A DNA stretch of 64,000 bases from Rebecca billardiae RCC1528 (GCA_965240325.2 OZ251222.1:620001-684000), one strand, 5' to 3'. Counted from the stretch's first letter, positions 1-64,000 are shown. A program made the numbers and translations. Notes: generated by a model from the sequence alone, not told the origin.

Positions 1-1084
1 CTGCGTGTGCCAGCTGCGCGCACCCCCTGGGCCCACCTGGCCCGCTCGAGCAGCTCGCGCCTTGGGTGCGCACAGCGGCTCGAGCATACCGTGGTATGGG
101 ACGCCTGCTGCGGTGCCGCCGAGCACGTGCGGCCGAGGGTCACGCAGCACGGGCGACTCGACGGCGGCGAGCAGGCGCGACGGCCTCGCCGCGCCGCGGT
201 AGAGCCTGCCCGGGCTGCAGCACGCCGTAGGAGCAGCCCAGCGCCCTCCTCCGCCCTCCAGCTTCGGCGCGCGTAGCAGGCCCGGCGGCGGCCATGCTGG
301 CGTGCCCAAGCAAGCAGGCAGATGGGCGCGGCCGGCCGCGCCGTCGCAAAGCGCGCAGAACTCGAGCTCGGGGGGGCGGACGGCCGCCAAACTGGCGCCG
401 CAGGACGTGCCAGCTGCGCGCACCCGCTGCGCCCGCGTAGCCCGTGCGAGCGCCGCGCCTCGAGCACACGCCGCAGCAGCTCGACACAGCCACTGCAGCG
501 CGCACGCAGCCTGCACGCCGTGGCCCGTCGGCATCTTGGAAGCCGCCGAGAGCGTGTGCTTTCCCCGCACGACGGCGGTAGCTGCCGCGATGTATACGAG
601 CGTGCTGCCGCGCCGGCCGCCGCTGCCCGGCCGCCGCGCCGGCCTCCACTCCGCGCCCGCTGCGTGTCCGCAGCTGGCAGCTGCGCTGCTGCGCCCGCCG
701 TCAGCCGCCTCAGCCGGCGGCGGTGGCTGCCCGCGCTCGCTGGGCGACCACTCGATGATGCGCGCAGCGTAAAGTGCGCGCTGGGCACCTCCTCGTCGCG
801 TGCAATTTCGAGGTAGTCCTGCATCTGCTCCTGCATCAGCCCCTCCCACCCTGCGCGCGGGCGCGGACGGAGTCGCACGCACGCGGTCCGATCGACGATC
901 GATCGAGGGCGCGGGCCGCGGCAGGACGGGCGTCGACGCGCAGGTTAGTTAGGTATGGTGCCGGCGCTTCCCGCAGGCGTTGCGCGCTTGGGGCGAGTGG
1001 GGCGCGTGGGCGAGACCAGCAGCCAGCCAGCCCACGCCACCGGCGCGAGGGCACCGGCGCGGCGCGCACGCCTTTGCACGGCAT
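1..1084 (-). pseudogene. Possible frameshifted/degenerate coding remnant running off the window start
   Basis: On the minus strand, ATG at 1084 is followed by an intron-like GC-rich stretch ending in ...GCGCAG (~851). Protein-like text follows (GWEGLMQEQMQDYLEIARDEEVPSA) and continues only in a shifted frame (YAARIIEWSPSERG). No family recognised. Confidence 0.25.
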
Positions 1085-1133
1085 CCTCGCCCGCTGCCTC
1101 GGGCGTGTCGCGCCTCCCGCAAACGCTGGCGGG

Positions 1134-1415
1134 CGGGTAACCTGTTTTCACAAGCGCCTCTCTTTCATTATGGGCTTATGGCACAGGACGAGGTTCATCC
1201 ATCGAGGCAAGCGCGGGTAACTGGCTTTAAATAGCGCTATTCAAAAGAATCTCTTTCAATATTATGATGAGGAGGTTCATCCATCGAGGCAGGCGGGTAA
1301 CTTGGTTGGACAAGCGCTATTGAAAAGAATCTCTTTTAATATGACGAGGCGGTTCATCCATCGAGACAGACGGGTAACGTATTTGAACAAGCACCATTCA
1401 AAAGAATCTGGTTTC
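1134..1415. repeat. Degenerate ~80-bp tandem repeat, ~3.5 copies, AT-rich for this genome
   Basis: CGGGTAAC recurs at 1134, 1214, 1294 and 1371; GGTTCATCCATCGAG at ~1192, 1274 and 1351; AAAAGAATCT in the last three units. Confidence 0.9.
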
Positions 1416-1589
1416 ATAGCTGTTTTCGACCCAAAACAATCAAACGTCGCTCGGCAAACTCGTACTTCAGCATACAAGAGGGATAGGAATACTCACGCTT
1501 GTTTCACCCCCGGGGTATCTGATCCCACGTCCGTCCATAGTAGATACAAGAATTGCAGCGGGCGCGGCCTTTTAAGCTGTGATGGACAG

Positions 1590-1691
1590 CATACCCCCCC
1601 TCAAAAAGTCGAAAACTCACCCTCCAACAGCCCTCAAAATCGTCCCCCATCCCCTTTTCTTTGATCAAAAGATCTTTTTGACAACGTAGTG
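1590..1691. mobile_element. Possible right terminus of a CACTA/EnSpm-like DNA transposon
   Basis: A low-GC block ends in ...TTTTTGACAACGTAGTG (reverse complement CACTACGTTGTCAAAAA), with subterminal CCCTC(A/C)AA motifs. The partner end is not in the window. Confidence 0.3.
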
Positions 1692-2705
1692 AGGGCCCCC
1701 GGCGGGGCTCCACGCTACGCGCTCCGCCCTGCACCGCGGGCCATGATTTAAATACAGACACAGGGCCACCGGGCACGAGCCTGACGAGGTCGAGCGGGCG
1801 CAGCTCCGACTCAGAGCTCCGGTCTCCAGTCTCCTGATTTGTCTGTCGTACGTGGTACTCGGGTCGAAGCTTATATTGAGGCAGTGCGGTGGTTAGGTGG
1901 TACGTGTGAGCACGTTGACGGTAACGGTTGGTCGCCAGGGTCACTGATATCATGATGTCGTCGTTGTTGTCGTCGTCGACGTCGTCACGGGCCGCCCGGC
2001 AGGAAGTAGGCAGTATATTAACTAAGTAGTAGATACCAATAAGTCAAAGACGGGTGGGCATGTTGGTCATGGTGTGACTAATTATTTATTCCGTGTGACT
2101 TGGTGTCGTGGAGCTCACTGGAGGGTGTCGAGTACTTACTTGCGGTCAGCACAGACAGCAGCACTCAGCAGGTGGATGACGATTGACGATGCGGTAGTCG
2201 GGTAGACCGGTAGTTAGTACGTAGTGGTTGGCCTCGTCGCCGTTGTGGACTGGGCTCCGAGCAAGTGGCTGTACCAGTAGTATCGGCAGCAGACGAGCCT
2301 CAGACACTCGAGAGTCACGACTCACACGCGAGATCTGAGGATATTCCTGCGCTGACGCGCGCGACGAATAAATGAGAGTATATCGACTATCGAGGCATCA
2401 CGACCGATTGGCGATTACTGTAGTCTGACACCGTAAGTTCCGTAGTCGTAGACGACTGCGGACTGACGAGTCAGCACCGTTGCCACTCTTGAGTCAGCAG
2501 TCCGTAGACACAGGCTGTCCGACCGCCGACGCCGCGAACGTCCGAAACGCAATCGGATACTGTCGGATACTGCATATGGGGCTTTGGAGCACTTTTGTAA
2601 TCTGACTTGTACAGAACTTTACAGTCACCGTAGCATACAGATACTGATCACGACAGCGCGCGGGTGACCTTGTCAGCACCAGCACGATTCGTAGTACGCC
2701 GCCAT

Positions 2706-3217
2706 TCAGCCGGTAGTTGCCTGCGACTGTTTTGTCATCGCAGGTGGTCGCGTATCACGGCCATCCGCCGCCACAGCGCCAATGTTCACGTCCTCGCCAT
2801 ACAGCTGCCTCGCCTCCGCTGCGTACGTCGGCGTGAACTCCCAGAGGTGGCCTATCGGCTGCCGGTCGAGCTTGTCTCGCTTGATGCGCTCGGCCTCCTC
2901 CTGCGGCTTCCACTTGGCACCAACGCAGATCATCCATTTGCTCATCAGATCCGGGCACCAGTCCGGGATCCCGCGCGCGTAGTAGGACGCAAACTGGTTT
3001 GATGGAGCTGCGGCGCACGGCGCGCGCGAGGATGCGCGGACCGAATTGTCACGCGATGGGCGCGGTGGAGAGGCAGGCGCGATCAAGTGAGCGCGAGCGC
3101 TGCGCGCATACTCATGCAATACATGAACTTGTCAAAGATCTTCCAGCAGGGGTCGTCCGCGCTCACGCTCGAGGCAGTCTGCAGCGGGTCGACCACGCCC
3201 TCGCGCGTGGCCGCCAT
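2706..3217 (-). CDS. EMI1/DUF3128 (C22orf39-like) small Cys protein, 2 exons
   Basis: Exon 1 (3217-3112) reads MAATREGVV...DPCWKIFDKFMYCM. The GT-AG intron is 3111-3008. Exon 2 (3007-2706) reads PSNQFASYYARGIPDWCPDLMSKWMICV...HLWEF. The C-x9-C, Q..YY..G...C-x9-C and H.W pattern matches DUF3128. Confidence 0.8.
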
Positions 3218-3314
3218 TGCTGCAGCCTGACTGCCTCGCCAAAGCGCTCGCCCCGACCGTCGCGAAGACGACGACGGGGGCGGTCGCACGGGCGACGGGC
3301 CGGCCGGATCCAGC

Positions 3315-6300
3315 ATGTCGGCGACGAGCAAGCGCAAGCAATTGATCGTCGCGTCGCCGCACCACGACGACGTGTTCCTCGTCTCGGGCGCGGACCTGCG
3401 GCTTTACGCGCTGGGCTCCGGCGTAGACGGAGCCGCCGCCGGCGCGAGGCTGCTGCACGTCGACGTGGACGTGCACCCGCGCTGCGTGAGCTGGTGTCCG
3501 TCGGCGGCGCAGCCGTTCCTCGTCGCGGCGGGCACGTCGAGCGGCAAGGTGGTGCTGCACGACTGCACGCCCAGCTCGGCTGGCGCGTATGCCGCGCACG
3601 GCGTGCCGAACGGCGAGCGCGCCTACCGCGAGTTTGCGCCGCACTTCACGCGCGCGTGCAACGCGGTCGCGTGGAACCGCGAGCTGAGCCACCTGATCGT
3701 GGCTGGGCTCGACCGCGCGCGCTCTGGGCATTGCGTGCTCGTGTGGGACGTGGAGCGCGGGGCCTCGAGATCCGACGACGTCGCCCCTGCGCCCGCGCCG
3801 TCCGCCGCGCACCCGATCGCGCATTCGCTCCCCGGGACTCCGATGCAGCACCAGCGGAGCGCCCTGCAGCGCGCGGGGCACAGCAGCGAGGTGCTCTCAC
3901 GCACGAGCTCGCAGGCCTCTTTCCACGGCCCAGGGGCGTGCCGGTCGGGCGCGCCCTCGCCCTCGCCCGTCGGCATCTCCGCCGCGTGGCCCGCTCGCAC
4001 CGGCTGCGCGCACGGAGGCGCGTCACTGCCGACGTGCTGCACTGAGCCGAACCTGCCGCTGATGATGGGCGCGGCCGGCGGCCGAGGGGCGTCGGGCGCG
4101 TGCGCGGGGCTGGGCGGGATGCAGCTGGACGAGCTGCACGACCTCATCTCGCCGCCCGCGACGCCCACCGCCGGCCTGTTCCACGGCCACCTCGGCGCGG
4201 CGCTGGCGGGCACGCGCGGCGGCGCGCCCGGCGCGCCCGGCGCGCTCGGCGGGCTGAGCTACCGGCTGTCGGAGGGCGGGTCGGTCGAGAGCGTGAGCCA
4301 GGCGGTGGCGGAGTTCTCGAACGGCGAGGCGGCGGTGAGCGTCGCGTGGCTGCCCTTCTACCCCAAGGGCCTCGCCGTGGGCACGGGCTACAAGTGGCTG
4401 CGCATGTACGACCTTCGGACTGCGCACGGCGCGGTCGCGTCGTGCGTCGCGCACAACAAGGCGGTGCTGGGGCTCGAGTTCTGCCCGCACCAGCCGCACC
4501 TGGTGGCGACGCACTCGGACGACGGGACGGGCGTGGTGAAGGTGTGGGACGCGCGGCGGCTCGAGGACAACGCGCCCGCCTTCGCCCTGCAACTGCCGCT
4601 CGCCGCCTCGGGCCGCGGCTCCACAGGCCGAGCAGACGCGGTGGTCGCGGCGACCTGGTGTCCGACACGGCACGGCACACTCGCCACCCTGCAGGAGCGC
4701 TCTCGCGAGGTGAAGGTGTGGGCGCTCTCGCACCTGATCGCGCGCGCGGCGGCGGCGGCGCAGGGCGGGCCGCAGGGCGGCGCGCCCGTCGACGCCGCCC
4801 GCGCGGCCGCCCCCGGCGGCGGCGGGGTGTCGGGCGGCGCGTCAGTGCCGGCGGCGCGCGGCGGCGCGGCGGGCGGCGGCGCGGCCGGCGGCGGTTCGGC
4901 CTCTGCCGGCGTCGGCGGCGCGGCGGGCGGCGCGACGGGCGGCGCGCTGCTGGCGGGCGGCGTGTCCGACGGCGCGCGCGGCGCCGACCCCGCCGCGGTG
5001 CACCTCCCCGCGCGCGTCCTCGCCACGCCCGAGCCCATCGGTGCGCTGTGCTGGCACTGGAGCCTCGAGTCCCACCTGCTCGTGCTGAGTAATGTGGGTA
5101 ATGTGAGTAGCCGGGAGGCGTCGGTGGTGAGCGTCGCGCCCGTGCACCCGCACAGGCCGTTCGCGTGGGCGCCGGCGCGGCACGCGCTGGCGTGCGTGTT
5201 CGGGCAGGAGCTGCGCACGTACGCCGCGAGCGCCGCGAGCCAGGCGCCGCCGACGCCGGCCGCGCCCACCGCCGGGCCGGCAGCGGCCGACTTGGCCGCG
5301 CCGCCGCAAGCCGCGGGGCCCGGGGGCAAGCGGCGCGGCGCGGACGACGCCGACGGCGCGCCCGCCGGCCGGCCCGCCTCGCTCGCGACGGCGGCGCACG
5401 CGGCGCACGACGGCGCGCCCGCGCGCGCGGCGCACCGTGCCGCCCCGCACCCCGCGCCCGGCCTGCGAACTTTCGCCCTCGGCGGGCCGCCCCCCGCGCC
5501 GCCGCTGCCGGAGCCGGCCGCGCCGCCGCCGGCGACGCTCAGCGCGTGGCCGGACGAGTCTGAGCGGATGCGGCTGCGGGCGCTCGGCGGGTACGGGCTG
5601 GACGTGTGCGCGAACATACGCGTGGTCGAGGCGGAGGCGCGCGCGCTGCGCGCCGCGCGCGCCGCGTGGTTTGGCACGCACAGGCCCGCGGCCGCCGCGG
5701 CCCTCGGCGGCCGCTGCCCGCCGCGGCCGCCTCCGCGCGCCGCGCCGTGGCCACCGCCTGGGTGGCAGGAAGATGCGGGGCTGGGCGAGCTGCCCGCGCT
5801 GTGGCGCTGCCTGCAGCGGATGTGGGCGCTCGACGCGCGCGGCGCGCTCGACGGCGGGGCCGGCGCGCCGCCGGGCGCCGCCGCGCACCGCGCCATAGGC
5901 GCCGCGCCGCCTCCGAGCGGCGGCGCGTGCGGCGGCGCGGGAGCGGCGGGAGCGGCTGCTACTGCGACGCACGACGGCAGCGCGGCAGCTGTGAGCGTCC
6001 CCGGCGCGTCCCTGGGCATTCTGCAGCTGCTCTCGAGCGCGGACGAGCCCGGGCTGTCGGACGATCCGCCGATCCCCGGCTCCGCCTCCTTGCCCGCTGC
6101 AGCCGACACGTCCCAACCGCCGGGCGCGCGCGAGCGCTGCGCGCCGGCGCCCGTGCCGGCGGCGCCGACCGCGCCGCAGTCGCCCGCGCGGATTGCGATT
6201 CGCCTCACCTCCACCTCGCCGCCGTCCGCGCTGGACGACACGGCGCTGGCGCCGGGGCCGGCGCCAGACGGCGCCGAGTCGGGCGCGCGCCGCGCTCGCT

Positions 6301-8276
6301 CGCTCATGCGCGCCACGTTTGACGGCCGTCTCGGCTCGGGCGGCGCGCGCGATGCGGCCGCGGCCGCGCCGCTGCCGCCCGCGGGCGCGGGCGCGAGCGC
6401 CGCGGCTGTCGCGAGTGCACTGCTTGGGACCAGCGCGGGCTGGGCGCTCGGGGTGCAGTTCTACGCGTCGGAGACGCGGCGCGCGGTGGCGCGGCTGTGC
6501 GGATGGCCGATCGCAAGCACCGCCGCGCAGCTCGAGGCGGCGGTGCGCCACGCGGAGGCGGCGGGCAATTTCGAGCGAGCGGCCGCCATCGCCCTGCTCC
6601 ACGCGGACCTGGCGCGCGCGGTGCTGGCGTGTCAGCGCGGAGGGGACGGCGCGCGCACGGAGGGCGAGGGCGGCGGGGCGCAGCCGTCGGGGCTGCGCGA
6701 CAGGGCGGAGGCCGGTGGAGCACCGCCTCCCGACGGCACCGTCGCGCACCAGGCCGGTGCGGGGCGGTCGGGCGCGGAGGCTGCGGGCAGCCATGCCCGC
6801 GGCGGCGGCGGCGACGGCGGCGGCGGCGACGGCGACGGCGGCGGCGGCGGTGGGGATGCGCCTGAGCTCGGCGCGTTGGTGGACGACAGCTGGGTGGACG
6901 GTGGCGCCGAGCCGGGCGCGCACAGCCTCGGCAGTCTCACGCCCGAGCGCCGTTCGCAGCTGCAGCTTCTTGCGATGGTCTTGGCAGGGCACCCGCTCGC
7001 GTCCGCGCCGCCCGGCTGTGCGGCCGGCGCGGCCGGCTGCGCCGGCGGTGCGGCCGGCGCGGCGCCGAGCACGCCGAGTGGCGCCGCGCCGGGCCTGTGG
7101 CAGCGCAGCGCCACGCCGAGCGAGGACAGCGCGGCCGCGCCGCCCGCGCACCGGCACGCGAGTCCGCGCGTCTCACGCTCGGCGTCCATGGGGACGCACG
7201 TCTCCGTGTCGCCAGGGCAGGGCAGCTGCGCGCAGCAGCACGGGGCGGCGCCGCCGCCCTCGGCGCCCTCGCCGCCGCGCTGCGCGCTCGCGCCGGGCGC
7301 GACGTTGGCAGCAGCGCCCACCGCGGCCGGCGGCGCGGCCGGCGGCGGCGCGGCGGCCGCGGCGGCCGCGGCGGGCGGCGGCGCCGAGCACGCGCGCCTC
7401 TCGCTGTGGGCTGAGACCGTGCGCACGGTGCACGGCCGCGTGCGCTCGCCGCTGCTGCGCGTGCTGCTCGCTCTGCTCGGCGGCTCGGCGGAGAGTCCGG
7501 AGGAAGTCCTGCGCTCCGCTCTGCTGCAGGGCGAGGGCGTCGGGCCTGGCGGCGCGCGCGGGGGCGGGGCGACGGGCGCCGCCGCCGCCGCCGCCGACGC
7601 CACCTCCGCGCCGCTCCCGCTCACCGCTGGGCTCGCGATCGCGTGCCGACTCCTCCCGGCACCGCAGCTGCTCAGGCTGGCGCAGGACCTGAGCTCGGGC
7701 CTGGTGGCGCGCGGCGCGCTGCGAGGCGTGCTCCTCACGGGCGCGGCCACGCCGCGCGCGCACGCGCTTCTCCAGTCGTACGTGGACCGCTGCGCGGACG
7801 TGCAGACGGCGGCGCTCGTCTCGGCACTCGCGCGCGCGCGCGAGGCCGCTGCCGCCGGCGCGGCGCCGCCGCCGCGCTCGGACGCGGGGCCGTCGGCTCG
7901 GTGCGGCGCGGCGGGCGGCGGCGTCGCGCGCGCGAGCGGGCTGCCCACCGCCGGCGTGGCGGCGGAGGCGGAGGCGGCGGGCGTGTGCTGGCTCGCGGAG
8001 TACCGCGCGCTTCTCGACCGCTGGCAGCTGTGGCACGCGCGCGCGGGGCTGGAGTGCGAGCTGCGCGCCGCGGGCGTCGGTACGCGCAGCGCCGCGCGGC
8101 CATGGGCGGGAGCGCGGGCGCACGCGCGGGCACTGAACGCCGGCGCGCCTCGCCTGCGTCGCGCCACGCGCGCGCGCGCGTGCGCCCGAGCAGGCGTCGT
8201 CTCCACCAAGCCCGACATCCTGATCTGCTGCCGCTTCTGCGGCGGGCCTGTTCGGGAGGGCAGCGGCGCGGGGCCG

Positions 8277-8311
<35 letters not shown>

Positions 8312-8804
8312 GGTTGGCGGCGCGGGCCAGCCGGGCGGCATGCGAGGCGGGTACGCGCGGCCGGCGGGGCTGCGCACGCCCGGCGGGCAGGGCGCGCGCA
8401 GCGCGAGCACGCGCTCCAACCGCTGCCCGCACTGCCCAAACCAGCCGTTCCCGCGCTGCGCAGTCTGCCTGCTCATGATGGGGGAGGGGCTCGGGCGCAA
8501 CCCGGCCGCGCCGAGCGGCCGCTTCGACGAGTGGTTCGCCTGGTGCCAGAGCTGCCGGCACGGCGGGCACAGCCGGCACCTCGCCGAGTGGTTCGGCCTG
8601 CACGACGAGTGCCCGGTGAGCAACTGCACGTGCCGCTGCGCGCTGCTCGACAGCGCGATCGCCAGGCCAGTAGAGTCGGACGAGCCCGCAGCAGACGAGC
8701 ACGGCGGTGACGACAGCATCCGAGTGCTCGCGGCGGCCGCTGCTGATGGCGAGCAGCTCGCCACCGGCTGCGTGGGCAGGGCCAGCAGCTTCCTGTCGGT
8801 CTGA
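3315..8804 (+). CDS. MIOS: GATOR2 complex subunit MIOS/Sea4
   Basis: N-terminal WD40 repeats (CNAVAWN..., GLDRAR, LRMYDLR, VVKVWDARR) and LLQSYVDRCADVQTA. The C-terminal Zn ribbon/RING reads PRCAVCL...WFAWCQSCRHGGH..HLAEWF..HDECPVSNCTCRC. Probable in-frame intron at 8080-8193. Confidence 0.93.
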
Positions 8805-9115
8805 CTTTGACTGATGATGCATTATTCGGCTGATCCGAGCTCGCGAATTATGACTACCGCATCACGCATGTGCGCATGCGCACTAGCTTAATATGCTGGG
8901 CGGATGATTCGTGATCGTCTTCGTCCTACTGCTTGATGCGCGTGATATAGCTGATGAACGAAGGGCACGAAGGCGAGGCGGCAGCACGCCTCCGCCACTC
9001 TGAGTCTGACTCTTGGACTCGCGGGCGCGCCGCCTCCCAACTCCCAAGGAGCGCCATACACCTGCATGGCCTGGCCGCTCCTTGGGAGGGGTCCCATTCT
9101 ACTCGTGCATCGTGA

Positions 9116-9778
9116 TCAGCCGCTGCGCAGCAGGCCCCACACCATCGTTGCGAGCGCGGGCAGCGGCAGCAAGAGCTCGTAGGCGCCGCGGGCAGGGTTG
9201 GCCCACGCGAAGAAGCCCGCCTCAGCAAGCGCGGGCAGCGGCAGCACCGCCCAGTCCAAGGCCGGGCTGGGGCAGAGGCCGAAGTAGCAAGCGAGCGCGA
9301 GGGAGGGGAGGGGCAGCAGGTGGTCCTGCCGCTCGCCGTTGCCACGCACGTACCGCCCCGGGTCGCGCCCGCAGAGCCACTGGTACGCGGTGCGCGCATC
9401 GAGCAGGAGCGACAGCGAGCTGACTGCACCCGTGTACAGCACGAAACGCGCCATGTTCAGGTCGCCCTGCGCGGCGGGCGTGCCGAGCCAGTGGTACGCG
9501 AACGGGATCGCAACCAGGAACGGCAGGTGCATGATCGGCGCGGTGATCTTGGTCATGCGCCAGCGTGGGAGCAAGAAGAGCTGGCCCGCCACAACGAAAG
9601 AAAGAGCGCGCGCCGCAAAGATCACACTCGCAGGGGAGCGTAATCCGCGGGTGACGCCAAGGAAGCCCCCGACGATCAGCTGGGGGAATGGGAAGAGCGA
9701 CGCCCACACGGCGACCGGGCGTCGGAGCGTCCGCATGTCGCTGATAAACACGCTCAGCCCACGCAGGATGGCCGCCAT
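9116..9778 (-). CDS. Hypothetical multi-pass membrane protein (~220 aa)
   Basis: ATG at 9778 (MAAILRGLSVF...). Several hydrophobic helices, and three LLPLPxLA-like motifs in the C-terminus. Confidence 0.7.
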   Translation of the reverse strand: MAAILRGLSVFISDMRTLRRPVAVWASLFPFPQLIVGGFLGVTRGLRSPASVIFAARALSFVVAGQLFLLPRWRMTKITAPIMHLPFLVAIPFAYHWLGTPAAQGDLNMARFVLYTGAVSSLSLLLDARTAYQWLCGRDPGRYVRGNGERQDHLLPLPSLALACYFGLCPSPALDWAVLPLPALAEAGFFAWANPARGAYELLLPLPALATMVWGLLRSG

Positions 9779-10058
9779 GGGGACCGGACGCGTGCTTGAC
9801 ACTGCGCAGGGCGTGCGCAGGGCGCGGACCAAGGTACCGCGGCGCTTTTCAGAAGCGGCGGCGAAAACGCGGATTCCACAGCCCATCAGGCACAGCCGCA
9901 CTCGTTCACAAGGCCCGCACCAAACCCAAATTTCCCAAAGAGGCCTCCGCTTGATACGTCCGATTTGTGCCCAGTTGACCCGTCCACCTGCCGCCGCCGA
10001 ACCGCGCCGGAGCGGGATACCATCGTCGTCGTCGCAAGGGCGCGGTCCAACGCACATC

Positions 10059-13000
10059 ATGAGATGTGCTGCCCTCGTCATAGCGGCCTTGACTGCGCTC
10101 GCAGCGGCCCATGAGCGCGAGCTGTCCTCGTCAAAGCTGAGCGTCCGAGTCCTCGGTCAGTCCGGCAAGATGGTGTACGGCACCTCGGGTGGCTCGGACG
10201 ACGACAAGGTGCAGGTGACGATGTCGAGCATCACCGAGCGCGACTCGAACGGCGGCACTGTGGGCCAGTTCGGGCCAAACGACGGCAAGCACGCGCGCAC
10301 CACGTTTGCCAACACGGACTTCACGTTCGGCAGCGTGTACGCCACCAAAGTCTCCGGCGTGAATGCGAGCGCCATCGACTTTGAGGTCTCACTCGTCGAC
10401 GACGCGGCCGACCTGCGGATCACTGCTCTGATCTTCACGGAGGGCGGCACGATCGCCCCGACCCCGTCCGAGGTGTACAACGTGACCGAGGGCACGCTCA
10501 AGTTCAACGTCGAGGTGCGTGCAAGCTCGCGCGTGCCGCGCCGTGCCGCGCATTGCGCAGCGCCCAGGCTCACTGGCGCGCGGGCCTGCGCGTGCAGGTG
10601 CTGAACTGGCCGTTCTGCGCTGGCGAGAGCGGCAACCCGTGTCAGGGCCAGGTTGGCGAGTACCTCGACATCGGCATTGCGATCAAGTCGAAGGGCAACG
10701 AGAGCCTCAGCCTCACGCCGATCGAGGCGAACAAGTACTCGCTCGGTGAGGGCGCCGAGCTGATCGTGTCGGACGCTGCTCGGCTGGACGGCACGTGGAC
10801 GACGATGCCGTCTGGCTACCCGGAGCTGTCGCTGTCTGGCTCGTCCAAGTACGAGCTGATGCTGCGCTTCGACAGGTTCAGCTCGTCAGCGCTGTACGAC
10901 CCCGTCGTGCGGCAAGTGGGCACAGAGGACACGGCGCCGAGCCCGCCACCCCGCCCGCCGTCGCCACCACTCCTACCACCGCCGAGCCCGCCTCCCAGCG
11001 CGCCGCCGCCCCCGCCGTCGCCGAGCCCGCCTCCGAGCCCGCCGCCGCAGCCGCCGCCGCCGCCGCCGCCGCCGAGCCAGTCGCCGAGCCCGCCACCGCA
11101 GACTCCGCCGAGCGCGCCGCCGAGCCCGCCTCCCAGCCCGCCGCCGCAGCCGCCGAGCCCGCCTCCCAGCCCGCCGCAGCCGCAGCAGTCACCGAGCCCG
11201 CCTCCGAGCCCACCGCCGCCTCCTGTGCCCCCTCCAACCCCACCACCACCGCCGCCTCTCGGTGACGAGCGTGACCTGTCTTCCTCCGACTACACGGTGC
11301 GCATCCTGGGCCGCTCCGGCAAGATGGTGTACGGCACCTCGGGTGGCTCGGACGACGACAAGGTGCAGGTGACGATGTCGAGCATCACCGAGCGCGACTC
11401 GAACGGCGGCACTGTGGGCCAGTTCGGGCCAAACGTCGGCAAGCACGCGCGCACCACGTTTGCCAACACGGACTTCACGTTCGGCAGCGTGTACGCCACC
11501 AAAGTCTCCGGCGTGAATGCGAGCGCCATCGACTTCGAGGTCTCACTCGTCGACGACGCGGCCGACCTGCGGATCACTGCTCTGATCTTCACGGAGGGCG
11601 GCACGATCGCCCCGACCCCGTCCGAGGTGTACAACGTGACCGAGGGCACGCTCAAGTTCAACGTCGAGGTGCGTGCAAGCTCGCGCGTGCCGCGCCGTGC
11701 CGCGCATTGCGCAGCGCCCAGGCTCACTGGCGCGCGCGCACCCTGGCCTGCGCGTGCAGGTGCTGAACTGGCCGTTCTGCGCTGGCGAGAGCGGCAACCC
11801 GTGTCAGGGCCAGGTTGGCGAGTACCTCGACATCGGCATTGCGATCAAGTCGAAGGGCAACGAGAGCCTCAGCCTCACGCCGATCGAGGCGAACAAGTAC
11901 TCGCTCGGTGAGGGCGCCGAGCTGATCGTGTCGGACGCTGCTCGGCTGGACGGCACGTGGACGACGATGCCGTCTGGCTACCCGGAGCTGTCGCTGTCTG
12001 GCTCGTCCAAGTACGAGCTGATGCTGCGCTTCGACAGGTTCAGCTCGTCAGCGCTGTACGACCCCGTCGTGCGGCAAGTGGGCACAGAGGACACGGCGCC
12101 GAGCCCGCCACCCCGCCCGCCGTCGCCACCACTCCTACCACCGCCGAGCCCGCCTCCCAGCGCGCCGCCGCCCCCGCCGTCGCCGAGCCCGCCTCCGAGC
12201 CCGCCGCCGCAGCCGCCGCCGCCGCCGCCGCCGCGCCAGTCGCCGAGCCCGCCACCGCAGACTCCGCCGAGCGCGCCGCCGAGCCCGCCTCCCAGCCCGC
12301 CGCCGCAGCCGCCGAGCCCGCCTCCCAGCCCGCCGCAGCCGCAGCAGTCACCGAGCCCGCCTCCGAGCCCACCGCCGCCTCCTGTGCCCCCTCCAACCCC
12401 ACCACCACCGCCGCCTCTCGGTGACGAGCGTGACCTGTCTTCCTCCGACTACACGGTGCGCATCCTGGGCCGCTCCGGCAAGATGGTGTACGGCACCTCG
12501 GGTGGCTCGGACGACGACAAGGTGCAGGTGACGATGTCGAGCATCACCGAGCGCGACTCGAACGGCGGCACTGTGGGCCAGTTCGGGCCAAACGACGGCA
12601 AGCACGCGCGCACCACGTTTGCCAACACGGACTTCACGTTCGGCAGCGTGTACGCCACCAAAGTCTCCGGCGTGAATGCGAGCGCCATCGACTTTGAGGT
12701 CTCACTCGTCAACGACGCGGCTGACCTGCGGATCACTGCTCTGATCTTCACGGAGGGCGGCACGATCGCCCCGACCCCGTCCGAGGTGTACAACGTGACC
12801 GAGGGCACGCTCAAGTTCAACGTCGAGGTGCGTGCAAGCTCGCGCGTGCCGCGCCGTGCCGCGCATTGCGCAGCGCCCAGGCTCACTGGCGCGCGGGCCT
12901 GCGCGTGCAGGTGCTGAACTGGCCGTTCTGCGCTGGCGAGAGCGGCAACCCGTGTCAGGGCCAGGTTGGCGAGTACCTCGACATCGGCATTGCGATCAAG

Positions 13001-16000
13001 TCGAAGGGCAACGAGAGCCTCAGCCTCACGCCGATCGAGGCGAACAAGTACTCGCTCGGTGAGGGCGCCGAGCTGATCGTGTCGGACGCTGCTCGGCTGG
13101 ACGGCACGTGGACGACGATGCCGTCTGGCTACCCGGAGCTGTCGCTGTCTGGCTCATCGAAGTACGAGCTGATGCTGCGCTTCGACAGGTTCAGCTCGTC
13201 AGCGCTGTACGACCCCGTCGTGCGGCAAGTGGGCACAGAGGACACGGCGCCGAGCCCGCCACCCCGCCCGCCGTCGCCACCACTCCTACCACCGCCGAGC
13301 CCGCCTCCCAGCGCGCCGCCGCCCCCGCCGTCGCCGAGCCCGCCTCCGAGCCCGCCGCCGCAGCCGCCGCCGCCGCCGCCGCCGCCGCGCCAGTCGCCGA
13401 GCCCGCCACCGCAGACTCCGCCGAGCGCGCCGCCGAGCCCGCCTCCCAGCCCGCCGCCGCAGCCGCCGAGCCCGCCTCCCAGCCCGCCGCAGCCGCCGCA
13501 GTCACCGAGCCCGCCTCCGAGCCCACCGCCGCCTCCTGTGCCCCCTCCAACCCCACCACCACCGCCGCCTCTCGGTGACGAGCGTGACCTGTCTTCCTCC
13601 GACTACACGGTGCGCATCCTGGGCCGCTCCGGCAAGTTGGTGTACGGCACCTCGGGTGGCTCGGACGACGACAAGGTGCAGGTGACGATGTCGAGCATCA
13701 CCGAGCGCGACTCGAACGGCGGCACTGTGGGCCAGTTCGGGCCGAACGACGGCAAGCACGCGCGCACCACGTTTGCCAACACGGACTTCACGTTCGGCAG
13801 CGTGTATGCCACCAAAGTCTCCGGCGTGAATGCGAGCGCCATCGACTTCGAGGTCTCACTCGTCAACGACGCGGCTGACCTGCGGATCACTGCTCTGATC
13901 TTCACGGAGGGCGGCACGATCGCCCCGACCCCGTCCGAGGTGTACAACGTGACCGAGGGCACGCTCAAGTTCAACGTCGAGGTGCGTGCAAGCTCGCGCG
14001 TGCCGCGCCGTGCCGCGCTTTGCGCAGCGCCCAGGCTCACTGGCGCGCGCGCACCCTGGCCTGCGCGTGCAGGTGCTGAACTGGCCGTTCTGCGCTGGCG
14101 AGAGCGGCAACCCGTGTCAGGGCCAGGTTGGCGAGTACCTCGACATCGGCATTGCGATCAAGTCGAAGGGCAACGAGAGCCTCAGCCTCACGCCGATCGA
14201 GGCGAACAAGTACTCGCTCGGTGAGGGCGCCGAGCTGATCGTGTCGGACGCTGCTCGGCTGGACGGCACGTGGACGACGATGCCGTCTGGCTACCCGGAG
14301 CTGTCGCTGTCTGGCTCATCGAAGTACGAGCTGATGCTGCGCTTCGACAGGTTCAGCTCGTCAGCGCTGTACGACCCCGTCGTGCGGCAAGTGGGCACAG
14401 AGGACACGGCGCCGAGCCCGCCACCCCGCCCGCCGTCGCCACCACTCCTACCACCACCGAGCCCGCCTCCCAGCGCGCCGCCGCCCCCGCCGTCGCCGAG
14501 CCCGCCTCCCAGCCCACCGCTGCTTCCGCCGCCGCCGCCGCCGCCGAGCCCGCCTCCGAGCCTGCCGCCGCTGCGCCCGCCGCCGTGGAGCCCGCCTCCC
14601 AGCCTGCCGCCACCGCAGCCGCCGAGCGCACTGCCGAGCCCACTTCCGCCCCTGCTGCCTCCGAGCCCGCCGCCGAGCCCACCGCCGCCCCCGCTCCCTC
14701 AGAGCCCGCCACCACGGCCGCCGCCGCCATCGCCGTCGAGCCCGCCTTCAAGCCCACCGCCGCCCCCGCCCCCTCAGAGCCCGCCAACAAGGCCGCCGCC
14801 GCCGCCGCCGTGGAGCCCGCCTCCAAGCCCACCGCCGCCCCCGCTCCCGCCAAGCCCGCCGCCGAGCCCGCCGCCGCCATTGCCACCGAGCCCGTCTCCG
14901 AGCACACCGCCGCCCCCACCCACGCCGAGCCCGCCGCCGAGCCCGCCGCCGCCATTGCCGCCGAGCCCGCCTCCAAGCCCACCGCCGACCCCACCTACGC
15001 CGAGCCCGCCGCCGAGCCCGCCGCCACCATCGCCGTCGAGCCCGCCTCCGAGCCCACCGCCGCCCCCGCCCCCTCAGAGCCCGCCACCAAGGCCGCCGCC
15101 GCCACCGCCGTGGAGCCCGCCTCCAAGCCCACCGCCGCCCCCGCTCCTGCCAAGCCCGCCGCCGAGCCCGCCGCCGCCATTGCCACCGAGCCCGTCTCCG
15201 AGCACACCGCCGCCCCCACCCACGCCGAGCCCGCCGCCGAGCCCGCCGCCGCCATTGCCGCCGAGCCCGCCTCCAAGCCCACCGCCGACCCCACCTACGC
15301 CGAGCCCGCCGCCGAGCCCGCCGCCACCATCGCCGTCGAGCCCGCCTCCGAGCCCACCGCCGCCCCCGCCCCCTCAGAGCCCGCCACCAAGGCCGCCGCC
15401 GCCACCGCCGTGGAGCCCGCCTCCAAGCCCACCGCCGCCCCCGCTCCCTCCAAGCCCGCCGCCGAGCCCGCCGCCGCCATTGCCACCGAGCCCGTCTCCG
15501 AGCACACCGCCGCCCCCACCCACGCCGAGCCCGCCGCCGAGCCCGCCGCCGCCATTGCCGCCGAGCCCGCCTCCAAGCCCACCGCCGACCCCACCTACGC
15601 CGAGCCCGCCGCCGAGCCCGCCGCCACCATCGCCGTCGAGCCCGCCTCCGAGCCCACCGCCGCCCCCGCCCCCTCAGAGCCCGCCACCAAGGCCGCCGCC
15701 GCCACCGCCGTGGAGCCCGCCTCCAAGCCCACCGCCGCCCCCGCTCCCACCAAGCCCGCCGCCGAGCCCGCCGCCGCCATTGCCACCGAGCCCGTCTCCG
15801 AGCACACCGCCGCCCCCACCCACGCCGAGCCCGCCGCCGAGCCCGCCGCCGCCATTGCCGCCGAGCCCGCCTCCAAGCCCACCGCCGACCCCACCTACGC
15901 CGAGCCCGCCGCCGAGCCCGCCGCCACCATCGCCGTCGAGCCCGCCTCCGAGCCCACCGCCGCCCCCGCCCCCTCAGAGCCCGCCACCAAGGCCGCCGCC

Positions 16001-18457
16001 GCCACCGCCGTGGAGCCCGCCTCCAAGCCCACCGCCGCCCCCGCTCCCACCAAGCCCGCCGCCGAGCCCGCCGCCGCCATTGCCACCGAGCCCGTCTCCG
16101 AGCACACCGCCGCCCCCACCCACGCCGAGCCCGCCGCCGAGCCCGCCGCCGCCATTGCCGCCGAGCCCGCCTCCAAGCCCACCGCCGACCCCACCTACGC
16201 CGAGCCCGCTGCCGAGCCCGCCGCCACCATCGCCGTCGAGCCCGCCTCCGAGCCCACCACCGCCCCCGCCACCTCAGAGCCCGCCACCAAGGCCGCCGCC
16301 GCCGCCGCCGTGGAGCCCGCCTCCAAGCCCAACGCTGCCCCCGCTCCCGCCAAGCCCGCCGCCGAGCCCGCCGCCGCCATTGCCTCTCAGTGACGAGCGT
16401 GACCTGTCTTCCGTCGACTACACGGTGCGCATCCTGGGCCGCTCCGGCAAGATGGTGTACGGCACCTCGGGTGGCTCGGACGACGACAAGGTGCAGGTGA
16501 CAATGTCGAGCATCACCGAGTGCAACTGCGCTGGCGACACTGTGGGCCACTTCGGGCCGAACGACGGCAAGCACGCGCGCACCACGTTTGCCAACACGGA
16601 CTTCACGTTCGGCAGCGTGTACGCCACCAACGTCTCGGGCGTGGCCGCGAGCGCCATCGACTTCGAGGTCTCACTCGTCAACGACGCAGCTGACCTGCGG
16701 ATCACTGCTCTGATCTTCACGGAGGGCGGCACGATCTCCCCGACCCCGTCCGAGGTGTACAACGTGACCGAGGGCACGCTCAAGTTCAACGTCGAGGTGC
16801 GTGCAAGCTCGCGCGTGCCGCGCCGTGCCGCGCTTTGCGCAGCGCCCAGGCTCACTGGCGCGCGCGCACCCTGGCCTGCGCGTGCAGGTGCTGAACTGGC
16901 CGTTCTGCGCTGGCGAGAGCGGCAACCCGTGTCAGGGCCAGGTTGGCGAGTACCTCGACATCGGCATTGTGATCAAGTCGAAGGGCAACGAGAGCCTCAG
17001 CCTCACGCCGATCGAGGCGAACAAGTACTCGCTCGGTGAGGGCGCCGAGCTGATCGTGTCGGACGCTGCTCGGCTGGACGGGACGTGGACGACGATGCCG
17101 TCTGGCTACCCGGAGCTGTCGCTGTCTGGCTCATCGAAGTACGAGCTGATGCTGCGCTTCGACAGGTTCAGCTCGTCCGCGCTCTACGACCCGATCGTGC
17201 AGGAAAACGTGGAGGAGGTTGGGGCACCACTGGTCCTGCCGCCGAGCCCGCCGCCCCTGTCGCCCTCGCCAAGCCCGCCGCCGAGCCCGCCATCCCCACC
17301 TCCACCGCCAAGCCCGCCGCCGCCGCCATCGCCCACCATTCAGCAGCTGACTCCCCCAACACCTGTGGACTCGTCTGAGCCGGTCAACACCGTCCAGATC
17401 CTCGGTCAGTCAGGCAAGATGGTGTACGGCACCTCGGGTGGCTCGGACGACGACAAGGTGCAGGTGACGATGTCGAGCATCACCGAGCGCGACTCGAACG
17501 GCGGCACTGTGGGCCAGTTCGGGCCGAACGCCGGCAAGCACTCGCGCACCACGTTTGCCAACACGGACTTCACGTTCAGTTTCATGTACGCCACGAACGT
17601 GTCTGGCGTTGCGGCGAATGCCATCGACTTCACGGTCAAGCTGGTCAATGACGCGGCCGACCTGCGAATCACTGCGCTGATCTTCACGGAGAGCGGCACG
17701 ATCACGCCCACTCCCTCTGAGTCGTACACCGTGACAAGCGGCACGCTCAAGTTCAACATCGAGGTGCGTTTGCACCTGCACGTGCGATTAGGACTGGTGT
17801 GGTGCGCAGAGCTGAGCCCTGCCACGCGCCCTGCGCCTGCGCTCGCGCCCGCAGGTCCTCAACTGGCCGTTTTGCGCTGGCGAGAGCGGCAACCCGTGTC
17901 AGGGCGAGGTCGGCGACGTGTTGGACGTCGGCATTGAGGTGACGTCCAAGGCTGGCGAGACGCTCGATCTGACGCCGATCGCGAACAACACTTACTCGCT
18001 GGGCAACGGCGCGGCGATGGTGGTGTCGAACGTGGCGAAGCTGGATGGTGCCTGGGCGACGATGCCGTCTGGCTATCCCCAGCTTGCCCTCTCCGGCTCC
18101 ACCAAGTACGAGCTGATGCTGCGCTTCGACAAGTTCAGCTCGTCAGCGTGGTACGACCCGATCGTGCAGGATGACGGCACGACTACCTCCGGCTCATCTA
18201 GTGGCACTTCGAGTGACAGTGGGAGCAGCGCCGATGCCGACGATGACGATGACGACGATGGCGGCAACAGTGGCATTGTCGGGGGCCTCAACAGTGAGCT
18301 CGGAGCCGGTGGCGTGGCCGGCATCGTCGTGATGGGAGTCATGGTGTTCTGCTGCTGCTTGTGTGCGGTTGGCATGCTGCTGGCCCGGCAGGAACGAAAA
18401 CGACGACGGCTTGACGACAGTGCCATTGGTGAACCACGCCTTTACCAAGAGCACTGA
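10059..18457 (+). CDS. Large type-I membrane protein: six SAARP/CARP4-like domains with Ser-Pro (extensin-like) linkers, 7 exons, ~2,622 aa
   Basis: Signal peptide MRCAALVIAALTALAAA. Phase-0 introns lie at 10515-10597, 11669-11759, 12828-12910, 13982-14072, 16797-16887 and 17764-17854, all at KFN(V/I)E|VLNW. Spliced length is 7,869 nt, divisible by 3. The C-terminus has an acidic patch, a TM helix (GVAGIVVMGVMVFCCCLCAVGMLLA) and a basic stop-transfer segment RQERKRRR. Confidence 0.9.
14690..16390 (+). repeat. 300-bp coding tandem repeat (~5.5 copies) encoding a 100-aa Pro/Ser unit
   Basis: Sequence lines at 14761, 15061, 15361, 15661, 15961 and 16261 are near-identical. Confidence 0.95.
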
Positions 18458-18548
18458 TCACTCAGGTGCCGGCGTCACGCTTATTGAAGCAGTATAACTA
18501 TAGTAGAGCTAGCGCGGCCGGCGGGGCTAACTGGTCACTACTACAGTA

Positions 18549-18550
<2 letters not shown>

Positions 18551-18647
<97 letters not shown>

Positions 18648-18672
18648 ACTAGAGCTATTTAATCTCTCTGCT

Positions 18673-18714
<42 letters not shown>

Positions 18715-18745
18715 CTCTCTCTCTCTCTCTGACTCTCTCTCTCTC
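18551..18745. repeat. (AT)n microsatellite (18551-18644) followed by interrupted (CT)n
   Basis: Direct observation. Confidence 0.97.
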
Positions 18746-19148
18746 TGCTGCTGCATGCTAGTCGATCATAATGCCGCGGCGCGCCATCCGATCATCTGCA
18801 TGCATCATCAGTATCTAGCAGCAGCTGCCAGCGCTATACGGTTGCCGTCATCTCTGCGCTGCTGAAGCCTGATGATGACTAAGTACTGATGATATGTATA
18901 CTCTTGCATTGTCCCAGCAGCAGAATGCAGATATCATACGTACGCATCGGACCGCCGGACTGCCTGCCGGCTGCCCGCGAGCCGTGACCCGCCGCTCGGA
19001 GACGCTGCAATCGTAGCCAACGAGTACTGATGCATGAACGCCGCACTCAGCGCAGCGCGCAGTCTCGCCAGCACCGCGATGCTCACCTCGGTAGCTCATC
19101 AGAGCATCGCGTCGATCCGATGCGCTGAGCAGCACGCACTGACTGGCC

Positions 19149-20672
19149 TCACCAGTCGAGCTCGAAGGGCATGGGCGAGAGCTGCTCTGCCGTCCCGCGC
19201 TGCACCGCCAGGTGGCGCTCGGTGCCGCCGATGCCCCAGAGGAAGACGTGGCGCCCGGCGCGCGCCACGCCGCCGCCGTCCGCGCCGGCCGCGCCGCTGG
19301 GGCCGGGAGGCTGCTCGTCTGCGTCCACGTCCACGTTGGCGGCGGCGCCGGGCTGCGCGCGCGTCTTGGCAGCGCTCAGGTTGGCGCCCGCGGCGATCTC
19401 CTCGACGCACGCCCCCGCCAGCGCGCGCACGCGCGCGGGCGCGCTCCGATGGCGCTTGTCCCCGTGGCCGAGCGCGCCGATGAAGCCGTGGCCGAACGAG
19501 TACACGCAGCCGTCCTGCCCGAGGGCGAGCGAGTGGGCGGCGCCCGCGGCGAGCGCGCGCACGCGCGAGAGGGAGGCGACGCGGGTGGGCACGGTGCGCG
19601 CGGCGTCGTCGGCGTGGCCGAGCCGGCCGTCGCGCCCGTCGCCGAACGAGAACACGCAGCCGCCCGCCGCGAGCACGAGCGAGTGCGCGCCGCCCGCCGA
19701 GATGGCGAGCGCTCGGCCTGCGGGCGGGACGGGCGCATGCGCGCCGAGCGGCCGCCCGAACGTGGGCAGCGCGCGCGGCTCGAGGTGGTTGTGCTCGGCG
19801 GGGCCATGGCCGAGCTTGCCGTGCTGCCCGTGCCCCCACGAGTACACCGCCCCGCTCTCGCACCGCGCGAGCGAGTGGTGCTCCCCCGCCGCCACCTCCA
19901 CCACCCGGACTGCGCGCAGGCCGCGCACGCGCTGCGGCGTGCCGCGGTGCTCCGTGTCGCCCAGGCCGAGCCGGCCCCACCAGCCGGCGCCGCAGGCGAA
20001 GACGGCGCCCTCGTCGGTGAGCAGGAGGGTGTGCGAGCCGCCCGCCGCCGCGCCCACCACCCGATGCCCGCCCAGTGCCTCGACGCGCGCCGGCGTCGTG
20101 CGCGGCTTGCAGTCGCCGTGGCCGAGCCGACCGAATGAGCCGCAGCCAAAGGCGAAGGCGGCGCCGCCGGCTGCGACGCAGAGGTTGTGCCGCGCGCCGG
20201 CGGCGATGGCGAGGACGCGCACGCTCGCGAGCGCGGGGATCGGCGTGGGCACGCGCGCCGTGAGCCAGCCCGCGCCGCCCGCCCCGTGGCCGAGCACGCC
20301 CGGCGCGTGGAACTGCGTGCCCTCCTCCTCCGAGTCCCCGCGCACGCGCACGCGGCCGAGGCTGTCGATCATGAGGAAGTGGCGCGAGCCGGCGGCGAGG
20401 CGGTGGCGCGTGAAGAGCGCCTCGCGGCGCTCCTCCCACAGCAGCTGCTGCGTCCACCCGCACGCGGGCGCCTCGACGTGCGCCGCGCGCGCGCGCGCCG
20501 CGGCCAGCTCCCTTGCGCGCGCGCGCCCGGCGGGCCGCTTCCAGCACGCGAGCTCGGCGATCGCGCGGAAGGTCCGGCTGACCTGATCGACGCGGCCCAC
20601 GTCATCCGCCGCCGGCAGCCGCGCGACGATGCGCGCGAGGACGTCGTTCGGCAGCTCGTCGAGCAGCGGCAT
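19149..20672 (-). CDS. F-box-like + RCC1-repeat protein (~507 aa)
   Basis: ATG at 20672 opens an F-box-like segment, MPLLDELPNDVLARIVARLP...VSRTFR. Six to seven RCC1 repeats follow (AAGxxHxL...GxVYSWGxGxxGxLGHG). Confidence 0.85.
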   Translation of the reverse strand: MPLLDELPNDVLARIVARLPAADDVGRVDQVSRTFRAIAELACWKRPAGRARARELAAARARAAHVEAPACGWTQQLLWEERREALFTRHRLAAGSRHFLMIDSLGRVRVRGDSEEEGTQFHAPGVLGHGAGGAGWLTARVPTPIPALASVRVLAIAAGARHNLCVAAGGAAFAFGCGSFGRLGHGDCKPRTTPARVEALGGHRVVGAAAGGSHTLLLTDEGAVFACGAGWWGRLGLGDTEHRGTPQRVRGLRAVRVVEVAAGEHHSLARCESGAVYSWGHGQHGKLGHGPAEHNHLEPRALPTFGRPLGAHAPVPPAGRALAISAGGAHSLVLAAGGCVFSFGDGRDGRLGHADDAARTVPTRVASLSRVRALAAGAAHSLALGQDGCVYSFGHGFIGALGHGDKRHRSAPARVRALAGACVEEIAAGANLSAAKTRAQPGAAANVDVDADEQPPGPSGAAGADGGGVARAGRHVFLWGIGGTERHLAVQRGTAEQLSPMPFELDW

Positions 20673-20941
20673 GCGCAGCGACGCGCGCCTCGGCCGGACG
20701 CGACGGTTCGTCGCGAGATTCGCATCGGGGTGGCAAGCTTTCGACGACAGTAGTGGCAGCTTGTGAAGCTCCGACCGGGTCCGCAGCGGCGGTTCATCAG
20801 CTCTCCGCCAGCTGGGGACTTCCCAGTCCCGGACGGACTCGGGCACAGCCGTGGCAGGGCGGCGCATGGCCATGTGGCATGATGCAGCAGCTACAGCACA
20901 TGATGCTGATCCGACGCCGACGGCGCCGACGCAGCCTGGCC

Positions 20942-23900
20942 TCACGGCGCCGTCAGCAGCGCAGCGACGGCCGACGTCTCCGCCTCGGCGAGCGCCCGGA
21001 GCGCCGCCGCCGCGTGCGCCGCGCTCGCAGCCGCTCCATCGGCGCCTCCACCGCCCTCCGCGCCGCCGGCTGGCGCGCGCCGCGGCGCAGAGCGCGCGCG
21101 CGCCGGCGCCGCGTGCGGGTGTGCTGGGAACGACGGCGCCGGCGGCTCGGCCACGCCCACGCCGCCCGCGCTCAAGCCCGACGCCGCGAGCGCAGACCAC
21201 ACCGCATCCGGGTGCGCGCGGCCGAGGCCGATCAAGACCGCGCGCGCGCGCTCCGCCAGCGCCGCGCCGTCCGCGCGCGCGCACGCGCTGGGCTGCAGCG
21301 TGGCAAGCAGCGCGCGCGCGGCGCCGTCGGCATGCGGGGCGATCGCGTCGCCTGCGTCGAGCTCGATGAGCGCGTCGAGGCCGTCGAGCGCGGCGCGGCG
21401 CAGCGCGAGCGCGTGCGCGCGCGAGAGCGCGACGCCGTCGCTCGGCGCCGCGCCGTGCGCTCGGCGCACGCCGCCGCCGCCGTCGTCGTCGTCGCCGTCT
21501 GCGCGCGCGCGCAGCGCGGCGCGCAGCGCTGGCCACACCTCCTGAGACGCGCGAGCGCGGAGGTACTCCGCCGGTGGCGCGCGGAGCCACTCGGAGAGCA
21601 CGCCCGCCGCGGCGATGCGCGCGCGCGGGTGCGCGCCCCGTAGCAGCTGATACCTGAGCGCAGGCCACAGCGCGTGCACGGCGGGCAGCAGGCGGCGCGG
21701 CCGGTGGCCGAGGCCGCGCGCGGCGTGCGCCGCGGCGCGCAGCGCGCAGCATGCTTCGCGCACGTCGGCTGAGCCGAGCCAATGGGCGCACCGACTCAGC
21801 GTGCCGAGCAGCATGGCGTCGCGCGAGCCCGGCGGCAGCGGCGTGTCCACGTCCTCCTCCTCCTCCTCCTCCACCTCGCCATCGCCCTCCCTCCGTGGCG
21901 GCTGCGGCCGCGGCCGCACGCCGGCCGCCGCTGCCGTCGGCTCGCGCGCGCCCGCGCCGTCGGCGCCGCCTGCCGTGGCGCCGCGCGCCGCGCCACCGCT
22001 CGCGGGAGACCCAGGCCGCGCGGGCTGGCCGGGCGCGAGCGGCGCCGGGCAGAGCTCGTCGTCGCTCGAGTCCTCGGCCGAGCTCTCGCCGCCCTCCGCC
22101 CCGAGCGCCCCGCCCTCGCCCCGTCCCATGTCCATTCGGAGGTCGGCCGCGGCGCGCGCACTCGCCACGGCCGCGGCCAGCGCCTCGCGCGCCGCCGCCT
22201 CGAGCGCGCTCGCGCCCGCGGCCGGGGCGGGCAGCGTGCGCGCGGCGGGCGTGCCGCGCGTCGCGCCGCCCTCCGGCTCCGTCATCGCGAGCGCGGCGGC
22301 GGCCGCGAGCATGACGCGCAGCAGCGGCAGCGCGCGCACCGTCGCGCGCGCGCCGCCCCGCGCGCCGGGCGTCGAAGCATCGACCGGCGCCTCCAAAGCG
22401 CGCTCGGAGAGGGTTGCTGCGGTCGCCGCGCCGCCGTCGGGCAGCGGCGGCGCGCAGTGCGCGTCGTCGAGCGCGCGCGCGGTCCACTCCAGCACGTCCG
22501 CGAGCAGCGGCAGCGCGGCGCGCGGCGCGTACGCCAGCAGTGCGCACAGCACCTGAGGAGCGCGCGGGTGCGCGTGCGGCCGCCGTATCTGGGCGACGAG
22601 ATTGTCCACGAGATAGTCGAGATTGCACTGGAGCAGGGAGGCCACGCCGCGCACGCCCGCGGCGCCAGCGCGCGCGGGGCCGGGGGCGCAGGGCGCCAAC
22701 CCGGCCGGAGCGGGTGCGGGTGCGGGTGCGCAGCCGGGCGCGCCCGCGGGTGCGGCGGCGGCGGCGCCGCCGCCCACGCCGCCGGGCGGCTTGGCGCGCG
22801 CGAGCTGCATCTGCTGCAGAGCCGCATGCGCCGCGCACGCCACCGCCTCCCGCGGGTCCCCCAGCGCCTCCGCCAGCGGGTAGAGGGCGGCCATCAGCGT
22901 CTCGTCGCCGAGCGCGGGGCCGAGGGCGCGCGCGCACTCGGCCACGCACGCGAGGCAGCGCGCGTGCAGCGCGCACTGCGTAGCGGCGCGCGCGCCCGGC
23001 GGCGCTAAGGCTCTGAGTAGGCCAGTGGATGTGGCTGACAGCGCGCCGCCGTCCGCGCCGCCCGCCAGCGCAGCCGGCGGCGGCGCGCCCCGCTCATCCT
23101 CGCCGCCGCTCCCGCTATCCCGGCGCAGCCCGGCCGACCCGCCGCCATCCTCGTCGTCAGCAGCCGCCGCCCAGAGCGTTGGCTCTAGCAGTGCGGTGCA
23201 CAGCGCCGTGCACAGCCGCGCGCCCTCTGCGCGCACGCGCGCGCGCGCCGAGGCGGGCGCGAGGCGCGCGTCTGACCACACGCCGTCGTCCCAGCCGAGG
23301 CCGGCGGCGTCTTCGTCCACGCCGCGTGCGCCGCGTGCGCCGCCCTCGGCGCCGCCGCGTGCCGCGCCGCCATCGCCGCCGCCGCCGCCATCGCCGCCGC
23401 CGCCGCCATCGTCGCCGCCGCCGAGCGCGCCGCCTCCGGCGCTCCGGCCCTCGAACGCGAGGGCGGGCGCGTCGCCCGCGCGCACGAGCGCCTGCAGGCA
23501 CAGCAGCGCACCGAGCCGCCTCGACGCCGGCCCCTCCGCCGCGCCCAGCTCCTCGAGCCACGCGGCCGCCGCCAGCGTCCGGCCCGCGGCCGCGCCCACC
23601 TCCGCGCCGAGGGCGTGCAGCGCGGCGCGCGCGCCCTCGGAGCGGACGTGGCGGAGCGGCGGCGCGCGGAGCGCGGCGCGCGCCGCCGCGGCGTCGAGCT
23701 GCGCGGGCGTGCGCGCGAGCCCGCCGCCGTACCGCCCGCCCGCGCCCTCCTCCGCCTCGCCGCCCACGCCCACGCCGTGCCGGGGCAGCAGCGGCTCGAG
23801 CGCGGCGGCGAGCGCGCGCGCGATTCGCGGCAGCTGCGCGCGCGCGACCGGCCGCGCGCGCGCGCCGAGCAGGCGCAGGTGCGTGGCGAGGGCGAGCGCG

Positions 23901-25219
23901 CAGCGCGCCTTGGCGCCCTCGTCCACGCCGCGCGCCACGCCCGGCAGCGCGTCCACCGCCGCGAGCACGCACGCCTCCAGGTGCGCGTGCAGCGGCGGCG
24001 GCGGCGCAAGCGGCGCGCCGCGCGCGCGCGCGCCGGTGTCGGCGCTCGCGCGCCGCACGGCCTCGCGCAGCGCGCGCTGCGCGGCGTGGGCGACGGGCGG
24101 CGCGTCGTCGGCGGCCGCGGCGCCGAGGTAGTCCAGCAGCAGCGGCGCGCACGGCTCGAGCGCGCGCGAGCACTCCACGAGGCACGCGCGGCACAGCGAG
24201 ACTGCAGCGGCGCGCGCGCGCTCGCCGCGCCGCGCGCACGCAGGCAGAGCCGACTGCAGCAGCGGCCGTAACGACTCGCACGCGCGCGCCGCCCACGCGC
24301 GGTCGCGCGCGACGCGGCACGTGGCGGGCGGCGCGCGCGGCGCGTCGCGCTCCGCCTCGGCCGCGCGCCCCGCCGCCCGCGCGTCCGCCGCGCGCGCGCC
24401 GAGCGCCGCCGCGCGCGACATCGCCCTCAGCTGAGCGATTGCATCGTCGCACACGCGCTGCTCGGCCGTGCCGCCGTCGGCGGCGGCGGCGGCGGCGTTG
24501 GCATCGGAGAGCGGAGCGGCCCGGCCGGCGCTCGGTGCGCGCGCGCGCGCACGCGTCTCCTCTGCCAGGCTCGCGTCGCCGAGCGCGCCGACCAGCGCGC
24601 ACTCCCACGCGCCCAGCGCGCTCGCAAGCGTCGCCGAGCTGCGGATCGCGTCCAGTGTCGCGACGCGCGCGCACGCGGAGCTGAGGCCCGGGAGCACGAA
24701 GCCGAGGGCATCCGCGTCCGCGGAGGCGAGCAGTCGGACGAGTGCGCACGCCGCCTCGGCCGCGGCGGCGTGCAGCTCGGCGCCGCGCTCGCTCTCGAGC
24801 GAGGCGAGCGCGTCGGCGAGCGCGCGCGCAACCGTCAGCCGCAGAGCGCCCGCGGACGGCTCGGTTCGAAGCTCGCGCATCGCCGCGAGCGCGCCAGGCT
24901 GGCTCGCCACGAGCTCGACGCATCCGAGCGCCAGCCGCGTCGACTCCTCCGGGCTCACGCCCGCCGACGCCCCGCCCTGCGCCCACTCGCGGACGGTTCC
25001 GAGAACGTGCGCGAGCTGGTGGAGCATCACAGCGGCATGCACGGCGGCGTGGACGCCCGCGCGCTCGAGCGTGGCTCGGAATGCGTGGAGCTCGCGCTCG
25101 ATCGGCGTGTACGAGACAGGCGAGCGCGGCGGCCCGCCCGCCGCGCCGTCTGGCGGGCACAGCTTCTCGAGCCGGCCGACGCACGCGAACAGGGCCGCGC
25201 CATCGTCCGACGGCGGCAT
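20942..25219 (-). CDS. TTI1: TELO2-interacting protein 1 homolog (TTT complex)
   Basis: ATG at 25219. HEAT-like protein with FVLPGLSS, LYPLAEALGD, NLDYLVDNL..QIR...HPRAPQVL, LLPAVHALWP and HPDAVW motifs. Confidence 0.82.
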   Translation of the reverse strand: MPPSDDGAALFACVGRLEKLCPPDGAAGGPPRSPVSYTPIERELHAFRATLERAGVHAAVHAAVMLHQLAHVLGTVREWAQGGASAGVSPEESTRLALGCVELVASQPGALAAMRELRTEPSAGALRLTVARALADALASLESERGAELHAAAAEAACALVRLLASADADALGFVLPGLSSACARVATLDAIRSSATLASALGAWECALVGALGDASLAEETRARARAPSAGRAAPLSDANAAAAAADGGTAEQRVCDDAIAQLRAMSRAAALGARAADARAAGRAAEAERDAPRAPPATCRVARDRAWAARACESLRPLLQSALPACARRGERARAAAVSLCRACLVECSRALEPCAPLLLDYLGAAAADDAPPVAHAAQRALREAVRRASADTGARARGAPLAPPPPLHAHLEACVLAAVDALPGVARGVDEGAKARCALALATHLRLLGARARPVARAQLPRIARALAAALEPLLPRHGVGVGGEAEEGAGGRYGGGLARTPAQLDAAAARAALRAPPLRHVRSEGARAALHALGAEVGAAAGRTLAAAAWLEELGAAEGPASRRLGALLCLQALVRAGDAPALAFEGRSAGGGALGGGDDGGGGGDGGGGGDGGAARGGAEGGARGARGVDEDAAGLGWDDGVWSDARLAPASARARVRAEGARLCTALCTALLEPTLWAAAADDEDGGGSAGLRRDSGSGGEDERGAPPPAALAGGADGGALSATSTGLLRALAPPGARAATQCALHARCLACVAECARALGPALGDETLMAALYPLAEALGDPREAVACAAHAALQQMQLARAKPPGGVGGGAAAAAPAGAPGCAPAPAPAPAGLAPCAPGPARAGAAGVRGVASLLQCNLDYLVDNLVAQIRRPHAHPRAPQVLCALLAYAPRAALPLLADVLEWTARALDDAHCAPPLPDGGAATAATLSERALEAPVDASTPGARGGARATVRALPLLRVMLAAAAALAMTEPEGGATRGTPAARTLPAPAAGASALEAAAREALAAAVASARAAADLRMDMGRGEGGALGAEGGESSAEDSSDDELCPAPLAPGQPARPGSPASGGAARGATAGGADGAGAREPTAAAAGVRPRPQPPRREGDGEVEEEEEEDVDTPLPPGSRDAMLLGTLSRCAHWLGSADVREACCALRAAAHAARGLGHRPRRLLPAVHALWPALRYQLLRGAHPRARIAAAGVLSEWLRAPPAEYLRARASQEVWPALRAALRARADGDDDDGGGGVRRAHGAAPSDGVALSRAHALALRRAALDGLDALIELDAGDAIAPHADGAARALLATLQPSACARADGAALAERARAVLIGLGRAHPDAVWSALAASGLSAGGVGVAEPPAPSFPAHPHAAPARARSAPRRAPAGGAEGGGGADGAAASAAHAAAALRALAEAETSAVAALLTAP

Positions 25220-25357
25220 GGTCGAGTCCGGTGGGCGCTGGGCCGCTGGTCCGGCTGCGCGCAGCTGAAAGCGCGTCTCGAGCTGAGCTCCACCAGCGTT
25301 CACGCGTGCTCGGCGCGAGGCCCGCGGCGACCACCGAGCTGCGCGGCGTGGGCGAGC

Positions 25358-26437
25358 ATGGCGGAGCGGCTCGCGCGCATCTATGGCACGGAGGAGGACA
25401 AGGTGAACTGCCCGTTCTACCTCAAGATGGGCTCGTGCCGCCACGGCGACCGCTGCTCGCGCATCCACAACAAGCCGGTGATCTCGCAGACGATCCTGAT
25501 CCAGAACATGTACCAGCCGCCGACCGAGACGTTCGGCCCGGACGGCGTGCCGCTGCCGCAGGACCCGCGCGAGGTGCAGGAGCACTTCGAGGACTTCTAC
25601 GAGGACCTGTGCGAGGAGCTCATCGAGATCGGCGGCTCGCTCGAGACCGTCGAGGTGTGCCAGAACCTGAGCGACCACCTGCGCGGCAACGTGTACGCCA
25701 AGTTTGACAAGGAGGAGTCGGCGGGCAAGGCGCTGACCGCGCTGATGGGCCGCTTCTACGGCGGGCGGCCGATCCTGCCCCAGTTCTCGCCCGTCCTCGA
25801 CTTCCGGGAGGCGCGCTGCCGCCAGTTCGAGGAGTCGGAGTGCCAGCGCGGCGGCTACTGCAACTTCATGCATTTGAAGCACGTGCCCTCGCGCCTGCGC
25901 CGGCGGTACGACCTGCGCCGCCCGGACCGAGACGAGCGCGACGAGCGCGGGCCGCCGCGCGGGCGCTACGAGCCGCACCCGCACGGCCGGCACGACCGCT
26001 ACCCCGACCGCGAGCGCGGCGGCGGCGGCTACCGCGACGGCCCGCCGCGCGAGCGCGAGCGCGAGCGCGACTACGGCCGTGACCGCGGCCCACCGGACTA
26101 CCCGCCACCGGACGGGTACCGGCCGGACTATCGGTCCGATGCTCGGCCGCCGCCGCCGCCCCACGGCGAGTACGACGACCGGCGCGACCCCGAGCGACGG
26201 CCGCCGCCCCCCGCGGACGGCGCGGCTGGCGGTCCGGGCGGCGGCGGCGGCGGCCCCGAGTCAGACACGGAGCGGCGCGCGCGCATCGCCGCTTGGAAGG
26301 AGGCGAAGCGCGCGGGCGGGGGCGGGGGCGGCGCGCCGGACGGGCCGCCGGGCATGTCGCCGCACCCGCCGCAGCCTCCAGCCGAGGGCCACAACGGCGC
26401 CGCGGGCGAGTACGACCCGCCGCCACCGGGCCACTGA
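25358..26437 (+). CDS. U2AF1: U2 snRNP auxiliary factor small subunit (U2AF35)
   Basis: MAERLARIYGTEEDKVNCPFYLKMGSCRHGDRCSR CCCH finger, a UHM domain, a second CCCH (CRQFEESECQRGGYCNFMH) and an R/D-rich tail. Confidence 0.97.
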   Translation: MAERLARIYGTEEDKVNCPFYLKMGSCRHGDRCSRIHNKPVISQTILIQNMYQPPTETFGPDGVPLPQDPREVQEHFEDFYEDLCEELIEIGGSLETVEVCQNLSDHLRGNVYAKFDKEESAGKALTALMGRFYGGRPILPQFSPVLDFREARCRQFEESECQRGGYCNFMHLKHVPSRLRRRYDLRRPDRDERDERGPPRGRYEPHPHGRHDRYPDRERGGGGYRDGPPRERERERDYGRDRGPPDYPPPDGYRPDYRSDARPPPPPHGEYDDRRDPERRPPPPADGAAGGPGGGGGGPESDTERRARIAAWKEAKRAGGGGGGAPDGPPGMSPHPPQPPAEGHNGAAGEYDPPPPGH

Positions 26438-27340
26438 GCCAAGTGCCCGGTGGACCAGCCGGCGGAGCAAGCGCCGCCCGCGCCCCGCGCCCGCGGCCGA
26501 TCCTCCCATAGGCTGCGCGCGCCGGCGCGTGCGCGCTCGTGAGCAGCGCGGCCCGCGCGCATCTCGCGACGCCCGTGCTCGCCCGGCCAGGCTTCGGCCT
26601 CGGGCACTCCCCGCCCCACACGCGGGCACCGCTGGCCGCGCAGCAGAGCCTCAGCTGAGTACGGACGGACGTCGTGGGCGCTTGTGCGCTGCTGCGAGCG
26701 GCGGCACGGAGGTGTTGCTCTCGAGTGCGCCCGCAGAGAGCTCACCCCGCGTCCTCCTGGGATTCACCGCTCTGACATCTTCTCGCGTGCACGGCGCTCC
26801 TCCCGCGTGGGGCGGCTGTGACGGCCACCAGCCTCTCGCCGGCGGGTGGACGAGCTTGCTGCACGACGCCAACTGCCGCACAGCGGGCGCATCACCAGGA
26901 GGCTTTGTCCCACTCGGCCCGGCAGACGGCAGACGAAGTGTCCAACATGTCATACGGCTCACGCAGCCTATCAGTATCAGTCAGCCGATCAGTGACGATC
27001 GACACCTTATAGCTTACGAGACCGCTGGTCTGAAGACTCGCAACAAGTGTCACAATATCACAATATGCGCTTTAGTCTGAGACTGAGTAGCTGAGCAGTG
27101 CTCAGCAGGCACGCGTCATGAAGAGGAGGAATACAGTAGTTAGTGTGACTACTGTACAGCAACTCACACTCACTGACACTGTACAGTCAATAACTAGCTT
27201 ACTGTTAGCATCCGGCGGCTCCCCAGCAGCTGCAGTCCAGCTGCAGCAGCAGCAGCGGAAGGAAGCTACAGTACAGTAGTACGTCCGCGTGACCGTCGCA
27301 TCGCCGCATCCTGTGACCGTCCTCGAGGCGACCGAGGGCC

Positions 27341-29986
27341 ATGCGGTCGAAGCCCACCCGCGGCCGACGCAACGAGGCGTCTGAGATCGACGAGCTCAAG
27401 CGGCGCGTGCTCGAAGAGGCGCCGCCCGTCGGCGCCAACCCACTCGACGAGGGCAAGTGGGAGCCCGCGCCCTCCGCGCGCGCGGCCGAGCCGGGCGCGG
27501 ATGGCGGCGGCGCCGCCGGAGGGCCGCGGCGCTTCGACGAGCTGCCGCTCTCGCAGCGCTCGCTCGCGGGGCTGCGCGAAGGTGGGTTCACGCGCATGAC
27601 TGATATCCAGCGCGCCGCCATCCCGCACGCCCTCGCCGGCCGCGACGTGCTCGGCGCCGCGCGCACGGGCTCGGGCAAGACGCTCGCGTTTGTCGTGCCG
27701 CTGCTCGAGCGGCTCTTCCGCGAGCGGTGGACGGCGCTGGACGGCGTGGGCGCGCTGGTGGTCTCGCCGACGCGCGAGCTCGCCATGCAGATCTTCGACG
27801 TGCTCCGCGTCGCCGGCGCGCGCCACGAGCTCTCCGCCGGGCTCGTGATCGGCGGGAAGGACTTCAGGGAGGAGGCGGCGCGGATCACGCGCATGAACGT
27901 GCTCGTCGCGACGCCGGGCCGGCTGCTGCAGCACATGGACCAGACGGTGGGGTTCGAGCTGACCGCGCTGCTGCTGCTCATCCTCGACGAGGCCGACCGC
28001 ATCCTCGACATGGGCTTCGAGCGCACCGTCAACGCCATCGTGCGCGGGCTGCCCGCGGGGCGGCAGACGCTGCTCTTCAGCGCGACACAGACCAAGAGCG
28101 TGCGCGCGCTCGCGCGCCTCTCGCTCTCGCGGCCGCAGTACGTGGCGACGGGCGGCGCGGAGGAGGGGCTGGGCGTGCCCGCGAGGCTCGAGCACTTCTA
28201 CATGGAGCTCGAGCTGCCGCGCAAGCTCGACGTCCTCTGGTCCTTCCTGAAGGCGCACCTGCGCGCCAAGGTCCTCGTGTTTGTGTCGTCATGCAAACAA
28301 GCGCGGTTCGTGCACGAGGCCTTCTCCGCGCTGCGCCCCGGCGTGCAGCTGCTCGCGCTGCACGGGCGGCAGAAGCAGATGAAGCGGCTCGCCGTGTACA
28401 ACACGTACGCCAAGGCCAAGAAGGCCGTCCTCTTCGCCACCGACATCGCCGCGCGCGGGCTCGACTTTGCGGGCGTCGATTGGGTGGTGCAGCTGGACTG
28501 CCCTGAAGACGCAGCCACGTACATCCACCGCACCGGCCGCACCGCGCGGTACCGGTCGGGCGGGAAGGCGCTGCTGATGCTGCTCCCGTCGGAGCGCGCG
28601 ATGCTCTCCCGCCTCGCGCCGCACAAGATCGCCCCGCGCCGCCTCGACCCCAACCCGCGCAAGCTGCACGCCGTCTCCGCGCGCCTGCAGGCTCTGCTCT
28701 CGGAGCGGCCAGAGCTCAAGGCCCTCGCGCAGAAGGCGCTGGTGTCGTATGTGCGCTCCGTGATGCTGCAGGCGGACGGCGAGGTGTTCGACGTGCACGC
28801 GCTGCCCGTCGAGCCGTTCGCCGCCTCGCTCGGCCTCGTCGGCGTGCCGCGCGTCCGCTTCCTGCGCAGCTCAAAGCCGGGCACTGCGTGGGGCCGCGCG
28901 GCCAAGGCGGCGGACGCGCGCGCGGCCGGCGCCGCCGGCGCGGCCGGCGCCGCTCCCGCGCCGCGCGCCCGCGCCGACGGCGGTGGAGAGGGCAGCGAGG
29001 AGGAGGAGGAGGAGGAGGGCGCGGCGGGGCAGGAGGGCGGCGATGGCTCGGAGGACGAGGAGACCGACGAGGAGGAGACCGACGAGGAGCGCGACGGCGA
29101 GGGCGACGCCGCGGACGGCGCCGACGACGCCGACGACGCGGAGGGTCCGGCTGCACGGCCGCACCGCTCACGCAACAAGCTGCTCAGGCTCCTGGACGAG
29201 CGGCGCGCGCGCCAGCCGCGCGCCGAGCGGCGCGAGCCGAGCGGTGACGACGGGGAGGACGACCTGTTCGTCGTGAAGCGCGTGATCCGCCCGGATGACG
29301 AGGACGGCGCCGGGGCTGACGGCGCGCGCGCCGCGGCCGCGGCGGGCGTCGACGCCGCCCTGCTCGGGGGCGGCGCGGGCGCGGACCGTGCGACCAAGCT
29401 GCTCAAAGGGCTGAGCAAGGGGAAGCTCAAGCTGAAGCACGCCGGCGCGCTCGCGCAGAAGACGACGTTTGACGAGGCGGGCAACGCCGTGCGAGCGCGT
29501 GACGCCGACGACGGCGCGGACGACGAGCGCACGCGCACGGGGTTTGTCGAGGCCGTCCGCTCGCGGCTTCGCACGGCCGACCCGAGCGACAAGGCGGCCG
29601 AGCGCGAGCGCGTGCGCGAGAAGCACCGCGCCGAGCGCCTCAAGGCCAAGGCGCGCGAGCGGCGCCCTGAGGACGACGCGACGAACGCGCCCACGCTGGC
29701 GCCGAGTGCGGGGGTAGATGACGGCGACGAGGACGACGACGAGGACGACGAGACCGATGATGATGACGGGCGCGAGGCCGCCGCCTCCTCGTCGCCTGCA
29801 TCCTCCGCCTCCTCCTCCTCAGAGGGGGAGGGGGAGGAGGAGCCGCCGCGACGAGGGCTCAAGCGTGGCGCGCCCCAGGCGCGGCAGGGTGCGGCGGCAG
29901 CCGGCAAGGTGCGACGTACGAGCGCAGAGCCGGAGCCTCAGCTGGACGAGCTGGAAGCGAGGGCCCTGGCCCTGCTGAGCGGCTGA
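27341..29986 (+). CDS. DDX10: DEAD-box RNA helicase DDX10/Dbp4
   Basis: GAARTGSGKT, SPTRELA, DEADR, SAT, ARGLDF and HRTGRTAR motifs. The Dbp4-type context DGVGALVVSPTRE and GRLLQHMDQT is present. Confidence 0.93.
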   Translation: MRSKPTRGRRNEASEIDELKRRVLEEAPPVGANPLDEGKWEPAPSARAAEPGADGGGAAGGPRRFDELPLSQRSLAGLREGGFTRMTDIQRAAIPHALAGRDVLGAARTGSGKTLAFVVPLLERLFRERWTALDGVGALVVSPTRELAMQIFDVLRVAGARHELSAGLVIGGKDFREEAARITRMNVLVATPGRLLQHMDQTVGFELTALLLLILDEADRILDMGFERTVNAIVRGLPAGRQTLLFSATQTKSVRALARLSLSRPQYVATGGAEEGLGVPARLEHFYMELELPRKLDVLWSFLKAHLRAKVLVFVSSCKQARFVHEAFSALRPGVQLLALHGRQKQMKRLAVYNTYAKAKKAVLFATDIAARGLDFAGVDWVVQLDCPEDAATYIHRTGRTARYRSGGKALLMLLPSERAMLSRLAPHKIAPRRLDPNPRKLHAVSARLQALLSERPELKALAQKALVSYVRSVMLQADGEVFDVHALPVEPFAASLGLVGVPRVRFLRSSKPGTAWGRAAKAADARAAGAAGAAGAAPAPRARADGGGEGSEEEEEEEGAAGQEGGDGSEDEETDEEETDEERDGEGDAADGADDADDAEGPAARPHRSRNKLLRLLDERRARQPRAERREPSGDDGEDDLFVVKRVIRPDDEDGAGADGARAAAAAGVDAALLGGGAGADRATKLLKGLSKGKLKLKHAGALAQKTTFDEAGNAVRARDADDGADDERTRTGFVEAVRSRLRTADPSDKAAERERVREKHRAERLKAKARERRPEDDATNAPTLAPSAGVDDGDEDDDEDDETDDDDGREAAASSSPASSASSSSEGEGEEEPPRRGLKRGAPQARQGAAAAGKVRRTSAEPEPQLDELEARALALLSG

Positions 29987-30397
29987 CGGGCACATCAACT
30001 TCTCTGACAGCGCGGCCAGCGATGAACTTGAAGTGATGACAGATATGAGCGGCGCGGGGTCCCAGCATGATGATGAGCGTCGCTGCGGCGCGCGATGCCT
30101 GGCCCTGCGGGCTGGATCGATACATGTATATATATATGTATATATATATTGATATAATTAAGTGATATTTATTATTAGATGACGACCGCTGATTACGCAT
30201 ACGCGGTAGAGTCCCGTCATAGTCCGCTGGTCCGTGTCTGCTATAGACGAGAGTAGTCACTCAGTAGTAGAGTGCTAGACAGCAGCTTATTGTCAGCTAA
30301 CATTGTGCCGCCGCCGCCAGCCCTTCAGAGGCCGCCCCCCTGCTCGAGGCGGCCCACTGGCACTGTAATAGCCAAGTTACGCTAGGCATACCCTAGT

Positions 30398-30844
30398 GGG
30401 GTCAGAGCTCCGACCGTTACACTCTCGGGTGCCACAATCTCGTCCCGAAATCTCTTAGCATGAACTATCACACGGGTATTTACTTGGACGAACTAGTTAG
30501 TAGGCGTTAAGGCTTAATTCCAGGGTGTAGAATGATCCGCCTGTGCAAATTTCAGACTGCCAAAATGTGATCTAGACGGTGCGATTCTGGTGCAAATAGC
30601 GAGATCACCTTGGAGATATCGTGTATCTCCCCTACTAATGTTGCCGAGATCGCGTCGAGATTGAGGTCGTATATCTCCAGTATATGTGACATTTTTTCGC
30701 AAATAATAACTTGTCAGCGGCGTGATGACCCCAGCTCATTTTACGTACAGGCGAATCTTGACATCCCGAAGTTTGAGAGCCTCCTCTCAAGACGACAGGA
30801 AGTTGGATTTTGGGCCACGCACCCCCCAGTGGGGCTCTGACCCC
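30398..30844. mobile_element. 447-bp MITE-like element with 14-bp TIRs
   Basis: Left end GGGGTCAGAGCTCC (30398-30411) and right end GGGGCTCTGACCCC (30831-30844) form a 13/14 inverted match. The interior is low-GC with repeated GAGAT/ATCTC motifs. The direct repeat CTAGGCATACCC flanks both sides. Confidence 0.6.
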
Positions 30845-30845
30845 T

Positions 30846-43286: not shown

Positions 43287-43638
43287 AAGGCGGACGACGA
43301 GCGGAGACTCCAGATGGCTTAGCAGGCTTTTCAGAGCGTCCTGCGTCCGTCTTGGCACTGGTCGGCCTGACACGACCGCCGGCGGCGCGAGAGACGGAGA
43401 CAGCAGCTCGTGGAGCGCGGCTACTTCAGTACTGCTAATTGCCTGCTATCTACGAATTCGTAAAGTATAGCATGCCACGTCGTTAAGTATAGCTATGCTA
43501 GCTGCTAGTACACTATTTGTAAATTGAAGCTACGGCGGTATTGTTTTTAAAGGGGAATTGTTCGCGTCGTCATTAATTTAAATCGTTCCTGCGGAATCCT
43601 GGAATCCTGCCGCCTCTGCACGGCTCACCTATCCCAGG

Positions 43639-44163
43639 ATGGCGGACCCATCATGGGTGCCCGAGGATGAGATCGCGTTTGTGGCGAAATCGGACGCGAA
43701 GGACGATCGGGTGAACGACGGGGCGAACTACAAGGGTCTCATGCGACCCTCAGAGTACAAGGCCAAGCGCGAGCAGGTGAAGCAGGGGGAGGAAAAGTGG
43801 AAGGCGCAGCGCTTGAAAGAGGCGTGTGACCGTGATGCGGAGGCGGCGGCGACGGCAGCTAAAGAGGTGCGCCGCGGGGATGGGTCCTGTTTCATGCCAA
43901 CCCTACTCCCATTAGTGCTTGCACACGCCACCGCCATGCTCATGTTCGCTCGCGCCCCGTCTGCGCAGCGCGAAAATCGACTTCAAAAGAAGAAGCTCGA
44001 GCTCCAGCAACAGCTCACCGGTCACGATGCGCGGACTACGACTGCTGCGGCGCCGTCCACGGCTGAAGTCCCGGCCCCATCGGAGCGCAAGGGTAAGAAA
44101 AGGAAGAAGCCGACAGGAGCATCTTCGACGCTCTCTTTTGCTGCGGAAGATGAGGAGGAGTGA
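43639..44163 (+). CDS. Small basic/acidic protein resembling the FAM50/XAP5 N-terminal region, 2 exons
   Basis: KGLMRPSEYKAKRE and KKRKK...TLSFAAEDEEE motifs. In-frame GT-AG intron at 43867-43968. Confidence 0.55.
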   Translation: MADPSWVPEDEIAFVAKSDAKDDRVNDGANYKGLMRPSEYKAKREQVKQGEEKWKAQRLKEACDRDAEAAATAAKEVRRGDGSCFMPTLLPLVLAHATAMLMFARAPSAQRENRLQKKKLELQQQLTGHDARTTTAAAPSTAEVPAPSERKGKKRKKPTGASSTLSFAAEDEEE

Positions 44164-45106
44164 GCAATTCGCGTGCCCGCTTTTCCATGCGCTGCACCGT
44201 GCCTGCGGCATGAATGCTGAGTCTGCTGACTTCCACTTCTTTCTAGTTCTGCTAGCAAATCCAATGGCAGTTCAGATGCTGATAATAAATATTCAGCCGC
44301 CGCATATCGCTCTACACTCGCGGGGCTTCGTCGGGCCGTCGTGGCCGCGCCGACGACACTCCGGGCTCACCGACGGTTCCGCGTCTGTCACCCTAGTCTA
44401 AATGCGGATTGCGGTCATGACACTCGGGCGGGTACGGTCGTCACTGCGGTCTGCGCCTCAGTCTCAGAGCACGCGGGCCGCGCCGGCGCGGAGCGGCGGC
44501 TCATCAGTCGTCGGCGCCAATTCGGCAGCGCCAGCAAGCGGCAGCCGACTGCCGCGCCCGCCACCGCCAGTGACGGTGCGGCAACGCCGCAGTGTGAGTG
44601 AGTGAGTGACGCGGTCGCGGGGCCCCGCCCCCGGCCGCCCGGAGGCGCCGTTGCCGCGGTTGCGGTTCGGGAGTGCCGGACGCTGCTAACTACACTCATT
44701 TTCTACAGTACTCGCCGTAATAAGGCTCACCCTCACTCACTGCGGAGCGCGTCGAGCGACTACTGTAGCTAGCAGTGATGATGCCAGTGGCACGGTTTTA
44801 CCCGCGGTTCGGGCACGCTGAGGCGGGCGGTAGTTGGCGGCGTGACGATCGTCATCAAATCATCATCGCGAGTCAAGTAAGTTATTGAAGTAGCTAGACT
44901 GCTAGTATTTACTAGCTAGCTATAGTAATAACGACATGACGACAGTCGGATTATTAATTCTGATGCTGCCTTATAGATCGTCGCGATATGATGTCATCAC
45001 AATAATATTATGTCGATCACTGCTTTAATAGTCGATGATGACGATGACGATGCGCCGCCTGCTGCTAGGACCAACAGCAGCTCCGACAGTCTTATTAGGC
45101 TTCCAT

Positions 45107-46687
45107 CTAGCTTCCAAGAGGGCCGAGCGGCTGGGGCCGACTGTACTGCGGAGGCAACCGCCGTCGGGCCTCAGTCGAGAGGCGCCCTGGCGGCGGCGAC
45201 CAGGTGCTGCCGCTGCCAGCCGATTCCAGTCGTCCCGCACGGGCTGAAGCCAAGCGCAGCGTGGCTTCATGCGCAAGCGTCGGCATCAGGGCGTGCGGGA
45301 GCGGCGGCAGCCTCCACCGGGTAGCGTACTGGTCCTTGCTGCCGGGCACGTGTCGCGGGTCGGGGTGGTCTCGCAGCTTGAACTGATACTCGTCGATGGC
45401 TGCCCTCCACTGGATCGCAGGCACGTGCACACGAGCCGAATCGTTCCTCGAGGCGGGCCAGATCCGGCCGAGCAGCCGCAGAAGCTGCTCCGCGGGCACC
45501 CGCGCGACGAGCTGGTTGCTGAGATCATCGTACGACCACGGCCGCTTCGCGCCCTTGCTCGTGTCCCTGCGCGGCACAGACCCCTCGACAAACAACGGGA
45601 AGTGGCGCAGGCCCGACTCGAGCGCGCAGACGGTGTAGTAGATCCAGTTCGCCGACATGTCGTTGCGCAGCGCGCCGTGGATCTCGACGACGAACGAGCC
45701 GGGCGCCATCAGCCGGCAGAGGTGCAGGCTGCTGCCGAACAGGCTGATCAGCAGCGCGGTGCGCGCGAACAGCCGAGACTCGTCCGCAAACGAGCCGAGG
45801 TGCTCCACGTCGGCCTCGACAAAGGTGTACGTCGGGTGCGTCGCCGCCGCCCATTCTTCGACCGCGCGCACGAGCGCGGGCTCGTTGTGCAGCCGACGCC
45901 CGTTGCTCCAGTGCTCCGTCCTCACGAAGAGGATGGTGTCAGGCCGGGCCGACGGTTTCACGCCGAGCGCCTTCACCACGTGCTCGCGGAAGCTCGGAGG
46001 CGCGCTTTGCCCCTTGGACTGCATGATGGTTGTGATGAGGTGCACGCGCGCGCGGAGCTCGGCGGGCACGCCGCCGTGCTGCACGCAGCAGCCACGCGCA
46101 CAGAACGGGACCCACGGTGCGCGCTCGACGACCACGCCGAACACGGCTGTGGAGTTGAACCAGCCGGCGATCTCGGCAAACGCGCGCGAGCCCGGCTGCT
46201 CGCCCGCCGGGATGAACACGCGGATGGGTGGGCTCGACACCGCTCTAGCGTGCGCGCGCTCGAGCGCACGTGCACGCAGGAGCGTGTAGTACACCTTGTA
46301 CACCAGGCCGAACATGTGCCCAAAGACGTCGGGCTCGTGGGTCCCTTGCTGGAACGAGAGCGCCACGAGCCGAGCGTCGCCTGCGACTCTTCGGAGCACG
46401 TCGACGGCCTCGTTTGGATGCGTCGCACACGACGCTCGAGCGCTGCCGTTGATTTCGATCACCTCGCTGAGCGGTGTGATGGATGCATAGTCGCTTTCGC
46501 GCACGACTGCGGCGAGCGTCGGGCCGTGGAGTGCCAGCGACCACGGCTGCATGCCGGCTGGATTCGACCAGGCACGCTCGCGCTGGGCGTCGCTCGTCAC
46601 ACGGCACCTGCGCGCGAGGTACAGCGCATGCGCCGATGTGAGCGTCAACAGCCAAAGCACGCTCGCGTTACGACCCTTCCTGGGCAT
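45107..46687 (-). CDS. Divergent glycosyltransferase family 61-like protein
   Basis: N-terminal signal/anchor. ILFVR...RRLHNE and SFADESRLFARTALLISLFGSSLHLCRLMAPGSFVVEI correspond to the GT61 R..NE and HGAGL...PG..V.E motifs. Confidence 0.65.
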   Translation of the reverse strand: MPRKGRNASVLWLLTLTSAHALYLARRCRVTSDAQRERAWSNPAGMQPWSLALHGPTLAAVVRESDYASITPLSEVIEINGSARASCATHPNEAVDVLRRVAGDARLVALSFQQGTHEPDVFGHMFGLVYKVYYTLLRARALERAHARAVSSPPIRVFIPAGEQPGSRAFAEIAGWFNSTAVFGVVVERAPWVPFCARGCCVQHGGVPAELRARVHLITTIMQSKGQSAPPSFREHVVKALGVKPSARPDTILFVRTEHWSNGRRLHNEPALVRAVEEWAAATHPTYTFVEADVEHLGSFADESRLFARTALLISLFGSSLHLCRLMAPGSFVVEIHGALRNDMSANWIYYTVCALESGLRHFPLFVEGSVPRRDTSKGAKRPWSYDDLSNQLVARVPAEQLLRLLGRIWPASRNDSARVHVPAIQWRAAIDEYQFKLRDHPDPRHVPGSKDQYATRWRLPPLPHALMPTLAHEATLRLASARAGRLESAGSGSTWSPPPGRLSTEARRRLPPQYSRPQPLGPLGS

Positions 46688-47677
46688 CCCGGCCCTTGCG
46701 GCGGAGTAGGTTCAGAATCTTGAACATTCGGCACGCGAGCCGACCGCCGCCATGCTTGACAACCGTTCCATTTTCTTAATTTATTTCATCGACGATCCTC
46801 ATCACAATCATATCCATCATCATACAGTCCTACAGTTTACTAAGAATAACAGGCAGGCACTCATTCTATGATCGATTTAACGACACAGGTCTGTAGGACG
46901 GCGCAGGTCTCCTGATTATTCGACGATTCGTCGTCGGCAGTGCCCGATCGTCGACGACACGAAGTCGGCGCTGGTGGCAGAGAATACGTACGGCCTGAAT
47001 AACCGCGATCGAATGGCTTACTTGAGCGCGGCCTTGAGCTGCCACTGGAGCGCGAACCACCTGCGCTGCGCGGCTCGCATGGACCTGCTGTGCCCCGAGC
47101 GAGGGCGAGGGCGCAGGTCCGGATGTCAGACGGCCGTCTCAGCCGCTGGCGGCTGGGCCTTGGCGGGTGGTCCAGCGGTGATGTAGTCGTCCCCGTGAGT
47201 GCCCTGCGCGGCCACGTGCGCGCTTGCCGCTCTGCTCAGCTGGCTTGCTGGCGGCGGCTGTCGCTGCTGCGGCGTGCCGGGTACGCTTTGCCCCGACTGG
47301 CCTCTGCTGCGGCGCATCCTCGTCGTCCGAGTCGCCGTTCATGGATGACGCTGAGTCTCAGTCCGCGTGGGGGGCAGCTGTATCTCGCCTGCCTGCCAGC
47401 TGTGGGCGTCTCTTCTTCTTATTAGTAGTAAACGGTATCACTTTATTATTTTATCATCACAATATGATACTACTACGTAATAATGTTTTGATCACTTGAT
47501 GCTGCGCTGCTCGGGACTGCTGGCGCGATGACAAGCTCGCCCGGTGGTCATCGCTCTGACGCGTTTACCATGCAGTATAGAGCCACCAGTGCCCCGGCCC
47601 AGATCACAGCACGCATGCTCTGCATCGCACGGCGGGCCCTGCGCGCAGCGCGCGGAGCTCCGGCCCTCGGAGGGCAT

Positions 47678-48876
47678 TCAGTGCGCCGGCGCGAGGCGCA
47701 CGACGCGGCCGCCGCCCTGGGGCGGCGCAGAGACGCAGTCGAGGCAGAGGAAGTTGTTGATCGGCGTGTCCTTGCCCGAGATCAGCTTGATCACCTCCTG
47801 CCCGATCAGCCCGCCAAGGATCGCGCACGTGGGCGAGAGCGCCGGGCTGGCGTTCGCGCGAACCACCTCGACGTCCTCCTTCGTCAGCGTCGAAGGCGGC
47901 AGCGCGAGCTGCTCGAGGGTGTGCGCGACCGCAGTGTCCACGGCCTGCTTGCCGTAGTGCGCGCGCTGCGCGGCGAGCACACGCGCGATATCGGCAGGCT
48001 GCTTGACGCTGGTGGCGCCGGCGAGCGCGTTCTGTGGTGCGGCATGCGGCAGGTGGCGAGTTCACGCGCGCACGCGCGCTCAGCCCGCGGCGCCACGCGG
48101 CGCAGCGCGACGCAGGAGGGCGGGCAGCTGGCTGGCGCGCGCGAGCGCGGGCGCGCGGGCGCGCGCACCTCGACTGCGGGATAGGAGATGGACTTGGGCT
48201 GCGTGGTCGAGGTGGACTCACCGTCCGCCAGCTTCTTCGTCGTGGTCTCCGTGTACGCATACTCGCCAAGGTCCAACAGGGCATAGCCGTACAGGCCCGA
48301 AGCCCCCGCGCCGAAGAAGTACACCGGCTTCTTGCCCGCCGTCGCGCCACCGCCGTCCGGCTGTGCATGCGCGCTGGGCTCGGCGACGCGCTGCCGCTTC
48401 GCGCCGGAGGGGCCGTCCGCCTGGGCGGCCGGCGTCGGCGCGGTGCGGGCGGCGCGGGCCGTCATGCCAAGTCGCAGGATGTCCGCAAGCTCGAGCTCCG
48501 TTGCCACCACGACGTCGAACTGCGCCAGGTGATCTGAGCCGAGCGTGCGCACGTCGCGCGGCTCGCTGGCGACCGTGACGGACGGGTTGAGCTCGCGCAG
48601 GAAGGCGAGCGAGGCCTCCGCGCGGTTGCGGCCGACATCAGAGGACGAGAGCAGGAACTGCCCGCCGGTGCCCACGTCGGCCTCCGTCACCGCCTCGTGG
48701 TCCTGCAGCGTGACGTGCCCGACGCCCGAGAGGACGAGGTTCTTGGCGACCTCGGCGGTGAGCCCACCTGCGCCACAGAGGAGCACGCGCGTGCTGCCCA
48801 TGCGCAGCTGCGTCTCCATGCCCCACAGCCGGATCTGCCGGTCATACCGTTTCGTGTCGATCTCGTCCGTCGCCAT
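47678..48876 (-). CDS. SAE1: SUMO-activating enzyme subunit 1 (Aos1), 2 exons
   Basis: YDRQIRLWG, GGLTAEVAKNLVLSGVG, ELNPSV and C-terminal PTCAILGGLIGQEVIKLISGKDTPINNF. Intron at 48032-48168. Confidence 0.9.
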
Positions 48877-49097
48877 CCCGCCGTTGTCGTTCGCGTCGCC
48901 GCGCTGCCTCCCGCTTCGCGCCAAACGCGCTTCCGCCGGTGAGCAGCGGTCGCTCGCGAGCGCGCGGCGCCGGGTGGGCGCGTACGCACGCGAGACGTCC
49001 AGTCCTGCCTCCCGACAGCGGCGCTCGTGGGCATCCGGACTCCAATAGACGACGACACAAGGCAGCATGGGGCTCGAAGCCATGGGATCGGCCGTCA

Positions 49098-50151
49098 GAG
49101 GCCGCTCGAGCGACTTCGTGTCAGGCGAGGCAGATCGCGCCAGTGCGAGGCGAGGCAGACGCTCGCCTGCCTCGCCCAGCAGGCGAGGCAGCTAAGCTAG
49201 TAAAGCCGCGGCCGAACTTTACGAAAGCCAAATGTCTGCCGGTGCGCCGCCCGTCTTTGCGCACGGTGACAAGGGCGCGCGAGGGCGCTTCCTCACGATC
49301 CCGAAGAGCGCTGCGCGCGGCGTCGCGTTGGCGGCGGCAGCGGCGCTGGGGTGTATCTTGCCCATTCTGCTTGGCGGTGCGCGCTCATGACGCCTCGGCC
49401 GCCGCCACGCCATGCGCGACCGGGCGTGTCGCCTTCTTGACGGGCAGTGCACGCGCCCTTGCAAGCGCACAGCCGTGAAGAGCCGAGAGCGTCCGTCGCG
49501 CGCACGCCGCCCACGCGGGATGCTTTGTGTTATCAACGAAGCCACCTTGCCCATGCGCTCCGCCGAGTTCGCCATGCGTTCAGAGCAGTCAAGATCGCTG
49601 AACGAGAGGATGTCATCGGCTGAAATGCAGGTGAGCAGTGGTCATCGTAGTTGCTACCCATGGTCATCATGGCTCGCACATGCCAGAGCGCGATCGCTCA
49701 GTGTCATACGAATAGTCCTGAAACCTCATCCCGCGTGGGCGGCGTGCGCGCGACGGACGCTCTCGGCTCTTCACGGCTGTGCGCTTGCAAGGGCGCGTGC
49801 ACTGCCCGTCAAGAAGGCGACACGCCCGGTCGCGCATGGCGTGGCGGCGGCCGAGGCGTCATGAGCGCGCACCGCCAAGCAGAATGGGCAAGATACACCC
49901 CAGCGCCGCTGCCGCCGCCAACGCGACGCCGCGCGCAGCGCTCTTCGGGATCGTGAGGAAGCGCCCTCGCGCGCCCTTGTCACCGTGCGCAAAGACGGGC
50001 GGCGCACCGGCAGACATTTGGCTTTCGTAAAGTTCGGCCGCGGCTTTACTAGCTTAGCTGCCTCGCCTGCTGGGCGAGGCAGGCGAGCGTCTGCCTCGCC
50101 TCGCACTGGCGCGATCTGCCTCGCCTGACACGAAGTCGCTCGAGTGGCCTC
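49098..50151. mobile_element. Non-autonomous foldback DNA transposon: 425-bp TIRs, 204-bp spacer, 5-bp TSD CGTCA
   Basis: Arms 49098-49522 and 49727-50151 are reverse complements; the only mismatch I saw is 49104/50145. CGTCA lies at 49093-49097 and 50152-50156. GGCGAGGCAG is repeated subterminally. Confidence 0.92.
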
Positions 50152-50176
50152 CGTCATCGCCAGCCCTGCCGGCGGG

Positions 50177-51388
50177 ATGGCGGGCGAGGCCGCGGGATCG
50201 GCCGGCGTCGATGCGCATCGGATGGAGTGGGGAGGGCTGACAGCTTTCGTGGGCGCGCTGCGCGCACGCCGGACGGAGGCGATCGTGGTGCTCACCGCTG
50301 TCACTGCGGCCACAGTTGTCTACTGGCTCCGGCGCACGCGTCGGCTCGGCCTCAGCATCAGCGTTCGGTGCGAGCTGGTGCTCTCGCCGCCAGCGCAGTT
50401 CCCCGATGAGCCAAGCTCGGAGTGGCTCGAGGAGGTGCGCGCCGTGATGGCGTGCCGGCCGATCTACACCAGGATGGAGCGGCTGCTGGGCCGGCGGCCG
50501 CCGTGGGCGCAGCAGAGCGCGGTGATCGTGTTCGAGGACAAGATCAAGTCGTCACACGACGGCGAGCTGATCCCCGTGCGCGTGTTCCTGCCGCGAATGA
50601 TGGAGACCAACGAGCAGGGGCCGATCTGCGTCTTCTTCCACGGCGGCGGCTTTGTCTTCTGTGGGGACGGGTCGCACGACCACATCGGCCGCTACTTGGC
50701 GGCGCGCGGCACTGTGACCGTGATGGTGGACTACCGCCTCGCGCCTGAGCACAAGTACCCGGTGCCGCTGCTCGACTGCCTCGACGCGCTTCGCTGGGCC
50801 TCGCGCTCGGCGTCGGAGCTGGGCTGCGATCCATCCCGGCTCGTCGTTGCGGGCGACAGCGCCGGCGGCAACCTCGCGCTCGGCGCATGCCTCAAGGCCC
50901 GCGACACCGACTACGAGGGGTTTGCAGAGGGCGCGCGCGGCCCGGCCGGCATGCTGCTTGTCTACCCGTCGACGTCGCGCCAGCTCATCTCGCTGCCCGG
51001 CGGCTCGTACGAGAAGTTCGCGCAGGGCCACGGGCTGACGCGCCAGCATGCCGAGTGGATGTGGCGGATGTACACCGGTGTGCCCACCAGCGTCGACCTG
51101 GAACCTGAGCCGTGCCGCTACGCCACGCCGCTCGACGCGCGAGCGCCGCTCTACCTGCTGCCGCCGACGCACATCCTGCTGGCTGATCACGACATCCTGT
51201 ACGACGACGGCGCGCAGCTGGTCGGCCGACTGCGTGCGGCGGGCGTGCACTGCACGGTGGACGAGGTTCGGAACACGCTGCACGGGTCCTTCCATCACCG
51301 CGCCCGCGATCCTCACGCCTGGGAGCTCTTCCTGCACAAGGCCGCAACCTGGGTGGCGTGCGCAACCGCAGTCGCGGCTGAGAACTAG
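50177..51388 (+). CDS. HSL-family (Abhydrolase_3) esterase/lipase; the original start at 49067 is cut off by the transposon
   Basis: HGGGF oxyanion motif, DYRLAPEH, GDSAGGNL, D..YDD and HG. The first in-frame ATG after the element is at 50177. Confidence 0.9.
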   Translation: MAGEAAGSAGVDAHRMEWGGLTAFVGALRARRTEAIVVLTAVTAATVVYWLRRTRRLGLSISVRCELVLSPPAQFPDEPSSEWLEEVRAVMACRPIYTRMERLLGRRPPWAQQSAVIVFEDKIKSSHDGELIPVRVFLPRMMETNEQGPICVFFHGGGFVFCGDGSHDHIGRYLAARGTVTVMVDYRLAPEHKYPVPLLDCLDALRWASRSASELGCDPSRLVVAGDSAGGNLALGACLKARDTDYEGFAEGARGPAGMLLVYPSTSRQLISLPGGSYEKFAQGHGLTRQHAEWMWRMYTGVPTSVDLEPEPCRYATPLDARAPLYLLPPTHILLADHDILYDDGAQLVGRLRAAGVHCTVDEVRNTLHGSFHHRARDPHAWELFLHKAATWVACATAVAAEN

Positions 51389-51777
51389 GCTGCTACCAGG
51401 CGCATGCCGCGGGCCGGGATCAAGGGATCACGCGGTGCGGGCTTGAGCCTTGAGCCTGAGGGCACCTAGCTTGACTGGATGAGTCTGACGAATGAGCGAT
51501 GAGGTTACCCGCGCGGTGACTCGGCGGTGAGGCGCAGTGACTTACTGTACTGACGGGCGGAAGCCTACTGATCTCGCCTGCCTGAGACTATGGTAAGCTC
51601 TTCATTCAGGCAGGCGACGGACAAGCGCGCGCACCCGGAAGCCACTGCATGGGCGGCAGCATTTAATTTTGCCCATGGCCCCATGCGGCGGCTGCCCAAC
51701 GGCCACCGCACCGGCAGGTACGAAACGCAAAGGAAGCACTCGTCCCGACGACGTTCGGGACCGGTCCGCGTCCTCAG

Positions 51778-53436
51778 ATGGCGAGCGCGCTGAGCGACGA
51801 GGTCGAGGCGCAGCTGGCGGAGCGGCGGCCGCTCGAGTCGATCGTGCGCGGGGATCCGGAGCTGCTTGCAACGCTCTACTCGACACGCCCCGAGCTTCGC
51901 GCCGCGGCTGACGCGGTGCCGCTCCAGGCACTGCTGCCCGAGCTCACTAGCATCCCTTCTGCCGGAGCCCCGGCCGCTGACGGCGCCGATGCAGGCGCCC
52001 CGTTCGGGCGCGGGGCAGATGGCAGCTGGGGCTCGGCGTACGCAGCGCTCGCTGAAGTTGTCGAGCGCAGGCAGCAGCAGCTCCTTGCCGACCAGGGCGA
52101 GGGCACGCGCGAGGGGCTGGTGCGCGCAGAGGTGACCGCCTCCGGCCTCGTTGCCGTGGGGCGGCTGTACGCGCGAGTCGAGCTTGTAAAGCAGTTGAAG
52201 AAGCTGACGCTTCCTGGGCACGAGGCGCTGATCGGCTTCGCCGTCACGCACCTGCTCCCTGCCGCCGCACGCGCGCGCAGCGGCGTGCTCGGCGATGCAG
52301 CGTGCAAGCTGGTGGCGTGCTGCAGCTTTGACCGGCTCACAGAGTATGATATTAGCGAGGCCTACTTCGACGTGCGCAAGGCGCGCGCGCTCGACGCGGG
52401 CTGGGTGCCGCCGGCCGACGACGCCGACCTCTATGGCATCGGCTGGGCGCTTTTGGCCGCGCCGAAGCCGTTCTCCGGCCTGCGCGCGCTGATGATCCTC
52501 GCGACAGGCGAGCGCTGGCTCACGGCGCAGGCCGCAGTGGCGCTGCTCGGCACGGCGGCCTGCGCCGCGCCGGACGGCTCGCACAAGGGCCCTGCCTCAG
52601 CCAACCCGCTCCGTGACGGGCTGGCCCGCTGCCTCGCCGAGCCCGAGGCGGGCGAGCTCGCGGGCGTGCTCGGCGCGGTGGTCGCGCTCAGCTTGCTCGG
52701 CGGAAGCGAAGACGGTGGCGGCTTCCTCCGGACCGGACTGGGCGCCGCGGCCATCCGTGGCTGGCGCGACGGCAGCCGGCCGCTCACCTCCGCGCTCTGC
52801 GCCTACCTGCTCGCCGACCTGTGCGAGACGGCCAACGGTGCGGGCTACCGCCCATGGAAGCGCATGAAGTCGGAGGCGGAGATTGAGAGGGCACAGCCGC
52901 CGCCTGCCTTCCAAGACGACCCCGACAGGGTGGCTGGGTGGCGCGCGAAAATGCGCACGCAGCGGCGCTCGGCGCTGCTGATGCAAGAGTCGTACGAGGC
53001 GGGCGTGGCCATCTTCCGCCAGCAGCTCGCCGACGCGGGCCTCGAGCTCCCGCCGGCCCGCCGCCGGCGGCGCGGCGAAGCGGCCGCACCAGCGGCCGCC
53101 GTTGACCGCTCAGCCGGCGACACACGCTTCCCTCCGTCCGAGGACGAAGCCATCGCAGCTGCCTGGGCCGCTCTCCCTCCAGAGCGCGCTGCGCGCATGC
53201 CAGCTGGACAGGGCGACGCGAATGGCAGCTTCTGGGCGCTGCGCACTCAGTTGGAGGGGCTGTTCCAGGCCATCGCAGCTGCCTGGGCCGCTCTCCCTCC
53301 AGAGCGCGCTGCGCGCATGCCAGTTGGGCAGGGCGACGCGAACGACAGCTTCTGGGCGCTGCGCACTGAGTTGGAGGGGCTGTTCCAGGCGGAGATCGAG
53401 GCGGACTATCCGCGCGGCGTCTATCATATCTTCTGA
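51778..53436 (+). CDS. Hypothetical protein (552 aa) with a C-terminal 40-aa tandem duplication
   Basis: Uninterrupted ORF with host-like codon use. No family recognised. Confidence 0.7.
   Translation: MASALSDEVEAQLAERRPLESIVRGDPELLATLYSTRPELRAAADAVPLQALLPELTSIPSAGAPAADGADAGAPFGRGADGSWGSAYAALAEVVERRQQQLLADQGEGTREGLVRAEVTASGLVAVGRLYARVELVKQLKKLTLPGHEALIGFAVTHLLPAAARARSGVLGDAACKLVACCSFDRLTEYDISEAYFDVRKARALDAGWVPPADDADLYGIGWALLAAPKPFSGLRALMILATGERWLTAQAAVALLGTAACAAPDGSHKGPASANPLRDGLARCLAEPEAGELAGVLGAVVALSLLGGSEDGGGFLRTGLGAAAIRGWRDGSRPLTSALCAYLLADLCETANGAGYRPWKRMKSEAEIERAQPPPAFQDDPDRVAGWRAKMRTQRRSALLMQESYEAGVAIFRQQLADAGLELPPARRRRRGEAAAPAAAVDRSAGDTRFPPSEDEAIAAAWAALPPERAARMPAGQGDANGSFWALRTQLEGLFQAIAAAWAALPPERAARMPVGQGDANDSFWALRTELEGLFQAEIEADYPRGVYHIF
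53149..53390 (+). repeat. 120-bp tandem duplication (2 copies, in frame)
   Basis: GCCATCGCAGCTGCCTGG... at 53149 and 53269, with few mismatches. Confidence 0.95.
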
Positions 53437-53526
53437 CGACGTTGGCTTGACCCTGGCACCTCGGCGTCGCACAGGCGCACGCAGTCGCCGCCGGCGCACG
53501 CGATCACTCGTCGGCGATGCCACGAC

Positions 53527-53658
53527 GACGAGCCCGACGACCTGCCTACTGGCTACTTCCCCAAGCTACAGCTACACTCGTGTCTTCACGGAGACGAGCC
53601 CGACGACCTGCCTACTGGCTACTTCCCCAAGCTACAGCTACACTCGTGTCGTCACGGA
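53527..53658. repeat. 66-bp tandem duplication (2 copies)
   Basis: GACGAGCCCGACGACCTGCCTACTGGC... at 53527 and 53593. Confidence 0.95.
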
Positions 53659-53864
53659 ACCGTCTTAGGACATGATGCTGACATTAAATATAGTTATAGT
53701 ATATAGCTAGATCGATACCTAGTGATACATGACGACTTAGTTATAATAATCACTATACGTAGACAGCTGCGGGACACTCGTAGTAATTACACACGACGAT
53801 GCGCTTCGGACGACTAGCGACGCGGATTACTCAGGCTGCGATGATATGCGCGCTCATTAGCTAG

Positions 53865-55316
53865 TTACATCACGACGGGCCGCGCAGCCGCACCCGCGCG
53901 CTTCTTAAAGTCCTTGATGCGCAGCCGCGCCTCGTTGACCACCTGCTCGCTGCCCCGCAGCACGAGCTTGCACGCACGCGGGTCGGCCGAGTCGCGGTGG
54001 TGCCACAGCAGCACGCCCGAGGCGCGCGCGTACTCGAGCTGGTCGTCGAAGAGCTCGTGGGAGTCGAACTGGCTCAGGTAGTAGGCGTCGTGGCACGTGT
54101 AGCGCTCGAGCTCGCGCTCCCACAGCCGCACCTGGTCGAAGACCGTCTGCGCCTTGTCGCGCTCGTCCGCCGGTCGCGCGCGCACCTCGGGGTGCGCGCC
54201 GCGCGCGAGGAAGCCGATGATGTCCGCCGCGCGCAGGCCGTGCTCCTTGATCGCCAGCTGCACCTGCTCGCGGCTGATGCTCGCGACGATCACGTCTGGC
54301 AGCACGCAGCGCAGCCGGAGGAAGAGCGCGAGCACCTCGCGCAGCGCGGCCGAGGTCGTGTAGCAGTACACGCGGAAGTTGGACTCGACGATCGTCTGCC
54401 CGTACTCGCGCGCGGCGTCGGCGAGCGCGGCGGAGGAAATGATGGCCGACGCCAGGTGCGTCGGGTAGAAGCTCTTCGACTTGGTCGGGTTGCGCACGTG
54501 CACGATGCCGAGATTGTGCAGCTCGCACAGCAGCGGCCGGTGCGCCTCCTCCACCGAGTAGCCCTGCCCGCACCGCTTGTGCGAGAGCTCGAGCATGAAG
54601 GCGAGCTTGCGCTCGTCGTCGCCGATGTACACCTGCAGAATGTGCCACACCTGCGCCGACAGCTCCTGCAGCACGAACTGCGCGCCGAGGCGCGACATGG
54701 CCCAGTACGGCTCGCCGCGCGTCGCGTCGTCGCCGTCCGCCTCGTCATCCGAGTCCGGCGTGAGGTAGCGCACCTCGAGCAGCTGCGCGGGGTAGAGCAG
54801 CTGCTCGGGAAGGTTGAACGGCGGAGGGGTAGCCTCGTACCGCGCGTACCACAGGTCCGTGCGCACGATGCACAGGAGCAGCTCGTCCCAGCGCTCGGTC
54901 GCGTGCCGGCGGAGCGCGTCAGCAGAGGGCGTGTGCTTGTCGGGCGGCTTGGGCTGCTGCGGCTGCACGCCGCGCATCAGACCGGCCAGCTGCTTGCTGA
55001 ACTCGGTGTCGAGACAAAGCGCGCGTGTTGACGGCTCCTCCTCGCCCACCTCTACGAGGATCGCCAAGTCGAGCAGCCAGCGCTGCGCAGCCGCATGCGC
55101 GTCGCTGTCGCTCGCCCAGCGCTCCACCGCGTGCACCGGGACGGGCTGCCCGTCGAGCAGCGCAAGGCGGAGCGCGTACTGTCTCGCCAGCGGCGGGAGC
55201 GCGCGCAGCACGGCCTCGCACGTCCACGGGTTCTCGTACAGCCGTCGCAGGCGGCCGCGTGGCTGCTGGATGAGGTAGTTCACAAGGGGGCTCGAGCTCG
55301 GCGCGTCGTCCGCCAT
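53865..55316 (-). CDS. GTF2H4: TFIIH subunit p52 (Tfb2)
   Basis: LYENPWTCEAVLRALPPLARQYALRL, FYPTHLA, IVESNFRVYCYT, ADIIGFL..AHP and TVFDQVRLWERE..R. Confidence 0.93.
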   Translation of the reverse strand: MADDAPSSSPLVNYLIQQPRGRLRRLYENPWTCEAVLRALPPLARQYALRLALLDGQPVPVHAVERWASDSDAHAAAQRWLLDLAILVEVGEEEPSTRALCLDTEFSKQLAGLMRGVQPQQPKPPDKHTPSADALRRHATERWDELLLCIVRTDLWYARYEATPPPFNLPEQLLYPAQLLEVRYLTPDSDDEADGDDATRGEPYWAMSRLGAQFVLQELSAQVWHILQVYIGDDERKLAFMLELSHKRCGQGYSVEEAHRPLLCELHNLGIVHVRNPTKSKSFYPTHLASAIISSAALADAAREYGQTIVESNFRVYCYTTSAALREVLALFLRLRCVLPDVIVASISREQVQLAIKEHGLRAADIIGFLARGAHPEVRARPADERDKAQTVFDQVRLWERELERYTCHDAYYLSQFDSHELFDDQLEYARASGVLLWHHRDSADPRACKLVLRGSEQVVNEARLRIKDFKKRAGAAARPVVM

Positions 55317-55343
55317 GCTGTGACGCCCGGCCGGGAGTAATAA

Positions 55344-56134
<791 letters not shown>

Positions 56135-56723
56135 GTCCGAGAGAGCGTGGCAGGGCGTGCACTTCCGTTCATACACTTCAGATCCATTCGCCGCGCGGGC
56201 AGAGCCGTGCCTCTGGCATGGCATCGCCATCATGACATCGACGCGGACCGTCACACCGTGCGGTCGGCGTCTGCGGAGTGCGGACCGTGACCGGTGACGC
56301 CGGGCGGCGCGTCATCGCGCATTCGCAGGCTCCGCGCCGGAGCTTGACGTGTTGAGGCCGCTGCCATCGATGGGCCGGCCGATACCCTCACGCTGTACCC
56401 GTAGGCATGCTATTCTCTGTTGTGTCACGGATCAAAGTCTTTCCGACTGCTAAGCACTGAGGCTGTAGTACGTATCATTATGTGTACTTAGTACCGTATC
56501 ATAGTTCTTTCTCACCGGCCCATGGTTGCTCATGGACGAGCCGCGAATAACTACGACTGCTGATCAACCGGAAATCAACGACCCCAAAATGACGCGAGAT
56601 TGTTTTTTTTTTAAAGAATTCCGCCCGACAGAGTCCGACACGCGTGCGGAGGCCGGAGAGGCGGCACGCAATTCACCTGCGCGCGTGTTTGAGCTTGACG
56701 ATGCGCGCCACGCGGTGTCGGCG

Positions 56724-58392
56724 ATGCGGCTAGCGTGGGCGCTCTTGTTGACATCGTGGGCGAGCAGCTCTGTTTCCGCCGCGGGCGCGCGGGAACCCAG
56801 AGCATGTCCTCCCAGCCGTGACGCCACGGCCGCAGCAGCGTTTCCGCCGCGCAGTGTGCGGCAACCCCGCGGCTGGCGCCGGCTCGTGCGAGCGGGGGCC
56901 CTGCCTCTCGTCACCGCCGCGCGCGGAGGGCAGCTGCCGACACCGGCCCCGCCGCCGTTCCGAGTCTGGTCCCCGCCACCCGTCTCCACGCCTCCACCCC
57001 CGCCCCCACCGCCCGGACCTGGTGGCGGTGATGGTCCGGACGGCCGGCGTCCCGGCCTCCCGTTCATGGGCATGCTGCGACGGAATCGAGGGCCGCAGCC
57101 GCGGATCGTGCGGCGCAATCTGCTGGTCGCGTACATGTTCTGGTTCCTGAGCCTGTTCGGCACATTTGGGCTGCATCACATCTACCTCGACAACCAGGCG
57201 ACTGCCTACCTGCGCAGGTGCGCGCGCGAGCCGAGCGCGTGCGGCGCGGCGGATCGATTGCGTGGGCTGACGCGGGCGAGCCCCCCTCCCTCCGCTCCGT
57301 GCGCGCGGTCGCAGCCTGACGTTCGGCGGCCTGGGTGGGCTCGGCGTGCTCTCCGACCTGCTGAGCATGCATCGGCTCGTCGCCGTGCGCAACGGCCGCA
57401 GACGCCCGGCGCTGCCCGCGCGCGACACAGTGCGATTCTACTTGTCGCGCTGCTGCGACGGCTACTTGGGCGCGACGCTGCTCGGCCGGCCGTTCGCCGC
57501 GATCACCGCCCTGCCCGAGCACGTGTGCAAGCTCGCGGGCTGCGCGATCGGCACGTCGCTCTCGAGCATCTCGCAGGGCTTCCTCCCGTCGCGCGCGGCG
57601 CTCGCGGGCACGGCGCTCGTCCTCGTCGCGCTGGCGGTCGCCGAAGTGCTCACGGACGCGCGGCGCACGGCCGCGGCCGACCTCCTGCTGCACCTGGCGC
57701 ACAGCGCCACCGTGCCGTTCGTGCTGCTGCACGCGCGGCTGGTCGGCCGGCCGGTGCCGATGTCCGCCCTCCGCTCCACACGCGCCCGCCGCGCGCCCGC
57801 CTTCGCCCTCAGCCTCGCGCGGTACAGCCTGAGTGTGTGCGCGTACTGGCTGCTACTGTTGTACGGCTCAGACAACATCGTCGCCATCGAGGTCTACATG
57901 CCGGGGAAGGAGACGCTCCGGCTGTCGGTCGGCCGGTTCCTTCTGCGCATGGCGCGCGTCTCCACCCTCTCCGCCGCGGCCGAGTGGCTGCGCGGCGCCC
58001 TCCGGCCGGGCGCCACGCCCCGGCCGATGCTGCACTTTGTGCGCCAGGCCATCCAGGAGGTGTACGGCCCTTTTTCGCAGCTGTGCGCCACGCTGGTCGG
58101 GCTCGAGGCGACGCGCTCGGGCCGCGAGCTGCCGCGCTTCTGCTGCTCGGCTGCGGACTTTGGCGAGCGCGAGCGCGCCCTCCGGCCGTCCGACGCGCGC
58201 CGCATCCTCGGCGTCGGGCCGCTCGCCAACGCCGCGGCCATCCGCAAGGCGTACCGCAAGCTCGCGCTCAGGTACCACCCAGACAAGCTGAGCTCGCAGG
58301 GCGAGCGCGCGCGCGCGGTGGCCGAGCGCGAGTTCCTCCGCGTGCAGCAGGCGTACCAGCTCCTCACGGACCGCGGCAAAGGCGACGCCTGA
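56724..58392 (+). CDS. TM2-domain + C-terminal J-domain protein (DNAJC22/Wurst-like), 2 exons
   Basis: TM2 motif AYMFW...FGLHHIYL...SLTFGG.G.G...D spans the intron at 57218-57314. The J-domain reads IRKAYRKLALRYHPDK...FLRVQQAYQLL. Confidence 0.82.
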
Positions 58393-58689
58393 TCGCAGGG
58401 ACGATCCTCGAGGGCGTGTCGCCCATGTGCTGCGCGCTCTCATCATCAACCACCAACGTCGCGATGGGCCGCCCGCCGCCGCAGTATTGAGAGTCTGACT
58501 ACTAAGACTGTCGAGTTTCCGAATGTCCGAATGACAGCGACCGCGACGGTGACGGTGTACGGCGCAGCTGGATGCCAGTCATCAGCCTGACAGTCATGCA
58601 GCAGCAGTGACTGCTACTCTTGGCACACGCGGGAGGCTGCTCGGTGTCATGCAGCACTTTATTGAATAAATTAATAATAAATTATTGTA

Positions 58690-58693
<4 letters not shown>

Positions 58694-58764
<71 letters not shown>

Positions 58765-58850
58765 CAGAGAGTGTCAGAGAGAGTGTGTGCTGTGTGTGAT
58801 GTGTGTGTGTGAGCGAGAAGAGAGAGAGAGAGATCAGCAGACGAGAGAGA
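58694..58850. repeat. (AG)n microsatellite with (TG)n/(AG)n tail
   Basis: Direct observation. Confidence 0.95.
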
Positions 58851-59316
58851 GTCAATAATCACGGACTCCGCTCTGATCTGCCGAATACTTCGCGGCGCGG
58901 TTGTTAACGCGAGACGACTTTTACTTACGAATTATTAGACGACGAGTCGTCGACCGGACTGCTACTACCAGCGTAGACGAGACTCGAGGTCGGGAGTAGC
59001 AGCGCGCAGATCGACCATGACGGCAGACGAGATTACGACTGTCTACTGATTAGGATCGCGCGCCGTCAGCGTGTTATTCGTCGTCATCATCGTCGCGGCA
59101 GACTCGGACCCGGCCGGCCGCATGCAGCTAGCTAGTGACATCAGACCGTGATGGCGCTGATGACAAGTAGATTATTGGTTGTGCTCTGTCTTCTGTCTGC
59201 TGACCATCGATGGCGGTCGAGTTGAATATCTCCTTCGGAATCTTGATCTTCATCACGGGTCACGGGTCGAGCGACACGCTTCTCATGTAGCTAGCTCGAT
59301 CCTCCTCCTCGGACGA

Positions 59317-59877
59317 TCAGCAGGCCGCCCGCACAGCAGGCGAACGCTCACGCTCAATCTTGCGCGACGGTGACAGAGCTGGAGAAGACGTGCGCTGCTG
59401 GAAGTCATTACTCGTGCTCGAGGTGATCGAGTTGTTGCGGGTTGAGGCGGCTGACGGCAACTCGGGTGTTGATGGGTGCTCGATGAGGTCATCGCGTGTG
59501 CGGCCATCCGCGGCGAATGCGTGGATGGCCTCAATCAGCTCCAGGTCCGGCGTGGTTCGCGGCTGGATAGCGATTTGACGCTGTGTGGCAGGGCCACAGA
59601 TCCCGTTGGGAGGACCGCCGCCCCTCGGTGTCACGGGCGGAGCGGGGGGCACAACCGTGACGCGTTGCGAGAAAAAAAGTGCCGGTGCGCGGCCAAACGA
59701 GCGCGAGGATCGCGACGGGATGCTGGATGAGCTTGTATTAGTGGAGTTCTCCTCTCCGTTGTCTTCGTCTGATTGCCGAAGAGGCGCCGACTCGCTCTCC
59801 GAGATCGTCAGCCCGGCAAGCTCGGGCAGCTTCGGCAAGTCTCCGCCCATGCCGCGGTGCTCGGACGGGTTCGACAT
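59317..59877 (-). CDS. Hypothetical low-complexity protein
   Basis: ATG-initiated 186-aa ORF positioned head-to-head with VPS13. Its codon bias is weaker than its neighbours' and its 3' end is uncertain. Confidence 0.35.
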   Translation of the reverse strand: MSNPSEHRGMGGDLPKLPELAGLTISESESAPLRQSDEDNGEENSTNTSSSSIPSRSSRSFGRAPALFFSQRVTVVPPAPPVTPRGGGPPNGICGPATQRQIAIQPRTTPDLELIEAIHAFAADGRTRDDLIEHPSTPELPSAASTRNNSITSSTSNDFQQRTSSPALSPSRKIERERSPAVRAAC

Positions 59878-60136
59878 CGTCGCCGAACACGCGGAGAAGG
59901 TCCACCAAGCATGCTCGCAAAGAGGCAGAATCTAACGGGATCAACAACCTTACAACCGGGGGCCGAGGAATTCATAGTCAAAGCTGCGACAAAAGCATGC
60001 GCAAGTTTTACACTTTGGTGGTATCATCATTTTCCCGCGTCATCATCGTCGCAGAGCTCCCGGACTGGTTCTACCAGGTTGGCTCCGGAGCCCGGGGCAG
60101 CAAGCACGCCCGGCCGCGTCCGCGCCCGACGGCGCC

Positions 60137-60863
60137 ATGCTCGAGGGGCTGGCGCTGGCGCTGCTCGACCGCGCGCTGGGCAAGTACGTGAAGGGCATCG
60201 ACTCGGACTCGCTCAAGATCGCCATCTGGTCGGGCCAGATCGTCCTCGAGTCGCTCGAGCTCAAGCGCGAGGCGCTCTTCGAGCTGGGCCTTCCGATCAA
60301 CATCCAGGCAGGCTACATTGGCCGCGTCGAGGCGACCGTGCCGTGGACGAGGCTGGGCTCGGAGCCGATCAAGGTGAGCATCGAGAACGTGCACTTCGTC
60401 GCGACGCCCATCGATAGGGCCTCGTGGGACGAGGAGACGCGCGCCACCTGGGCGTGGTCGCGCAAGCGCGCGGAGGTCGGGGCGTTGGAGGCGCTGCGCG
60501 CGCAGGTGGAGGCGGCGGCAGCGGCGGCGGCGGCGGCGGCGGGCGCGCCGGCGTCCGAGGCGTCGGCGGCGCCGACCGACGCGTCGCTGCTGAGCAAGGT
60601 GCTCGCCAACCTCGAGCTCACGCTGCGCGGCGTGCACGTGCGGTACGAGGACGCGCTGACCGGTGCGGCGCCCGGCGACTCGAGCGCGCCCTTCGCTGCA
60701 GGCGTCACGCTGGCGCAGGTGCGGGTGCACTCGGCGGACGCGTCGTGGCGGCCGGCGTTCAGCACGGACCCGTCGCTGCAGCGTAAGCGCGTCGTCGTCG
60801 ACGGGCTGCGCGTCTACTGGCAGGCCTCCGTGCCGCCGGGCCAGCTGATTGCAACGTGTGGCG

Positions 60864-60895
<32 letters not shown>

Positions 60896-62839
60896 ACCTG
60901 CGACGGCGGCGCCAGCGGCGCCGGTGTGGCGGCCGCGCCGACGGCCGCGGGCAGCGCGGGCAGCGCGCGTGCGGCGAGCGTACGCGGCGCGCTCAACGCG
61001 CTCGACGTCGACCCTGCCGACTCGCTCCTCCTCCCCGTGAGTGTTGCGCTCAACCTCACGCTTGATGCCAACGCGGACGCGGCCGCAGGCGTGCCTCGAG
61101 TGCACGCGCGCGCGCAGGCGGCTCGGCTCGCGCTGCGGCTCTCGCGCGAGCAGTACGCGGGCGCGGTGCGCGCGCTGGCGCGGATCGCCGAGTTCGACGA
61201 CGGCCTCCGCCACCGGCGCACGCCGGCGTCGGGCACCGCCGCGCGCCCGCGCGGCCGCGTGCGCGCCGGCGCGAGCGCGCGCCAGTGGTGGGCGTACGCA
61301 CTTGCTAGGGTCTCACCCGCGGCCTTCACCGCGACGCGCCGTTGGAACTTCGGGTTCAGCGGCGCGAGCCTGGGCGCGCGGCGCGCGGCGCGGCTGGAGT
61401 ACATGGCCCTGCACGCGCGCGCGGCGGAGGCGCAGACCGAGCGCGGCGCCGCGCTCTCCGCCGCCGACGACGCGCGGCTCCGCCAGCTCGAGCGCCACGA
61501 GCTGGCGGTCGAAGACATCGCGTTGTGGCGACACCTGGCGAGCCTCGAGCTGAGGCGCGCGGCGGCGGCGCGCGCGGACAGGCGCGCCAAGGCGGGCGGG
61601 GGCGGCGGGGGCGGCGGCGGCGCGCGGGGCGGCGGCGGGCTGCTCGGCAGGTGGTGGCGCGGCGCGGTCGCCGACGGCGCCGACGCCGCCGGCGCGAGCG
61701 AGGCCGAGGCCGCGCAGCTGCGCGCGCTCGCCGAAGATGACAACGCGTCGTTGCTCGAGGCGGTGAGTGGCAAGGAGCGCGCCGCGCTCGCCAACATGGT
61801 CGACTTGAACTTTGAGAAGGCGGCGAAGGGCGCGGCGGACGGCGGGGGCTCGGGCGGCGTGCCGCCGCGGTACGCGCACACCCGCTTCGAGGCCGCGCTC
61901 GACGTGTTCGAGCTCGTCCTCGCCGACCGCGCCGCCGGCGCCGCGGCGGCCGCGGCGGCGGCCGCCGCCGGCGTTGCGAGCGGGCGATCGATTGACGCGG
62001 ACGCGGCGAGTGAGGTGCTTCGCATCCACGCGGCGGAGCTGCGGCTGGGGCTCGCGCGGCGCATCGACCGCTCGTCCTCGCTGCGCGGCACCCTCGCCGC
62101 GCTCGAGGCGCACAACCCCGACCCGGCCGTGCACGAGGCGTTCGTCCGAGTCGTGAGCGACGGCGGCGCGAGACGCCGGGACGCGTCGCAGCCGCCGTCG
62201 CCGCGCCGCGCCGCGACGCCGCGCGCGCCCGGCGCGCCGCACGGCGGCGGCAGCGCGGAGTGGGAGGTGGAGTACGAGTGGGGGCTGCCGCCCGCCGGGA
62301 GCGCGGCCGCGCGGCGCGGCAGCGCCTCCGGAAGCGACACCTCCGATCCGGACCCCGAGCGCGCGCCGCCGCCGCCGCCGCCGCCCAATCCCGCCGTGGC
62401 CGCGGCCGCGTGTCAGGAGGAGGACACCGGCGGGCGCGCGCACTCGGCGCTGCGCGTGGCTGTGCGCTCGCCGCTGCACTTCGTCGCGTCGCCGGCGCTC
62501 GGCGCGCGGCTGCTCGGCTTCTTCAGCGTCGCCGGCGCCGCCGAGCAGGCGGCGATGCAGGCGCTGGTCAGCTCGCAGCTCGAGGCGCTCTCCTCGTGGC
62601 GCGACCGCGCGCTCGCCGAGCTGCTGGCGCGCCGCACGCAGCTGGCGGTCGACGTGCGCGTGCGCGCGCCGCGCGTGCTGCTGCCGGCGGACGAGCGCGA
62701 CGCGCGGTGCGCGCTGCTCGTGCTCGACTTGGGCCACCTCTCGGCGCGCTCGTCCGAGCTCGGCGGCGGTGCGGGCGGCGTTGGCGGCGGCGGCGGCGGC
62801 GGCGGCGTTGGCGGCGGCGGCGGCGTTGGCGGCGGCGGC

Positions 62840-62877
<38 letters not shown>

Positions 62878-63489
62878 CGGCGCATCCCTCCGGCGCGCGC
62901 CCACGGTGGACTGGGGGTGCGCCGAGCTCGGCGCCGAGCTCGGCGGAGATCTCGGCGGAGAGATCGACCTGGGCGCCATCGAGCTGTACGACCGCTTCTC
63001 GCTCTCGGTGCGCCGCGTGTGCGTGCTGCTCAAGCGCAAGGGCGCGGCACCGCCAGAGTTGCTCGGGCCAGCGGGTGACGGCGCCGCTGCGGACGACGCG
63101 GGGCACGGCAGCCTAGACGAGCTGGCCGCCGGCGGCGAGCGGCTGCTGCACCGGCTGGACGTGCGGGTGGGCGCGGCGGTGTGCGTCTCCGCGACGCTCT
63201 CGCCGCAGCTGCCGCAGTACGTGGCGCGCGCGGCGCTGAGCGCGGACGCGGACGCGGACGGCGGCGGGCCGAGCCCGCCGCCGCCGCCGCGGCGCGCGGA
63301 CGGCGGCGCGGACGGTGGCGCGCCGCTGCAGCTGCGCATTTCGAGCGCGCAGCTCAGCGAGGTGACCGCCATCCTGAGCGCCGCGCTCGAGCCGTATGCC
63401 GCGCTCTCCGTGGCGGCGGCGCCGCCGCCGCCGGCCGCGGCCGTCCCTGCGGGGCCGGGCTGGGCCGAGCCGGCAGCGGTCGGAGCGCA

Positions 63490-63528
<39 letters not shown>

Positions 63529-64000
63529 GCCACCGCCACCGTCGATCGCTCTCGAGCTCGCGGCCGCCGAGAGCACCGCCGCCGCCACGCCGCAGCCTGC
63601 CGAGATCGGCGACTCGCCGGGCGCGCTCCTGCTGCTGACGATCACGGTGCCGGCGCTGGCGCTGCACCTCGCCGACGGCGCGTCCGTGCCCGAGGGCGGC
63701 GGCGCGCCGGCCGGGCCCGCCGACAGCGCGCAGGCGCCGCTGGCTCTGGTGCGCGCGCGCGGCATCGAGCTGCGCGCGCGCGCCGAGCGCGCGGGCGGCG
63801 GCACGCGCCTGCAGTTCCGGCTCGCCTCGCTCGGCATCGTGAACGAGCGCGTGGCAGAGGGCGCGCCGACGCGGCTGCTCGTGCGCTCGCACGACGAGTC
63901 AGACTCCGACGCGGCGGCGGCGGGCGGCGCGCCCGATCTCGTCCTGATCTCGTATGCCACCGGCGGGGCCGTGAACTCACTCGCGGACGCGCACGCGGCG
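60137..64000 (+). CDS. VPS13: VPS13-family lipid-transfer protein, 5' part (runs off the window; absent from the ORF track)
   Basis: Chorein-N reads MLEGLALALLDRALGKYVKGIDSDSLKIAIWSGQIVLESLELK...VPWTRLGSEPIKVSIE. It is followed by NLELTLRGVHVRYED, ARQWWAYA and APRVLLP...LVLDLGHL. Confidence 0.92.

Follow-up and report, generated by a model that had tools for sequence, protein, structure and literature searches.

A predicted seven-exon gene for a membrane-anchored protein with six SAARP-core domains on Ser/Pro rods

CARP4/SAARP1 is reported to be the most abundant protein of the coral skeletal matrix, of which it makes up ~24% (PMC8382919), and the SAARPs contain about 20% Asp (PMC3748352). 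Coral SAARP1/2/3 and CARP4/5 have a signal peptide and a common order of motifs, namely (L)G.SGK, KHS..F, LF.E.G, GT.KFN, NW.FC, GEYLD, IK.K, MP.G(Y/F)P, F(R).PKF and (Y/I)DP. Each has one domain, split by two long poly-Asp/Asn inserts, and is occluded in aragonite; SAARP2/3 also have one C-terminal TM helix (PMC4890752, PMC3748352). Takeuchi et al. 2016 reported the conserved region from cnidarians and bivalves only, and the literature searched places the core in these two groups only (PMC4890752, 10.1101/594242, PMC8382919).

GLMP (glycosylated lysosomal membrane protein, NCU-G1; PDB 8r8q_B / 6nyq) has the same type I topology as the protein described here, in which a glycosylated beta-sandwich is followed by one TM helix and a short tail. 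It is lysosomal and serves the MFSD1 transporter as an accessory subunit. Among algae, the volvocine pherophorins and sexual agglutinins are chimeric hydroxyproline-rich glycoproteins (HRGPs), which display globular modules at the cell surface on polyproline-II shafts of Ser-(Pro)3-5. Grouped with them is EhG42278.1 of Emiliania (PMC10290126), where a protein of the extensin-like Ser-(Pro)3-4 type has been proposed to act in base-plate assembly.

In the 64,000-nucleotide stretch of DNA analysed here (the window), one gene with seven exons and six GT-AG introns was predicted on the plus strand at 10059-18457. Intron removal gave a 7,869-nt ORF of 2,622 aa, whose sole stop is the terminal codon. 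The encoded protein begins with a signal peptide, continues with six domains of 235 aa separated by five Ser/Pro linkers, and ends in an Asp run, one TM helix and a short basic tail. The preliminary description had proposed one spliced gene with six repeats (of ~240 aa) and Ser-Pro linkers, which the spliced ORF and the profile matches given below bear out. Exon 1 (10059..10514) holds the start codon, the signal peptide (10059-10109, aa 1-17) and the N-half of domain 1. The following exons each join the C-half of one domain to the N-half of the next through a linker: exon 2 (10598..11668, 1071 nt) through a 122-aa Ser/Pro linker between domains 1 and 2, exon 3 (11760..12827, 1068 nt) through a 121-aa linker between domains 2 and 3, exon 4 (12911..13981, 1071 nt) through a 122-aa linker between domains 3 and 4, exon 5 (14073..16796, 2724 nt) through a 673-aa Ser/Pro rod between domains 4 and 5, and exon 6 (16888..17763, 876 nt) through a 57-aa linker between domains 5 and 6. 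Exon 7 (17855..18457) encodes the C-half of domain 6, a Ser/Gly/Asp-rich stalk, the TM helix, a 23-aa basic cytoplasmic tail and the stop codon.

The introns are 83 nt (intron 1, 10515..10597, GTGCGT...GCAG, phase 0; intron 3, 12828..12910, identical in sequence to intron 1) or 91 nt long (intron 2, 11669..11759; intron 4, 13982..14072; intron 5, 16797..16887; intron 6, 17764..17854). Intron 6 is visibly unlike introns 1-5, and its flanking exons are ~81% identical to the other units. Since neither length is divisible by three, reading through an unspliced intron changes the frame. All six donors (AAGTTCAAC/A-TCGAG, followed by GTGCGT) and all six acceptors (..GCAG, followed by GTSCTSAACTGG) lie at an identical point of each repeat. 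At this point the spliced protein reads KFNVE/VLNWPFC and the Prymnesium protein KFNLELSNWPFC; the relatives are contiguous there, including at the position of intron 1, and their length is exactly equal. The Exanthemachrysis (MMETSP1464) protein, a member of cluster P0075, is transcript-derived and likewise contiguous across the splice-site position. The junctions in the gene model are thus validated by homologues that run uninterrupted through the same point. The internal exons are all phase 0 with lengths that are multiples of three, and each intron interrupts its domain at the same residue, so that exon skipping or unequal crossing-over would stay in frame. The predicted outcome is a set of isoforms or alleles, all still in frame, that have lost domains and rod length; any skip would rebuild an intact domain.

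Single-domain genes are the commonest form in the family, as would suit several separate tandem genes in place of one mRNA, but such an arrangement is very improbable here. Neither a Met nor a signal peptide precedes any of domains 2-6, each of which follows a Pro-rich linker directly and in frame, and the frame is kept through five successive linkers. Moreover, the TM helix and the stop codon occur in the last unit only, and the environmental haptophyte sequence P0005 is a single ORF with a domain-linker-domain-linker-TM layout.

A profile of the relatives gave six full-length matches to the spliced protein (hmmsearch; each E 1e-98 to 1e-101, profile positions 2-231/232): domain 1 at 10128..10915, intron included (aa 24-258, E 3e-101, also found by tblastn), domain 2 at 11282..12077 (aa 381-615), domain 3 at 12441..13228 (aa 737-971), domain 4 at 13595..14390 (aa 1094-1328), domain 5 at 16410..17205 (aa 2002-2236), which has two extra Cys, and domain 6 at 17377..18172 (aa 2294-2528), all on the plus strand. 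The conserved features matched include a Cys pair (W.FC...C) and the SGK, KHS, FRF and YDP motifs, and every motif that the preliminary description had listed is present in the order it gave. Domains 1-4 are 97-99.6% identical to one another, domain 5 is ~93% and domain 6 ~78% identical to them, and the repeat units are 97-98.5% identical in DNA over 1.2-2.3 kb. The array is the product of recent tandem duplication in this lineage, including the duplication of a two-unit block.

Copy number in a tandem array of 97-99% identity can be mis-assembled, and the 300-bp array in exon 5 (97% matches) is open to the same error. An assembly artefact with a wrong number of units or a wrong array length, or else a silent, decaying or unexpressed locus, is nevertheless improbable. 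The spliced sequence runs for 7.9 kb without frameshift or stop, and the differences between units are mostly synonymous, with dN/dS among domains of 0.11-0.56 (0.34-0.42 for domain 6 against the others). The units can also be told apart by their alternating intron lengths of 83 and 91 nt and by the divergence of domains 5 and 6, and the window contains no N.

BLASTP with spliced domain 1 retrieved Actinia tenebrosa 'SAARP2-like' XP_031565543.1 (30% identity over 243 aa, E 7.5e-33), a Saccostrea (oyster) 'SAARP1-like' protein (E 6e-40), and proteins of Mytilus (E 2e-46), Prymnesium (E 1e-60) and Exanthemachrysis (E 4e-62). The 'SAARP-like' labels are NCBI names, given after SAARP1/2 or acidic SOMP. 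Compared motif by motif, Adi-SAARP1 of Acropora (PMC4890752 supplement) has the same motif order as the window domain; the coral skeletal proteins were compared by motif order alone, and the E-values refer to anthozoan and bivalve 'SAARP-like' proteins. The E-values, the names and the shared motif order uphold the proposed homology of the repeat to the conserved, non-acidic SAARP/CARP4 core, and by sequence the window protein is a member of a wider SAARP-core domain family. It is no new kind of system: the domain family exists already, though poorly described, and the window protein is an expanded chimera within it.

The acid-rich character that came with the SAARP label did not hold. The domains contain 6.4% Asp (4.4% for the entire protein) and lack an insert at both points where the coral proteins carry one, and an identity as an acid-rich SAARP was rejected. 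Unlike the coral proteins, the window protein has six unbroken domains, Ser/Pro rods and a probably non-calcifying algal host. The related statement that SAARP/CARP proteins have a single such domain is correct for corals and fails for the bivalve relatives, which have two, and for some others, which have three.

The SAARP-core family comprises at least 1,070 clusters or representatives at E<=1e-3 and spans haptophytes, a cryptophyte, sea anemones, bivalves, a priapulid and one giant-virus-like contig. It has no Pfam model, and neither half of the domain gave a Pfam match. The closest relatives are a pavlovophyte transcript (Exanthemachrysis) and Prymnesium, both from non-calcifying haptophytes. 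This is consistent with the haptophyte host guessed earlier, as is the GC content, 71.0% for the whole window and 73.25% for Diacronema lutheri (PMC8379373). Prymnesium parvum AB1Y20_013047 (= P0016), the environmental sequences P0001, P0002, P0004 and P0005, and the Exanthemachrysis protein resemble the window protein in layout: the domain (40-47% identical) is followed by a Ser/Pro stalk, a TM helix and a tail that is short and basic, with stalk and TM present in P0001, P0002, P0005 and P0016. All of them lack an annotation or are called hypothetical. In P0004 and P0005 a Pro-rich linker of ~100 aa connects two domains, but these relatives have one or two domains against six, and none has a 673-aa rod.

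Among metazoans, the proteins of Actinia tenebrosa (XP_031565543.1), Mytilus galloprovincialis (LOC143059307), Saccostrea, Ostrea, Mya and Priapulus are secreted and contain this domain with no acidic inserts, at 30-39% identity to that of the window; in Mytilus, Saccostrea and Potamilus it is present twice in tandem. The anemone, bivalve and priapulid proteins differ in their size (~290-580 aa), their one or two domains, their short non-Pro linkers and their hydrophobic C-terminus. No relative with more than three domains was found among the best 150 family representatives, and each of 21 metagenome loci had one domain, which agrees with the earlier remark that the six-domain architecture is not met elsewhere. 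The SAARP core thus occurs also in single-celled algae that do not calcify, and there its setting is always extracellular and membrane-tethered. This supports ascribing the innovation specific to calcification to the poly-Asp inserts and not to the fold.

A role in calcium or mineral handling like that of the coral SAARPs, for example surface Ca2+ binding through acidic domains and the Asp run, was also considered. The domains have a pI of 4.4-4.5, an SDDDK loop lies where coral acidic insert 1 sits, and a DADDDDDDD run (18233-18259; TRF match 18232-18260), the sole acidic feature of that kind, lies outside the domains beside the TM helix. Such a role is, however, improbable, given the 6.4% Asp of the domains against ~20% in SAARPs (PMC3748352), the lack of poly-Asp inserts and the non-calcifying nearest relatives. 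The literature credits the acidic inserts with mineral interaction and treats the core separately (PMC4890752, 10.1101/594242).

A signal peptide and one TM helix had been claimed for the protein, and both were recognized by inspection and hydropathy. The N-terminus, MRCAALVIAALTALAAA/HE, resembles a signal peptide, with a hydrophobic stretch ending in AAA/HE, and a single hydrophobic helix (18314-18385, aa 2576-2599) is followed by RQERKRRR. Between these ends, the five linkers span 57-673 aa and 1,095 residues in all, with 47-69% Pro and 15-17.5% Ser, and contain 110 SPPP and 33 SPPPP motifs. Most of the 673-aa rod is encoded by a tandem array in exon 5 (14656..16384, plus strand), 5.8 copies of a 300-bp (100-aa) unit with WSPPPSP every 100 aa. 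The linkers have the long Pro-rich stretches with Ser-(Pro)3-5 by which extensins and HRGPs are recognized. All five contain zero Tyr and Lys, and extensin-type cross-linking is therefore not expected; the Tyr-based motifs YXY and VYK are likewise absent from them. N-x-S/T sequons number 17 in the domains and 0 in the linkers. At 71% GC, the Pro-rich stretches give chance long ORFs in several frames, so an open frame there is by itself weak evidence.

By analogy, the window protein most probably works like the chimeric HRGPs of algae, whose globular domains are unrelated to the SAARP core. The pherophorin family itself (PF12499) was rejected, with no Pfam pherophorin match on either domain half. 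We put at roughly 0.65 the probability that this single seven-exon gene encodes a type I, six-domain SAARP-core protein acting as a fibrous cell-coat glycoprotein. The linkers would be drawn out into polyproline-II rods, probably with O-glycosylation, that at full extension would add up to ~340 nm and would hold six putative binding modules off the plasma membrane. Candidate roles are matrix or scale attachment, adhesion and glycan binding. The SAARP-core domain would then be a generic extracellular binding module, one that may later have gained poly-Asp inserts in the coral lineage, and cultured haptophytes offer an experimentally easier route to what it binds.

Structure prediction gave a beta-supersandwich, with pLDDT 85.8 for a haptophyte model and 91.9 for an oyster-type model. 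The top structural match of both was the luminal domain of GLMP, 8r8q_B (Z 13.1 for the haptophyte model, with 198 residues superposed at an rmsd of 3.1 A, and Z 15.6 for the oyster-type model, with 221 residues at 3.2 A), ~3 Z units above the next tier, the galactose-mutarotase-like supersandwiches of carbohydrate-active enzymes (Z 9-12). In sequence, GLMP and the family share only 9-13% identity; no GLMP chain appeared when the family profile was searched against the PDB at E<=10, and NCU-G1 was absent from the 25 Pfam families listed for 56 members scanned. Lysosomal GLMP also differs from the surface role suggested for the window protein. The likeness of the predicted models to GLMP and to glycosidase accessory domains is one of fold only and establishes neither function nor common ancestry. 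A bolder and more tentative reading holds that the core may be an ancient GLMP-like extracellular beta-sandwich of haptophytes, cryptophytes, animals and at least one giant virus, not a metazoan invention. In this pavlovophyte-like alga, six such modules on polyproline rods would be encoded by an array of cassette exons and form a tunable cell-coat fibre. If so, domain number and rod length could be tuned in frame by exon skipping or unequal recombination, and the binding activity of the module would reveal its role before its use in mineral formation. The fold link and the cassette-exon architecture are further testable hypotheses.

The fibrous cell-coat reading is compatible with one in which the protein is shed, and the two are not exclusive. 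The TM helix would then serve for delivery only, the ectodomain being cut off close to the stalk rich in Asp and Ser and incorporated into an extracellular layer such as scales, knob scales or mucilage. As the better account of the locus this seems unlikely, though a flexible Ser/Gly/Asp stalk does lie beside the membrane and Ramos-Silva et al. propose that SOMPs with a TM helix, SAARP2 included, are cleaved (PMC3748352). Elsewhere in the family the domain is fused, again in an extracellular context, to PAN + F5/8-C, peptidase M6 or Hint, and the Hint-fused relatives (P0006) show release or re-anchoring by processing in other members.

The gene at window 10059-18457 (+) is predicted to have seven exons, and its spliced open reading frame of 7,869 nt encodes 2,622 aa, with the terminal codon as the sole stop. 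The donor context, in which AAGTTCAAC/A-TCGAG precedes the intron start GTGCGT, occurs six times identically in the gene, as does the acceptor context (intron end ..GCAG, then GTSCTSAACTGG) six times, and these contexts are spaced 1154, 1159, 1154, 2815 and 967 bp apart. The resulting introns, all on the + strand, are short and GC-rich: intron 1 (10515-10597, 83 nt), intron 2 (11669-11759, 91 nt), intron 3 (12828-12910, 83 nt), intron 4 (13982-14072, 91 nt), intron 5 (16797-16887, 91 nt) and intron 6 (17764-17854, 91 nt). None can be read through, because no intron length is a multiple of three. GC content is 68-79% across the gene region and 71.0% over the whole window, and the genome of the pavlovophyte Diacronema lutheri has a reported 73.25% GC (PMC8379373). 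A pavlovophyte of this sort would suit as host, judging by the window's GC content, its short GC-rich introns and its closest relatives, first a pavlovophyte and then Prymnesium. Since Pro-rich DNA at 71% GC holds long chance ORFs in several frames, the open frame alone is weak evidence. The junction KFNVE/VLNWPFC aligns with KFNLELSNWPFC of Prymnesium parvum with zero length difference, and homologues from other organisms are colinear over the splice junction, among them a transcriptome-derived Exanthemachrysis gayraliae protein (MMETSP1464) that is a member of the P0075 family cluster. We rejected a reading of the array as several separate genes: domains 2-6 have neither a Met nor a signal peptide of their own, every linker between two domains keeps the frame, five consecutive times, and the transmembrane helix and stop codon are found in the last unit only. 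A relative in the family collection (P0005) likewise carries domain, linker, domain, linker and transmembrane segment within a single ORF. A transposon or other repeat artefact was also rejected, given the coding constraint (dN/dS < 1): dN/dS between units is 0.11-0.56, a synonymous bias, and 0.34-0.42 where domain 6 is compared with the others. Divergence from introns 1-5 is plain to see in intron 6, while its flanking exons are still ~81% identical to the other units.

A profile built from relatives matched six full-length domains of the spliced protein, with E-values between 1e-98 and 1e-101, and their twelve half-domains account for all tblastn matches across the whole window. The N-terminus, MRCAALVIAALTALAAA followed by HE, resembles a signal peptide, and aa 2576-2599 form the sole strongly hydrophobic stretch, followed by RQERKRRR. 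The five linkers (57-673 aa) consist of 47-69% Pro and 15-17.5% Ser and hold 110 SPPP motifs, while a composition count found no Tyr, Lys or Cys across all five; the 17 N-glycosylation sequons all lie inside domains. Every observed particular of the preliminary description was borne out: six repeats, Ser-Pro linkers, a signal peptide and one transmembrane helix. Domain 5 (16410-17205) contains a local cluster of changes, ITECNCAGDTVGH vs ITERDSNGGTVGQ in the other domains, which places two extra Cys in one loop; elsewhere it is ~93% identical to domains 1-4.

No Pfam model matched the domain, whether in its two halves or in 56 family members, and PDB searches with single sequences and with the family profile returned no meaningful sequence relative of solved structure. 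A pherophorin identity was rejected, there being no domain match. When exon 6 was used as protein query, its 3 matches were dominated by Pro-rich words, and a domain-region query was used instead. It retrieved haptophyte-type proteins, Prymnesium parvum AB1Y20_013047 and a two-domain Mytilus galloprovincialis protein (E 3e-60). An exhaustive profile search yielded 1,070 cluster representatives at E<=1e-3 (634 at <=1e-10, 281 at <=1e-30), a set whose taxonomic range is largely unlabelled, taxon names being known for only a few. Among the matches of a second profile search were proteins labelled at NCBI as 'skeletal aspartic acid-rich protein 1-like', '2-like' or 'acidic skeletal organic matrix protein-like'; they belong to oysters, to Mya arenaria and to Priapulus caudatus. 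Individual representatives came from Actinia tenebrosa (P0103, XP_031565543.1, 'SAARP2-like'), Pinctada (P0147) and the cryptophyte Rhodomonas salina (P0159).

The preliminary description had likened the domains to coral SAARP/CARP4 proteins. In BLASTP, spliced domain 1 matched proteins of Exanthemachrysis (43%, E 4e-62), Prymnesium (43%, E 1e-60), Mytilus (39%, E 2e-46) and Rhodomonas (32%, E 7e-32), and it was significantly related to Saccostrea 'SAARP1-like' (33%, E 6e-40) and Actinia 'SAARP2-like' (30% over 243 aa, E 7.5e-33). The skeletal proteins themselves were compared by transitive homology and by motif, the latter on the Adi-SAARP1 sequence printed in the supplement of Takeuchi et al. 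(PMC4890752). Its motifs ..GGKIMIV, HSVESF, LYLFREDG, GTVKFNIKISNWDFC, GEYLDVNIKFKSK, MGGDSEMLL, AMPFGFP, KFRVPKF and IDPSV follow the order of the window domains. Adi-SAARP1 carries two poly-Asp/Asn inserts, one in a loop after the SGK strand and one after IK.K, where the window domain has SDDDK and nothing, respectively. SAARPs and CARPs contain ~20% Asp, their defining acid-rich character (PMC3748352), which is absent from the window domains at 6.4% Asp. The likeness therefore holds for the core domain, by motif order and by BLASTP to SAARP-like proteins, but not for the acid-rich character.

AlphaFold predicted all-beta structures in two models (mba969f1372a7 and m093ad30b0af4), one of a haptophyte domain (pLDDT 85.8, pTM 0.82) and one of an oyster-type family member (pLDDT 91.9, pTM 0.85). 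The top structural match of both models was the luminal domain of GLMP (PDB 8r8q chain B), with Z 13.1 and rmsd 3.1 A over 198 residues for the haptophyte model and Z 15.6 and rmsd 3.2 A over 221 residues, at 13% identity, for the oyster-type model. Galactose-mutarotase-like supersandwiches of glycoside hydrolases, phosphorylases and polysaccharide lyases followed at Z 9-12, ~3 Z units below GLMP. The GLMP luminal domain has been described as a beta-sandwich resembling one domain of the cellodextrin phosphorylase 5NZ7 (PMC11252000), which was also among the structural matches of our models. The predicted fold is consistent with a 2026 preprint in which the CARP4/SAARP1 core was predicted as a two-sheet beta-sandwich (10.64898/2026.03.24.713908). 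Neither the family profile against PDB nor a Pfam scan of family members gave a sequence-level link to GLMP, and the literature searched held no mention of one for the SAARP core; the likeness between the models and GLMP could reflect remote homology or convergence. An ESM Atlas feature search was uninformative (scores <=0.80), and the shape search returned archaeal hypothetical proteins (TM 0.69-0.73) and GH65/F5-8C proteins, a fold-level resemblance only.

The secreted type I topology, domain-confined sequons and Ser-(Pro)n linkers were established directly or by homology. The contexts in which relatives carry the domain are extracellular and tethered: on transmembrane-anchored stalks in haptophytes, with hydrophobic C-termini in bivalves, and fused to a Hint autoprocessing module (P0006; PF01079, E 3e-22), to PAN plus F5/8-type-C (P0028) or to an M6 peptidase (P0161). 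From these contexts, together with topology, sequons and linkers, we infer that the window protein is a fibrous cell-coat glycoprotein. Fully extended as polyproline II, the linkers would form rods of ~38, 38, 38, 209 and 18 nm (calculated at 0.31 nm/residue) that would present six putative binding modules. Green-algal chimeric HRGPs offer a parallel to this proposed rod-and-module design. It also resembles an extensin-like Emiliania candidate for base-plate assembly (PMC10290126). The fold family of the models weakly suggests glycans as the domain ligand. Linkers that contain neither Tyr nor Lys speak against cross-linking of the extensin type. With so little Asp in its domains, and with relatives that do not calcify, the protein is unlikely to have a mineral-related role. 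In three haptophyte-type representatives (P0006, P0014 and P0021), a short Pro-rich linker joins the SAARP core to a Hint/Hedgehog-type autoprocessing module C-terminal to it, a Hedgehog-like architecture in which the core occupies the position of the released cargo.

Domains 1-4 share 97-99.6% protein identity, compared with which domain 5 is ~93% and domain 6 ~78% identical. At the DNA level, units 1+2 are 97.1% identical to units 3+4 over 2,255 bp, with 98.5% identity between units 2 and 3; introns 1 and 3 (83 nt) do not differ from each other, and introns 2, 4 and 5 (91 nt) are near-identical. Such a pattern is what duplication of a two-unit block would leave. The long rod in exon 5 is itself repetitive (300-bp unit x 5.8 copies, 97% matches). 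A tree of 206 domains groups all six from the window in a single clade, whose sister is a pavlovophyte sequence (P0075/P0202); a Prymnesium-type haptophyte clade branches next. This placement makes the expansion lineage-specific. Each internal exon (1071, 1068, 1071, 2724 and 876 nt) has a length divisible by three, and its phase-0 borders fall on the same domain residue. By arithmetic on the predicted gene model, skipping any internal exon, or unequal crossing-over, would yield an in-frame protein whose junction restores an intact domain.

The literature searched did not place the SAARP core outside Metazoa, nor did it link SAARP or CARP4/CARP5 to haptophytes or Emiliania. The six-domain architecture had been put forward as undescribed, and so it appears: in searches limited by short contigs and non-splicing gene callers, no retrieved protein exceeds three domains, and all 21 related metagenome loci, found with a narrower alignment, have one domain each. 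The protein is best described as an expanded chimeric member of an existing, poorly characterised domain family, new as such, and it extends the range of that family to protists.

Two viral scans gave a single contig with a SAARP core, Ga0206131_10000146 (IMGVR_UViG_3300020185_000019, IMG/VR), which looks, from its gene content, like a giant virus (Nucleocytoviricota) carrying the domain. The contig is 97.5 kb long, with roughly 40% GC and dense intronless ORFs. Its SAARP-core ORF (L010:9938-10738, +, in the locus coordinates of the scan) encodes 266 aa, in which a signal peptide and a hydrophobic tail accompany a single domain. Neighbouring genes encode a TFIIS zinc-ribbon protein (E 3e-16) and a Holliday-junction resolvase of the Pox_A22 type (E 4e-14).

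Around the window gene, two long pure microsatellites, (AT)47 and (TC)40, at 18551-18746, ~100 bp 3' of the stop codon, form an AT-rich island within surroundings of 65-80% GC; the 3' UTR or terminator may lie here. The downstream neighbour (19149-22976, -) encodes an F-box (F-box-like E 9e-6) and RCC1-like repeat (E 1.5e-62) protein, whose long Arg/Ala-rich N-terminal part is probably not all coding. Upstream, an antisense ORF of 321 aa (9116-10081, -) extends over the gene's first 23 nt; it has no Pfam match, and its C-terminal part resembles a multi-pass membrane protein. It could represent either a neighbouring gene with divergent transcription or a frame left open by chance at high GC.
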